The notes: generated from the sequence alone by a model not told the origin. A stretch of 59,236 bases of DNA, filler included, from Sphacelaria rigidula (GCA_964200075.2; 8 parts of 8 records of this genome joined end to end with filler, not necessarily neighbours in it); one strand, 5' to 3'; shown: positions 1-59,236, counted from the whole stretch's first letter. Made by a program: numbers and translations.

Positions 1-378
1 GTGGGTTCTCGAAAATGGGGTTGAAAAACAAATGAGGTTCAACTCAAAAGTCGTGCTTTCCCTGACCTGAATTCATGACAAATGACTTTAATATGGACCA
101 CCCCATCCCTCCCGACCTCCCCAAAAGAGTATGTGCGAAAGCACGATTTTGGGACCAAAAAACGTGCTTTTTTTCACCCCGAAATGGAGGCAAAAATGTG
201 CTTTCGCAAATACCCTTTGAAGGAATAGAAGGCTAGAAATTCCCCGAAATAGTTTTAGGGAGGTCGGGAGGGATGGGGTGATCCATATGACAGTCATTTG
301 TCATGAATTTAGGTCAGGGAAAGCACGGCTTTTGAGTAGAACGTCATTGTTTTTTCAGCCCCATTTTCGAGGATTCAC
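1..378. mobile_element. MITE/foldback element with ~125-bp terminal inverted repeats
   Basis: 1-~125 (gtgggttctcgaaaatggggttgaaaaacaaatgagg...tcatgacaaatgac...caccccatccctcccgacctccc) is the near-identical reverse complement of ~252-378. The interior is non-coding. The left end sits at the contig edge. Confidence 0.75.
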
Positions 379-2312
379 CGTTCAATGCTGACTAATGACA
401 GCACACAGAGGTCTCTAGTGTAGGGTTCAAAGAGAGACAAAGTCGCCGTCTCTCTCTCCTGGCTTAGAACCGCCACTAATTCCAATCGCCGTTGGAACAA
501 AATTGCCTCTCTTTTTTGTGTTCGCAAGTTTTCAACAATGAAAATAACACATGTTTCAAACCAAGTCTTGGTCGACTCAGAGTTACCTGCCTGGAATTGA
601 TCTGCGGCCATATGCGACGTTCCGATTTCGAACCCGTTCCGAAACGGAGGATTCCTCCCCGATCTCACAAATGTCGTGTTAAATGCTGTGTGCCAACACG
701 TGCTTATCAATCTGTGAGTTCGTGTAGCATCGGCCCGTGCAGAACATATCTGCCTCTACCGCTCTTTGTTCATGAGCGTGATGCAGATCGGAGGATTGCC
801 CTTCCCAATCAGAAGCTTCATTGTTTGATGAAACACAGGGTGCATGGTTTCGAGCACAACTCACAAGAAGGGCACAAAGTGCTGATCCGAGAGGGATTCA
901 CTCGTGGGCACGAGATAGACATAATCGATACGCGAATACCCGGTGAAGGAAAGTCGAGAAAGGTACCCAATTTGAAAGAAGCAAGGGGTATCAGACGAGC
1001 ACATACGAAACTCCTCACGGAACGAGAAACAGAAATCAGGGAGAAAAAAAAAGAAGATGGTAAAAAGCAAACACCGAAATAATTCAGTACTGACCCCGAT
1101 GAAGATGATGCCGATAATTATAGTAGGAGTCGTGAACAGGCCACGTGTAACCCGGTCGCACGACTTCGGGTACGGGGACAGTACAAATGAATGTGTACGG
1201 AAGGAAGCGAAGTCGTTGTCCTATCCCAAACGAATCGACGCTATCAACGTCGTGTCTCGAGACAGACTTATGTGACCAATGACCAGCTCCTGCTTATCGA
1301 ATGTACGTTTCTATCCGGATCCAAGCCCAGATCTGCGCGCACTTTCAACAGTACGGTGGTTCTCGCTGTTGTTTCTGGTCCCACGCGTCAATATTGGTAC
1401 ACAAATCCGCGACAAAGTAAGAAAAACACGTGTACACCTACCACGGGAAAACACACAGACACCCCCTACTCATGACATGTGCATTGGGCTTCAACGCGTG
1501 CCCTTGACGGAAATCCGTTGAGTTAGCAACCCCAGATGTGCTTGTTTTCCGCGCGTGTCTGATGCAAATAATCGTACATACCTGAATCCGAACGGATTCG
1601 ATCGAGGCCACGGACACCTTGCCCCGGTCATAAACAGTAGCATCTCGAGGTATGTCTTTTGTTTGCGGAGGCGACGAGGTTCTCGAACTTACGTCGTGTA
1701 TGGGTTGTGGACTACCCGTTCACGTCTGTGCATTTCACTCGTGCGGTTCCCAACCGTGAAGGCGGATATGGTCGAGGTGGAGGTGACAGGCCAAAGGCAC
1801 AAAGGAGGTGGGGCTTTCGTCTTCCTCGGTCGCGCCATCAACAGCATTGGCGATGTTGCCCCTGAGGTCAACAGTTACACTGGCGAAGCCTGGAAACACT
1901 TTATCAAGTACAGCGGAGCTTTATACGACAATACGTACACTGCCCTGGCCGAAATATTCATTTCTTGGGGGCGTGGCCCTGACGCTCTCGTGATTCGGCG
2001 CGTTGCCGCATCCCACCGCGGACTCCTGCTGAGGGGCGTCAACGAGCACACCTCAGTCCGCAGCGCGCCCGACTACCACATGCTGCCATACGTAGAGATA
2101 CCAGAAGCGTGTGGAGCACGCTAATGCAGGAGGTGCCGTACGGCATCAGGTGGTGACAATGGCGCAACGAGTGCCAACTCATGTACAGAGAGTGTTCGCT
2201 CGCTTGGAACATAATGAGAGCACTCTCACCTCGCCGCAATTGGTTGCGGCAATGAAGAGCGTGCTGGGCATGCGGCGGGCGCCGATAAAATCTGACCCAA
2301 GCGTCCACGCCC

Positions 2313-2993
2313 GTGGCGAAAGCTGCCGCAATGGATTCTCGGGGGGAAAAGTTGTTAGAGCGTGTGGAGCCCATCTTGGCCAATTTGGAGAAGTACTTCA
2401 CGGAAAATCCTAACGAAAAACTAGTATATCCTTCCCCCGATGGTGAGTTCATTCCCGGCCCGGCAGCAGTAATCACTGAGGTTTCGGTGGAGGAGTTTGC
2501 ACCGGAAATTTTTAAGCAAGCCGTGCTTGTCAAGCTGCAGCACCAAACAGATTGGAAGGACGACCCGTACCTGGTGATGAGCACCGTCGTGGCCGAGGCC
2601 AAGGAGTGGCGGAGAATAGAGGTGTCCGGTCAGTCGTCCACCTCTTCGCCGAAATCCTTGCGCAACCATGGCTCGAAATCGGCTGGTCGCGCCGCCAGTA
2701 TGACTTGCCGTCGCTCTGGCCAGGTCGACCACTACGCGCGCGATTGCCCAACGTCTCCCGGTGGAGAGTTTGGGCAGTCTAGTGCCGCGCGCTATCAGCA
2801 TCGTCAGCACAAGGGCAAAATACGAGGTAATCGTGGTGGCGGCGGCGGATCCTCCTGCGATCGAGGGTCGCAGGCGAGCCCTCAGCAGCAGCCGCAGCCG
2901 CAGCCGCAGCAGGATCAGCAACAGCAGGGGCAGCGGCGTCAGCATGGACGTGGCTCTGGGTCCGGCGCCGCAGTAGGTGCTGCTGCTCCGTAA
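2313..2993 (+). pseudogene. Gag fragment of the gypsy element
   Basis: CX2CX4HX4C knuckle with the second Cys changed to Ser, followed by a Gln/Gly-rich tail. The upstream part of gag is frameshifted. Confidence 0.7.
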
Positions 2994-3348
2994 CGGGCGG
3001 TGCAGGCGGGCCCGACCTCTACAGAGTCGAACACTGCGTCGGCGCCGGCGGTGGCGCCGGCGGCGACACCGGCAGCAGCGCCAGGCGCAACGCCTGTTGA
3101 CGCCCTGGTGGGAAGGTCGCCAAATTCTTGGTTTGATGGCTGGGGCGCGTAACCGCCGCCGGTGTCATTTGAACCTGCCGGGGCGTCTTCGCCTGCGCAT
3201 CTTGCGCAGCCGTGGCGTCAAGTGGGATTAGCGGCACATAGGTCAGCGGAAGATCCCGTGGAGCTTGCCGACAGATAAATCCCGACGGAGTTATGTCTTC
3301 CGAATCAACGGCAGCGTGAAGTCATTGTGGTTCGGTCTATGTAGGATT

Positions 3349-4323
3349 CTGGCGCCCATTTGGGGGGCCGCGTGTGTGGGTGAGTGTTACCGCCACGCAT
3401 TTCAAGAATGCGATTTAGGCCCGATTGCGAGAGGTTTTGAGCGTTGATCACCAGTTTGCAGCAGCGTATTCTCCGTGGTCTAACGGTACGTGCGAACGCA
3501 TGGTCAAGGAAGTAGTTCGTGCTCTTCGCTCTATTCTTCTCGAGTAGCGTAGAGCGGTTTCCGAGTGGGTGGACTTGTTGCCGGCGGTGTAATGGGCGCT
3601 CAATACAGCGTATCGTCGTCGTTACGGTAATACGCCGTACCACGTGATGCTTGGTCGTGCCCCTCGGACGTCTTCCTCGGTGCTGGCGTCTTCGTTGGCG
3701 GGGGAATGGAAGTGTGGTGTTCTGGGCGATGTTCAAATTGAGAGTGCATTGCAAGGAGTCTTTGACTTGCGAGAACATTTTCACGTTCAAGTGCAGGAAC
3801 GTGTTACCGCTAAACGTGCGCGTAGACGTGAGGGGTCCTCGCCGGGGCTGGAGCTGCGGAATTTTGAGGTGGGCAACTATGTCTTGTATGCACGCGTGCG
3901 TCGTCCGGGTGTTACGCCCAAGTTGATGGCGACGTGGACTGGTCTATGGAGAGTGGTTGGTGCTCACCACCCGCACGTGTTTGAGATTCAGAGCATTGTT
4001 CCAGGTCGTGTTCAGACCGCCCATGTAGCTCGTTTGCGTTTTTATGCAGACTCGCACAGCTTAATGTTACGGCTGACGTCAAGGACGTGTTCCAGCATGC
4101 TTTCAATCAAGGGCAATTTCAGATGCCCGGTATTGCCCGAGTGGCAGAAGCAGATGATCGTTCGTTGATCGTGTGGTCGACTGGGTTGGTTTCGAAGTTG
4201 AGGAGCGCACGTGGGAGCCTTTGTAAGGCCGTTCCGGAATTTCTGACGAAGGAGTTGCGTACGTTGCGCGTGACGCGTGCCGTTGCTGCTCGCATTCCGA
4301 GTAAGTTTGGTATTCAGTTGTGA
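3349..4323 (+). pseudogene. Integrase pseudogene of the gypsy element
   Basis: DDE-core motif PWSNGTCERM and the downstream GPY/F region, with TAG/TAA stops and frameshifts. Confidence 0.85.
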
Positions 4324-5576
4324 CTTACTCACCGTTCCGATTTTCGTCCAACGCGCTTTGGGGATGCTGTGACGAAAATACGCCGTTACGCTGAGTTGGT
4401 AGTGATGGTATGGACAATGACTGAGGGCACAGAGATTCTGGAAGGTTCTGGATATTGACCGGACACACGGATATGGTATCTGCTGGAAGGTCACTCCTGA
4501 ATAATGAGAATGTTGTAAAGGTTGACAGCTGAATCTGAGGCCAGTAAGACTAGGGAGTCCCTCAACAGCAGCGATCCAACAGTGCTTCCACTGGCTGGCG
4601 TCACAGACCACAGGTTCGCGAGATCGGGCTAGTGTGCGAGAACATATATAATGCTGATGATAGTTGGGAAGAAAAAAAATTAAGATTATAAGATCGCTTG
4701 AAAATTGTGGTGAAATTGGTAACGACAGTGTCAGCAGAAAGTTCAAGTTGGTGCCGGATGTGAAGTGGATAGAGGCAGACTTACTTGGTCGTAGCTTCGT
4801 GCAAGCTCAACTGTGAGGATACGATTCCCAAGGGGGTATTGGAAGCTACTCGCTAAGGGATCATAACAAGAAAAAAGCGAAAACGTAAAAAGGACAGCTT
4901 CCGGATTTCAAATAGTAGCCAGTACAGCAACACCGAAGGCTTCGACCTCGCGTAGACTGTGTGTCTGGAGATCGACACCGTTCTTGAGCTGCAATGCCGT
5001 CCCTGAGAAGTTGATCATGATGTGATGTGCCCATGATTAATACAAAAAATATTGCGATTTTGGTCACCTTGAGGATTTTTAGTCAGGCGAACGCACTTGT
5101 TGGTCACCCGGCGGTGCCCCTAACGCGTATCTTATCGCAAGTGTATTCGTCTTACATCACCATAATTAATGATCCGATGCTTTTTTTCCCACCTACTGCG
5201 GAGCCGTACAAACGGGGGGGATGTCTATGTGTATTTCGGTTTCTACATGTTGGAAAGACCATCATCTTCGTTATTACAGAGTGGTGCGACAAGTAGTAGG
5301 AGGGGGTAGGGGAAGGGGGGCAAGCCAACTTCAATAGCACCCACCCGCTGGGGAGTCCACCCGCGTAGTTCGGCATGTGTATCCAATAGATGAACAGCGG
5401 AATGTATGATATATGCGTGCGAGAGTACCGTAAGGGGGAGGATATTAATAATTATGTCGTCTTGTTGCACGGTGTGTCATACTGTTCCGGGAGTAATCGT
5501 TAAGAATATGTCAGATTACAATGCTAGTAGATGACGCCGGTGACTCGCGAAGAAACTGATATTTCTACTGTTTGTT

Positions 5577-6860
5577 GATTCGTTGATTGATTGATTGATT
5601 GATTTGTTGTCGCACTTTAAGTGACCCCCCAGGGATCCAGCCGTGGCCACATGGTAGACGTACCCGAGATGAAACAAAACTGGAACACTCGCTGAAGAAA
5701 AATAAGAAACATAAAAAGGTAGAACTGAACAACACAGTAGATTTAGACATACAACGAAAATAAATGAACAAAAAGGAAAGGAATAATAGCTGGCCTCTGC
5801 CACATGGATTCGGCGCAAAAGGTCTTGCACAGAATTACACTCACATTACGCAGTCGGAGAAATAAAAGGCCGTGGAAAGGAAAATATTGCGGCTCACCTA
5901 ATACGGCCGGTCTATTTAGGGTGTATGGACCCTCTCATCCATGAACTAACGGAATGAAGCGAGGTATCACACTGCTCTGACATACACCGGCAGAAAAGAA
6001 CACATACATAAAGAGAAAGATGGGGGAAAGGGAGATCAGGGACGGAGACTACAGAGGTGGTGAAGCCCGAAGAATTCAGGGCAGCAGAGTAGTTACAGAC
6101 ACACACCGGGCGGCATCACAGAGGCACCAAACTAGGAGACAATCAACAACCGATATGAGCAGACAGAACGATTCGATTGGCGACCCTTGACGCAGAAGCC
6201 TCTCGTTTGTTTTCGCGTCCTCAAGTGTCGTCAAACTCGTTCGCTCCTTTTTCGACCTCAATATGCCATTTGCCCCACGTTCTTCGCCGCAATGACCCAA
6301 TGGCGTACATCGTTAACCTCTTAATCGTGGACAAACCATTTTCGTCGTGCTTCTTTGTGCGTAACAGCCCTTAGTGCACGTAGGTTCTCCTGGAGGTTTT
6401 CTTCCCACCGCTTGGGGGGGGCGGTCGGCCTCCTCGGGACCTCGTGCGGTTAACCGTCCGTTCATGATGCGTTTAGAAGGGCGTGTTTCCTTCTGCCGGA
6501 CAAGGGCTCCTGTGAACCAGAGTTGACGTTCGCGGATAGTCGTCTCGATACGTCCGCTGTTGGTAATCTCGAGCATCGCGCTGTACGGAAGAGTTTGTAG
6601 CCATTTCGAGCTTTCTTGCAGAATCTAACCACTCACAGCAAGAGCTTGTGATGGGCAGTGCGCAGACCGTCGAAGCCCTCAGAGCGTAACGTCCATGTTG
6701 CACATCCGTACAACATGGCTTTTACCATCTCCGCTTTAAGCAGCAGGCTTTTCTCAAGGATAGCTGGGCTTTGGGTCGATCGGAGAGTTGGGAGCTATAT
6801 TTTCGGATATGCGTCCACGCTGCGCTGATTTCGATGAAGAGTGTCTATTAATGAGGCGAT
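5577..6860 (-). mobile_element. 5'-truncated RTE-clade LINE (post-RT C-terminus, 3' UTR, (AATC)n tail)
   Basis: The minus strand encodes KAEMVKAMLYGCATWTLR..LRTAHHKLL and IETTIRERQLWFTGALVRQ..RPSKRIMNGRL. It ends in gtgcgacaacaaatcaatcaatc. Homologous to ~12990-13450 and to the 3' UTR copies at 7850-7943 and 19660-20200. Confidence 0.85.
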
Positions 6861-7318
6861 TGTAACCGATGGTGAATGATCGAAAGATGGTGAATGATGG
6901 TTTGAATGATCCTACGATATGGGGGCGTTGGTTCCAAGAAGAGCAGGGACTCAATGGTGCGTCAGTCGACCGAAAACACTCACCTTGCGCTTGTAGTTGG
7001 GTAAAAATGGCATCAAGTAGTATGCATGAGTATGTCTTATTGGTCCAAGTGCGTCCAAAGGGCAGTTGCCGCTTTCTACGGCGATTTGAGGTATCATTTT
7101 CGTGGAATACCTAGCCCAACCCCTCCTACTCCCGAGTCATGCTACGATAGGCGGGGGGGGGGTATTTTGTGTCGTTTTCTTCAACGAAATCCACTTCAAT
7201 CGCCGTTGAAAGCAGAGTTGTTTGAATGCGCTTGCTCCCGATAAATAACGCTCATCCATACTTGGCAGTATGTACTCCCTTTCTTCTTTCTTTCTTCTTT
7301 ATTTCTGTTTGCTTGTAT

Positions 7319-7418
7319 NNNNNNNNNNNNNNNNNNNNNNNNNNNNNNNNNNNNNNNNNNNNTTAATTAATTAANNNNNNNNNNNNNNNNNNNNNNNNNN
7401 NNNNNNNNNNNNNNNNNN
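7319..7418. other. Artificial contig spacer (N44-TTAATTAATTAA-N44)
   Basis: The identical 100-bp spacer recurs at 14737-14836, 22154-22253, 29571-29670, 36988-37087, 44405-44504 and 51821-51920. The linker puts stops in all six frames. Confidence 0.98.
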
Positions 7419-7499
7419 GAGACAGTTTGGCCCCTATCTTCTGTGGGTGGGTGAAAATTACGAGAACTACACCTTAGTACGAGAGTACACAAAGTAGTA

Positions 7500-7830
7500 C
7501 ACGGAACGAATGCAAGTGCAACATTGCGAGCGTCCGATGAATAAAATCGCGATTCGTCCTCCATTGAACATTTGCACAAACCAATCGTACGATTCGTACA
7601 CAAGTTGCTATTCGCACATGGCCCGGGCTCGTGATTTGTGCGACACCACAAACAACACATATATTCCCGGGTGGAAATTCGTCAGGTACACCGTCGAAGG
7701 TACATGTTTCTCCCCTTCAATTTGTGTGGTATGAAATCATCGATACATTTTCCCCACTTTCCATTTATGCAGCATGAACAACATACATACATGTTCCCCG
7801 CCTTCCCTTCATATGGCATAAACCATTAAA
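7500..7830 (+). repeat. Dispersed repeat carrying a degenerate ~42-bp GTACATG array (family A)
   Basis: aacatttgcacaaaccaatcgtacgattcgtacacaag...gctcgtgatttgtgcgacac...gtacaccgtcgaaggtacat aligns by eye to 34780-34930. Confidence 0.7.
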
Positions 7831-7849
7831 TTTCTTGAACGAGCGTTTC

Positions 7850-7943
7850 ATTTTTTTTTCTTGGGTACGTCTATCATGCGACCACGGCTGGGCCCATGAG
7901 TGGTCAGTTCAAGTGCGACAACCAATCGATCGAATCAATCAAC
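7850..7943 (+). mobile_element. Extreme 3' end of the RTE LINE family
   Basis: gggtacgtctatcatgcgaccacggctg...aagtgcgacaaccaatcgatcgaatcaatc matches the reverse complement of 5580-5670. Confidence 0.65.
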
Positions 7944-8679
7944 ATATGTATCACGCCATTTACACTTGACGCGGGATACTGAAAAATGAGAACGAGATTT
8001 TCCTTTGAGAACGAAGTGACGTCGACACTGCAGCAAAGATTTGCTAAAACTACCAGTCGGAGGTACATTTCGCACCCCCCGCAGGTGAAACGGCTGAGGT
8101 CCCCCCGCAGGTGCAATGACTGAGGTCAGAGGTAGACTTGATACGTTCTATTCGTCATGTGCCGGACACGCCCCGGCGATTATTTGTCGCGTCGTTGCGA
8201 GGTAGTCCGAACACGACCCGACATCACGGGACTGGAGCGGGTGCAAAGCTGAGCGTGAGCGAGGTACCAGAGCAGACCAAACCCCGTCGCGTCCGTGATA
8301 AGTGTACCGAGTTATGAAAGCTTTCTTCTCTACGATGGATGATTGTTTAGACAACACGAACATGCAGCAGCAGTTAGTTACCTAGGTCGTGGAGATCCGA
8401 CGTTGTAACGGCAATTAACGGCGACTTGCTTGTTCCGGTGAAATACAAACACAAGCACCCGACCGCCCACATTCACAGCAGCAGAAGTACAGTGCAGTGT
8501 ACGTAACACAGTATTATCAAACAGCGCGTCCACGCTTGACGCCAGTCTGTTTCGATTGATCGTGGTGGGTGTTGTGTACCCAGTACTTAGAGTTTCAAAT
8601 CAAAATGTACGCGCCGAGATGTGATAGGATGGTTCGCATATTTGCGGGTAAAGAATGCGATGCGTTGCCCCGGGTTCGC

Positions 8680-9600
8680 GGGTACATGTTTCTCCTCTTT
8701 CCTTCATTCAGCATGAACCACATGCACATGTTTTCCACCTGTGATTGATGCGAGATGAATCAAGTGTATATATTTCACACGTCGGATGAGTCATTACTCG
8801 TCGAAACGAGTGTACTCGTTGATGAATTTGAAAACACAACGAGCATGACTCAAGTACTCGCCTTATTGATTTTTCCACAACGAGCAATAACTCGAGTACT
8901 CGCTCTAATACTTTTTCCACAACGAAGCAACGACTCGAGTACTCACACTAGTGATTCTTCCACAACGAGCAATAACTCGAGTACTCGCCCTATTCATGTA
9001 TTCCACAACGAGCAATGACTCGAGTGCTCGCCCTATTCATGTATTCCACAATGAGTAATGGCTCGAGTACTCGCCCTATGAACCTTTCCAAAACGAGCAA
9101 TGACTCGAGTGCTCGAGGGCCTCCAAAAACGGCCAACGAGCAGCCCAACGAGCGCGAGTGCCACGAGTCATACTCGTGCTCGCTCCACGTATGATATATT
9201 TCCCAACTCCTGTTCACGCGGCATGAATCATGAATACATATTTTCTCCTCTTTCATTCATGCAGCATGAAATACATATAGATGCTGTCCACCTATGTTTC
9301 TCTCAAAATATATCAAATGCACATGTTTCCCGAATTTCCATTCATCCGGCACGGATCATGGTGTACATACTTTCCATGCGCCATTCGCATGGCGTAGATC
9401 ATAGCCACGTGTCATTCTTATGGTATAAATCATAGCCCGTGTACATGTGTTCCACCTGTGATCCAGGAGAGATGGATAAACTGTACATGTTGCTCACTTT
9501 CCATTCATACGGCATGAATCATATGTACATGTTTATTATCTGCCATTCATACGGCATGAATCAGGTGTACAAGTTTTTCATCAACGACTCGTATGCCGAC
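8680..9600. repeat. Composite ~42-bp-period tandem array
   Basis: Outer units are gtacatgtt-N-cattcatacggcatgaatca (42 bp). The inner block ~8835-9120 has about 7 units of ccacaacgagcaatgactcgagtactcg + 14-15 variable nt. Confidence 0.85.
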
Positions 9601-9722
9601 TACCGTGGTAAAGTTCGCCGTGACGCAAAGCTGAACTAAAGTGAATACCTGGTAATCACAGCGTAAACTGAACATTGCTTTTACTCGTTGCGCATTCAAG
9701 ATCCATCATCTGTATGACTCAC

Positions 9723-9839
9723 CGCAACCCCGTGTGGCTCCAAGCGTAAAGCCTCTGGCGACATGTAGCTGGGAGTCCCGCACGAAGGTCCCTCCACGCC
9801 ACCGTCCGCTACACTTCGCGCCAATCCAAAGTCCACAAG
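9723..9839 (-). CDS. CAMK-family Ser/Thr kinase, internal exon (DFG to APE-equivalent)
   Basis: acacag|LVDFGLARSVADGGVEGPSCGTPSYMSPEALRLEPHGVA|gtgagt. 117 bp, in phase with the upstream exon. Confidence 0.9.
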
Positions 9840-10115
9840 CTGTGTGTACAGAGAATGGACACAGATTCATGAGTGGCGGAAGAACGCGGCACGTGCACGG
9901 AATAATCGTCACGCGGGCGCATGGGGCGGACAATGTGGATAGGGTACTCCGTGCGTGCTTTAAGCCGAGCTTTTTTTCAGCGCTCCTCCTACCTCGTATT
10001 CACTAGCAGGCCAACTCTCACCCGTCACCACCTGAACTGTCAGCTAGCTGCACTTCAAATCGAGCTGTTCGGTCCACCATTTAGTGTTTCCGCTGTCAAG
10101 TCAACACGTAGATAC

Positions 10116-10356
10116 CTTTATCGTGTGTTCTTCCACGTCGAGACTCGCCACCAACAAGTTCTCCGGCTTTATATCTCGGTGCGCCACTTTTCGCGAGTGG
10201 CAATATTCCAAGGCTAGCAGCAGCGACCTCACGTACTCCCTGGCATCGCGCTCACTAAAACGTCCAGCCGTCACAATTTTATCGAACAACTCGCCTCCGT
10301 GCACCCACTCCATGACTATGTAGAACATGTCAACCTCCTCGTAAAAATCTAAAAAC
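10116..10356 (-). CDS. CAMK-family Ser/Thr kinase, internal exon (catalytic loop)
   Basis: ccag|..FYIVMEWVHGGELFDKIV..LEYCHSRKVAHRDIKPENLL..TIK|gtatct. Confidence 0.92.
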
Positions 10357-10559
10357 CTGGTGACAGCAGCGCACAGGAAACAGCAGCGCACGGGAAGCAG
10401 TAGCGCACGGGAAGCAGTAGCGCACGGGGAAAGCTGGTTCCTTATCAAGGGTGCACTGTCCCTAGGGGGGTATCCGCATGACCAAAACAAGCAATACAGA
10501 TTATACATCCAAGCAGCTGGGTCTACAAGCTGTTCTCGCGCCTCGAGCACCACGGTGTG

Positions 10560-13500
10560 ACTTGGAATTCCCCCGTAACCCTGCTGCAGAGGTTTCAGAG
10601 GATAAAACGTCTTGATTTTTCTGGCCTACTTTACAACCTGTTGATCTCATCCTTCCTCCCACATCAGGTGATGACAATTGAACCCGGAACGAGTCGGGAA
10701 TGGCCTTGTCTATCATTTCAATGGCGAGTATGTCTGCCCGGAACTTTCAAACCGCCGCCAGTCACGGTCGCGAAGGCATAAAACCGTCGAGCAGGCTGCT
10801 TGACGATTTGCGCCGAGAGAGCGATCACTGGCTGCAAACCGAACCGGTCTGTCAACACGGCGTGGTGCTTATTGAGTTCACGGCGAGAATTGTGAAACGC
10901 CTATTGTGGTGTTTTACGAGCTGCGATCAGGCCGACTATCCTCCGCCCCCGACCGACCGCCATCCGACCGGGGATCGTTTTGTCAGGGAAACCAAATCCA
11001 ACCCGCGGAGAAAGGACACAACGACACGCGCTGAGGAGCCTGTGTACTATGTCAGCGGTGGTGCAACAAGCAAACTGGCCGGTGAGCTGGGTCGACGTTG
11101 TTGAGCTCTGAGTTCGAAATTCAGCTGTGGAGTTTTATTCAGAGTTTGGAAATGTCACCGTCGCACTCCAATCATCCAACTCGTCGGACTCAGATCACAA
11201 CATCGCGTGGATCACGTGCGACACCTTCGTCGACTCGCACGAAACAGACACCAGTAAACCCCTATCGGGTTCAAATCCGTAGATATGCTAGTAACAACTC
11301 CTTCCACCAACATTTGTGAGCAACGTATACAGCTTATCGTCAGGAAGTCCAAGCAGAGCAAACTCAGGGATCAAGTCTGCAAACGGGCGGCGAATTTCGC
11401 CGACAGACTCCGGAGATCCGCCGAAATAATAAATGCCATGTCCGACCCCACAGCCCCGTGTACACGGGTGGTTCGAGGATGCTAGAACCGGAGTTCTGAA
11501 ACATCTGGGGTAGGCGGGAGAGGGCGAACTTGGTGATATAACTATGGCCGAGAGATAGCTCCGCATGGCGCACGTTACGAGCAGCGTGCCGGAGATTCAA
11601 AGAGGTAATCCAAAACCGGGTTGAACAAGTACCTGGATGTATATGCGAAGGAACTGGACGAGTGACTTGGAATTGGGGACATGAGAGGCTGGTACAGGCA
11701 TTCGAAATAAGGATGGAGGTAAGCGGGGGGGAAACCGGAGAACGAGCAGAACACTAAGAGTCGGGAGGAGAAATGCTACGGCAGAGGGGTCCATTCCGTG
11801 AGAAATGGAAACGATATCTTTCCACTTTGCTGAATATGTCATTGGCAACTGTCGATCCAACCGTCATCGGGAGCATCATGCCACCACAGAAAGTTGTCCC
11901 TTGTTGACCTACCGATCCTGGAGAAGGTAGAAGAGGCACCGAGAGCTATGGCTAACCGCAAATCGATGGGACCAGATGGCCCATCGGCTGAGTTGTCCGA
12001 GCTTGGACTCGTCAGGCAGCCCTCGAACCTCCTGCGCCACTTCCATAGCATCATCGTTGCTGCTTGAACGTCCGCCGAGGTGCTGGAAGAGCGGAACGGT
12101 ACCGCTATCAAAGTGCTGCACAAGAAGGATTGGACCGACTCTGGTAACTCTGTATGGATCTCTCTCGCGGCGTACACTGGAAAAGTTATCCTGCAAAGCG
12201 TACCTAAAAGGCTTGGCCCTTTCTGCGAGGAGGAAGGAATTTCTCGGGGACATAGTGCGGATTCCGCCGCCAACGATCAACCATCGACATGATGTCCGTA
12301 GTATGCTCACTGCAAACGTTGAGACTCGAGGGCATTATCCCATGAACATGTGATTCATCGACCTGCAGAACGTGCACAGCTTCGAAGATCGCACGCTCTT
12401 GTGGGAAGTACTAGCTTGGCCCGGAGTCCAGCCGCGGACGACCAAGGTCATCCGTACGTTCCACGATGGCGTGTAAGCTCGGATAACGAACTACCAGGAT
12501 CTTCCCACTTCTGCCAGAAACTCAGGCAAGGACGCATTTCGTCCCCGTTACTGTTCAACATCTTCGACGCATGATGAAATCGATGTGGTTATACAGCATT
12601 TCACGGCGGACCCGGTCGTCGTGTGAGACGTGACATGTCCAGATTATTGGCAACAAGCAAGGATGAGAACCCTGGACAAGAATCACCGCTGGAGATTGGG
12701 CGGCGCGCGGTGTGGGGAATACCGTCCGCGGAAGAAGCGGTCATAGCCTCGAGGTCCCCAGAAGGGCTTACTAGGGTGATAGCCGTGATAGTGGTATCTT
12801 GTCAGGAGTTTAGATCAACAACTTCAGGAAACAAGGCAGACTCCATGCACTTGCTGTCAATCCCCATCTCCCCAGCGACAGCACTGCACATCAAGGTCGG
12901 ACGCCGAAGGTACGAGCAGACGATCGAGTTTGTCTGCCTTGGTGCTGTCAGTTCGGGGGCGAATAATGCCATCGAAATCCAACGCCGAATCAGCGCCGCG
13001 TGGGCACGCCTCCGAAAGAACAGCTCCCCGCTTTATGATCGCCTCAATGCCTGACTCCATCTCAAAATCCGGCTGCTCACAGCGGAGGTGGTGGAAGCTA
13101 TGCTTTACAGATGCACGTGGACGCTGCACTCAAACGAATTTGAAACTCTGCGAACTGCCCACCACATGCTTTTACCGTAAGCAGTCGGCTTCGATAGGTA
13201 TAGTCGCGGGGGACACGAGAGTATTTCTCACAAAAGTGTGCTCCAGACCATCCGCGAGTCGCCAATTCGGTTCGCGGGGACCCTTGTACGGCAAGGTGGT
13301 ACACGCCTCTAGAAGCGCACCATGTTCGGACGGTTGGCCACACAAGAAGCCTGGCGGGCCTCCCAAACACTGGGGGAACCGCCTGCAAGAGAAGCTGCGT
13401 GCCTTAGGCGCTATCTCACGAAAGAGAGGACCGAAGAAATCGTCTGCCTACGGGTTGGAGGTCAAAGACGCACCAGATTCGGTCGCTGCCGCTGAGAACG

Positions 13501-14300
13501 TGAACAGATTGGCATCTGGGGATCGTGAAAGGGCGAGCTACGTCGAGGAGGCGCGGCGGAGAGGAGATCTGCAAACTACAAGACAGCCGCCGCACAACAA
13601 CAGCAGCCACAGCTTTTGAGGAATGCAAGATGAAAACTATCAAGAGAGTGCCCCCCTTTGCCCCTGACTAGGGATGTGCGGGCAAGACGGCGGTTGCACA
13701 GAACTGATAAACCCTCTCTCTTGTCCTATCGGCTGCTGAACCATTTCCTCGACTTACAACTTGAGCGATGTTTTCGAGCTATTTCTCTGCAGGTGGGCTG
13801 CTTTGTCGATGGACTATTCTTGTTCTATTTTATCTGTGATCCGCCTTCTCTCTCTCCTTCTCCCCCCCGTTTTTTGCTTCGTTCTTCCCTTCCCCTCTTC
13901 GTTTCCTGTACCCATTTGTTCGGTTTTGCCTTTTACTACTATTGCGTTATTTTCGGTGCCGTATTTATATTTGTGTCTCGCTCCGTATTGGTGAGACTTC
14001 TTGCCAGGGTAACGCGCTTTTCACATCGCTGAGTCACAACCTGCTTTCACGGTCTCGTTCATTCTATTTTTTGTCTTCGTGCGCCCTTCTTACGTAAAAC
14101 AATGCGGCATGAGCCCGCCGGATAGTTTATCGTCGAAACCAGTGCTAAATCGTAGGCTGGCGATTTGATTGTTTTCCTCCTTCCCTTTCCTTCTTTTTTC
14201 TTCTTTCCGTCCATCTCGCTTCTTTTCATGTAGTTCCCTTCCGGTTTGTAGTTAGTCCCCTCTGTTATTATCTATTTTCTACTTTGTCATGACTGCTGCC
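10560..14300 (+). mobile_element. Degenerate near-full-length RTE-clade LINE, antisense within a presumed kinase intron
   Basis: Endonuclease end GNVTV..SDSDHNI (~11147-11210). AMANRKSMGPDG.SAEL at ~11945. RT motifs IKVLHKK.D.TD.GN...ISLAA.TGKV, CGFRRQRST.DMM, FIDLQ and LRQG..SPLLFNIF. Many frameshifts. Boundaries are approximate. Confidence 0.88.
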
Positions 14301-14836
14301 GAGATAGCCCCCCCCCCCGAACCGGCCAAAAACGTGCTCGGAGGCGATGATCATAAATGCTGTGAGAGCTAGTTTTGTGCTGCACGACGCGACTCATTTG
14401 GGCGTTTCATAGCTGATTTCGGACTGCTACACGCCTCTCATGTGAGCGAAATTGCTGCAAAGGAGCCCAATAGTGGGATCACAGCCGGTTTGTCGACCGG
14501 TCTCTGGTGCACTTTTTGTGGGACGGCTATCTCGGCATTAATTAGTCTCATGTTTGCCCTTATTTTTCAAGTTTCTTTCAGCGAGTGTCTTCGTTTATTC
14601 ACTTCGGGTACGTGTACTGTTCTGACCACACCTAGATTCCTCGAGAGTGATGCTACGGTAGGGGTACACAAATAATTTCTGAGGTTAGAATTGTTAGGAG
14701 CCCTTCGTCTCATCCAAAACACGACTTATGAAAATANNNNNNNNNNNNNNNNNNNNNNNNNNNNNNNNNNNNNNNNNNNNTTAATTAATTAANNNNNNNN
14801 NNNNNNNNNNNNNNNNNNNNNNNNNNNNNNNNNNNN

Positions 14837-14869
<33 letters not shown>
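14837..14869. repeat. (AAT)n microsatellite at contig start
   Basis: About 11 AAT units. Confidence 0.9.
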
Positions 14870-14874
<5 letters not shown>

Positions 14875-15204
14875 AACAACAATTCAAACCTCAGAAAATA
14901 TTTGTGCACCCCTACCGTAGCATGCCTCAGGCGTTTAATCCCTCTGGAGGAAAGCAAAAAATCTCCTCTGGAGGGCCGCGCAGCTCTCCGGAGGCGTTTA
15001 ATTTCTCTGGTGGCTCGAAAAGTTTACCCACCTCGAGGACTTTTGGAGGTAGCCAAATGGCCGCCGGTGTATGTCTACCTTGGGACCACGGTCGGGTTCC
15101 TTGGGGATTATCAGCAGCAGCAGTGTATCTGCAGAGTTAAGAAGTAGCACCCAGATTACGCCACACATACAACGAAGTAGATGCCTTTAAACCATACAAT
15201 ATAA

Positions 15205-15560
15205 GTCGGTCGCCCCGGTGGCTCAGTTCGTGTCTCCGAAACCTTCCGACGGATGGGTCGTGGGTTCGAATTTCGGAGTGATCTGGGAATTTTCCTCACA
15301 CAATGCCCAACAGTGGAGAGCGACTATGTGGTGGGTACACAAAAGTCGACTATATGGTCGACGAGGGAAAGGGACTGCTGAATCTCTCTCGCGGTAAAAA
15401 CGAACGGCAAGCACCGCAGAAGGAAGGTGGAGTACTAAAACAAACAAAAAACAATCAAACCCTATGTTGACCTTCCTCCTGTGTGATCCCGGCTGGTTCG
15501 CCCTCATCTACCGAAAGATGTATATCGGCGTCCAGGATAAACGATGCGACAACACACACA
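15205..15560 (+). mobile_element. tRNA-derived SINE, copy 1
   Basis: The head gccccggtggctcagttcg...gtgggttcgaat has Pol III A and B boxes. It aligns over ~350 bp to the reverse complement of 18038-18387 and ends in cgacaacacac. Confidence 0.85.
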
Positions 15561-17182
15561 GACAGTAGAATGCGCCGCGCGCTCTGGTGGGTCATCCAGG
15601 CCCTTTGAACATTTCATACTATCCTGGGACACCAAATTAAATGCGGCCTGTTGGCGGGTACCCGTTCGCGAGGATTTCGCGTAAAAATCGAGGTACTGTA
15701 CCCGAGTTCGTGCCCCGTGCATCGCGCTGAGGTTTTTACGCATGGCGGAGCTAACATCAAGACCGGAGCAAGGAAGTTATCAGCCTCTCCTTGGGCTGCT
15801 GACTCGTCGCCGTCGAAAGCTACGGCCAAACCGAATGTTGGAGATATATGGATTTAAAATTGGGTGGATTTATGTCCACGCCATTGAGAATATGAGTTCA
15901 CATTCTGGATCCCTCTCGCGTGGCTCGAGAAGTTCTGTTGTATCGTCCCACCATCGGCCGCGTGGTTCCATATACCAACGTGCCACGCGGATCACGGTTG
16001 CAACGCTTAAAGTCACTCCAACACCCCGAAATCTGCGGCCAGTCGAATCCCGCAAAATATTTGAGAATTCTGCGACGATTGCTGAATACATTTTCACAAG
16101 AGCTATATTTCGTGCCGCTCGGGTTACACATACACATTTAGTGTGATATACGTTTTCATATTTACTTCAAGTGTGCGCATCCCTGCTAGCCATTGGCATC
16201 ATGTCCAGGGTATGTTGACGTTGCTTCAAAACTCAGCCTGAGGCTCGCGCATTAGATTCGCTGACCCAAGAAGATGAAACGACATTTCATCAAAGCGCAG
16301 TAGCACTTCCGGTCCCCACCTCGTCGGCAAACCCATCAGTCCTTCAGTCCTCGGAAACCGAGTTGATCGTGCCGAGCTACGGCATGTAAACGATGGGACA
16401 GCATCGAGACGGTGGCCGCACTCAGGACGCCCTAGGATTGCCAGAAATCACACCAGGTTTGACAAGACATCGACGGGGGTTGAACAACGACAATTCAGCT
16501 CTTTTTCATAAGGGTGGCCCGTTTGTGTGAGCTGAACTATTTGGATGACACCGATACGTGACGATCGATACGGCTCAAGACTAAAGCGGATGGATGCCAC
16601 GGAAAATCCCCTTCCTACCTAGAAAATAAAAAAAACGAAACATGCGCGAACATATGGACCAGCATTCAGCGTCAGCGACAAGCAAGTCCAGTGCCGGAAA
16701 ACACCAATAGATCGCGCAAGATTAAGTTATTATCTTTATATTTCCTTCCAAGGCGCACACGCGATGGTTCACAACGCAGGATCCGTCCATGTGCTATCGC
16801 GCGAAAGTGCGACACAAAAAAATCGCATAGTTACCCTCCGTGCGCTGTTCAAGCAAACACGTCATGTAACCAGCCTCTATGGTCATGTCCCCTCTCCACA
16901 CAATGCCACAACACATGGAGCCTCCCTCTGGCAGCCTTGCTCATCAACGCAGTAGCCACACAACGCGCCCGGGAATATTTTGGAAAAAATTCGGGGAAGC
17001 TGAAAAGCCAGTCCTTGAGATTGCAATTTTTATTGGATACCAACCAGTACAGAGCAACGAGCACCGCCAAAACACTGCTTTCGGGATGGCCGCAAGTCTG
17101 TAAGCAATTTCAAAAGGAAAGAAGTCCCTTTCTAGGTGCAGCAGGGGAAGCTCCAAAGAGCATCAAAACACGAACAATATTG

Positions 17183-17533
17183 TCACTCCGACGATGAGGC
17201 CAAGCCATTAAGCATATCCTCGAGCTTCTTGTCCATTTCCGCATTATTCTCGTCCATTGTGAGCCTCAAATCCGCTCCTATCCTATCCATCTTCTCCACG
17301 AAAGGCTTGATTGCCTTTCTTACCCCTTCTCCCAAAACAAAATCGCCGTCCGCTGGCGCTACACCATTGCCGGCCGCCGGCGCAACATCACCGCCCGACG
17401 GTCCCCCAACCTCCCCCGCGAGCCCGGCCAGTAACTCTTGGGCCGAAGAAGTCAACTCGAACTGCTCTGCCGCCGCTTCCTGCTCGCCAACTAAACCTGC
17501 ATTATTGTCGTCGTTGGCGTTTTTTTGTTGCAT
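17183..17533 (-). CDS. Hypothetical intronless acidic protein (116 aa) with a C-terminal coiled-coil-like segment
   Basis: ATG at 17533 to TGA. GC-rich, protein-like composition (MQQKNAND..FVEKMDRIGADLRLTMDENNAEMDKKLEDMLNGL). No recognised domain. Confidence 0.5.
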   Translation of the reverse strand: MQQKNANDDNNAGLVGEQEAAAEQFELTSSAQELLAGLAGEVGGPSGGDVAPAAGNGVAPADGDFVLGEGVRKAIKPFVEKMDRIGADLRLTMDENNAEMDKKLEDMLNGLASSSE

Positions 17534-18037
17534 CGCTTTTGTCGACGAAATCGCAGAGAAATCGCGTGGGATGGATGAACGTGTGAATGAAAAATAACAC
17601 CGAGCTCGAAATCTAGAGAAAACTCGGGAATATCTGCAAGCACAGCTGCCTCGCAAACGTCGATGCTTGAATTGTTTGGTATTGCGGCTGTGCATTTAAT
17701 CAAAGCAATTTCGTAAACGCTACTTTTTGCACTGTGAAATTCGGAATTCCCCCCATTCCATTCCCGCAGCACAGAATTGGGGGTATTCACGCGTACGTAT
17801 GGACCAAACTGCTGAATGTATTGAATTATTGCGCTGAACCGTGCCTCACGTGGGATGAAAACTTGATTTGTTCACGAATCCTAGCACACGATGGCCGCGA
17901 ATTCCCAGCAATGACATGGTTTTAGAAGATGCGATGGGACCCTCATCGTCGACTGGACATGTGACAGCTAAAAGTGAACCACCACTATTTTTTGTACTGT
18001 TTACGAGATAATTTTAGAAATCTACAAGCAGTCAATC

Positions 18038-18387
18038 CAGTGTGTTGTCGTCCCATCTGTTCTCGACGCCGGTCTACACCTTTCGATATATGTGGGTGCA
18101 CCAGCCGGGGTCACACAGGAGGAAGGACAACACAAGAGCTTTTTTCTTCTGTGTTTCGGTCTCCATCTTCCTTCTGCGGTGTCTGCCCTTCTTTATTATC
18201 GCGAGAGGGGTCCAGCAGTCCCTTTCCCTCGTCGACCATTGAGTCGAATGTCGTGTACCCACGACATGGTCGCTTTCCACTGTTAAGGATTGTGTGAGAA
18301 AAAATCTCAGATCGCTCCGACATTCGAACCCACGACTCAACCGTCAGAAGGTTTCGAGGATACCAACTGAGCCACCGGGGCGACCGG
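18038..18387 (-). mobile_element. tRNA-derived SINE, copy 2
   Basis: Minus strand ggtcgccccggtggctcagttggtatcc...gtcgtgggttcgaat, with A box TGGCTCAGTTGG and B box GGTTCGAAT. Confidence 0.85.
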
Positions 18388-18944
18388 TCTCAGTACAGCC
18401 TCTCGTCTCCTAACCCATTCTCGGTGATTTTTGCGCATACTTCCTTATTTGCACAATTGGCAAGACCTGCGATCATCAAGTCCGCAGGGCAGCAAAAAAC
18501 GATTTGACTGACAGTCCTCCTAAAAATGAGCGGAGTTGACTACTATTCCCTCTCGCGTTATAAGCCCCGTTTGAGTGGTTAGGTAACTATTTTTTGTACC
18601 ACATAACCCGTCAGGCCTCCTTTCTATTTTCGCCGCGTATTTTGTGGTGCAAAAATGTAATCCTCAGACCTAAAACATGAAAATGCCACCCCTACGAGTA
18701 CGAACGACATGTCGAAAACCTGCTGGACGTGGTCGAGGGGGTTTGGCATGACTGCAATAGCGCAGATACCACCCGAGGGACGAAAAAAACAAACCATTGG
18801 AGCATTTGTTGCACGGCAGGAGCTCATCCTCAAAACAGTAGCTACCAAGGTAATTTCGGTATGTTCTACTTGCTCTGAACCCTTCAGGGCTTACCTAGGT
18901 GGCGGTATTTGGAAAATGATTGTACGGTACAGTGGTTGATTACT

Positions 18945-19012
18945 TGTTGTTGTTGTCGTTGTCTTCACATTGAAAACCGCTCCGATATCTGCGCGGTACA
19001 TCCTTACTGGGC
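18945..19012 (-). repeat. Retroposon 3' end with (CAA)n tail; second copy at 51921-51979 (+)
   Basis: cccagta..atgtaccgcgcagatatcgga.cgg.ttt..aatgtgaagacaac..caac is shared between contigs 3 and 8. Confidence 0.7.
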
Positions 19013-19659
19013 ATCTGATGCGGACGCCTTTCGTGGTCACAGGCTAGTTACCTCTAGTAAGGTATGAAGAAATCAAACGATCACTATAGTACGTTGTTAC
19101 TGCGGTTCATACACAGTTGGCATTGGTTCTGCGACCTGTTGGACCCGCCGAAACCAGTTCTAGCGACCAGAACGAATACGTCCCCTGCGTTTTGTTCAGG
19201 GTCATGCCGTAAGGGAGTAATTTTATTCGACCCCACACTCGGAAGCTTAGGAACCGCAGATCGAGCAGATCCTCACTCGGGCGATGATCTGGAAAATGTT
19301 CAAAGGTGAAGGCATCTCCGGACAGGCATCATATTGGTGTGTGAAGTGAGCGTACTGCCTGTATTTATCCATGGTGACGTACATGCAAAAGTTAGAGTAT
19401 TTTCAAGATGTTCATGTATTTTACCGGCCATTTTTTCATGGATATCGAAATTGCGCACTTCACAAAGCAAAGACCAGCGCACCACAGAGCACCGCGCAAC
19501 AAACCACGCGAGATTTTCTGTTGCGTTCATCAACATCTGCTTCGTCGGCAATTGGATACTATTAAGCTGGAGGCAAGCGTCAGGTCATCACTTTCAAGGA
19601 AATAAAACGTTCCGGCAGTCTATCGTTCAATTTGCTGATGATGTTTCCCTCCGTGCTCT

Positions 19660-20200
19660 CGTGATTTTTCCCTTGGTCGGTGGCTCTGCGGTGCCCCCCT
19701 GGTGTGTGTCTGGACCTGCTCTGGTGCTCTGAACCCTTTGGGTGTCAGCACTCTTATAGCCTCCTTCTTCTCTGTTCTCCCTGTCTCCATCTTTCTAGTA
19801 TGTGCTCTTTTCTATCCGTGTATGCCAGAGCAGTGTGGTGCCTCGCTTCCGTAGGTTTCATGAATGACAGGTTTCATACCCAAAACAGCGAGGTCACGGT
19901 AGATGAGCCGCAATCTGTTCCCACGGTCTCCTGTTTCCTATGATTGGGGATGAGCGTGGTTTTATCTCAGGAGATTTTCCCACCGAAGCCATGGGTCAGA
20001 GGCCGGCCGTTTCCATTTATCTTCTCTTCTCTTGTCTTTGTTTTTCTTAGTATTTCCTGCTTACCCGTTGTACCTTTTCTTCTTTCAATGTTCCCCACTT
20101 TTCCTTAGCGGGTGTTTCTCGTTTGTTTTTTTCTCGGGGTATGTTCATCATTTGGCCACGGCTGCGTCCCTGGGGGATCAATTGAAATGCGACAACAGCA
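19660..20200 (+). mobile_element. RTE LINE 3' UTR fragment
   Basis: Colinear similarity to the reverse complement of 5600-6150 (gtgtatgccagagcagtgtg, gagccgcaat, cagaggcc, tggccacggctg..ccctggggg..tgcgacaac). Confidence 0.7.
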
Positions 20201-23200
20201 AAATTTCGTCGTCATGCACTTACTCTTACACAATAGTAGCTTACGGACTATATGAGAAGTGCATGGAAATCTAAGGACGCGAATGTGCGAGGGAGTCTGA
20301 AAAAAGAGCGGCTTCATCTCTTATTTGTGCACAAAGCCAAGACATTTATCTCATACTGCTCCAGTCATCGTTTCGAACCAGATTTCCGGTTATATGACAG
20401 GGTACCATCTCACCACCTTCACGGCACACTGAATGACATGGGCGACGCTGGTGTGCTTGCGGTCGATGTCTTTTTGGAACAACTTTCGAAGCTTAAAGAA
20501 GTGCAGAGTGCACGGAAGCAGGTGTGCGGCGTTTGTGCTTCGGTTAAGAATATTTTTGGGCTATGGCTCACTCTAGTATATGATGGAGTACTCTGTGTTT
20601 TTACCACACACGGGGATTTTGTTGAGGTCTAACTCTGTATTGTCGCCCTGCCTGTACTGTCATCGAAAGCTGTATCTCCGGCTATACCATAGGAAAGAGC
20701 ACCCCACCAAACCCACGCCATATTCCATGACACGAGTGGTGGTGCCATGTCAACGGTTCAGGTCTAGAAGAGATCTGAAGGCTCGTGCGGGGGTGTGAAA
20801 ACGACCGCAAAATTCCACGTACCGCAATATATCACGGTAACCTGGAGCCCTGAAAGGGTTGCCATACATGAAGCGTTTTAATATTGTAGCGAGACATATG
20901 AAGAGTATATTCGCCGAACATGGGTTTAGTGGTGAAACTCCGAGCGCGCAGCTGGGATAAAAACTGCCAAAAATCACACGATTCCGCAGAAAAATTCGGG
21001 AGTTGGAGGAAAGCTCACGTACCGGAATGGGTGTTCCTTATCCCATGGTGGTGAGTATATATTATACTCTCGAAGCTTTGCTGGTACTTGATAACTTTCG
21101 TACTCATGATAATGCATGCCATAGTCGTGAGACCGTTGACCTCGCCTCGATAACTTTTGAGGGGATAATTTTTTTCTTGTGACACCGTCCTGAATCACGA
21201 AAACCTCATTCAGGGTGTATATTATCGGGTAGCCAAATGGGTCTTATATCGTTGGGCAGAATGCTGGTTTAAAAAATGCAGTACTTCAAACGTACTGTGG
21301 CAACAATCGCCTGGTTTCGTGAACAGGGGAATATGTATAAAGTATAGTGTATGGAAATCCGTGGCTAGTCTTGAGCCAAGTCAAGGACACACTTGAACCA
21401 CTTATCATTTCATCAGTTCCATGCATGGCGATAGACGGTTGCTACCGCTACTGTCGCCGAATAAGTAAACATGCAAAAAATCGTGGCTTATTTAGCATTC
21501 ACGGTATTTTCCGGATAGCAGTGGTACACCCTGTAGCACTCTGTCTGTGCTTTCCCCCCCCATGAACGAACGGCTTGGCCATGGTCAGTGTGGATCGCTG
21601 TCCAATGCACGCAATGTACGATTACACTCAACGGTCAAATGTCGTACTTCAGCCACTAGCAGCAAATCAGTGTTCTCAAGTGTACAGTAGTTCTCTGTAC
21701 GAAGAAGTGGCATGTGGAGACGACTGCGCAACAGTAGCTCCTCTACTGTCTAGTGTTTCACAGGGAATTAAGGGTACATATGGGTTGGTTGCAAGGCAAA
21801 ACATTAGTCATCTTGTACATACATGAATAGAACACTCGTTTACTTCATTACAAGGTCAACTAATTTCCCGTCGAAACTGTTCGATCGACGCGGCAACATG
21901 CACGTCCGCCCCCCCTCGCCCTGTTTGCCCTCGGCGCTTGAAACTACTTACTGACAGGAAGCTCAGAGATAAATGTTTGAGTGCGCGTAGTACCGTAAGA
22001 TACCGAGTACATGAACTGGACTGATGATTCATATATATATATATATATATACATATGTATTTTTCCCGGGGGGGGGGGGGGGGGGGGGGATGGTGCACCA
22101 CCTGATACGTGGGCGGAGGGGGAATATTCATGTAAACATCTTGTCATTTTTTTNNNNNNNNNNNNNNNNNNNNNNNNNNNNNNNNNNNNNNNNNNNNTTA
22201 ATTAATTAANNNNNNNNNNNNNNNNNNNNNNNNNNNNNNNNNNNNNNNNNNNNATTTTAATCCTCCGGGTTCTCATCCTCAATGAAAAGCACCATCCTTA
22301 ACATAGATGATCGGCTGTTACACGCAAATGCGTCACACAGGACACCAAACGAACCCTTCAACGTCTTAGAATTAGCCTTTCATGGGCATGGCCGCGGAAG
22401 GCGATCGCATCAGATGCCTAGTACTTGTGTTTGAAGGTACTGCGCAGAGATCAAAATGGTTTTTAATGTAAGAAAACAGCGACAACCAGCATGACGGTAT
22501 CACCTCCCAGGGGGGCTCTCTTGTATCTCTCTTCTCTTTGTCAGAGTGACCTGCCGTGAGCAAGCACACACACATAAACAGAAAACATCCCAGATGCGGG
22601 AAACAATGTGCTCACTGATCGTACATCATCTCCCGCTGGCTGATAGTAGCTGCGCGCCGGACACGAAATAAGAGGGAAAAAAACATTGACTTTCCCCCGT
22701 GCTTCCTCACAAAGACAATACTGAAGGTTCTATTGCAGCGTTTGCGAATGTAGCTGCAATACTGTACCTTCACGACATATCGGTACTCAAGAAAGGGGAA
22801 AAATACCGGCACCGTCGTTATCTGGCTTGCAGTCACAGAAGGCGTTTTTGTTCATTGCCGAACACGCTAGCTTGTTGTCATGATAACCTCGGTCGCTAGT
22901 ATCTCAAAGTGAGAGAGGGTTGTTGGATAATACCAAATGGCTTCCATTTTTCGTGGTGTGTATCGCTTGCCACCTCCCCCGCTAACTTCCCCGACCCTAC
23001 AAACGTGTGTTGTCCGGGTGACTCCAGCGGAATCCTTTGCTGTCTTCCGCTCTGTTGGTGGGTAAGTAGAACTCGCAGCACTTCCTGCGATGACAAATTG
23101 CCTGATTTGGGGATGCAAAATCTTCACGTCAATCGAAAAGGAGAAAGTCGAGTAAAATAAACAGCTGGAAATTCCCACGCTTGGGTTCGTTTTCGCCAAT

Positions 23201-23387
23201 GTCGCCCAGATCAGGCACTTCATGCAGCCTGAACCCAAACATCAGGCGCTGTATGGCCACTCTCTTCGTGGCGCTTTTGGAATAAAGCATGATTAGTTGC
23301 TCAGATGCGCAAGACGTCGTAACATTATCCGAACTTGTGAATTGGCTTTGCCACGCAACCGAGACTTGATATCATCATCAACATGAA

Positions 23388-23389
23388 TA

Positions 23390-23430
<41 letters not shown>

Positions 23431-23510
23431 AACAGAACAACTATAACAACAACGACGGCAACAAGAACAACAACCACAACGGCAACCACAACAACATGAA
23501 CGACGAGAAA
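23388..23510. repeat. (GAC)n/(CAA)n microsatellite
   Basis: About 13 GAC units followed by degenerate CAA units. Confidence 0.9.
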
Positions 23511-24559
23511 AGTCTTGAGTGACTTTATTCAAACGACGCAAGCAAACACGAAAATAGACACAACTACTGTGATCGTCTATCACAATCCAATAAAAATATG
23601 GTACTCACATGCCACACGCTATGGTTACGCTTGAAGCAATGCTGTGAGTGACCACCAACCACTAAAATAAATAGGGCTATGATCGATTTTCCTTCTATCT
23701 TACAAGTACTAACATGGCGTCATCTAAGAGAATCCATCCCCAATTCTGCCACATCCCATCGTCCTTCGAAATCGAGCTTCATTTACCCACAGACCTACTG
23801 TAGAGAACTTGCCGACTCAAGAGTTTGGCATGGGGGAAGTGAAAAAAAATACTTGGCAAAAAAAAACAACGTTGACCCCTCAAAACTCTAACCCTCCCCG
23901 CCGTAGATCCTCTGCTGCGAGCCGGTAGGCACGCGCACATCTCTAACATACCATGGTAGGTTTGCATCTGTACCACGTCCCTGGCGCGACAAAGTGCAAT
24001 CGAGCCCACTCCTTACCTCATGTCCTTTTCTCATGGCCGTGTTCGCGTGAACTCGCCAAGAATATTATTCTCGCTGTAGCAAAAACACTACAGGCAATCC
24101 ACAGGGCCGAAGCAACGCACCATGCATGCGTTCATGCTTTCACCCATGTTCACTGACGCTACTGCATTCCAAACTTAGAGGGGTGGGGGTACTCATGGTC
24201 ATACATGCCGTAGTCATGAGACCATTGGCGAGGGGTGAGGGGGGAGGGTTTGCACGCCTCTTTCGAAGACACTCCCTAATTCTTGCAAGCTACTCGATTT
24301 TTACGAAGCGCTTCGATCTCTTCGAAACCAACCGCTCGGATTTCTGTCTTCCATTCCCCTTCTTCCAAACGTCCCTCCTTCGACCTGTTCTTCGATAACC
24401 CCCAAGTAGTCGCCAAATGACATATTTTTGTCTGCCTAGCACTATGGCTTCCCGCCATTATCCTTTTGTTCTTCTGAGCCTCCCGTTGCCGTGGAAGAAG
24501 AGACTATGCCACTGGCAATAACCTCTCCGCCGTCCTCCCCCTCCCTCATTGAGGCTTCC

Positions 24560-25262
24560 CGCTCCTGCGAGGGGATTCCATGCGGGAAAATATACAGCAG
24601 GATAATCCGCATTCAACAACGCTGTCGTGTATAGGTTTTCAGAACAACATTTCAAGACCGCCCTCTTCATCCCTCCACATGATAAAAATACGGGGGAAAG
24701 TAGCGCTCAGACGCAAAGTAGACGAGGGAGAACACCTGAAGATACACGGGGGGTTGAGAGAGGGGATAGGGATAAAAACATATTTGCATGGCCCAATGGA
24801 CGCTGCGAAAAATTCAAAACTGCGATTTCGGGTGGGGGACCTGGACCTGCCAGAAATAAGAAAGATATCCACCAGTCGTCGAGAGGAGGAGGAAGTGGAC
24901 GCACACGATTGCTCCCGTGGCAAAGCATTAGAGAGCAGAAGTCATATAGTGGCAGAATGTGAGCTATACAAGGAGGAACGGGAGGTGCAAGAGGGGGAAA
25001 TGCGGGACGTGAACAAATGTGGCTCGTTCGATGCATTAGACAGGAGGGGGAAAACGATGGCTATACCAAGATATAAATGGTGGCCGCAGACGGGGAAACA
25101 GGACGAGGATAAGATATGTAAAAGGGTTTGTCTAAATCTGTGAAGAAACGTAATGAGCACCGAAATGTTGGAGGTGCCTCTGTTAGGAGTGGGAACGGTG
25201 CTCCGTCTCGAAAGGGATGCCCGGTCAATGGTCAAACGACTAAGGCAAGCAACAAATGACTA
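24560..25262 (+). mobile_element. 5'-truncated non-LTR retrotransposon: ORF2 C-terminus with degenerate CCHC finger
   Basis: KTYLHGPMDAAK..KLRFRVGDLDLPE..DAHDCSRGKALESRSHIVAECELYKEER (C-X-[C>R]..E..H....C), followed by a short 3' UTR. Confidence 0.75.
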
Positions 25263-26003
25263 CCCCCCCCCCCCCCCTCTATTCCTGAACTTGGAGGTAC
25301 CTCAAAACAAACAGGTATTCACTGAAAGTGTCACAAGTTTAGGCGAGTCGCAAAAACTCGTGATATATTCAGCACCACCTCAGCTGAGCGCATACAGTCC
25401 GTACGGTGGTGTAGTACGTACACCGTGTGCTGTAACGTGCAGGCGTGACCCAGGTACAGCATGCCACTCGCGTGGCACCACAGAAAGTGACTGCGATGGA
25501 AGTCAAGGTCTTCGTTATCATTCCATCCATCTGTAGGGTGTGATCATCTGGTGGGCTAGCTAGTACAGCCTAGACACTACGCATAGGAACGACATCTCCA
25601 CGCTCAATGTCGATCGAACGATGGTCTCCAATTTCCGATCTCCCGCTTCAAGTTTTCCCCTGCACTGCCACTTGCCCTGGGGTACCGCGCAATCGCGGCG
25701 TTCGCTACTGTTAGGATCCTTTCCGCACATCTGCCCAATTTACGAACCCGACTGCGACGCCTGCGGCTTTACAGTGTTCGGGAGATTGCTCAAGGGAGAA
25801 TGATTTCGGGCCAGACGATTCAACCCTTTCGCCACAATGAATTCGGCCTCTTTACTGCAAACGTCGTGGTATAACAAGAATGATATACATATATATTACA
25901 CGGTCACGAATACATCTACGCCGACTCAAATGAACCGTATCGCGGATCAAGGGGTTGATTCACCGATGACAACTGTGCTATCCTCCTCGACAAAGCGGGA
26001 TAG

Positions 26004-26024
26004 TCACGACAGTGATGCCTGCTC
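26004..26024 (-). CDS. ABCB transporter, putative terminal coding exon (EQASLS*)
   Basis: Long polypyrimidine tract, then ttacaag|GAG CAG GCA TCA CTG TCG TGA. Phase 0 matches the previous exon. Confidence 0.55.
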   Translation of the reverse strand, partial: EQASLS

Positions 26025-27134
26025 CTTGTAATTCGTAAAAAGAAGGAAAAAAAGAAATGATAAAAAAAAACATGAAAAAAAAAAACACCGTCCCTCAAAG
26101 TACAAAAGTGACTGCGTTTGGGGCCTTCCACATCGTTTCTCACCACCGAGAAGAGGACAAAATATGCCGGATTGTGACACCTGGAAATGGCATGTTAAAC
26201 TCTTTGGATGGGATTCCGGAACGCTCTTCCCGATCCCTGATGGCCACAGCTGAATTCTCGATGGATATTCGGCCAGAACTCGCACCTTCTTGGACGAACC
26301 GTCCAAGTTCAGCAAGAGCAGAAAATCCGTTTTTTATATTTCCTTCTCATTCATAGAGAACCTTGGCGAATCCCGGTCGCCATTGTTCTATTTTCGGCCC
26401 AAACGTCAATTCCCTTCGGACAAACGGGATAGAGTTCAAGAAAGAATTCATTTTTTCTCTCGTATATTTTTTTCCGTGCATGATCAGGGGATTTGTTGGG
26501 AGGTCATCACCATGGGAGATCCGTCCCAATCCACCCAACTATCAAACTGCATGTACCGGGAAAATGCAAAAGTGTGCCGAAATAATCCCAAGCGGTGCAG
26601 CAAGTCATCATTCCGAGGTGGCACAATCCGCCGAGTTCTCTCCGCGGCCGAACACACGTCGCTCAAGGGAGAAAAAATGGACTTCTTCTGCGTTTCACTT
26701 TTATTTCTTCGGATATTAAAATAACAGGCGGAATGAAGGATAGTAATTTGTCACGCAGTACTACATTTATTTTCTCGTCTCGAGGGGAGGGAGAGGATCA
26801 CAGGACAAAGGTAAATTGACGTGAAGGTGCATCATACCATACTCGCCGCGGAAGCAGAAAAAAAAAATAAAGGTTATATCACGCTCAAACATATCTTGTT
26901 CCAGGCATCGAACTTAATATACACCGTGAATCTGGCCTTTTGGATTGGCGCAACACCGGGTATTATATTTTCAACGGTGATTACTTCACGGGGGGTTTTC
27001 TCGGTTTTCCTGGGGAGAAAGCACGTTACTAAGCAGCAGCTCTGTGGAAATGCTTTTCCTGGCTGCCGATCTTCAATCGACTATAGCTCGAATTCTTATG
27101 GGCTGCACGTACAACGATGAGACCAAAAACTAAC

Positions 27135-27242
27135 CTTTTCCATGGAGAGCAGCCGTTCCCTCTCCTGAACCTGGATGTTCCACATCTGGGCGTACTCGCC
27201 GTCGAGATTCATCAACGCATCGTGGTTTCCACGTTCCACCAC
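27135..27242 (-). CDS. ABCB half-transporter (ATM1/HMT1-like), exon
   Basis: cacag|VVERGNHDALMNLDGEYAQMWNIQVQERERLLSMEK|gttag is the canonical post-H-loop segment. Confidence 0.9.
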
Positions 27243-27619
27243 CTGTGACATTGATCAGTTTCCATTTCCGACGAAAGCGAACAGAAACAGAGAGAACACG
27301 TCGGTCAATAAGAGCCTAGAGGTAATACACCGCCCCTTGCCTGCGGTGATACTAATGGTGATTTCCTGCTTCATCAAGGACGCTTGAAAAACAGACAACA
27401 AAAAAGATGAATTCCATGGGAAAACATACGGAATGCATTTCTCGCCAGCTCGCGGCCGCACTAGCCACTTCTCCATCCCGAGATAGGATATCAACTCCTC
27501 CAAAAACAAAAGGCACAACCCCTACCCATCGACAATATCGCGTGAGCCGCCGCGCCCCGCTGGTGTACCCAGTAAGGGTGAAGCCCGCTTCTTCACCTTC
27601 GCCAAGTCGTTGACCTTTG

Positions 27620-27950
27620 GTTTACATATCATCCATCTATGTTTACATCTACATCTACATCTACATGTATATCCATATCTGTATCAATATCCACATCCAT
27701 CTATATATATATATATACATATCTACATCCATGTATAAACATCAGTATATATTCCTATACCTCCATCTCTATCTACATTTATATATACATTCATATCTAT
27801 ACATCAACATAACTATAATGTATTTCCATCTGTATCTTCAGTAAAAATCTATATCTTCACGTCTGTCTGTGTTACTACATGTGCATCTAATCTATTTTTA
27901 TATCAATTTCTGTATCCAAACCTGTACCTACAGATGTATATTGCAATACG
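27620..27950. repeat. Degenerate (ACATCT)n/(AT)n low-complexity tract in an intron
   Basis: acatctacatctacatct...atatatat periodicity. Confidence 0.85.
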
Positions 27951-28427
27951 ACAAAATTCGAAAGCAAATCTGCAACTACGTGACACATCGCTAGTCGATA
28001 TATGGTGCTCTCCGTGAAAAAAATACAGCCAACCGGGAAAGCAAGGAACGAGTGTTCAACAAGCAACCAAGCAAGCGGCCAACCAACTCTCAAAGACAGC
28101 GAGCGATCTTCAATTCCAATCGACAGTCAGGGTGAAAAATATGACGGTGGACGAGGGCAGAAGATATGGAAATGAAGTGAAAGATAAAAGATGGAAGTAA
28201 ATGAAATAAAATGATGAATTCAAAAGAAAATGAAAAGATTCATGAAATAATAAAAAAGGTACGCAATATGACTTTCGAAGAAGAAAAGAGTCATCCCTCT
28301 CGTCATCATAGATGCATATATATGTATCATTATAGATATATATGATATATATATATATGATTCAAATCCACGTATGTGTTTCCTTTTCCCCATCTTCTCC
28401 CCCTCTATACATGTATCGGTTCTTCAC

Positions 28428-28554
28428 CTGGCCTTCCGATAGCACCAAGATCTGGTCAGCGTTACGAATGGTTGAAAGTCGGTGGGCAATGACCACGGTC
28501 GTGCGATTCGTCTTAAGTCCATTCAGCGCCTCCTGCACGCCCTGCTCGGTGCGC
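28428..28554 (-). CDS. ABCB half-transporter (ATM1/HMT1-like), H-loop exon
   Basis: ttcag|[43 protein letters not shown]|gtgaag. Confidence 0.93.
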
Positions 28555-28974
28555 CTGAAGAGCCAGCACAGTGCAACACACGACCAAGGGTGCTTCTTCG
28601 AGAAAGGTGGTGCAGGATAGGACCGCATTGACCTCGGGCAGTCCACATAGAGTGGATATCATGTATTGTTTTCAGCCGGTGACCGACCCTACGTGCTCCG
28701 GAATACCCCACATTGTCGGTAACTTGATAACTTGCCCGACCCTTACGATTGTCTCAAATCTCACGATAAGGGATAAACCGAGTCAACAACAACAACAACA
28801 CACAACAACAACACAAGGAGCGGGTGCTCGTAGGAACCAAACCAGAACCAAACCAAAAAAATCATACCACAAAAAAAAAATGAAATAACATAAAAATGAA
28901 ACAAAAAACACAGACCCACAACAAATACAACGGGAATCTTCAGGGAGAATATCATACAGCGAGAGGAAACACGG

Positions 28975-29080
28975 CGACGGAGGTATACTTTGGATTTTGC
29001 ATGCCGTAGCCATAAGGCTATTGACCTCGCTTTCCCCACAGAGCCAGGACGGAGCACGCCGGGTTTCGCCAGACCAGGCT
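28975..29080 (+). repeat. Short high-copy dispersed repeat (also ~21098-21150, 24178-24235, 29505-29570, 51643-51750)
   Basis: Shared core ggggtgtactcatg..catgc.gtagtca..agacc.ttgacctcgc...acaaagcc..gacgg.gcacgccggg. Confidence 0.75.
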
Positions 29081-31142
29081 TGCAATCAATCACCAAGCGT
29101 GGCACAGTGATGTGTTCGGCGAGTCGCATGAAGGGTGACCTGCATCCTGCTAAGATTGTTCGGCCCGAAGTGTACTGATTGTCTTGCATATTGGTGACAG
29201 TCTCGAGTGAGTTGCTCCACTTCCTAGTATCGCCACTTCCACAGAAAGCCACGGGTTCCACACTGCCTCGCGGGTGTCTCAAACAATATACACTCTACGT
29301 GGTACGATCACCCCCTTTGCCGGATTCAAGGTTGTTCGACCCCGCACAAAATGATTTTTCCTCGACCACCGTCATGGCAACCGCAATAAAAATGCAAGCA
29401 AGAAAAAACACGGCAACCTGATTGCCCAGCTTCCGCAATAATTGTCGTTTTACAGCGTCGTTGCCAACCGACGTTAACTCTTGAAAGGGAGAACGCGGCG
29501 GCGACGAGGGGTGTACTCATGATCATGCTTGCCATACTCATCAGACCGTTGACCTCGCATCCCTACAAAGNNNNNNNNNNNNNNNNNNNNNNNNNNNNNN
29601 NNNNNNNNNNNNNNTTAATTAATTAANNNNNNNNNNNNNNNNNNNNNNNNNNNNNNNNNNNNNNNNNNNNATCGAAGCCCCGTTCTCTCCACCCTAATGG
29701 CGACAGTCGGACCATTACACCACCGGGGCGCGGCGGCAATCTATACAGAAAACAGCTCCGGATAATCCCTGACAGGTTTTGACCGTGCTGTCAATAGCAT
29801 ACAGAGTCAGTGTGTATGAGGTATGTCTCAGCTGGATGCAACGGCAACAAACAGTCGGCGTGCCCTCGCTCTCCACTGAACACAATTACGGCATGCTGCT
29901 GATGCCTCTGCTTAGTGTTTCACAACAACACGACATATAGTGTGAAGCCATACTGGCAACACATGAGGCGTCAGACACGCGGCACAGACCTCGAGCAGAG
30001 TACAAAACACGTTATATGTGCCCATGTAATCTAATGGGTGAATTGCCATAACCAAAAAGAGAGATGCTGATAGACAGCGAAGTAGTCCACATGTAGGGGA
30101 ACTGCGTGCTCATTTTGACGGCCGTGATTGGTGAGAACGGTCATTCCGCGCCTCTCGGGCCTCGTTCCTGATTTAGAATCTTCCACGGGAAACTTCCAAA
30201 CACACATGGTCGACTCGGTGAGGTTTTCGACTGCTCAGTGGACAGAACCCCCCTCCTGCCCCTATCAATTCCCCCCCCCCGGCCACTGAAAACCCCCGGA
30301 TGTCTCCGGACTATCAGCCTGTGAAACTGTTCCGAGGTGACGCGCGCTATCTAAGGGCCTGGTTTGCACAGGATTCATTCGTCAATCGGCATCACTTTCA
30401 GTCGTTTTCAATTGAAAATGATGCCGATTTATAATTGATCCCCACCCCCGGTTAGTCTACTCCGGTCCCCAAAAGGCAAAAATGTTGATGCAGGAACATC
30501 GGTACACATGAAAATCAAGCCATAAAAGAGCACAGTACGGTAGTTTGCCGTTTACATGAACACACAATAGGGACCTTTATAAAGTAAAAACACACATGGG
30601 CACATTCATATGTCGCAGAGTTGTGATCTTCAGCCTGTGCTTCCTGCTGTATGTCGATCAGAGTTGGCCGTGTCGGGTACAGTAGCCTGGGAGTAAATAA
30701 TATACCGGTATAGAGTAATATGGACGTGGGAGTTGGGTTCCACGCGGTGGTTGATTAGCGGCGCATTCAACCAGACCCATGCTGTTTACTTTCGCTCTCA
30801 GCACCTTGTTGCAGCCCAGCGCCATTTTTTGGGAGCAATTCGAGCGGACAACAAGCAACTCAACAGTGGGAAGTTATTTGTTCGTTGCCCTGCTTGCGAA
30901 CGTGCAGCCTTCGACTGCAGCATCCTAATTTCTCCTTACAACACTCACTTCCCACGTATTCATTAGCGCATACCCCCCTCGCCTATAGACAATGCAATGA
31001 TCCGTGAAACTTGCTCAAATTGCGTATGTGTGGCCTACGTGTCTCGGGACTCATGCCGTTACATCCCCCCTCCCCCCCCCTCCCACCAGCCCCGAACGCC
31101 TCCCCGTCACAACCCCCAACTTAGACCTTCCCGCGTGCGCAC

Positions 31143-31919
31143 CTGCTCCGGTCTCTCACGCCCCGGTACGTGCAGCATCACGAAAGCCCTAGCCGCATTC
31201 GCACCGCCGCCGGCCGCCATTCCACCACTTCCGCCATCATCAACCGTCAGTAACGTTATGCAGTTATCACTAGCGGGGTGCCATGAGGCCTTGACTACCC
31301 GCTGCCGCAGAATATCCACAGCATATCCCGACATGTCTACCAAAGTCCATCTCCATCTACCGCTCGCGCCGCCGGCCCCACTCCCACCACCGCCGCCGCG
31401 CGGCGCGCGGGCTACAGCCACATACTTTTCTCCCCACACCAGCAGGCTTGATCCTGAGGGAGAGAACTCCAGGCCTTGCATGACCAGATTTGGGGGGATA
31501 CTGTCGCTGGGCACTAGCTCATCGCCCGGCCTGGGAGCGCCGCCATCCGTAGCGAAGGTTATCCTGCACAATCCATTGTTACGACCGGCGCAAGCGCCGT
31601 CGGGTGTGCTGAGCACCATCCTAGTGCTACTCCGATGATGATGACTATCCGTACTATCCGGTTCCACGAGATTGGTCGCAAGTATGGTATTGCCATCGCA
31701 CAGTATCGCGAGGTCCAGGGTCTGGTCGTTCACCGAGATGAGCTGCGGCGTCACGCTGTGGGTTAAGTCTCCAACACTACCACTGCCGCCGCCGCCGCCG
31801 CCGCCGGTTCCTGCTCCCCAGATGGCCGGCGGAGGGTGTTGGGAGGCGCTGTCGAGGATGATTTGCATTGGTCCCATCGTTGCTGCGCGGCGACGAGCTA
31901 CCGGGGTGGGCGTTTGCAT
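31143..31919 (-). CDS. NUP88: Nucleoporin Nup88/Nup82-like, N-terminal beta-propeller exon
   Basis: LEFSPSGSSLLVWG..VAVARAP...VVKASWHPASDNCITLLTVD...RPEQ|gtgcgc matches the Nup88/Nup82 pattern (sp.G..l.l.G; WHP.sd..l..LtsD; peq). The start codon is uncertain. Confidence 0.7.
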
Positions 31920-33020
31920 GATAGATTTCAGCTGGGATACTTGCCGTGCGTTATCGTGTTCGTTGTCGTGTTCGTTGTTGTTGTTATTGCTGCTGATCGT
32001 GGTGGTGGTGGTGGTGGTGTTGTGCCTTCTCCGCACAGCGTACAGTGTTGGAATATACAGACAACACAGTGTCGCCGTGCTTGACTTGAATTTCCAAAGG
32101 GGCACCTGGTAAAAATGCGAACATCCAACGAGGCAATACAGTCAGAATCACGGAGAATCACACCTGCCACCCGATTGGCCCACTCAGCTGCCCGTCTCAC
32201 GAGGAACAGCGCAATGTTGGACAAAACACCAGCAGTGTCTGCCTCGACCGCCCTCATGTTCCGCTGGGTTTGACATTTGCATAGCGTCTCAGACCCGTAA
32301 TGGAAATAAATAATTTCTCATCGTAATGGAATCGGTAATCGTTGTGTATTATCTTCTTGCTCTTGAAAATTCAAAGAAATTGTCAACATTAGCATGAATC
32401 CCAAGATAATCATTACATCAGATGAACTGCGGACAACAAGAAGAAAATGAGCAGGAAACATGGGGGATCAGTGAAAGTGCGACAATCAATCACATCAACC
32501 TTGCATCTTGATTGCATCAATCAATATGACAGGGATCGATGGAAGAGGACTCCAATAGATAAGAAATGGAAAATGACTCAAAGATCAAGTCAAAGCCCTT
32601 CACACTGCTTCACCTGGCTTCGCTTCCAGCGGCTCTCACCGGACACCGCCGGGGCGCGCTAGAGGCTGCAGGCCGTGGTAGCGGGTGAAGAAACGAACCC
32701 GAGTCGATTCGTATCCTGTTTCTACCTTTACAAGATTTAAAAATATAATAAGCCAGTCAGGGTCGACGGAATCCACAGAACGCACCACTTGGCTCAGCTT
32801 GTAGCGGTCCGCAAGCGGCTTCCCAGACCAACACACGGCGCTACCGGCCGGCGCAAAGCACAGTACCATCCTACATTCAAGCATTCATTGATCTTCTCTA
32901 GCTGCATCCATAAGAGAAGCGGTGGCTTCGTCATCGGAGCCAAGCTCAACCATCTACAGCACAACAGTACCTTGACGGCACAGCAGTATCGCACAGAGTG
33001 AACTAGGAACCCATCCGATC

Positions 33021-34412
33021 ATGTCGAGGCACCGAGGTGTGCGGAATCGTCAATTCAGCTACGACGAGGGCGAGGACGACTATTACGACGAGGATGAAGA
33101 GGCGGATGCAGCTTGTGAGGAGTACCGACAGAGTGTCTTGCAGGCTAGGGGTGACGGCAGCGGTAGCGGTAGCGGCGTGTCTCTCTCGTCTTACTTCGAC
33201 GTTGCTGACACCTCGTCGAAGCTAAACAAACACCAGCAGCAAAGAGTAGGAACAGGTGGTGGCGGCGGGGGCTACGGCGCTTCGTTATATGCAGGAGACA
33301 ACACAGATGGGGGTGCGGGTAGTGCGGGTGTGGACCCAGAAGACGCCGAGCTGGTGGAAGCCATTGCCGGGGAATTGGAGAAGCGGCTGGGAAAGGGCCG
33401 CTTCTCGCCGCGGCGGGTCCGACAGGCTGTCGTGGACGGCGAATACGACGTGGACACGGCCGAAGTTATCCTTTTGACCCTCGATCAAGCGCCGTCTGCC
33501 AGCGGTGTGTCCGGCGCCGATGTTGCCAATCAAAACAATGGCGTTAGCAACAATGAGCCTGCGCTACCACCGGGGCTAGGTTATGGTGGTGCTGATGTTA
33601 CCGTGGGCGGAACCTCTTCGCCGTCGTCGCTGGCCTTTGGACTCAAAGTTGATGGCCGAGGCGATTGGAAGCGCGTCGGATGTGGTGACGACAGAGGTAC
33701 ATGTAGCGGCGGCGACGGCGGCGGCGCAGGAAATGGTAGCACTGCTACCGATGGTCAGACAGCAACAGTGCCAGCTCTACCACCAGGATTCGGCGGCGCT
33801 ACAGTACCGGCTGCAACAGACGGTGGCGACGGCGGTTTGGCGCCTTTCGGGTTTGACACCCCGTCCCCGGATGACATAAATCTGTACAGGCAATCCAACG
33901 CCGGAAGGATGCCCACTTGGGGAATCGGGGGTGGAATAGCCACTCCAACTCAATTCAGCGGTGGCGTTGGGGGAGGGGAAAGGGGAACGGGGATCAAGGG
34001 AAATGGTGCAAAAAAAGCGACAGTCACAGCTATCTCAAGCCCCAATGCCAAAGTTGGGGCCAGTGGAAGCGGCCGAACAAAAGCGACCGTTACAGTTGTC
34101 TCGAGCCCTAAGGCCAAGGTCGTACATATTGGCACCGGTTCCACACCGACCACCGCCCCACGAAAATCCGTGTTGTCGCCTACCAGGGGAGGATCTACAC
34201 CCACGCCCACGCGCGGCAGCATCGTGAGCGCCCAAGAGCTATCGCCCACTAGGCCGAAGCTCAATGCGTCCACGACACCTCAGACTGCAGCGCACGCCGC
34301 CGCTGCAGAGGGTGCGGACGAGAGTGACGACGGGGAGCCAGTGGGCAAGGAGCGGCTGGCCATGGTAGTAATAGGGCACGTGGATGCTGGAAAGAGCACA
34401 TTAATGGGTCAG
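33021..34412 (+). CDS. HBS1: HBS1-like translational GTPase, exon 1
   Basis: Typical MSRHRxVR..YD acidic N-terminus, a helical N-domain and the G1 motif VVIGHVDAGKSTLMGQ|gtgtgt. Confidence 0.92.
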
Positions 34413-34659
34413 GTGTGTGTTTGTGTAGGAGGGGGGGCGCGCGGGGGTGTGACCACTGAGAGTACGCCGACGCTGGAGGCAGAAAATAACAGGCGCTCGC
34501 TTGTGTTCCGGGTGCGTCAAGAGAGACACAAAACACGTTCAGGCAACGTATAGACGATGCCATGGAAGAAGTGGCGAAATATATTAGATATAGGGAAAGC
34601 GTACTCTCGTGCCTCTTCTTCTCTGGTGACATGCTCGATGTTTTGTTTTGTATACCCAT

Positions 34660-35200
34660 CTTTCTGAGTGTGTTGGCCGCAAAATGTACAGTGGTTTCTG
34701 AACGGGAGTGAGATTCAAGTTTTCGTCTGGGCGCACACTTACACAGTTCTGAAGAGTAAAAATGTGGTCCGTCTCATACTCAACATTTGCACGAATCAAT
34801 CATACGATCCGTATACAAGCTGCGATTCATACTGGTTCTGCGCTCGTGATTTGTGCGACACTACTTGGAGTGTACACATTCCCAGTTTGTGACTCATGGG
34901 GTACACCGTCGAAGGTACATATTACCTCCCTTCCGTTCATACGCTATAAATCATTGACACATGTTTCCCACCTTTCGTAGCAGCAGCATGGATCATAGGT
35001 ACATGCTCTCCGCCTTCCATTCATACGAAGTGAATCGAGTGTACATGTTACCCAGTATCCACTCACTCAGCGTGACTCAAACGTACATGTTCCCCACCTG
35101 TGATTCATGCACGATGAGCCAAGTGTTCAGGTTTCCCGCCAGTGATTCGTGCAGGAACTGTGGTTCGTACATATTTTGCGCTCTCTATTCGTATGCCACT
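34660..35200 (+). repeat. Family A dispersed repeat with ~7 degenerate 42-bp units, in HBS1 intron 1
   Basis: gtacatg recurs every 42 bp from ~34915 to 35195. The leader is homologous to 7500-7710 and the end ttcgtatgcc is shared with ~9590. Confidence 0.75.
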
Positions 35201-35662
35201 GCTTGGAGTATGCTCATATGGGAAATGACGCTTGCGATCAGCGATCCACCCTAGCAGCGTACGACCTCACGAAGCCCCAGCATCACCAACCTCCCCTCTC
35301 GCGACTGACTGCCTTTGCCTGAGTCTGAGATGTATATCCTCTCGTGGGTGATGCATGGGTATAGCAGACAGTTGAATTGTATGCTGTATGTTGTTCTCTC
35401 GGCTCTGTTGGTGCCATGTGCTGCTACCGCTGTTCTTCTGCTAAAGCGGCGTGAAGTTCATCATCGTTGATGACATCATGGCGTGACAAGTACAGAAAGT
35501 CCAGTGTGCTGGATGGTAGTCAAGCGATAATACAGTCAGTGGTGTACAAGTGTATTCAGGCAATACATGCATGAGCAGCCGGGTTTTGTTCGGTTGCAAG
35601 GTGTCCAAAATAAGGACAACCAGAGGTAGGGGAGGGTGTGTCGGAATGGTCGATGGCCACAG

Positions 35663-35817
35663 TACATCACACACCTGGACAAAAGAATATACTGTCAAAA
35701 ATGTACTGCGTACAGTATCGAAATACATTGTCTAATGTAACAAACAATATATTTCATTCTGTACGTAGTATATTTTCTGACAATGTAATATATCGTCATT
35801 ATCCAGGGTGTGCAGTA
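35663..35817. mobile_element. Small MITE, possibly Tc1/mariner-type (TA flanks)
   Basis: Left ta-catcacacacctggacaa and right ttatccagggtgtgcag-ta are imperfect inverted repeats. The same terminus occurs at 37576-37592. Confidence 0.55.
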
Positions 35818-36302
35818 CACGTGTGTGGGAGTGCGCCGCTATTGTTCTGATCTCTGTATGGGTTGGTTGGTTGGGGCCATGCTTGTTGCTGCAACACTCG
35901 ATTATGTTTGGTGGCTTGCTGCTGTTTGGTCCATGTTGTACAGATGTTGATTTGATGTGCGCTGTGTTTCTGGACTCTTGGCACATATATAGAGATATAT
36001 GCATTTTCATGGAAAGTATTTTACTTGATGAATAGGAGTGGTTCGATTCAAATTGCATACAACCTTGAAGATCCATCAGACAAAATAACGTGTTCTGATT
36101 GGCGGCTTGTTCAGGAGTCGTATCACAGTAGCCATGCCAACAGTATTAACTGGAGAAAATAAAACAATGTTCGACCCCAACTAAAAATAACCCGCTGAAC
36201 GTGTGCTACCGTCGATTTCCCGGCGCTCATGCTTAATTTCCCCTGGGCCTCTGCTCTCGGCTGCTTGCGCTGTTTACTACTGGGTATGATATGGTGTTTC
36301 AG

Positions 36303-36398
36303 GTGTTGGTGCAACTGGGGCAAGTATCCCAGCGGATTTTACACAAGCAGGAGAAGGAGGCAAGGGAGGCGGGCAAGGCTAGCTTTTTCTTGGCATGG
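36303..36398 (+). CDS. HBS1: HBS1-like GTPase, exon 2
   Basis: tttcag|VLVQLGQVSQRILHKQEKEAREAGKASFFLAW|gtaag, in phase with exon 1. Confidence 0.92.
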
Positions 36399-37214
36399 GT
36401 AAGACGCGTTGAATACCTTGAATAACGTTGAATATCACCCTCACATGTCAATATCACCACCCTCCCCCCCTCCGGGCAATCAGTTCTCTGCTATTTTCGA
36501 CCCCATGTCATTATCCACAGTGCTATATCCGGGCAGGTTCTGTGCCACTCACCCCCTCTACAAGACCGTCGAGAGATGAACTTCTATACCCGAAAATGCA
36601 TCACCTTGGGGGTGATGTACTGCGTTATACGGAAAGGGAGTAAGTACGTTGTTGTGGGTCATGATCTAGAAAAGAGTATAATCCCGCGAGGCGCGATGAG
36701 AGAGGAAACAAGACGTCCTTTTTTTTCTCAAAAATTGCGAAGGGGCACGATAGCCACTCAAGAAGGTAACACCGTTGTAGTTTTCACTGCTGCTGTAAAG
36801 AGATTATATTTTCGAGATTTTTCTAGTGGAAAAACGGGTTATGCTTTGGCAGGTGCGAGTGGGGTGGGGCCTTGCCATCTTTACGGAAAATCGAGGCTGA
36901 GTTTCGGAACGCCCCTCTCCTTCACTCATCGCCCCCCCCCCCCCACCCCTCCCACTCCCCTCCCCCGCCTTCTCCCTCCCTCCCCCTNNNNNNNNNNNNN
37001 NNNNNNNNNNNNNNNNNNNNNNNNNNNNNNNTTAATTAATTAANNNNNNNNNNNNNNNNNNNNNNNNNNNNNNNNNNNNNNNNNNNNAGCCTGAACCCGA
37101 ACATGAGGCGCTGTATGGCCATTTTTTTCGCGACACTTTCAGCTGGTTTTTGTGGGGGGGCTATCGTAGAAGGTGTCGTATTGTGACCGTCGGTTCCCTC
37201 ATGTATAGTCTACC

Positions 37215-37592
37215 CAATATATATTAGACGCATTGACGCACGACATATTGGGGCGGCAATATATATTGGCGCTTCGGGTGTCGAGTATATTGAATCGTCA
37301 ATATATATTGACCTCGGGTGGCAGCAAATATATTACTCGATGAATATATATTGGTACCTTCTCGCACCAACATATTACTCGGCCGATATACATTGAGGTG
37401 GCGCGTGTCGTGATGTATTGCTCGGTTGATATATATTGCATGTCGCGAGCCTTGATATATTGATGGCACAATATATATATTGACCCTCTCTCGTGTCATC
37501 ATATTGCTCGCCCAATATATATTGACCACCCGATGCCTCGATATATTGAGTGGGCAATATATATTACATATTGTATTGTCCAGGGTGTGGAG
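37215..37592. repeat. ~42-bp-period array of palindromic CAATATATATTG cores with unique spacers, ending in a MITE-type terminus
   Basis: Nine cores at 42-44 bp spacing, each followed by a variable ~17-nt GC-rich spacer, then ATATTR and a ~6-nt variable spacer. Confidence 0.85.
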
Positions 37593-37689
37593 TGCTTCCA
37601 ACTACGGTCAACGTTGACACAGGTGCTGAGCCTGTCTAGTTTCACTGATCATGGTGCGATTGACATCTGAGATTCTTGACCAGGATTAT

Positions 37690-38700
37690 TTTCATTGTTC
37701 AGTCTCCCATGCTTTTGCTTTTGTCGATAAAGTACCGGTGACGCTCGTTGTGTTTAGGCACTTCGTTCCGATATCAGCGAGTTGCTCCTTCTTGGATACG
37801 TCGTAGATCATGATCTGCCCTCCATCACCATTTCGCGGATGTAGAAGAAACGTTAGGCTACGTGCTTCGTGCGAGCGCTGAAATTCCGGGCGTTAATGAT
37901 ATTGAGCGTAGCCGTACCATCGATGCGCAGCAGCACTCAGACAAAATTCGCCTCAAACCCCAAATCCGTCGTCATATTCAAGCATAACACCGTCTCCTTT
38001 ATCGCCTCTGCCGCAGCCCACATCCCGGCTTCTATCACCGCCATGACCGCGAGACTCTGCAGTTCCGACTTGAAGCTGACTGGGGCCTTCGCCATCATTA
38101 CTACGCACAATGGCATCGACTTGCCATTGCCGAGATTGTTGCCTGGTTTGGAGTCTGAAAGCACTGTAAGGTCGAACATTCAGTCGTAGGGGGTGACTTG
38201 AGTAAGGTTTATCACTGAGCCAGTGATGGCCTGTTTGCACTGCTTGACACCCACCGCATTGAGAAGTTTATTTTCCGGTTGTTGCGGTGATGGCTCCGCG
38301 CCGAACCCGGGTGTACCCAGGGGATTGCCGGTCCACTATCCGAACCTCTCCAGCGCAGGTTTCGTGCCCCCCGATGGTCGGTGTGCTCTTCTCGCGGTCC
38401 CGCGTGACCCGCATGCCGAGAACACATGATATTTCCATGTCGGTCGTCCTGAACCGGCTCATCGACTTCTTCTTGACAGCCTCGAGAACCGGAATGTTTC
38501 CTCCGAGTGAACGATCGTCGTCAACGTGGAGCGTAAGTATGATGGCCGTGTCGCTGTTCTTGTATATGTAGATGCATGTGTCAGGGTGAAGAGACACGAA
38601 AAAAAAAATCCCCATCTCCCTTTCGAGCCTCTAAATCTTCATCACTTGATCTGCCGGCTCGTTGTTCAGAGCATTACAATAGAAGCTAATCAAAGGTATA
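37690..38700 (-). mobile_element. Old Ty1/copia RT/RNase H remnant
   Basis: CIYIY..IILTLHVDD, VLGMRVTRDRE, GNN..NGKS...MAKAPVSFKS.LQS, FYIREMV, ADIGTKCL. Heavily frameshifted. Confidence 0.85.
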
Positions 38701-38803
38701 TCCGAGGGTTTGACACATCTGCTACACATCCAGCTGCTACTTGCTTCCAGTACACTATCGTTCACTATTCTCAACGAAGCACCTCTGGCTTATCCCTGGT
38801 GTT

Positions 38804-39459
38804 TGTAATGGACACACACACAATGGGAGAGCACACTCAGCATTCAATACACACAATTGGCTGTAGGCTTAGAAGAGGGGAGCCAGGAGAGAGAGGGAGG
38901 AAGGGAGAGACAGCGACACACAGTAGCACACACAGTAGTAGCAACAACAGTAGATCCCACACGCCTCGCCTTGGGTTGCCGACGTCAAATATACACTAGA
39001 GGGAAGGCACCCTCAGTACACATTACACAAACTCTTGGCTATAGTCTGAGAAGAGGCGAGACAGGAAAGACACGAGAGACCAACAAAGACAGCGATGGCA
39101 ACAATAGATGCGAACTCCTTGTGCGGATTTGACTACAGCCAGGCTCATTTTGTTGCGCTTGGGCCGATTCTTTGGTCGGACCATCCTTGTTATCTGACCT
39201 ATCCGCTCCCCAGGCCAAACTTCACGACAGGACAACCCGATTTAAGCTCAGTCGTACTAGGGTTGATAGCGAAGAGTTGACGTCTCTACCGCCCTCGTAC
39301 TCTTTGATCAGGGGAACCCGTACGCTTGCCGTTTGTCGACATGGAAACCCAGCTAAGTTCAGATCAATCACGTGTCCGGTGGCCGATAGCTCGTTGTTGA
39401 GATGCCCCGAGAATGATCGGGTCGGTGTGAACGGTGAACGTTGATCACGTACTTTAACA
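38804..39459 (-). repeat. Candidate 3' LTR preceded by a polypurine tract
   Basis: The minus strand reads gaggtgaaggggg|TGTTAAAG at 39459 and ends ...CCATTACA at 38804. No second copy lies in the window. Confidence 0.5.
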
Positions 39460-39575
39460 CCCCCTTCACCTCAGCCACGGACGGCGTCGAGCATTTCCCG
39501 CCGGGCCTCCTCCCCCTGCTCTGGTTGCGAGATCCCCGCTCTGATCAGGAGCGAATCCTCGAGGATTATCGCGCC

Positions 39576-40673
39576 ATGCACCCGGCCAAGCACCCTGCGC
39601 CACCTTCGCCCCGCCAAACGGCGGACGACGCTGCCCACCGTCTCCTTCATGACGACCTCACGGCACGTCTAACGCGCCAACGCCAGGCAGTCGACTCGGC
39701 GACCAGCCGCCAGCGGGCGGCTCAACGGGCTTTGACTGAACGCCTCGCAGCGTTCGACAAGATGCGCGACACCATTCACCGTGATGAAGACCGCCTGCGC
39801 CAATACACCGCCGCCACGGCCACCGCCACCTCGGCCCTCCGATCCTTGGAACAGGAGCGACACCTTCCTCTTCTGAGGACAACGCCGACCGCATCAGCGC
39901 CTGTGCCTACCTCTGCACAACCAGGCTCTGCGGAGAACCGTCGGCCGTCGCGCCCATACGCTGCTGCTGCGGCTCCTACCGCCTCGCCTGGGCGCACCCC
40001 GCCATCGCCACCGCATGACCTTCAGGCCTCGGCGCCCCCTGCCCTCACACCTTGGCTGCGCCTTCAGGGCAGCGAATGGTCTTGGCTTTCTTGGACGCTA
40101 CGCCAACTTTCGGGAAAGTACAACCGCAAAAACATTCTCCGCGCCTCCGAGGAGGCTTGGCGCTCGCTTACCCTGCCGATCAACAGCGTGATCGTACCCT
40201 TCCTTCAGCAAGGAGACCAAGTGCCTAACAACGACTCGGGCGCTCCCACTATCGAACGCCTGGTACTGTACCTAACGATCGGTACCAGAGGCAGTCGCCC
40301 CGCTTATGAGACCGCCATCGCCGCCCTCTTCGCTGCTATGCAGGCAGCCCACAACAAGCTGCCGCCCGACGATGATGGGGCCTGGATCACACCCCACCTC
40401 CCTCGCCACCGTCGTGATGACGACGACTTCGACGACGACCAACCCAGTGCCGAACAGCGCCGCGGTCAGGGCACTACCCGTAACCACAACAATGGTCGCC
40501 GCACAACTCGGGGCACCCATAAACGCTTTGGCAACCAATCTTCAAGCTCGTCTACGACTAGACACCGTCAGTACACCTTGACGCGATCCATGCGGCCCTC
40601 ACCGGCCGTCAGGCAAGTAACGCCTCCTTTAGCAGCTGCGTCTGCTCGCCTTTTAGGTCTCACGGATAGTTAA
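39576..40673 (+). CDS. Intronless orphan ORF (365 aa from ATG 39576; frame open from 39441), probably TE-borne
   Basis: Stop-free for 1.2 kb and GC-rich. It has a coiled-coil-like N-part, a Pro/Ala linker, a Trp-rich globular-looking core and an acidic/basic tail. No recognised domain. Confidence 0.55.
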   Translation: MHPAKHPAPPSPRQTADDAAHRLLHDDLTARLTRQRQAVDSATSRQRAAQRALTERLAAFDKMRDTIHRDEDRLRQYTAATATATSALRSLEQERHLPLLRTTPTASAPVPTSAQPGSAENRRPSRPYAAAAAPTASPGRTPPSPPHDLQASAPPALTPWLRLQGSEWSWLSWTLRQLSGKYNRKNILRASEEAWRSLTLPINSVIVPFLQQGDQVPNNDSGAPTIERLVLYLTIGTRGSRPAYETAIAALFAAMQAAHNKLPPDDDGAWITPHLPRHRRDDDDFDDDQPSAEQRRGQGTTRNHNNGRRTTRGTHKRFGNQSSSSSTTRHRQYTLTRSMRPSPAVRQVTPPLAAASARLLGLTDS

Positions 40674-41787
40674 TCAAATCCTGCTTGTTCACTGCATGGT
40701 GCAAGCATATATGTATATATATATATGGTTCATACAACTTTCTCGTTCATCCATTTTATGTCCGGCTCGTATGTTTGCAACTTGCGTAATCTCCACGATA
40801 AACACACGAGTCGTTCATTACGAGCCAACAACTTTCATCAGATTATTTCCGGCGTAAATCTCGGCAAAGGAATGTGTGTTGGATCCATGGACTCTCAAGA
40901 CCAGAAGAATGTAGTCCTGTGACCCACCGCTGCGGGTAATATTAATCAAATAATAACTAATAGTATGTTCAACATAATCGACCGCTCTGATGACGGGTAA
41001 GCGTTCACACAGATAGAGTGGGTGAACAGCAGTCAACACCTTGGCTCAGGCAAATAGCAATGTTCCAGAACGTTCGTATTATCTCGTCACTTCACCCTCT
41101 TCACTCTCACACAATGCAATCAACTCAGTCACACAGAAATACACGCTCAATATCCCTTTCACTTCAGTATCACTCTCACAGACTCACCACGTACACTTAT
41201 GTTAACCCCCAGAGCAAGGCAGGCAGTTGGCACCCAGAACCCAGAACCAAGATGGACTAAAATGAACTGACTGAGGACGGCGGTGCTCGACCAGGATGCT
41301 CGTACTGCACACGTGACTGTACTCGCATAACCTTAGTCATTATACATCATCCCTCTGATTGGTCACCTCACCCTCCGTAATTGCAACATGGTCCATGCTA
41401 TTTGTACTGCATTATATCCTGCATCTCTGTTGCCCATGGCAGAGCGTGAGCATAGTCGATTAGCCCCCCTTTTCACGGCTCAGCCATGACTTGAAAACCT
41501 ATACCATTGAAAACCGGAATGAAAAATAATAATTATCCGACACAAAAATGGAAAAATTCAAGCCACGGTCAAACTCCATAAATATATGATTAAAAAAGTC
41601 GTAAGTTACCCACAAAATAATACCAATATTTCGTTTTCCCCAAAACCCTCATCACTTATCTTAAGTCACATAAAAAATTCAACAAACATAAAACATGAAA
41701 ACTGAATATTTTCAGCAAATATTACCTCGAATATTTTGTGCTCCTCCCGAAACCTGTGCCACTCGCCTCATAAAATATCTCAATAGT

Positions 41788-44148
41788 TCACAAAATACTC
41801 ATGAAATAATTACGATGAAATTCAAAGACCTCTGTGGGCAACACCTTTGTCAAGAAATCAGCATGTTGATCTTCCGATCTTACGTGGATAATGGAAATCT
41901 CCTTCCTCGATACTACTTTCCTGATAAAGTGATATCTAACATCGATATGCTTGGAGTTCGAGTTGGTTATGGGATTCTGTGCTAGTTGAATGGCTCCCTG
42001 ATTATCCTCGAACAACGGAATACACGGTACTCCAACCCGAGGCAACATAAATTGCCATACCTGTCTGAGAAACATTACCTCCTTCAACACGTCAGTCATG
42101 ACTCCGTATTCTGCCTCCGATGTATATAGCGTTTCGCATTTTTGTGTTCTGGAGAACAAAGAAACACATCCGCCACCACACATGATCAGCCCCCCAGATA
42201 CCGAACGCCTGTCCGCTGCTTTGCTGGCGTAATCAGCATCAGCAAACGCCTGAAGGCTCATTCCCTGCAAACTTCCTCTACGGTTGGTAATCCCAAGTGT
42301 ACTGGTCCGTTTCACATATCCCAAAATAGCAATCGCTGCACGTCAATGTAGGATTCTGGGACACGCACAATGCCTTGCTACTGCTCGTACTGCATTAGAT
42401 ATGTCTGGTCGTGTTTGAGTGGCCAGCCACATGAGTGATCCCACCAGTTCTCTGAAAGATAGTTTCATTTGCTCTTCGTCGTCTCTGAACTCTTCAAGCT
42501 TCACACCGGGCCCCATCGGGATATTGTTACCTTCCTCAACATTGAATGTCAGTGCCAACTCTTCTGCAAACGTTTGTTGTGATATACTCAGCGTCCCACT
42601 CTCCAAATCCCTCTCGTAATATAGTCCCGAGTACCATCGCAATTCCCCCAGATTCTTGATCGGTATCATTTTGTTCAGGTCCTCACCAAGTCTGCCACAC
42701 CTTTCCACACTTCCTACTGCAAAGATATCATCTACATGTACCACCAACATAATAGATACTTTTCCCTCTTCCATTAGACGAAAAACGCATGGATCTGCCA
42801 AACATTGCGCGAATCCAAGATTGTTCAACTTTGCTCCAAAGTGATTGTACCATTGCCTGGACGCTTTTTTGAGACCATAAAGACTCTTGTTTAATTTCAC
42901 GATCTTCCCAGACAGTATCCCACAACCTGGGGGCAGTCGAATGAAAACGCTTTCCTCCAACTCCGATGGCACAAAAGCTTGTTCCACATCAAAATGACGC
43001 AAAGATAGGTCCTGCTCACACGCCAAGGCAGCTAACAAACGAACACTTGAAATTGCCACAGTTGGCGCATACAATTCACCGAAATCTATATCTGCTCTTT
43101 GCATGTCACCCCTTGCAACCAATCTTGATTTCGCTTTGGTAGCCCATCCAAACTCGCCAGCCTTCCAAGTGTACACCCATTTCGCGTTAATATAGTTGTG
43201 GACTGATTGCTACTCGGCTGAATCAACAGTCCCCGCGTCTACAATACCCTGAAACTCTCGAGCCATTGAGTCGACCCACCCACCCCCATATTCCGGCTGC
43301 AGAGCTTCAGCGTACGTCGTAGGTATCTTCAAGTCCTTCACTGGAATCTGCGGGATGTTCGGTGTCGTGCGCGGCGCATGCTCTTCCTTCATGACGTCCC
43401 TGATGTCTTCTCGCGTTGCCAGCTTTGTTGCGTCTTGGAACGGGATGCCCTTCTGCCCCCCTGCAATGCAGTCCTGTTTCCTTCCAACCTCTACCGCACT
43501 GCGCGTAAGATGGGCAGACAGCAATCATTGCTTGTCTAGTAGTGATAATAGGCCCAAGTCTTGATTGATGAGTGATGTTGACGGAGTCCTTTCAGATATA
43601 TGTTGTGCTGTGGCCGAGCGTGTCCTCCCTGGCTGTCGTGGATCTGTTTCCAGATCAAGTTCCCTGACAACTCTCGGCGGGATCGGTGAAAACGAGAAAT
43701 CTTGAACATGGGTTGTTGATGGTGGTGGAGATGTTGTTGCCGATGATATTGGTGACGGTGCTTGTGAATTATTAAATAGTGGCGGTGATGCCGGTGGCCT
43801 ATGCGGGTGTTGTGGTGGAGTTGAATCGGTATGCGATTGCTGTTGTGTGGGCGGTCGTGGAGGTGAATAAGTGGGTGATGTAAACGTAGGTCGTGGTCGT
43901 GTGTGGCGCGGTTGTTGGGCGATGATTTTTAGAGGTGTAAATTGCGGGAAGGTCGGAGCGGGAATGGTATGTCTGGACTTTGACATAGTCGAATGAAAAG
44001 GTGAAGGTCTCGGCATGGTCGGAACGGGAATGCGGTATCTGGGTTTGGGAATGGTCGGATGAAAAGGGGTAGGTCTCGGCATGGTCGGAACGGGAATGCG
44101 GTGTCTGGGTTTGGGAATGGTCGGATGAAAAGGTGTAGGTCTCGGCAT
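41788..44148 (-). pseudogene. Copia pol, one reading frame broken by three nonsense codons
   Basis: ORFs 43525-44148, 43210-43524, 42343-43176 and 41788-42324 are all in the same frame, separated by TGA, TAG and TGA. Confidence 0.9.
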
Positions 44149-44230
44149 GGTCGGAACGGGAATGCGGTGTCTGGGTTTTGGAATGGCCGGATGAGAAGGT
44201 GTAGATCTCGGTATGGTCGGAATGGGAATT
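43960..44230 (-). repeat. 66-bp in-frame tandem repeat (~4 copies) in the copia IN-RT linker
   Basis: Encodes MPRPTPFHPTIPKPRHRIPVPT repeats (22 aa). Confidence 0.9.
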
Positions 44231-46261
44231 GAATGTGCAGTGTCGGCGGTGGTTGTAGGTGGTAGCCACGGAGATGCGGCAGCGGGGAAAGGTTGCGGTA
44301 GTGTTGGTGCGGCGGCGGCGTCGGCGGCGGAATGATTGCTTCCCCCCCCCCCCCCCCCCGCCGGCGCCGCCGGCGGAAAAAAAGGGGGGCCAGGGAAAGT
44401 CCACNNNNNNNNNNNNNNNNNNNNNNNNNNNNNNNNNNNNNNNNNNNNTTAATTAATTAANNNNNNNNNNNNNNNNNNNNNNNNNNNNNNNNNNNNNNNN
44501 NNNNTATTCACGCAACTTTTGCGCCATTCCACGTGTCTGGACTGCGTGTACCTGGGTTGCAACGCCGGAACAAAGCCTGGAGTGATTCGTCACGAGTCGA
44601 CTCGTCATACTAAAACCAAGTAATTTACAGACGAATCATTATTCGTCCGACCCTTCGTGCTTTTGCAAACACCCATAACGCTCTCGAATTCGAAAGACGC
44701 GGGCTCTCGAAATGAAGAAACTGTCCCAAGATCGTTCATAGCAAAAGGTGTGGGTAGATTCTTATTTCCCCCCATATAGGTGGATACACTTTTGGGGGGA
44801 ATATTCCGCCGATTCCCGAAAAGGCCCCTGCGTGCAAACACCATGATCTTCCCTGGTGTTGAGCGTTTGCTAGCAAAATTATTTTTTGTTCATCATGGTT
44901 CTAAAGACGGACCAACTGTCATGGGAGCCGTTCAAAATAAGATTAACGACCAATTTTGACCGCTGTGCAGGCCAACTCATCTGAGACCCTTTTTTACGGC
45001 TCGTATTTTGTGGGTGTGGTCCTTTCCACTTTTGAGACATCTGACACGACTTTTGCCCCCCCCAAATAGGAAATATAGCCACCATACGTTTTGGACACCT
45101 TGCATCACCCCACCGAGATAATTTCAGCCCACTTTTCCGATTCGCTTCGCTCCGAGGTTTCGAGAACGACCTCTGGACAAAGAGACGGCTGGAAAAAAAA
45201 GAAGCGGCATATGCAGGTATTTTCACGGCAAAGTGTTCAAGTCGTGTGATGACGATATTCTCAGGAAGCCAACAGTCGTGGCAAAGGTCCCTACAGTCAG
45301 GAAGACACCACCAAAGAGCAATGCAGTGGTGGGGATTGCACTTTTTGTTCCTGGTTCTCTTTTTTGTAGGAGGAATTGTATGGGGCTTACGGTGCAACCC
45401 AAATCTATGGGGACCGGACTCCGGGAAACAGGCGGTGCCGAGGTTAGCTCTCCACGTTGTTGCAGGGTGAGGAAATTTCTCGGAATTAATGATTCCGAAT
45501 AACTCTAACCCTAGTCCTCACCCTCACCCCGACGAAGGCATGCCGAGAACCCCAGACAAGGGGGGTGAAAGACGTTTCCCAGGCAAAGTTGTGCGTTTCC
45601 AGCCCTCAAATCAGCGCCTGCGGCGCCGAACAAGACAAAAACGCGTTCCGCGTATGCGAGGAGCGCAGCCCCGATCAAATTTCGGATTTTGGTGTGCACA
45701 CTTAAACCAAGTCGGAAAAACTTCACCCTACCAAGCGGTGAACTCTACCGGCGATGCCATACGAACATGTATCCTTTGTTGTACCGCTAAATACGATTTT
45801 GGATTATAGTCCTTGATTTGAAATCACGGACACGCAAACAGTGTTCATCTCAACACATGTTTGTTCTGGAGCAGGTTGCTTTGGCTTGTTAGGATGGGCC
45901 CTTGCAGTATAATGTATGAGGCGGTGGTGCACGCAGAGAAACAAATCGCTGTGAATTACATGCTGTTTGTGACGAGTACCACCACCTAAAAGTTGGCGCT
46001 TCCTAGATTTGACCTATTTCGACCACTCGAATTGAAGTGAAAATGCACATGGGTACAGGCTGAGCCACAACCTGTATGCTCATATTTCTCCACCACACGA
46101 GTAGTTTTTCGTCCCAAGAATTAATCCGATGTACAAGTATCGTTGTGAAGTGCAGATCAACCTGCCGATGCATGCTCTGCCGTAAATGAATGGACAAAAC
46201 CGTGTTGCACAATGTAGTAACTCAGCGACGGAACCAGACTCTGTCGGGTAAAGGAAGGATA

Positions 46262-46328
46262 TATCTGTCGGATCGAACTCACGACTTCCGCCCTTGCGGA
46301 AGTTTCTTACCTGCTAGACAACGAGGTG
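46262..46328 (-). other. Degenerate tRNA-like/SINE head
   Basis: cctcgttgtctagcaggtaaga-aacttccgcaagggcggaagt-cgtgagttcgatccg has an A-box-like motif, a hairpin and a B box. No proper acceptor stem. Confidence 0.4.
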
Positions 46329-46464
46329 TAACGGTATCACACAAAGAATGGAATGCATGACGCAATCTGATGAGTTTTGCGCTGAAATTCACGCGTACGC
46401 TCTACGTCAGTACGCAAAAACGTATTGCCTTACCCAATATATATATAGAGAGAGATGTGCGTGT

Positions 46465-46699
46465 GTACGAGCTGGGGCAGCTGACCGATTATTGAACGTT
46501 TTCGCGCCCGGCGGTTGTAAATTGGAAGAGTTGGGTGCTGAAATTTTGACACGAGATTTGTATCAACACTCGCAATATTTCTTGGGATGACAAGAAAAAA
46601 ACAAAGTTGGAGCGATCCGAAATTTCAGTAAAAACTTGACGAATGTTATAACTCTATGGAAAAAACGAAAAACGGCGGCATCCCCAGCACTGTCGTACG
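46465..46699. mobile_element. Possible MITE
   Basis: gtacgagctggggcagctgaccg versus the reverse complement of the right end, gtacgacagtgctggggatgccgccg. Confidence 0.35.
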
Positions 46700-47732
46700 G
46701 ACTTGCGTGCCGGAGATATTGAAGGAAAGTAGTCCTAAAACTCCTGAAATTGGGCCTAGTTTGGCACTCTTTGTGTGACACCGCTGCGCCTCTCGTTTCC
46801 GTGTGATACAGGAGACCCTAGTTATGGAGGTCACGAGTTCGAATCCCGACATATCCTTATTGTTTTCGTTTCGTCGTCGAGGTCATACACCATGCAGTGC
46901 ATTTTTTTCTTTTGAGCGGCAGATCGTGCATGACCAGATTGATCCTATACAGTTCACATCGATATGCTGAAATCGGGCTGATGCGGAAAAGTTAGGAAGT
47001 TGTTGTGTGATGTGCGTTTGTCCGTGTTACGGTTGGCCCAGCTCGAATACGTACGAGAATATCATCACTCGCGTAGCATCCTTTGTGAGTGAGCTCGCCG
47101 TGCACGTCCAAGCGTACGACCCAAACCAAGTTAGAAACTGAGCTCATCCCTGCGATGTAGCGATAGGTTTGGTTTGTAGCACACAACACGACAGCAGAAG
47201 CGGCACGGAGCGACACGTGAAAGTGACACAGATTTGACGGGCCTGATGACCGGAAGTACACACGCAAACTGCTCGCGTTCTGTTTGGTTAAAGTTGAATT
47301 TTTGAAGTCGACCGATCGAAAGCCAATCGTGCCGGTTTTTTTTTTATCGAAACATCACCTATTCGCCACCCCACCCCGACCATTGCAGTTAGTTCTGTTG
47401 TGATTGTAACCGATTCACTCTGTACTGCTCATAGCACCGTGCTTTTCCCTGAGCGACATCGACGGCAATCCTTTTTGCATCCTGTTGGACACACATGTCA
47501 TTCAACCAACCCACGTGTCACACAACCAAATCCCGAAGGCACAACCAAGTGTACGTGCCGATCATAACCCAGCCCCACCGGTCGAAAACCGCTTTCAGGT
47601 TCACGTTCACCACAACATCTGCCCTTGGCGGACGTCGCGCGCTCGCAAGAAGCCAGGCCACAGCGCGGGCCGGCGAAAGCAGACGCGGGGCCAGCTGGGC
47701 AAGTAGCTGAGAGGGGGGAGGAATACTTGGCG

Positions 47733-48084
47733 ATGAAAAAGTTCAGCAGTGGTGTGAGAGTCCTAGTCGGGCGCGTCAAAGGGGGAATAAATAGCAAGCA
47801 ACCCTCCGCGACCGACGACGGCAGCGGCGGCAACGGTGGAAGCGACGGCCGAGACGGTGCGGGCTCGGACGGCATGTCTGTCTCGGATAACTCAGAGCAT
47901 CGCGGTAGCCTGCCCGAACCCCCCCCGAGCGGAGGCGACTACTCTGCCGAGATGAAAGATGCGGGCGACGGCGGTGGCGGTGGCGGTTTTGCCGATGTTC
48001 CGGGGGATGAAATGTTGCCGCCAGGCCCAGTGCTGGTTGGGGCGGCGAGCCGAAAACGCATGCCCATTATCAACGATCCTGAAG
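47733..48084 (+). CDS. cNMP-binding protein (PKG / PKA regulatory subunit-like), first coding exon
   Basis: MKKFSSGVRV..SRKRMPIINDPE G|gtgagt. Phase 1 matches the acceptor at 51214. Confidence 0.65.
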
Positions 48085-51000
48085 GTGAGTTTAGGTGTAA
48101 AGAAGGTAAAAGCCTAGGTGCGGGGAGCGGATGCAGGAGGGTGGGGAGAGAAGACGTTGCGTAGTCACCAATTGATGGAGTCAAGGATGGAGATGATTTT
48201 GTGCTACCATAAACAGTTTTGATGCTTTATCGCTCACCGTGCTGTTTTTTTTTGGCAACGTCCTCCTCGAAATAACGAGGCGCGGTGGATTTAACATACA
48301 CCGCAACTTCGGTGGAACCTTCGGTGATACTCTGTTGCGGTAGAACATTCGCATAGTTCCGTAATGCAAGACACCTGGATGCGATCACATCGCTGTACCG
48401 CGGCGGCGAAAAATCTAATGTGTCGGTTGTACCAACATGATGATTCCACCATGAGGACTCGTGCTGAGCGAGCGCAGCGACTGGGAGCACAGACAGCATA
48501 CACTCTATCCGCAGGATCCGCAGGAGTTGTCAAAGTAAGAGATGGCCTGTGTCGCAGTCATGCTGGGTACCAAATCAACTTGTCAACCTCAGTGTCGATT
48601 ACCCATCGATCACAAACGTTAGATTGCCTGGTCCCTTCGAAATGGAGATCTGTGTGTAATAGGTGTACACAGAGCGCCTGAATGATGACTGCGTGTTGCG
48701 TTTTACGGTTTGGGTCGTCATGCAGAAAGTGAGGTGGGAACGATCAGCTTGGGCAGCCATGAAACTGATGTTTAACCCTTGGTCACGAGCCTCGTCTCGG
48801 AACAGGTTTGGGGCAACAATCCCCGTGGATCAATCCTTTGAGTGTCAGGTTGAGTTATCCAGACCCTGGGCAAAAGATTACAGGGTCAAAAAGTGTGCTG
48901 CGAACGGTATCGACTATTGCGCCTATTGCAATCGATCCCATACTGTACGCAGTAAACTTTTGAACGATTTAATCAGTTTTCAAGGGTGTGGAGTTATCTG
49001 GTATTAGTCATTTATCAAGTGAAACTGGAGCAATATCAATGATTATCCACACTGGCGTTCAGTGGTTGAAAAGGGCGATGTACCCTGTTGAGACGCGGAG
49101 GCGGGTCATGTTCGAAGACTCGTGGAACCGTGGAACTTCGGGCACACCTCCGGAGGAAATTACGCACCAATGAAATTAATGGACGCAGTAAAGACTTCCC
49201 CTCAGCGTACCGGAGACTGCACTGCAGAAATGCAGACCAGCTTGCTTGCTTGGAACGTGCATCAGAAGGGAGCCTTTGGCGCAGCTTTTGCAGCCTTTCC
49301 CCGCCTTTCTTGCTGAGGGGTTGCAAACAGTAGGACACTACAATCGTAAATAGATGTAGGAGCTGAGGGGCATTTCTCATTTAATTTGTTTTCGATCGAA
49401 AAAGTGCGGTGGAAGACGAAAATTCTGATTTGATATATCGTCATTTCAACATTAATGACATGGATATGAGTGATTGAATTTTTCTTCTTACCTATAGTTT
49501 CATGACTACAGCATGCAAAATAGTGAGCCCCCCCCCCCTGTGTGACTGTGTGCGCGCGCGTGTCTATTCATGTTGCATAAAGCAAATGTTGTTGTCCTCC
49601 GTTGTTCATGTCCCTTGAATAATGTCCATCATCTAAACTGGAGTACAACGTTGATGGTCTGTATGTATGTCTGCTTGCCTGAACTTGAATGACCTGGACA
49701 TGAGTGACCATAATTTCTCTTCTCTGCGCGCTTTTTCGATCGAAAGCAAGTTTGGTAGGGCACGGCCTGAGTGTGGAAAGCAATGTCAGGCTGACTGTAC
49801 ACCGTTATGTGATCGCTGACAGAGTATAGATGAACCGCGGTGACTGTACTGACTTTGCTAGAAGGAAAACATTCTTGAGTAGTGCACCACCAAAACATGC
49901 TCAAGGTGCGCCAAGCACTCCTTGGAAAGATATCGCAATTGTATCAACGCAGTTAGAGCGTCAATGTTTTCTTATACGAGTACGGTAATTGTAGCTGAGC
50001 GTACTTCACTAGTTCCCAATGAACATTATACTCATTAAACGAAAACATATTAAGCGTAAAATATGGCCTCGGAAAAGAGACAGGCGTGCTGTCGTACCCT
50101 CGTGTTTTCGACTCCACGCCCAAATATCCCTCCGTCCATCCTCCGATTGGGCGTGTTGGTGCCACGGTGATTCTAGCACAAGAAAATCAGTACTCTGATG
50201 TGCCGGTTCGAGCTCCATCGCAGCAAAAAGAGTTGACTCTACAGTGAGTGAACACGGCCGTTACGCTTGTTCATTACGCCGCGTTTTTTTTAAAACAAAA
50301 TTCGCCCAAGATTTGGAACTTGGAATCCTTACTCCGCGAGGGTAGGTAATCTGGCCAGGCGATCATTTGTCGAATGGAATTTATGCTGATTCAACAGATG
50401 TCCTACGCCCGCGGTCAAAGAGTTAGCTCCATTGGCCACATCCTCCCCATCGGATAAACTGACATCAACGCTCCTTGTACCCGTCTTGTGATCAGATACC
50501 CCGTGATTTTCGAAGTGCATGCCGCCCATTGGTGTGGTAGCACTACATTTGCGTTAATTTTATGTGATGATTAATCCACCAGGATTTTGTCACTTCTCTT
50601 ACACCCCTCTACACCCCTTCCGCGCTTCCTTCCTGTTTTGGATATTTGATTGATTGGCAGTGATAAAATACCTCCATTTGATAAATGGATGTTTTCTTCG
50701 TTGTCAGGAATCCCCTTCCCCCCAAACCTCAGAATTGCTGCTCCACGAAATACACACTCCATGTTGAAGCAGGTTGTGGTCTCGTATCAGTCATCATCCA
50801 TGAGTCGTTTTTTTTTGTTTGGTGTTCGTTCCCCTTGTAGCGTGCATACTATCTTGTTCTCGTTTTCCCTGTTTGTCTCCTTCGTTTTGTTTTGTGTCTC
50901 TTCAGTTTTAATCTGTCTGCTTATTCAATATTTCTATCTTCACCCGTTTTCGAGTTCCCTATAGCGACTGTCCTTGGTTCTGTGTGTCCTGGGTACAGCT

Positions 51001-51213
51001 ATCTCGTGACCAACCACACGATTTGATTCTTTGGAAATAAAGTGACCTGCGACGATTAATCAATACTGATAAAGCCATTATCCTCGACGAATCGTGTTCT
51101 AAATTTCAGGTATACCCTTTCCCCTTGCCCCCCCCGCGCCCCCTCCTCCACCCCCGCCCCTCCCTGGTGCCCCTCTTAAACCGAAATGAAAAAACACATT
51201 CCATAACTTGCAG

Positions 51214-51455
51214 AGTTTTCGAGTTTCGGAAGGATGAACGAAGGGGCGCAGGTGTCCGTGCCGAAGTCCGACGAGTCTCGCGCCTTGCTCATGGCCGCGT
51301 TGGCGGAGCATTTCTTGTTCGCGCAGCTGCAGTCGACCGATCTTGCTGCCTGCGTGGACGTGATGGGCGAGTTGGAGTGCTCGGGGGGGCAGGATGTGGT
51401 GGTGCAGGGGGAGCAGGGCAAGATATTCTTCGTGCTCGAAGAGGGAGGCGCTGAG
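51214..51455 (+). CDS. cNMP-binding protein (PKG / PKA regulatory subunit-like), exon starting CNB domain A
   Basis: ttgcag|..VPKSDESRALLMAALAEHFLFAQL..CVDVM..GQDVVVQGEQGKIFFVLEEG.AE|gtgag. Confidence 0.88.
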
Positions 51456-52543
51456 GTGAGCAAGATGAAGCAACGAAAAGACAAGGAGATATTGGAAGAA
51501 ATGGGCAGAAAAACGCAAGGAGACAAGGAATTGGAGCACTGGGACTTGATCATAACTGTTGAAAAGAAGGCAAATTATTAAATCGCCCCATGTATATATA
51601 TGTGTGTATTTTTAGTGTATAAGCACATTGACGGGGCTTGGAAGAGGGGGGGTGTACTCATGGCCTTGCATGCTGTAGTCACATGACCATTTACCTCGCA
51701 TCCTTACAAAGCCGAGACGGGGCACGCCGGGTTCTCGCCGGACCACGGGATGGGGGGGGGGGGGGGGGCGGACTCTTTTTTTTCTTGCCTTGGGCGTTTT
51801 AACATTGACAAAGGGCCCTTNNNNNNNNNNNNNNNNNNNNNNNNNNNNNNNNNNNNNNNNNNNNTTAATTAATTAANNNNNNNNNNNNNNNNNNNNNNNN
51901 NNNNNNNNNNNNNNNNNNNNCCCAGTACCAATGTACCGCGCAGATATCGGAACGGCTTTTTAATGTGAAGACAACAACAGGCAAACTTCAAATGCGGGGG
52001 AGTTTCAGACGGGAGGGTCAGGTGGATTAGTTCGCTGTGGAATAGTCGACCTCCAGGCTTTGAATGGGAACGTCAACACTCACATTACGCGACTTGATTC
52101 ATGCAAGAATGCTTTTGCAGCCACGATCAGAGGCTTATTAGAGAAATGGGCAAGCCTTCTGACTTCCTGAATCGCTTGTTCTCGTGTTTCCCCCTCACCA
52201 TCCCATCGGTCATTGGAGGACGGCGTTTGCGACGACGGGATCTTCGACCGCGAGGTTGGATCATCTGTTAACTGGAACATAACTTTTGCTGAAGAAGTTG
52301 AAGATCGATATGATTCAATCCCTGGGGAATCGAGGGCTAGGTGATGAAATTTATACCGGCTGTCGAACCTGACAAGCACGAAGCCACCTACTGCGGAATC
52401 GGGGTTGTGGGGAAGTTTTTTGTGGTCCCCATAAATCACCAGTGTATACTCAGTTCGTACATTATGAACACACGTAAAGCTGGAGACATTACTTCTTGCT
52501 GTATGTTATCGCAGTTTACCGATGTCGGGCCGTACAACCAAAT

Positions 52544-52907
52544 AGTAGGGTTCAGAATTTTTCGGTTGTCGATATATCTCGAGACGTCCTATTTTTCCTC
52601 GTCTCAATTTGGAACCCTTCCCTCCCTCGACGATGCGTGGTGTCAGGAGATTGGCACATTCGTCTCAGGTGCACACATTACATTTTGATCTCGTGCACGA
52701 GCATTCCCGCACGGGATGTTTTCGTCGAACCCATCTATTCCTCACGCCCTACACACATACCCTGTCGACTGTGAAAATTAGATACTTTGAAACCGCACCG
52801 GGAGTCAAAATCATGTCCGCCTCACCCTACTGGGCACTATTCGGACCATGACACAACGCGGGAGCGGCGGTTGCTTGCACACAAACCGAAAAATTCTGAA
52901 CCCTACT
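52544..52907. mobile_element. MITE with perfect 24-bp terminal inverted repeats
   Basis: agtagggttcagaatttttcggtt at 52544-52567 and its exact reverse complement at 52884-52907. Confidence 0.8.
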
Positions 52908-54136
52908 TCGCAAAAGCCCGTCCGGTGACTGGTGCTCATTTTCATCAGTAACAAAAAAACAATTCTGAAGCCTTTTCAAAAGCCCGTCCGGTAAGAAATC
53001 AAATATGCAAATATGTGTCGAGGCGAGGAAGGGACGCTGCAACATGTCCACTCGACGACTTTATCAAGAGTTCAATGTGTACAACTGCAGCTGTCAACGA
53101 CTCCATTCTAGCCCACGGTTCCTTGACCGTGGATGACGAAGCTTCGTAGTCACGTTCGGCAGATACTTCTTCTAAAAGTGGATATCGCAGAGGGGTGGAG
53201 TAAAGCCTTTCGAGTGCGTCACCGGATTTCTAGAAAACTACAGGAACACATGCGGCACTTCCAATAAATGTAATATGCGCGTAGGAGAAGTTGAATAATA
53301 CAGCCGAAAAAAGTCATGACTTAGGCCTTCATACCATCATCACTGAGGGACGGGTCACTTGTTGAGGTCTGAAGAAAGCTTTTCAAGGCCAGTACTCCAA
53401 GTATGTACAGCAGTGCACAGGGCCGTGTTTGCATCGTGACTCGTGACAGGCCGCATCCCGCGAGTTGATATGTGGTCAGCCGTACCCCAGAGCAGATATC
53501 GCAGTGGTCATTGTGATGGGACTTGAAGTCAAAGGGACGCACGTGGGGGTCAGTTGTGCCACGCGTACAGCCATCGCCACATCCCAAGCACTAATACTTG
53601 AATTTCATGAGCAAAGGTGGCGCGTCCAGTGACGCCATTTACTCCAAGTAGCAGATTGAGAAGTTTTCGTGATCACCTCCAGGACAGCCAAAACGCGTAG
53701 GTATCTAGCCCAAGAGCAAACATACACGCCACTCCAGAATACCGTACTAGCATCTGCAATTCTCATCAAGAAAAAAAACATCATGCCACTGACAGATTAG
53801 GTCATTTATTACGTCACGCACTAGTTTTTCACGTGAAATTTGTGTCGATTGATCATATGACATTTCCCTTCAGTTTTTCACGTGAAACCTGTGTCGACTG
53901 ATCCCATCACATACCCTCGTGGGGGAAGAGGATGAGGGCGGCAAGAGCCCATTACCTTCTGAGAAGCTGTGCATCACATCACGACCATGATGCACAATCA
54001 TCAACCAACCGAGGCTCATCATAGCCTCAGAGGCTCCCCGAAAAAAACCTGAACAGAAATCTACTATCGGCAAATTTACACGCACAATCCGTACCCTCGC
54101 AACATTTCAAGTCCAAGCTTGAAAAAAAAAATGTAC

Positions 54137-54681
54137 CTTTTTGCTGCACGTGAAGCATCTCTTCCGGTTTTTTTGTACAGGACGCGCTGGGATCCCTGAT
54201 GCACCCACCGCCACCGCGGCCGCCGCGCCTGCTGCACCCACCGCCCCCATATCCGCCTTCACTACACTTTCTCCGATCGCCGGCCCACCCATGACCCCGC
54301 TGCTGCCAAAACTCCTTGAAGTCCCGGCCGCACCAGGCAAATTAAGCTGTGGTGACGGCGGTACGGGTGGCGGTTGTACCGCAGATGAAGTAACGTTAAC
54401 GCCAGGTGATGCGGTGCTGGGTGTCGCTACGGCGTTCGGAGAGGGAATCGAAGAAATCTTTGTCCCTAAAATTGGCGTGGTGGTGGCCGCTGCTTGTACT
54501 GACATTGCTGTTGGCGTTACTGTCGTTGAGGTCGACGGGGCCGGGGGTGCCGCAACGGCGGCTGTGTTTTCTACGGCGCTGCCCGGGGAGGGGGAGGGAC
54601 TGTTGCGGTTGGTTGGTGTTGGCGGTTCCTGTTCGATATCCATTGCCTTCCCTAGTGGTGGTAAAGCTGTTGAATTGCTGC
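54137..54681 (-). CDS. A20/AN1 zinc-finger (stress-associated/ZFAND5-6-like) protein, exon 3
   Basis: ccacag|Pro/Ser/Thr/Ala-rich linker ending VQKNRKRCFTCSKK|gtacat, the start of the AN1 finger. Confidence 0.88.
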
Positions 54682-56108
54682 CTGTGGTCAACAAGCGTCG
54701 GGGATAAAGTGGAGCATCAAGAGTGGACGTGGGGGAAAGCATGTACGGGGGGTTTTTGTAGATGGCGGTTTTTTGTAGATGGCGGAGATTTGACTGTCGA
54801 ACTATCGGACTAGCCAGGATACAGGAGTAGCGGTATATAAATTACATATAAAAAACTATGCTGTAACACCTTGCGATCTGTTCGAGGTGAAGCGAGCTGC
54901 CATTTAGCCAACAGGTACACGGCTGTGATGGGCATGGCGAAAGCAATTAGTCAAAGGGTACCATTCCCGCGACAACATCACATCCTCGTGTAGTTGACTA
55001 AAAAATGTAACGATCCAAATGACGGAGATGAGATTTACTGTGGGCGGGCATAACGAAGATGGGCTCGACGGCAAAAGGACAAAAAGCCAGACAAAACTGT
55101 ACCGCGTGCTACAGCAGTAATTTGCACTTCACAAATTCTTGACAGAAGTGCATACACGGGCGGGGTCGGATGAAAAATGTTGTACTGCCTTGTCTTCCAA
55201 TTACAAAACTTTTGAGAAGACTCTAAGCACCGAAGGGTACATGAAGGTGAGTTCCCAACGTAAATGAAGTACCGACTTGTGCAAAAAAGGTGAATTTACG
55301 TTAGGATTTGGTGAAGCAGCTGCCATGTGTTACAAATTCAACGTGTCGCAACGCACACAAGTTTCACATCTCTGCGTTGACTCGACAGCCAAGACTCATC
55401 AATAAGGCGGGCACTACGGATGTGGCGTAAGGGGTTCTGATCTCAACCGCGTCAGCTTCAGTATCTGCAACCTACTACGACGGAACCGAACCTCAGACAC
55501 GAGAAGCCGCTGTGAAACTCATCAATTCTGGGTAAAACAGAATTGATGAAAATAATCGACGGGGTCAATCGTGTGACAATGTTGCCCCAGCAAAAAGACA
55601 GCGGACAGGTGACAAGTGAAGAGGAATGTAACGCATGTCACGTTTCCCGAAAACTGAACGCCAGTATTTACCCCTGATAAAGTGCTCCTTCATAGAGCAG
55701 TGTGTATCCTAGGGGACTGCCCTGCGCACAAGCCCTGCAGAACACAACGTCCTAAATGAAATGAAGTCGCCTCGAACAAAACTCTCTTTCTGGCAAATGG
55801 GAACACATGCACGCTGTGATTGAAGAAAAACCAGCATCGTGCATGAGGAGTGATCGCCTGATAGAGTGAGGCAACGTTTTGGAATACGCCATCACTTGCT
55901 CGCCGATATTGATAGACACGCCATTGCCATGAACTGAACTCCACGTGCAATGAAACACAAAACGTTTTGAGAGTCGATGGGCGGACAAAACCTGACAAGT
56001 TCGACCATGACAACCCGGTCGGAAACAGCATCACGGTGGAACACAACAGCAGGGTACAGTTCAAGAGTAGATCGGGCAGACACAACCTCTTCTACTGCCG
56101 TCACTCAC

Positions 56109-56197
56109 CCCCATCTTTCTTCCCTTCCGCATCGAGCATGGACTGTGACATTGTATCCTTCCAGCACTTGGAACACATATGACTTGTGCTTGATGAC
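56109..56197 (-). CDS. A20/AN1 zinc-finger protein, exon 2
   Basis: caacag|G SSSTSHMCSKCWKDTMSQSMLDAEGKKDG G|gtgagt. It completes the A20 finger, and the phases match both neighbours. Confidence 0.9.
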
Positions 56198-57058
56198 CTG
56201 TTGAATTATACATGAAGTGAAAATGATGACGACGCGCTTAAGCTCTCGCGACGTGCGCCGGTCGGCTTAATGGTGTTGTGGTCTGGACAGCAAGAAGGAC
56301 AAATAATATTTGTCCTTGTTCTAGTGTAGGCTCAGAAGCAAGTTGAGGTTCACAATACGGAGAAAAAGAGATGCCCCACGGAGGGTATCAGCAAATGAAC
56401 AGGTGAACCGAAAACATTTCAGGCGCATAATCACCGGCGCATTACACACACTAACGCCAAAACGCCGACGCGACCAAGTAGTAACCGAACAGGAGCCTCA
56501 CAGCTTGTCCGACGCTCCAGACGTGATTGTCGTTGATGAGCCCCGATCTTAAAGTATATACAAAACACCCTCACCGATGTAGGTGGGGTACCCCTCGGGT
56601 ACCGGGGAGAATCCAGGTTTTTGGTTAGTTTGGGTCAAATGGGTCGGTGTAGGTAAAGGAGAGGTGATGATCAAATCTACGGCAACTATTCCAGGCGTCC
56701 TCGGAAGAGCTTTCATAGACAACAGCACCGTGATGGGAGTGTTGTGCACGAAGGTGTTGTGCAGCTTCGTTTGAGAACTCATGTCGGGTGGGGGCGATCG
56801 AGGGCACCCAAATATAAACTTCGAGAATTGTAGCACGTCACCAAACCAGGACCTCGCGAGAACAGGGAGGTGCGGTATGTTGACTTGTTTTCTGAAAAAC
56901 TAAACCGCGCATCACATCCGATATTTTCGAAGCTGACTTATGTTCCAGAGCTCGGGCATCGTATACCCCCTCAACACGAGCCCGTCACCACGATTTACTC
57001 GATTACTCGATTTACTCCTCCTGCGGACAGATGACGCACGAGGAGCACCTCAACTCAC

Positions 57059-57126
57059 CCAAAAAAGCCGCACCCGTTGACACAGAGCTTTTGATCCATC
57101 ATCGGCGGCTGCTCCTTTTCAGACAT
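57059..57126 (-). CDS. A20/AN1 zinc-finger protein, exon 1
   Basis: MSEKEQPPMMDQKLCVNGCGFF GG|gtgagt contains the A20 motif LCxNGCGFFG. Confidence 0.9.
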
Positions 57127-57613
57127 GGTTTGCTGCCGGCTGTTTTCTCCTGCAGTCTCTCCGAATTTGCTTTCCACGTTAGTTGGGGTGTGTGCCCTTC
57201 GAGACCGATCGACAAGGAATGAAAACAATAGAAGGTCGAGTCAAGGAGATAAAACCGGTGGTGAAGGTCAACTAGCGGCACTGGTGTAGAAGTTCACCGG
57301 ATTAGAGCTCCTTGTGTAGGTGATGAGGTCGACTAGTGGGGAGGACGCGTGGACGCTGAACAGGCTGTTGGAGAAAAACGGAGAATATATACCTTATTAA
57401 GGCATGATGGTGTGTTCTATATACCCGATTCCGTCGATAATTGTTTTTTCATCAAAATATGCGCCCGTTTATTCCGGGTCCAGATCTGTGATCGAAAGTT
57501 TCAACTCTTTTTTTCGATGAACAATAAAAACAACGACAACAACAATAACACAACAACGACAATTTCAACAGACGCCGTAATAGATCAAGGCTGTATCTTT
57601 ATCAGAAGTACCT

Positions 57614-58032
57614 ATGCTGTTGATGGTTGCGAGCACCACACTGTTTGGTCATCATCTTGCCTTCTCATCTCATTGCGTGAAACGGAGCATACCCACCCTC
57701 TTCGCATCAAGTGCGCACCTACCGATCAAACCACACAACCCACGACCTTCGATCCCGAGCAAGCGTTTCCGTTCACAACACAAGAAAGATGTCACAGGCC
57801 TGTTCCTGGACCCACGTGGTCCACCAACTCAAGGAAGTCACGATTGCCATGTAGTGCACGGTCTGCCGCTGTCCCTGCGCATATCTGCGCCGGTGGCGGC
57901 ACGGCATGAACGCAAGGCTGCACGAAAGAGGCGATATTTCCGGCGTCGGCAGGCACCCATCACCAAAGGCCAGAGAAGAACACTCCGAGTGCTTTGGCCA
58001 AAGCACGGTCTGGACATGGATTTCGCTCAGAG
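57614..58032 (+). CDS. trmB: Bacterial-type tRNA (guanine-N7)-methyltransferase-like protein, exon 1
   Basis: RYFRRRQAPITKGQRRTLRVLWPKHGL resembles the proteobacterial TrmB N-terminus (SFVRRQGRLTKGQ..AL...WP..G). Donor AG|gtactg. About 100 aa of N-terminal extension. The catalytic exons were not found. Confidence 0.6.
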
Positions 58033-59236
58033 GTACTGCTACTGCTGCTTATTTGATTTTACTGTACTATTGGAGCTGACTTCAAGATCATTCCGCTGCA
58101 GGGTGTGGTCTGTGTATCATATGAGATTCGGTATTTCATGTTTTTCGCCTTTTGCAGGGTCAGTTGTACCAAGCCTTGAGCTCTGTACTGACTACCTCTG
58201 CTTGGTCTGTCGTCAGGTTCTCTGCAGTACAGAAGAAATAGTCTGTAATAATACCGTGCCGTGTCATCGAACAGATACGAACGTTCCGGTTTCGTGGTTT
58301 CCCATTATATATTGTGTCAATTTCTTTTGTTCATCTATCATGTACCCCGCTGATCAGTGACATTCACAGCATCCAAACGGGTACAGACAGGATGTCAGTG
58401 TGTATGCATGGCGTACCAGGTGGTGGTTCTCAAATACCGGATACGGAAGATTGGATGTCGGTCAAAACCGACGGGGGTAGGAGGCATTTGCGGTGTATCC
58501 CCTGCAGGATTTTTCTCATCGTTGACGACATGTACGGTCTATACCCTGTTCTCTGATTCATACAACTACTGTGGTGATGTATACATGGATCTTCGAGCGG
58601 TGTTGGGGCCTGTTTCAACAAAAAAAAATAGTGAGAACGCACTGCGAGAGGGAGAGGGGTATTTTGACGTACGACGTTTGTTTGTGTGTGTGTGTTTTCA
58701 TTTGTCCTCCAATTGTTCGCTCTTATTAGGCCGGATGTTATGGCAACAGATCTTTGGCCCACAGAATTTGAAATCCCGGTGAAAGAAATCCGCAGCAAAT
58801 TTGGTTTCGGGAACGATATTATGGCAACACACAGATTTTCACACCATACTGTTCTGATTTGTATACCTCCACCAGGGTTTCGAGTTTTATGCTTAGCGTG
58901 TTTCAACAGTTCACAGTCCCGTAGATGTTTCGTGTGTGCTGTGGCGTGCTGTAGTAATGTAGCGTCACTGCCGCAGAGAGGTCATCACCACCCCACCAAC
59001 ACCATTGCCGGTTCTTTCGAGCACATAAGTAAGCGACCATACCCCCCTCGTTCTTGCTAAAGTTGAATCCTTCATCGAAGGATCGCAGAACTACTCGCCA
59101 GACAGCGACAGTGCGCATCACATGTCTACTCTCTCAACGTCTCTGCAATGCTTTTGCCAGGAGACCGGCGAGCAAGGCGTGTCGTTTTTTGCCTCGTACG
59201 CGCGAAGCGGGCTTCATGGCGTGTCGGCTGCGGCAT

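Follow-up and report, generated by a model that had tools for sequence, protein, structure and literature searches.

The window, by which we mean the whole analysed stretch of 59,236 nucleotides, carries at 37215-37566 on the plus strand a row of nine AT-rich palindromic cores (CAATATATATTG or close variants) that stand 42-44 bp apart. The row sits in a patch of nested mobile-element debris. Pieces of a copia-type reverse transcriptase are found at 42346-43209 within 41791-43209 on the minus strand (RVT_2, E = 2.8e-42), and 38271-38630, also on the minus strand, resembles a reverse transcriptase by eye and has no Pfam match. Among the genes of the window there is a long exon of an HBS1-like GTPase at 32976-34550 on the plus strand, ending where the GTP-binding domain begins; its best named match is from Sphacelaria rigidula (84% identity), followed by other Phaeophyceae, and the host is thus a brown alga. 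Another exon, at 10104-10625 on the minus strand, comes from a protein kinase. The only open frame over the array, 125 aa long (37227-37601, minus strand) and without a Pfam match, is a by-product of the stop-free repeat, and none of the 140 open frames of at least 95 aa in the window matches a DNA-transposase family in Pfam. The features on which the analysis is built are the following, with the strand where one applies:

37178-37589, plus strand: right-end fragment of the element that carries the array, cut on its left at 37177/37178 and with its true end at 37589, as placed by contig depth
37215, 37257, 37299, 37342, 37384, 37427, 37469, 37513 and 37555, plus strand: starts of the nine cores, read from the sequence
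37172-37183, plus strand: remnant of a tenth core, of which the right half GTATTG belongs to the element and the left half has been replaced at the junction with another repeat
37576-37589, minus strand: terminal inverted-repeat tip, reading CACACCCTGGACAA inward, shared with the small elements below and placed by the depth boundary
37590-37597: eight flanking bases, GAGTGCTT, which would be one copy of a target duplication, judging from the small elements
37088-37177: piece of a second repeat that abuts and truncates the array element, as seen in contig depth
36989-37087: assembly gap, a run of N with a central TTAATTAATTAA linker, which hides the sequence to the left of 37088
35660-35820, body 35668-35812: small inverted-repeat element 1, with the target duplication CAGTACAT at 35660-35667 and CAGTACAC at 35813-35820
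48852-48998, body 48860-48990: small inverted-repeat element 2, with the target duplication GAGTTATC at 48852-48859 and 48991-48998

A gap of the same make, a run of N around the TTAATTAATTAA linker, lies at 44405-44504; both are 100-base gaps, and the sequences that flank either gap are maybe not contiguous in the genome.

The spacings from core to core are, in order, 42, 42, 43, 42, 43, 42, 44 and 42 bp. The perfect 12-mer CAATATATATTG accounts for three of the cores, and a 14-bp form of the palindrome, lengthened by one AT, for a fourth; of the other five, three deviate from the 12-mer at one position and two at two positions. With at most one mismatch allowed, the 12-mer has seven sites in the whole window, six of them inside the array, against an expectation of 0.09, and none of 100 shuffles reached seven; positions and counts thus confirm the nine cores at 42-44 bp that the preliminary description had reported. 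All eight full units have the order core, spacer of 18-19 nt, half-site and spacer of 6 nt, and the half-site reads ATATTG in five units, ATATTA in two and GTATTG in one. In the unit as it was drawn before, the ATATTR followed by 6 nt holds, with the one GTATTG unit as an exception, and the long spacer had been set too short at about 17 nt. ATATTG is the right half of the core, and the unit is best read as a putative composite site of 24 bp, ATATTG-N6-CAATATATATTG, made up of three half-sites of which two form the palindrome, followed by 18-19 arbitrary nucleotides. The array is the sole half-site cluster of the window, with 18 half-sites per 400 bp and at most 3 elsewhere. The half-preserved tenth core at 37172-37183 means that the array once extended further left.

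Motifs and spacers differ sharply in how well they are kept. Over the eight full units the mean pairwise identity is 0.884 for the cores (shuffle mean 0.354) and 0.887 for the half-sites (shuffle mean 0.393), and in neither case did any of 2000 shuffles reach the value. The long spacers, which had been called unrelated by eye, are indeed close to chance: left anchoring gives 0.275 (p 0.17) and right anchoring 0.299 (p 0.02), where the shuffles average 0.256. The earlier claim that the spacers have diverged has to be qualified for the short ones of 6 nt, which keep a slight likeness (0.357 against a shuffle mean of 0.267, p 0.0055); four of the eight start with CTCG. The spacers have a G+C content of 61% and the motifs of 16%. 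Tandem Repeats Finder did not call the array, even at score 30, which fits with units that are mostly unlike one another. We also considered palindromes that extend past the cores and rejected them, the flanks of each core matching at 0-3 of 6 positions by eye, and larger inverted repeats over the array proved to be core-seeded matches between different units.

The tip CACACCCTGGACAA occurs at both ends of both small elements with 0-2 differences, and a tip of 14 nt is in this way common to five ends. The shared terminus had already been seen at the first of the small elements, and we can add the second one as well as the target duplications. These are 8 bp long and agree at 8 of 8 positions in element 2 (GAGTTATC) and at 7 of 8 in element 1 (CAGTACAT and CAGTACAC), and since each element has an 8-mer of its own, these are duplications of the target that lie outside the element sequence. 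The small elements are foldbacks of 131-145 bp with CACAC..GTGTG tips and a mutual homology of about 55 nt per arm. The array element resembles them out to about 14-22 nt from the tip and is unrelated beyond. Hence it belongs to a non-autonomous family distinct from theirs, and both would rely on the same or a related transposase.

The stretch 37088-37900 (813 bases, including the second repeat at 37088-37177) was matched by contigs of public sequencing runs at a likeness of at least 80%. Four runs were placed in total, among them three DNA-like runs of which two, X1 and X4, come from one study and the third, X3, from another, and the fourth, X6, may be RNA; the best-matching run may be the window's own sample. 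The number of contigs fitting the stretch is 6327, 5522 and 3950 in the three DNA runs, and those of X1 are spread over a wide range of likeness, with 340 at 99% or more, 1470 at 95-99%, 3145 at 90-95% and 1372 below 90%. The summed depth in X1 is 80,000-240,000 over the array against 61 for a contig of 1173 bases that covers the unique flank 37565-37900 without differences, in X3 it is 43,000-113,000 against 32.5 on the unique flank, and in X4 9,300-36,000 against 7-10. Summed contig depth is a rough proxy and not a copy number, but the ratio of array to unique flank, about 1300-4000, is similar across the three runs, and the family amounts to roughly 1300-4000 genome equivalents, to be read as an order of magnitude. 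The second repeat is even more abundant: its summed depth in X1 is 0.8-1.4 million, compared to 61 for single-copy sequence, which exceeds that of the array family. The flanks behind 37177 are diverse in other copies of the second repeat (29 contigs in X3, agreement 0.37), and a partial copy of it, unrelated to the array, is found at 23226-23277 (85% over 52 nt).

The very many copies of the array element end at the same base. In X1 the depth is high up to 37591 and at most 618 from 37592 onward, contigs have loose ends behind 37589 (83, 81 and 64 contigs in the three DNA runs) and behind 37591 (35, 42 and 29), and the sequence past these points agrees merely to 0.40-0.42 between contigs, which is what many different flanks would give. 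The sharp drop in depth and the diverse flanks are together the signature of a transposon end, located at ...CCAGGGTGTG (37589). On the other side, loose ends before 37178 were seen in 35, 26 and 29 contigs with an agreement of about 0.7, and the array goes on leftward in these copies; their consensus finishes in a half-site followed by six letters and by the left half-core. The preliminary description had taken the array for the subterminal region of a DNA transposon, and the many copies, their common end base and the order of their spacers, to which we come below, speak in favour of this. The flank consensus behind 37589 opens with the same AT-only palindrome of eight letters, AAATATTT, in all three DNA runs. 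It is a hint only: insertion may favour palindromic 8-bp targets, or some of the copies may be nested in one larger repeat; the overall agreement of the flanks is 0.41, and the three 8-mers in the window are unlike AAATATTT.

Contigs from other copies are colinear with the array over 210-356 bp at about 82-98% identity. One of 363 bases spans 37178-37533 with 52 differences and 11 gaps, another one spans 37257-37525 with 44 differences and 3 gaps, and contigs over 37451-37576 have 3-6 differences. Nearly none fits two places of the stretch (2, 1, 0 and 0 contigs in the four runs), so that each contig recognises its own unit, and the spacers are thus conserved between copies and their order is identical, with neither acquisition nor shuffling.

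Within the eight full units, 19 differences are found among those listed (40 of 114), and the count of motif and spacer changes is therefore partial. For ten of the 19, nearly all other copies agree against the window copy (93-100% of depth in each of the three DNA runs), and these changes are hence private to it. Six of these private changes are in motifs and four in spacers, a split close to what neutral decay would give over 146 motif and 194 spacer positions. At five of the six private motif changes (37226, 37385, 37391, 37415 and 37427) the family keeps the motif letter, which means that the consensus cores of the family are better than those of the window copy. The window copy, left-truncated and with mutated cores, is dead. 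The remaining nine listed differences are polymorphic among copies (3-94% of depth), and every one of them falls in a spacer (Fisher p = 0.011). Among the listed differences, those propagated by transposing lineages have thus avoided the motifs. The earlier argument that motifs and spacers have decayed unevenly is accordingly right for the family and wrong for the window copy, where cores decay like spacers, and as far as the listed, partial set of differences goes, selection has acted on the motifs in the active lineage of the family and not at the window locus. This avoidance, partial as the set of listed differences is, is the best evidence here that the motifs may matter for transposition.

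Slippage within a transposon could instead have produced a minisatellite without function that hitch-hikes with the element, the AT cores persisting as self-regenerating (AT)n runs. The number of units does vary between copies, single contigs skipping 42 bases (one unit), 210 bases (five units) or other lengths; in roughly one quarter to one third of the depth the seventh core is without its extra AT and thus 2 bp short. Both observations count in favour of slippage. A neutral minisatellite should decay evenly, however, and here the identity between units is 88% for the motifs and at chance level for the long spacers; the preliminary description would have dropped its reading had the spacers been as alike as the cores, which they are not. 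Slippage of (AT)n runs also leaves aside that parts which are not microsatellite are kept too, namely the C..G at the edges of the palindrome and the ATATTG half-site that stands apart from it, that the lengths of the spacers are fixed, and that none of the nine listed differences among copies falls in a motif position. We find this explanation very unlikely. Even harder to believe is that the locus makes or stores small RNAs, in the manner of a CRISPR or a piRNA locus, or works through a structured RNA or DNA fold, although the repeat-spacer appearance invites the thought and the array as single-stranded DNA folds better than its shuffles (z = -3.05). The same spacers stand in the same order across copies and none has been acquired, the fold is undefined (centroid -2.7 kcal/mol, frequency of the minimum-energy structure 0), nine palindromes that can pair with one another account for such a z-score, and no Rfam family reaches its threshold in 35400-38200. 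The small-RNA array had been ranked as the less likely reading from the start, and that ranking stands. A CRISPR, or any other repeat-spacer locus that acquires spacers, had not been called either and is ruled out by the fixed spacers, the eukaryotic host and the lack of cas-like frames in the window.

Other sequence collections gave little that resembles the array. In a viral contig collection, no contig had the two-core pattern and none had the tip with a half-site. The pattern half-site, core, half-site was found in 18 metagenome contigs with one match each, of which 17 are AT-rich (GC 0.26-0.38) and one, L003, has a GC of 0.47; the transposon tip is in none of the 18, and the matches are taken as chance. 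Four AT-rich metagenome contigs (L004, L008, L010 and L015) have exact copies of the CAATATATATTG core, two or three of them at distances of 35 and 113 bp, and no tip, and probably represent an unrelated bacterial or phage repeat. The tip of 18 nt occurs in 11 prokaryote contigs, about as many as a rough estimate of chance gives, and none of them has cores nearby.

Judging from its tip, the array element would fall in the class that makes 8-bp target duplications; the figure is taken from the tip-sharing small elements, the left end of the array copy being missing. Duplications of this length are made by hAT, KDZ/Zisupton, P and Merlin elements. In our opinion the array is likely to be the subterminal repeat region of one end of a high-copy and probably non-autonomous cut-and-paste transposon, most likely hAT-like, and its sites to be docking sites for the transposase. 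High copy number, a defined end and no coding capacity, as expected of MITEs and other non-autonomous class II elements, are all found here, in a copy that is truncated. Subterminal regions with many motif copies are also a feature of CACTA (En/Spm) elements, where a 12-bp motif occurs many times over a few hundred bases and is bound by the element-encoded TNPA. The array is alike in having many subterminal motif copies as putative protein sites. This superfamily was rejected because its members duplicate 3 bp of the target and begin with CACTA, whereas here the duplications are 8 bp long and the tip is CACAC.

Among the classes with 8-bp duplications we favour hAT over KDZ, which is a real alternative, for the letters at the tip and for inverted repeats that are short. 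The 8-bp duplication of hAT elements is seen at the two small tip-sharing elements, with the left end of the array copy missing, and the short terminal inverted repeats of hAT (about 10-25 bp) have their counterpart in the tip of 14 nt and the likeness out to about 22 nt. The terminal letters of hAT elements typically follow the pattern YARNG. The tip CACAC departs from that pattern, yet it equals the curated tip letters of hAT-2_Ec32 (Repbase hAT-2_ESi), an autonomous hAT element of Ectocarpus with CACAC-GTGTG termini, inverted repeats of 21 bp and an 8-bp target duplication that was assumed by the curators (PMC12477816). Among the Ectocarpus rows listed there, the pair CACAC-GTGTG is given for hAT-2_Ec32 only (PMC12477816). 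The two have in common a brown-algal host, the CACAC-GTGTG termini, of which the five terminal letters were compared, and short inverted repeats. They differ in that hAT is low-copy in Ectocarpus, with 4 families and 128 copies (PMC12477816), and the array family has about a thousand copies or more, and the curated row of hAT-2_Ec32 does not mention an array (PMC12477816). The three 8-mers in the window do not fit the target pattern nTnnnnAn given for Hermes (PMC10368747). What also counts against the hAT-like reading is that a hAT transposase, with BED finger, DDE core and hAT dimerisation domain, is not among the 140 open frames of the window.

The same anatomy and the same role could be housed in KDZ (Kyakuja-Dileera-Zisupton) or in another class with 8-bp duplications (P, Merlin or Novosib). 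KDZ-1 to KDZ-5, KDZ-N1 and the "possible KDZ" DNA8-N1 of Ectocarpus all have 8-bp duplications, several Ectocarpus KDZ elements have "complex termini featuring tandem repeats", which the curators used as a mark for classification, and KDZ has 6403 copies in that genome compared to the 128 of hAT (PMC12477816). Both marks are seen here too, the duplication in the small elements and the tandemly repeated terminus in the array itself, and by description KDZ-3, -4, -5 and -N1 come close to the array family in duplication, tandem-repeat termini and high copy number. By description they also differ, being giant elements of 2-30 kb, and the KDZ termini listed for Ectocarpus start with GGGG/GGGT or CAGTA and none with CACAC (PMC12477816), although Ectocarpus belongs to another brown-algal order. 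The 140 open frames of at least 95 aa in the window include no KDZ transposase. All in all we regard KDZ or another of these classes as rather unlikely, and as the most serious competitor of the hAT-like reading.

For a hAT-like element, a function for the array is not difficult to imagine. Transposons of the hAT superfamily need 100-200 bp beyond their terminal repeats (PMC10368747). The Hermes transposase is an octamer, in which the N-terminal BED zinc fingers of several protomers bind short subterminal repeats near the tip (PMC10368747), and Kat1 also depends on subterminal repeats (PMC4763223). In Hermes, Ac, Tol2 and Tag1, short motifs in the first 100-450 bp are needed for excision in addition to the terminal repeats, and Hermes resembles the present case further in that one pair of its BED-bound subterminal repeats forms a quasi-palindrome and in its 8-bp target duplication (PMC10368747). 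By analogy, the ATATTG half-sites would be putative recognition sites for the DNA-binding domain of the family's transposase (a BED zinc finger, if it is a hAT), with a dimer on the palindromic core and a third domain on the half-site upstream. The period of 42-44 bp is about four turns of 10.5 bp and would place all sites on one face of the DNA. The protomers of an oligomeric transposase could then load cooperatively, side by side, and keep the tip close by in place in the active site, ready for cleavage. Copying would favour the elements whose sites are intact, and motif and spacing could in this way survive while the spacers of 18-19 nt drift to randomness. Non-autonomous copies with good arrays may compete well for the transposase, which could have given them their high copy number. 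We infer from the anatomy, the pattern of conservation and what is known of hAT ends that a protein binds here, which protein this is, and to which superfamily the element belongs.

As a kind, such an element is already well known, namely a non-autonomous cut-and-paste transposon with subterminal binding-site repeats, the sites being putative here. What sets it apart is only that a composite palindromic site recurs with a strict period of four turns. In characterised hAT elements the motifs are of 4-6 bp with irregular spacing and orientation (PMC10368747), whereas here composites of 24 bp follow one another in one orientation at a strict 42-44 bp. The core string is in no paper of the literature searched, and the literature on brown-algal DNA transposons, subterminal repeats, hAT and MITEs yielded no description of the family; a brown-algal genome preprint mentions, in the passages matched by a term search, only masking with REPET/RepeatMasker and no family descriptions. 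We call the family undescribed on the strength of these literature searches, and the curated library of Ectocarpus already contains brown-algal elements with the same five tip letters (hAT-2_Ec32) and others with tandem-repeat termini (KDZ).

One could go further and propose that this is an undescribed brown-algal family whose ends carry a strictly in-phase row of at least ten composite sites, one per four helical turns, in a way not seen in characterised hAT elements. We find this doubtful, though not to the degree of the minisatellite. If it were true, the protein assembling on the sites, a transposase or one of the host, would form a long oligomer that stays in register on a single face of the DNA, and the copies, about a thousand or more, would mean that roughly ten thousand sites or more are scattered over the genome, a network on which regulation or the organisation of chromatin may have come to draw. 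Even a superfamily yet to be defined is conceivable for the element.

The likely explanation of the repeat-spacer pattern as transposon anatomy takes away the need to chase a CRISPR-like locus in a eukaryote. It would also single out a DNA-transposon family that ranks among the most abundant of a brown-algal order with poor annotation, and gives the exact end of the family together with a candidate recognition site for its transposase; this aids the annotation of repeats and may point the way to an active transposon of brown algae for use as a genetic tool. For the study of how transposases read long ends, the four-turn phasing is a modest oddity.

Outside the array, a lone GTATTG half-site followed by 7 nt and a core-like run, CAATATATATAT, lies at 46423-46449 beside a (GA)n stretch, and may be a tiny remnant of the array-bearing family or a product of chance.
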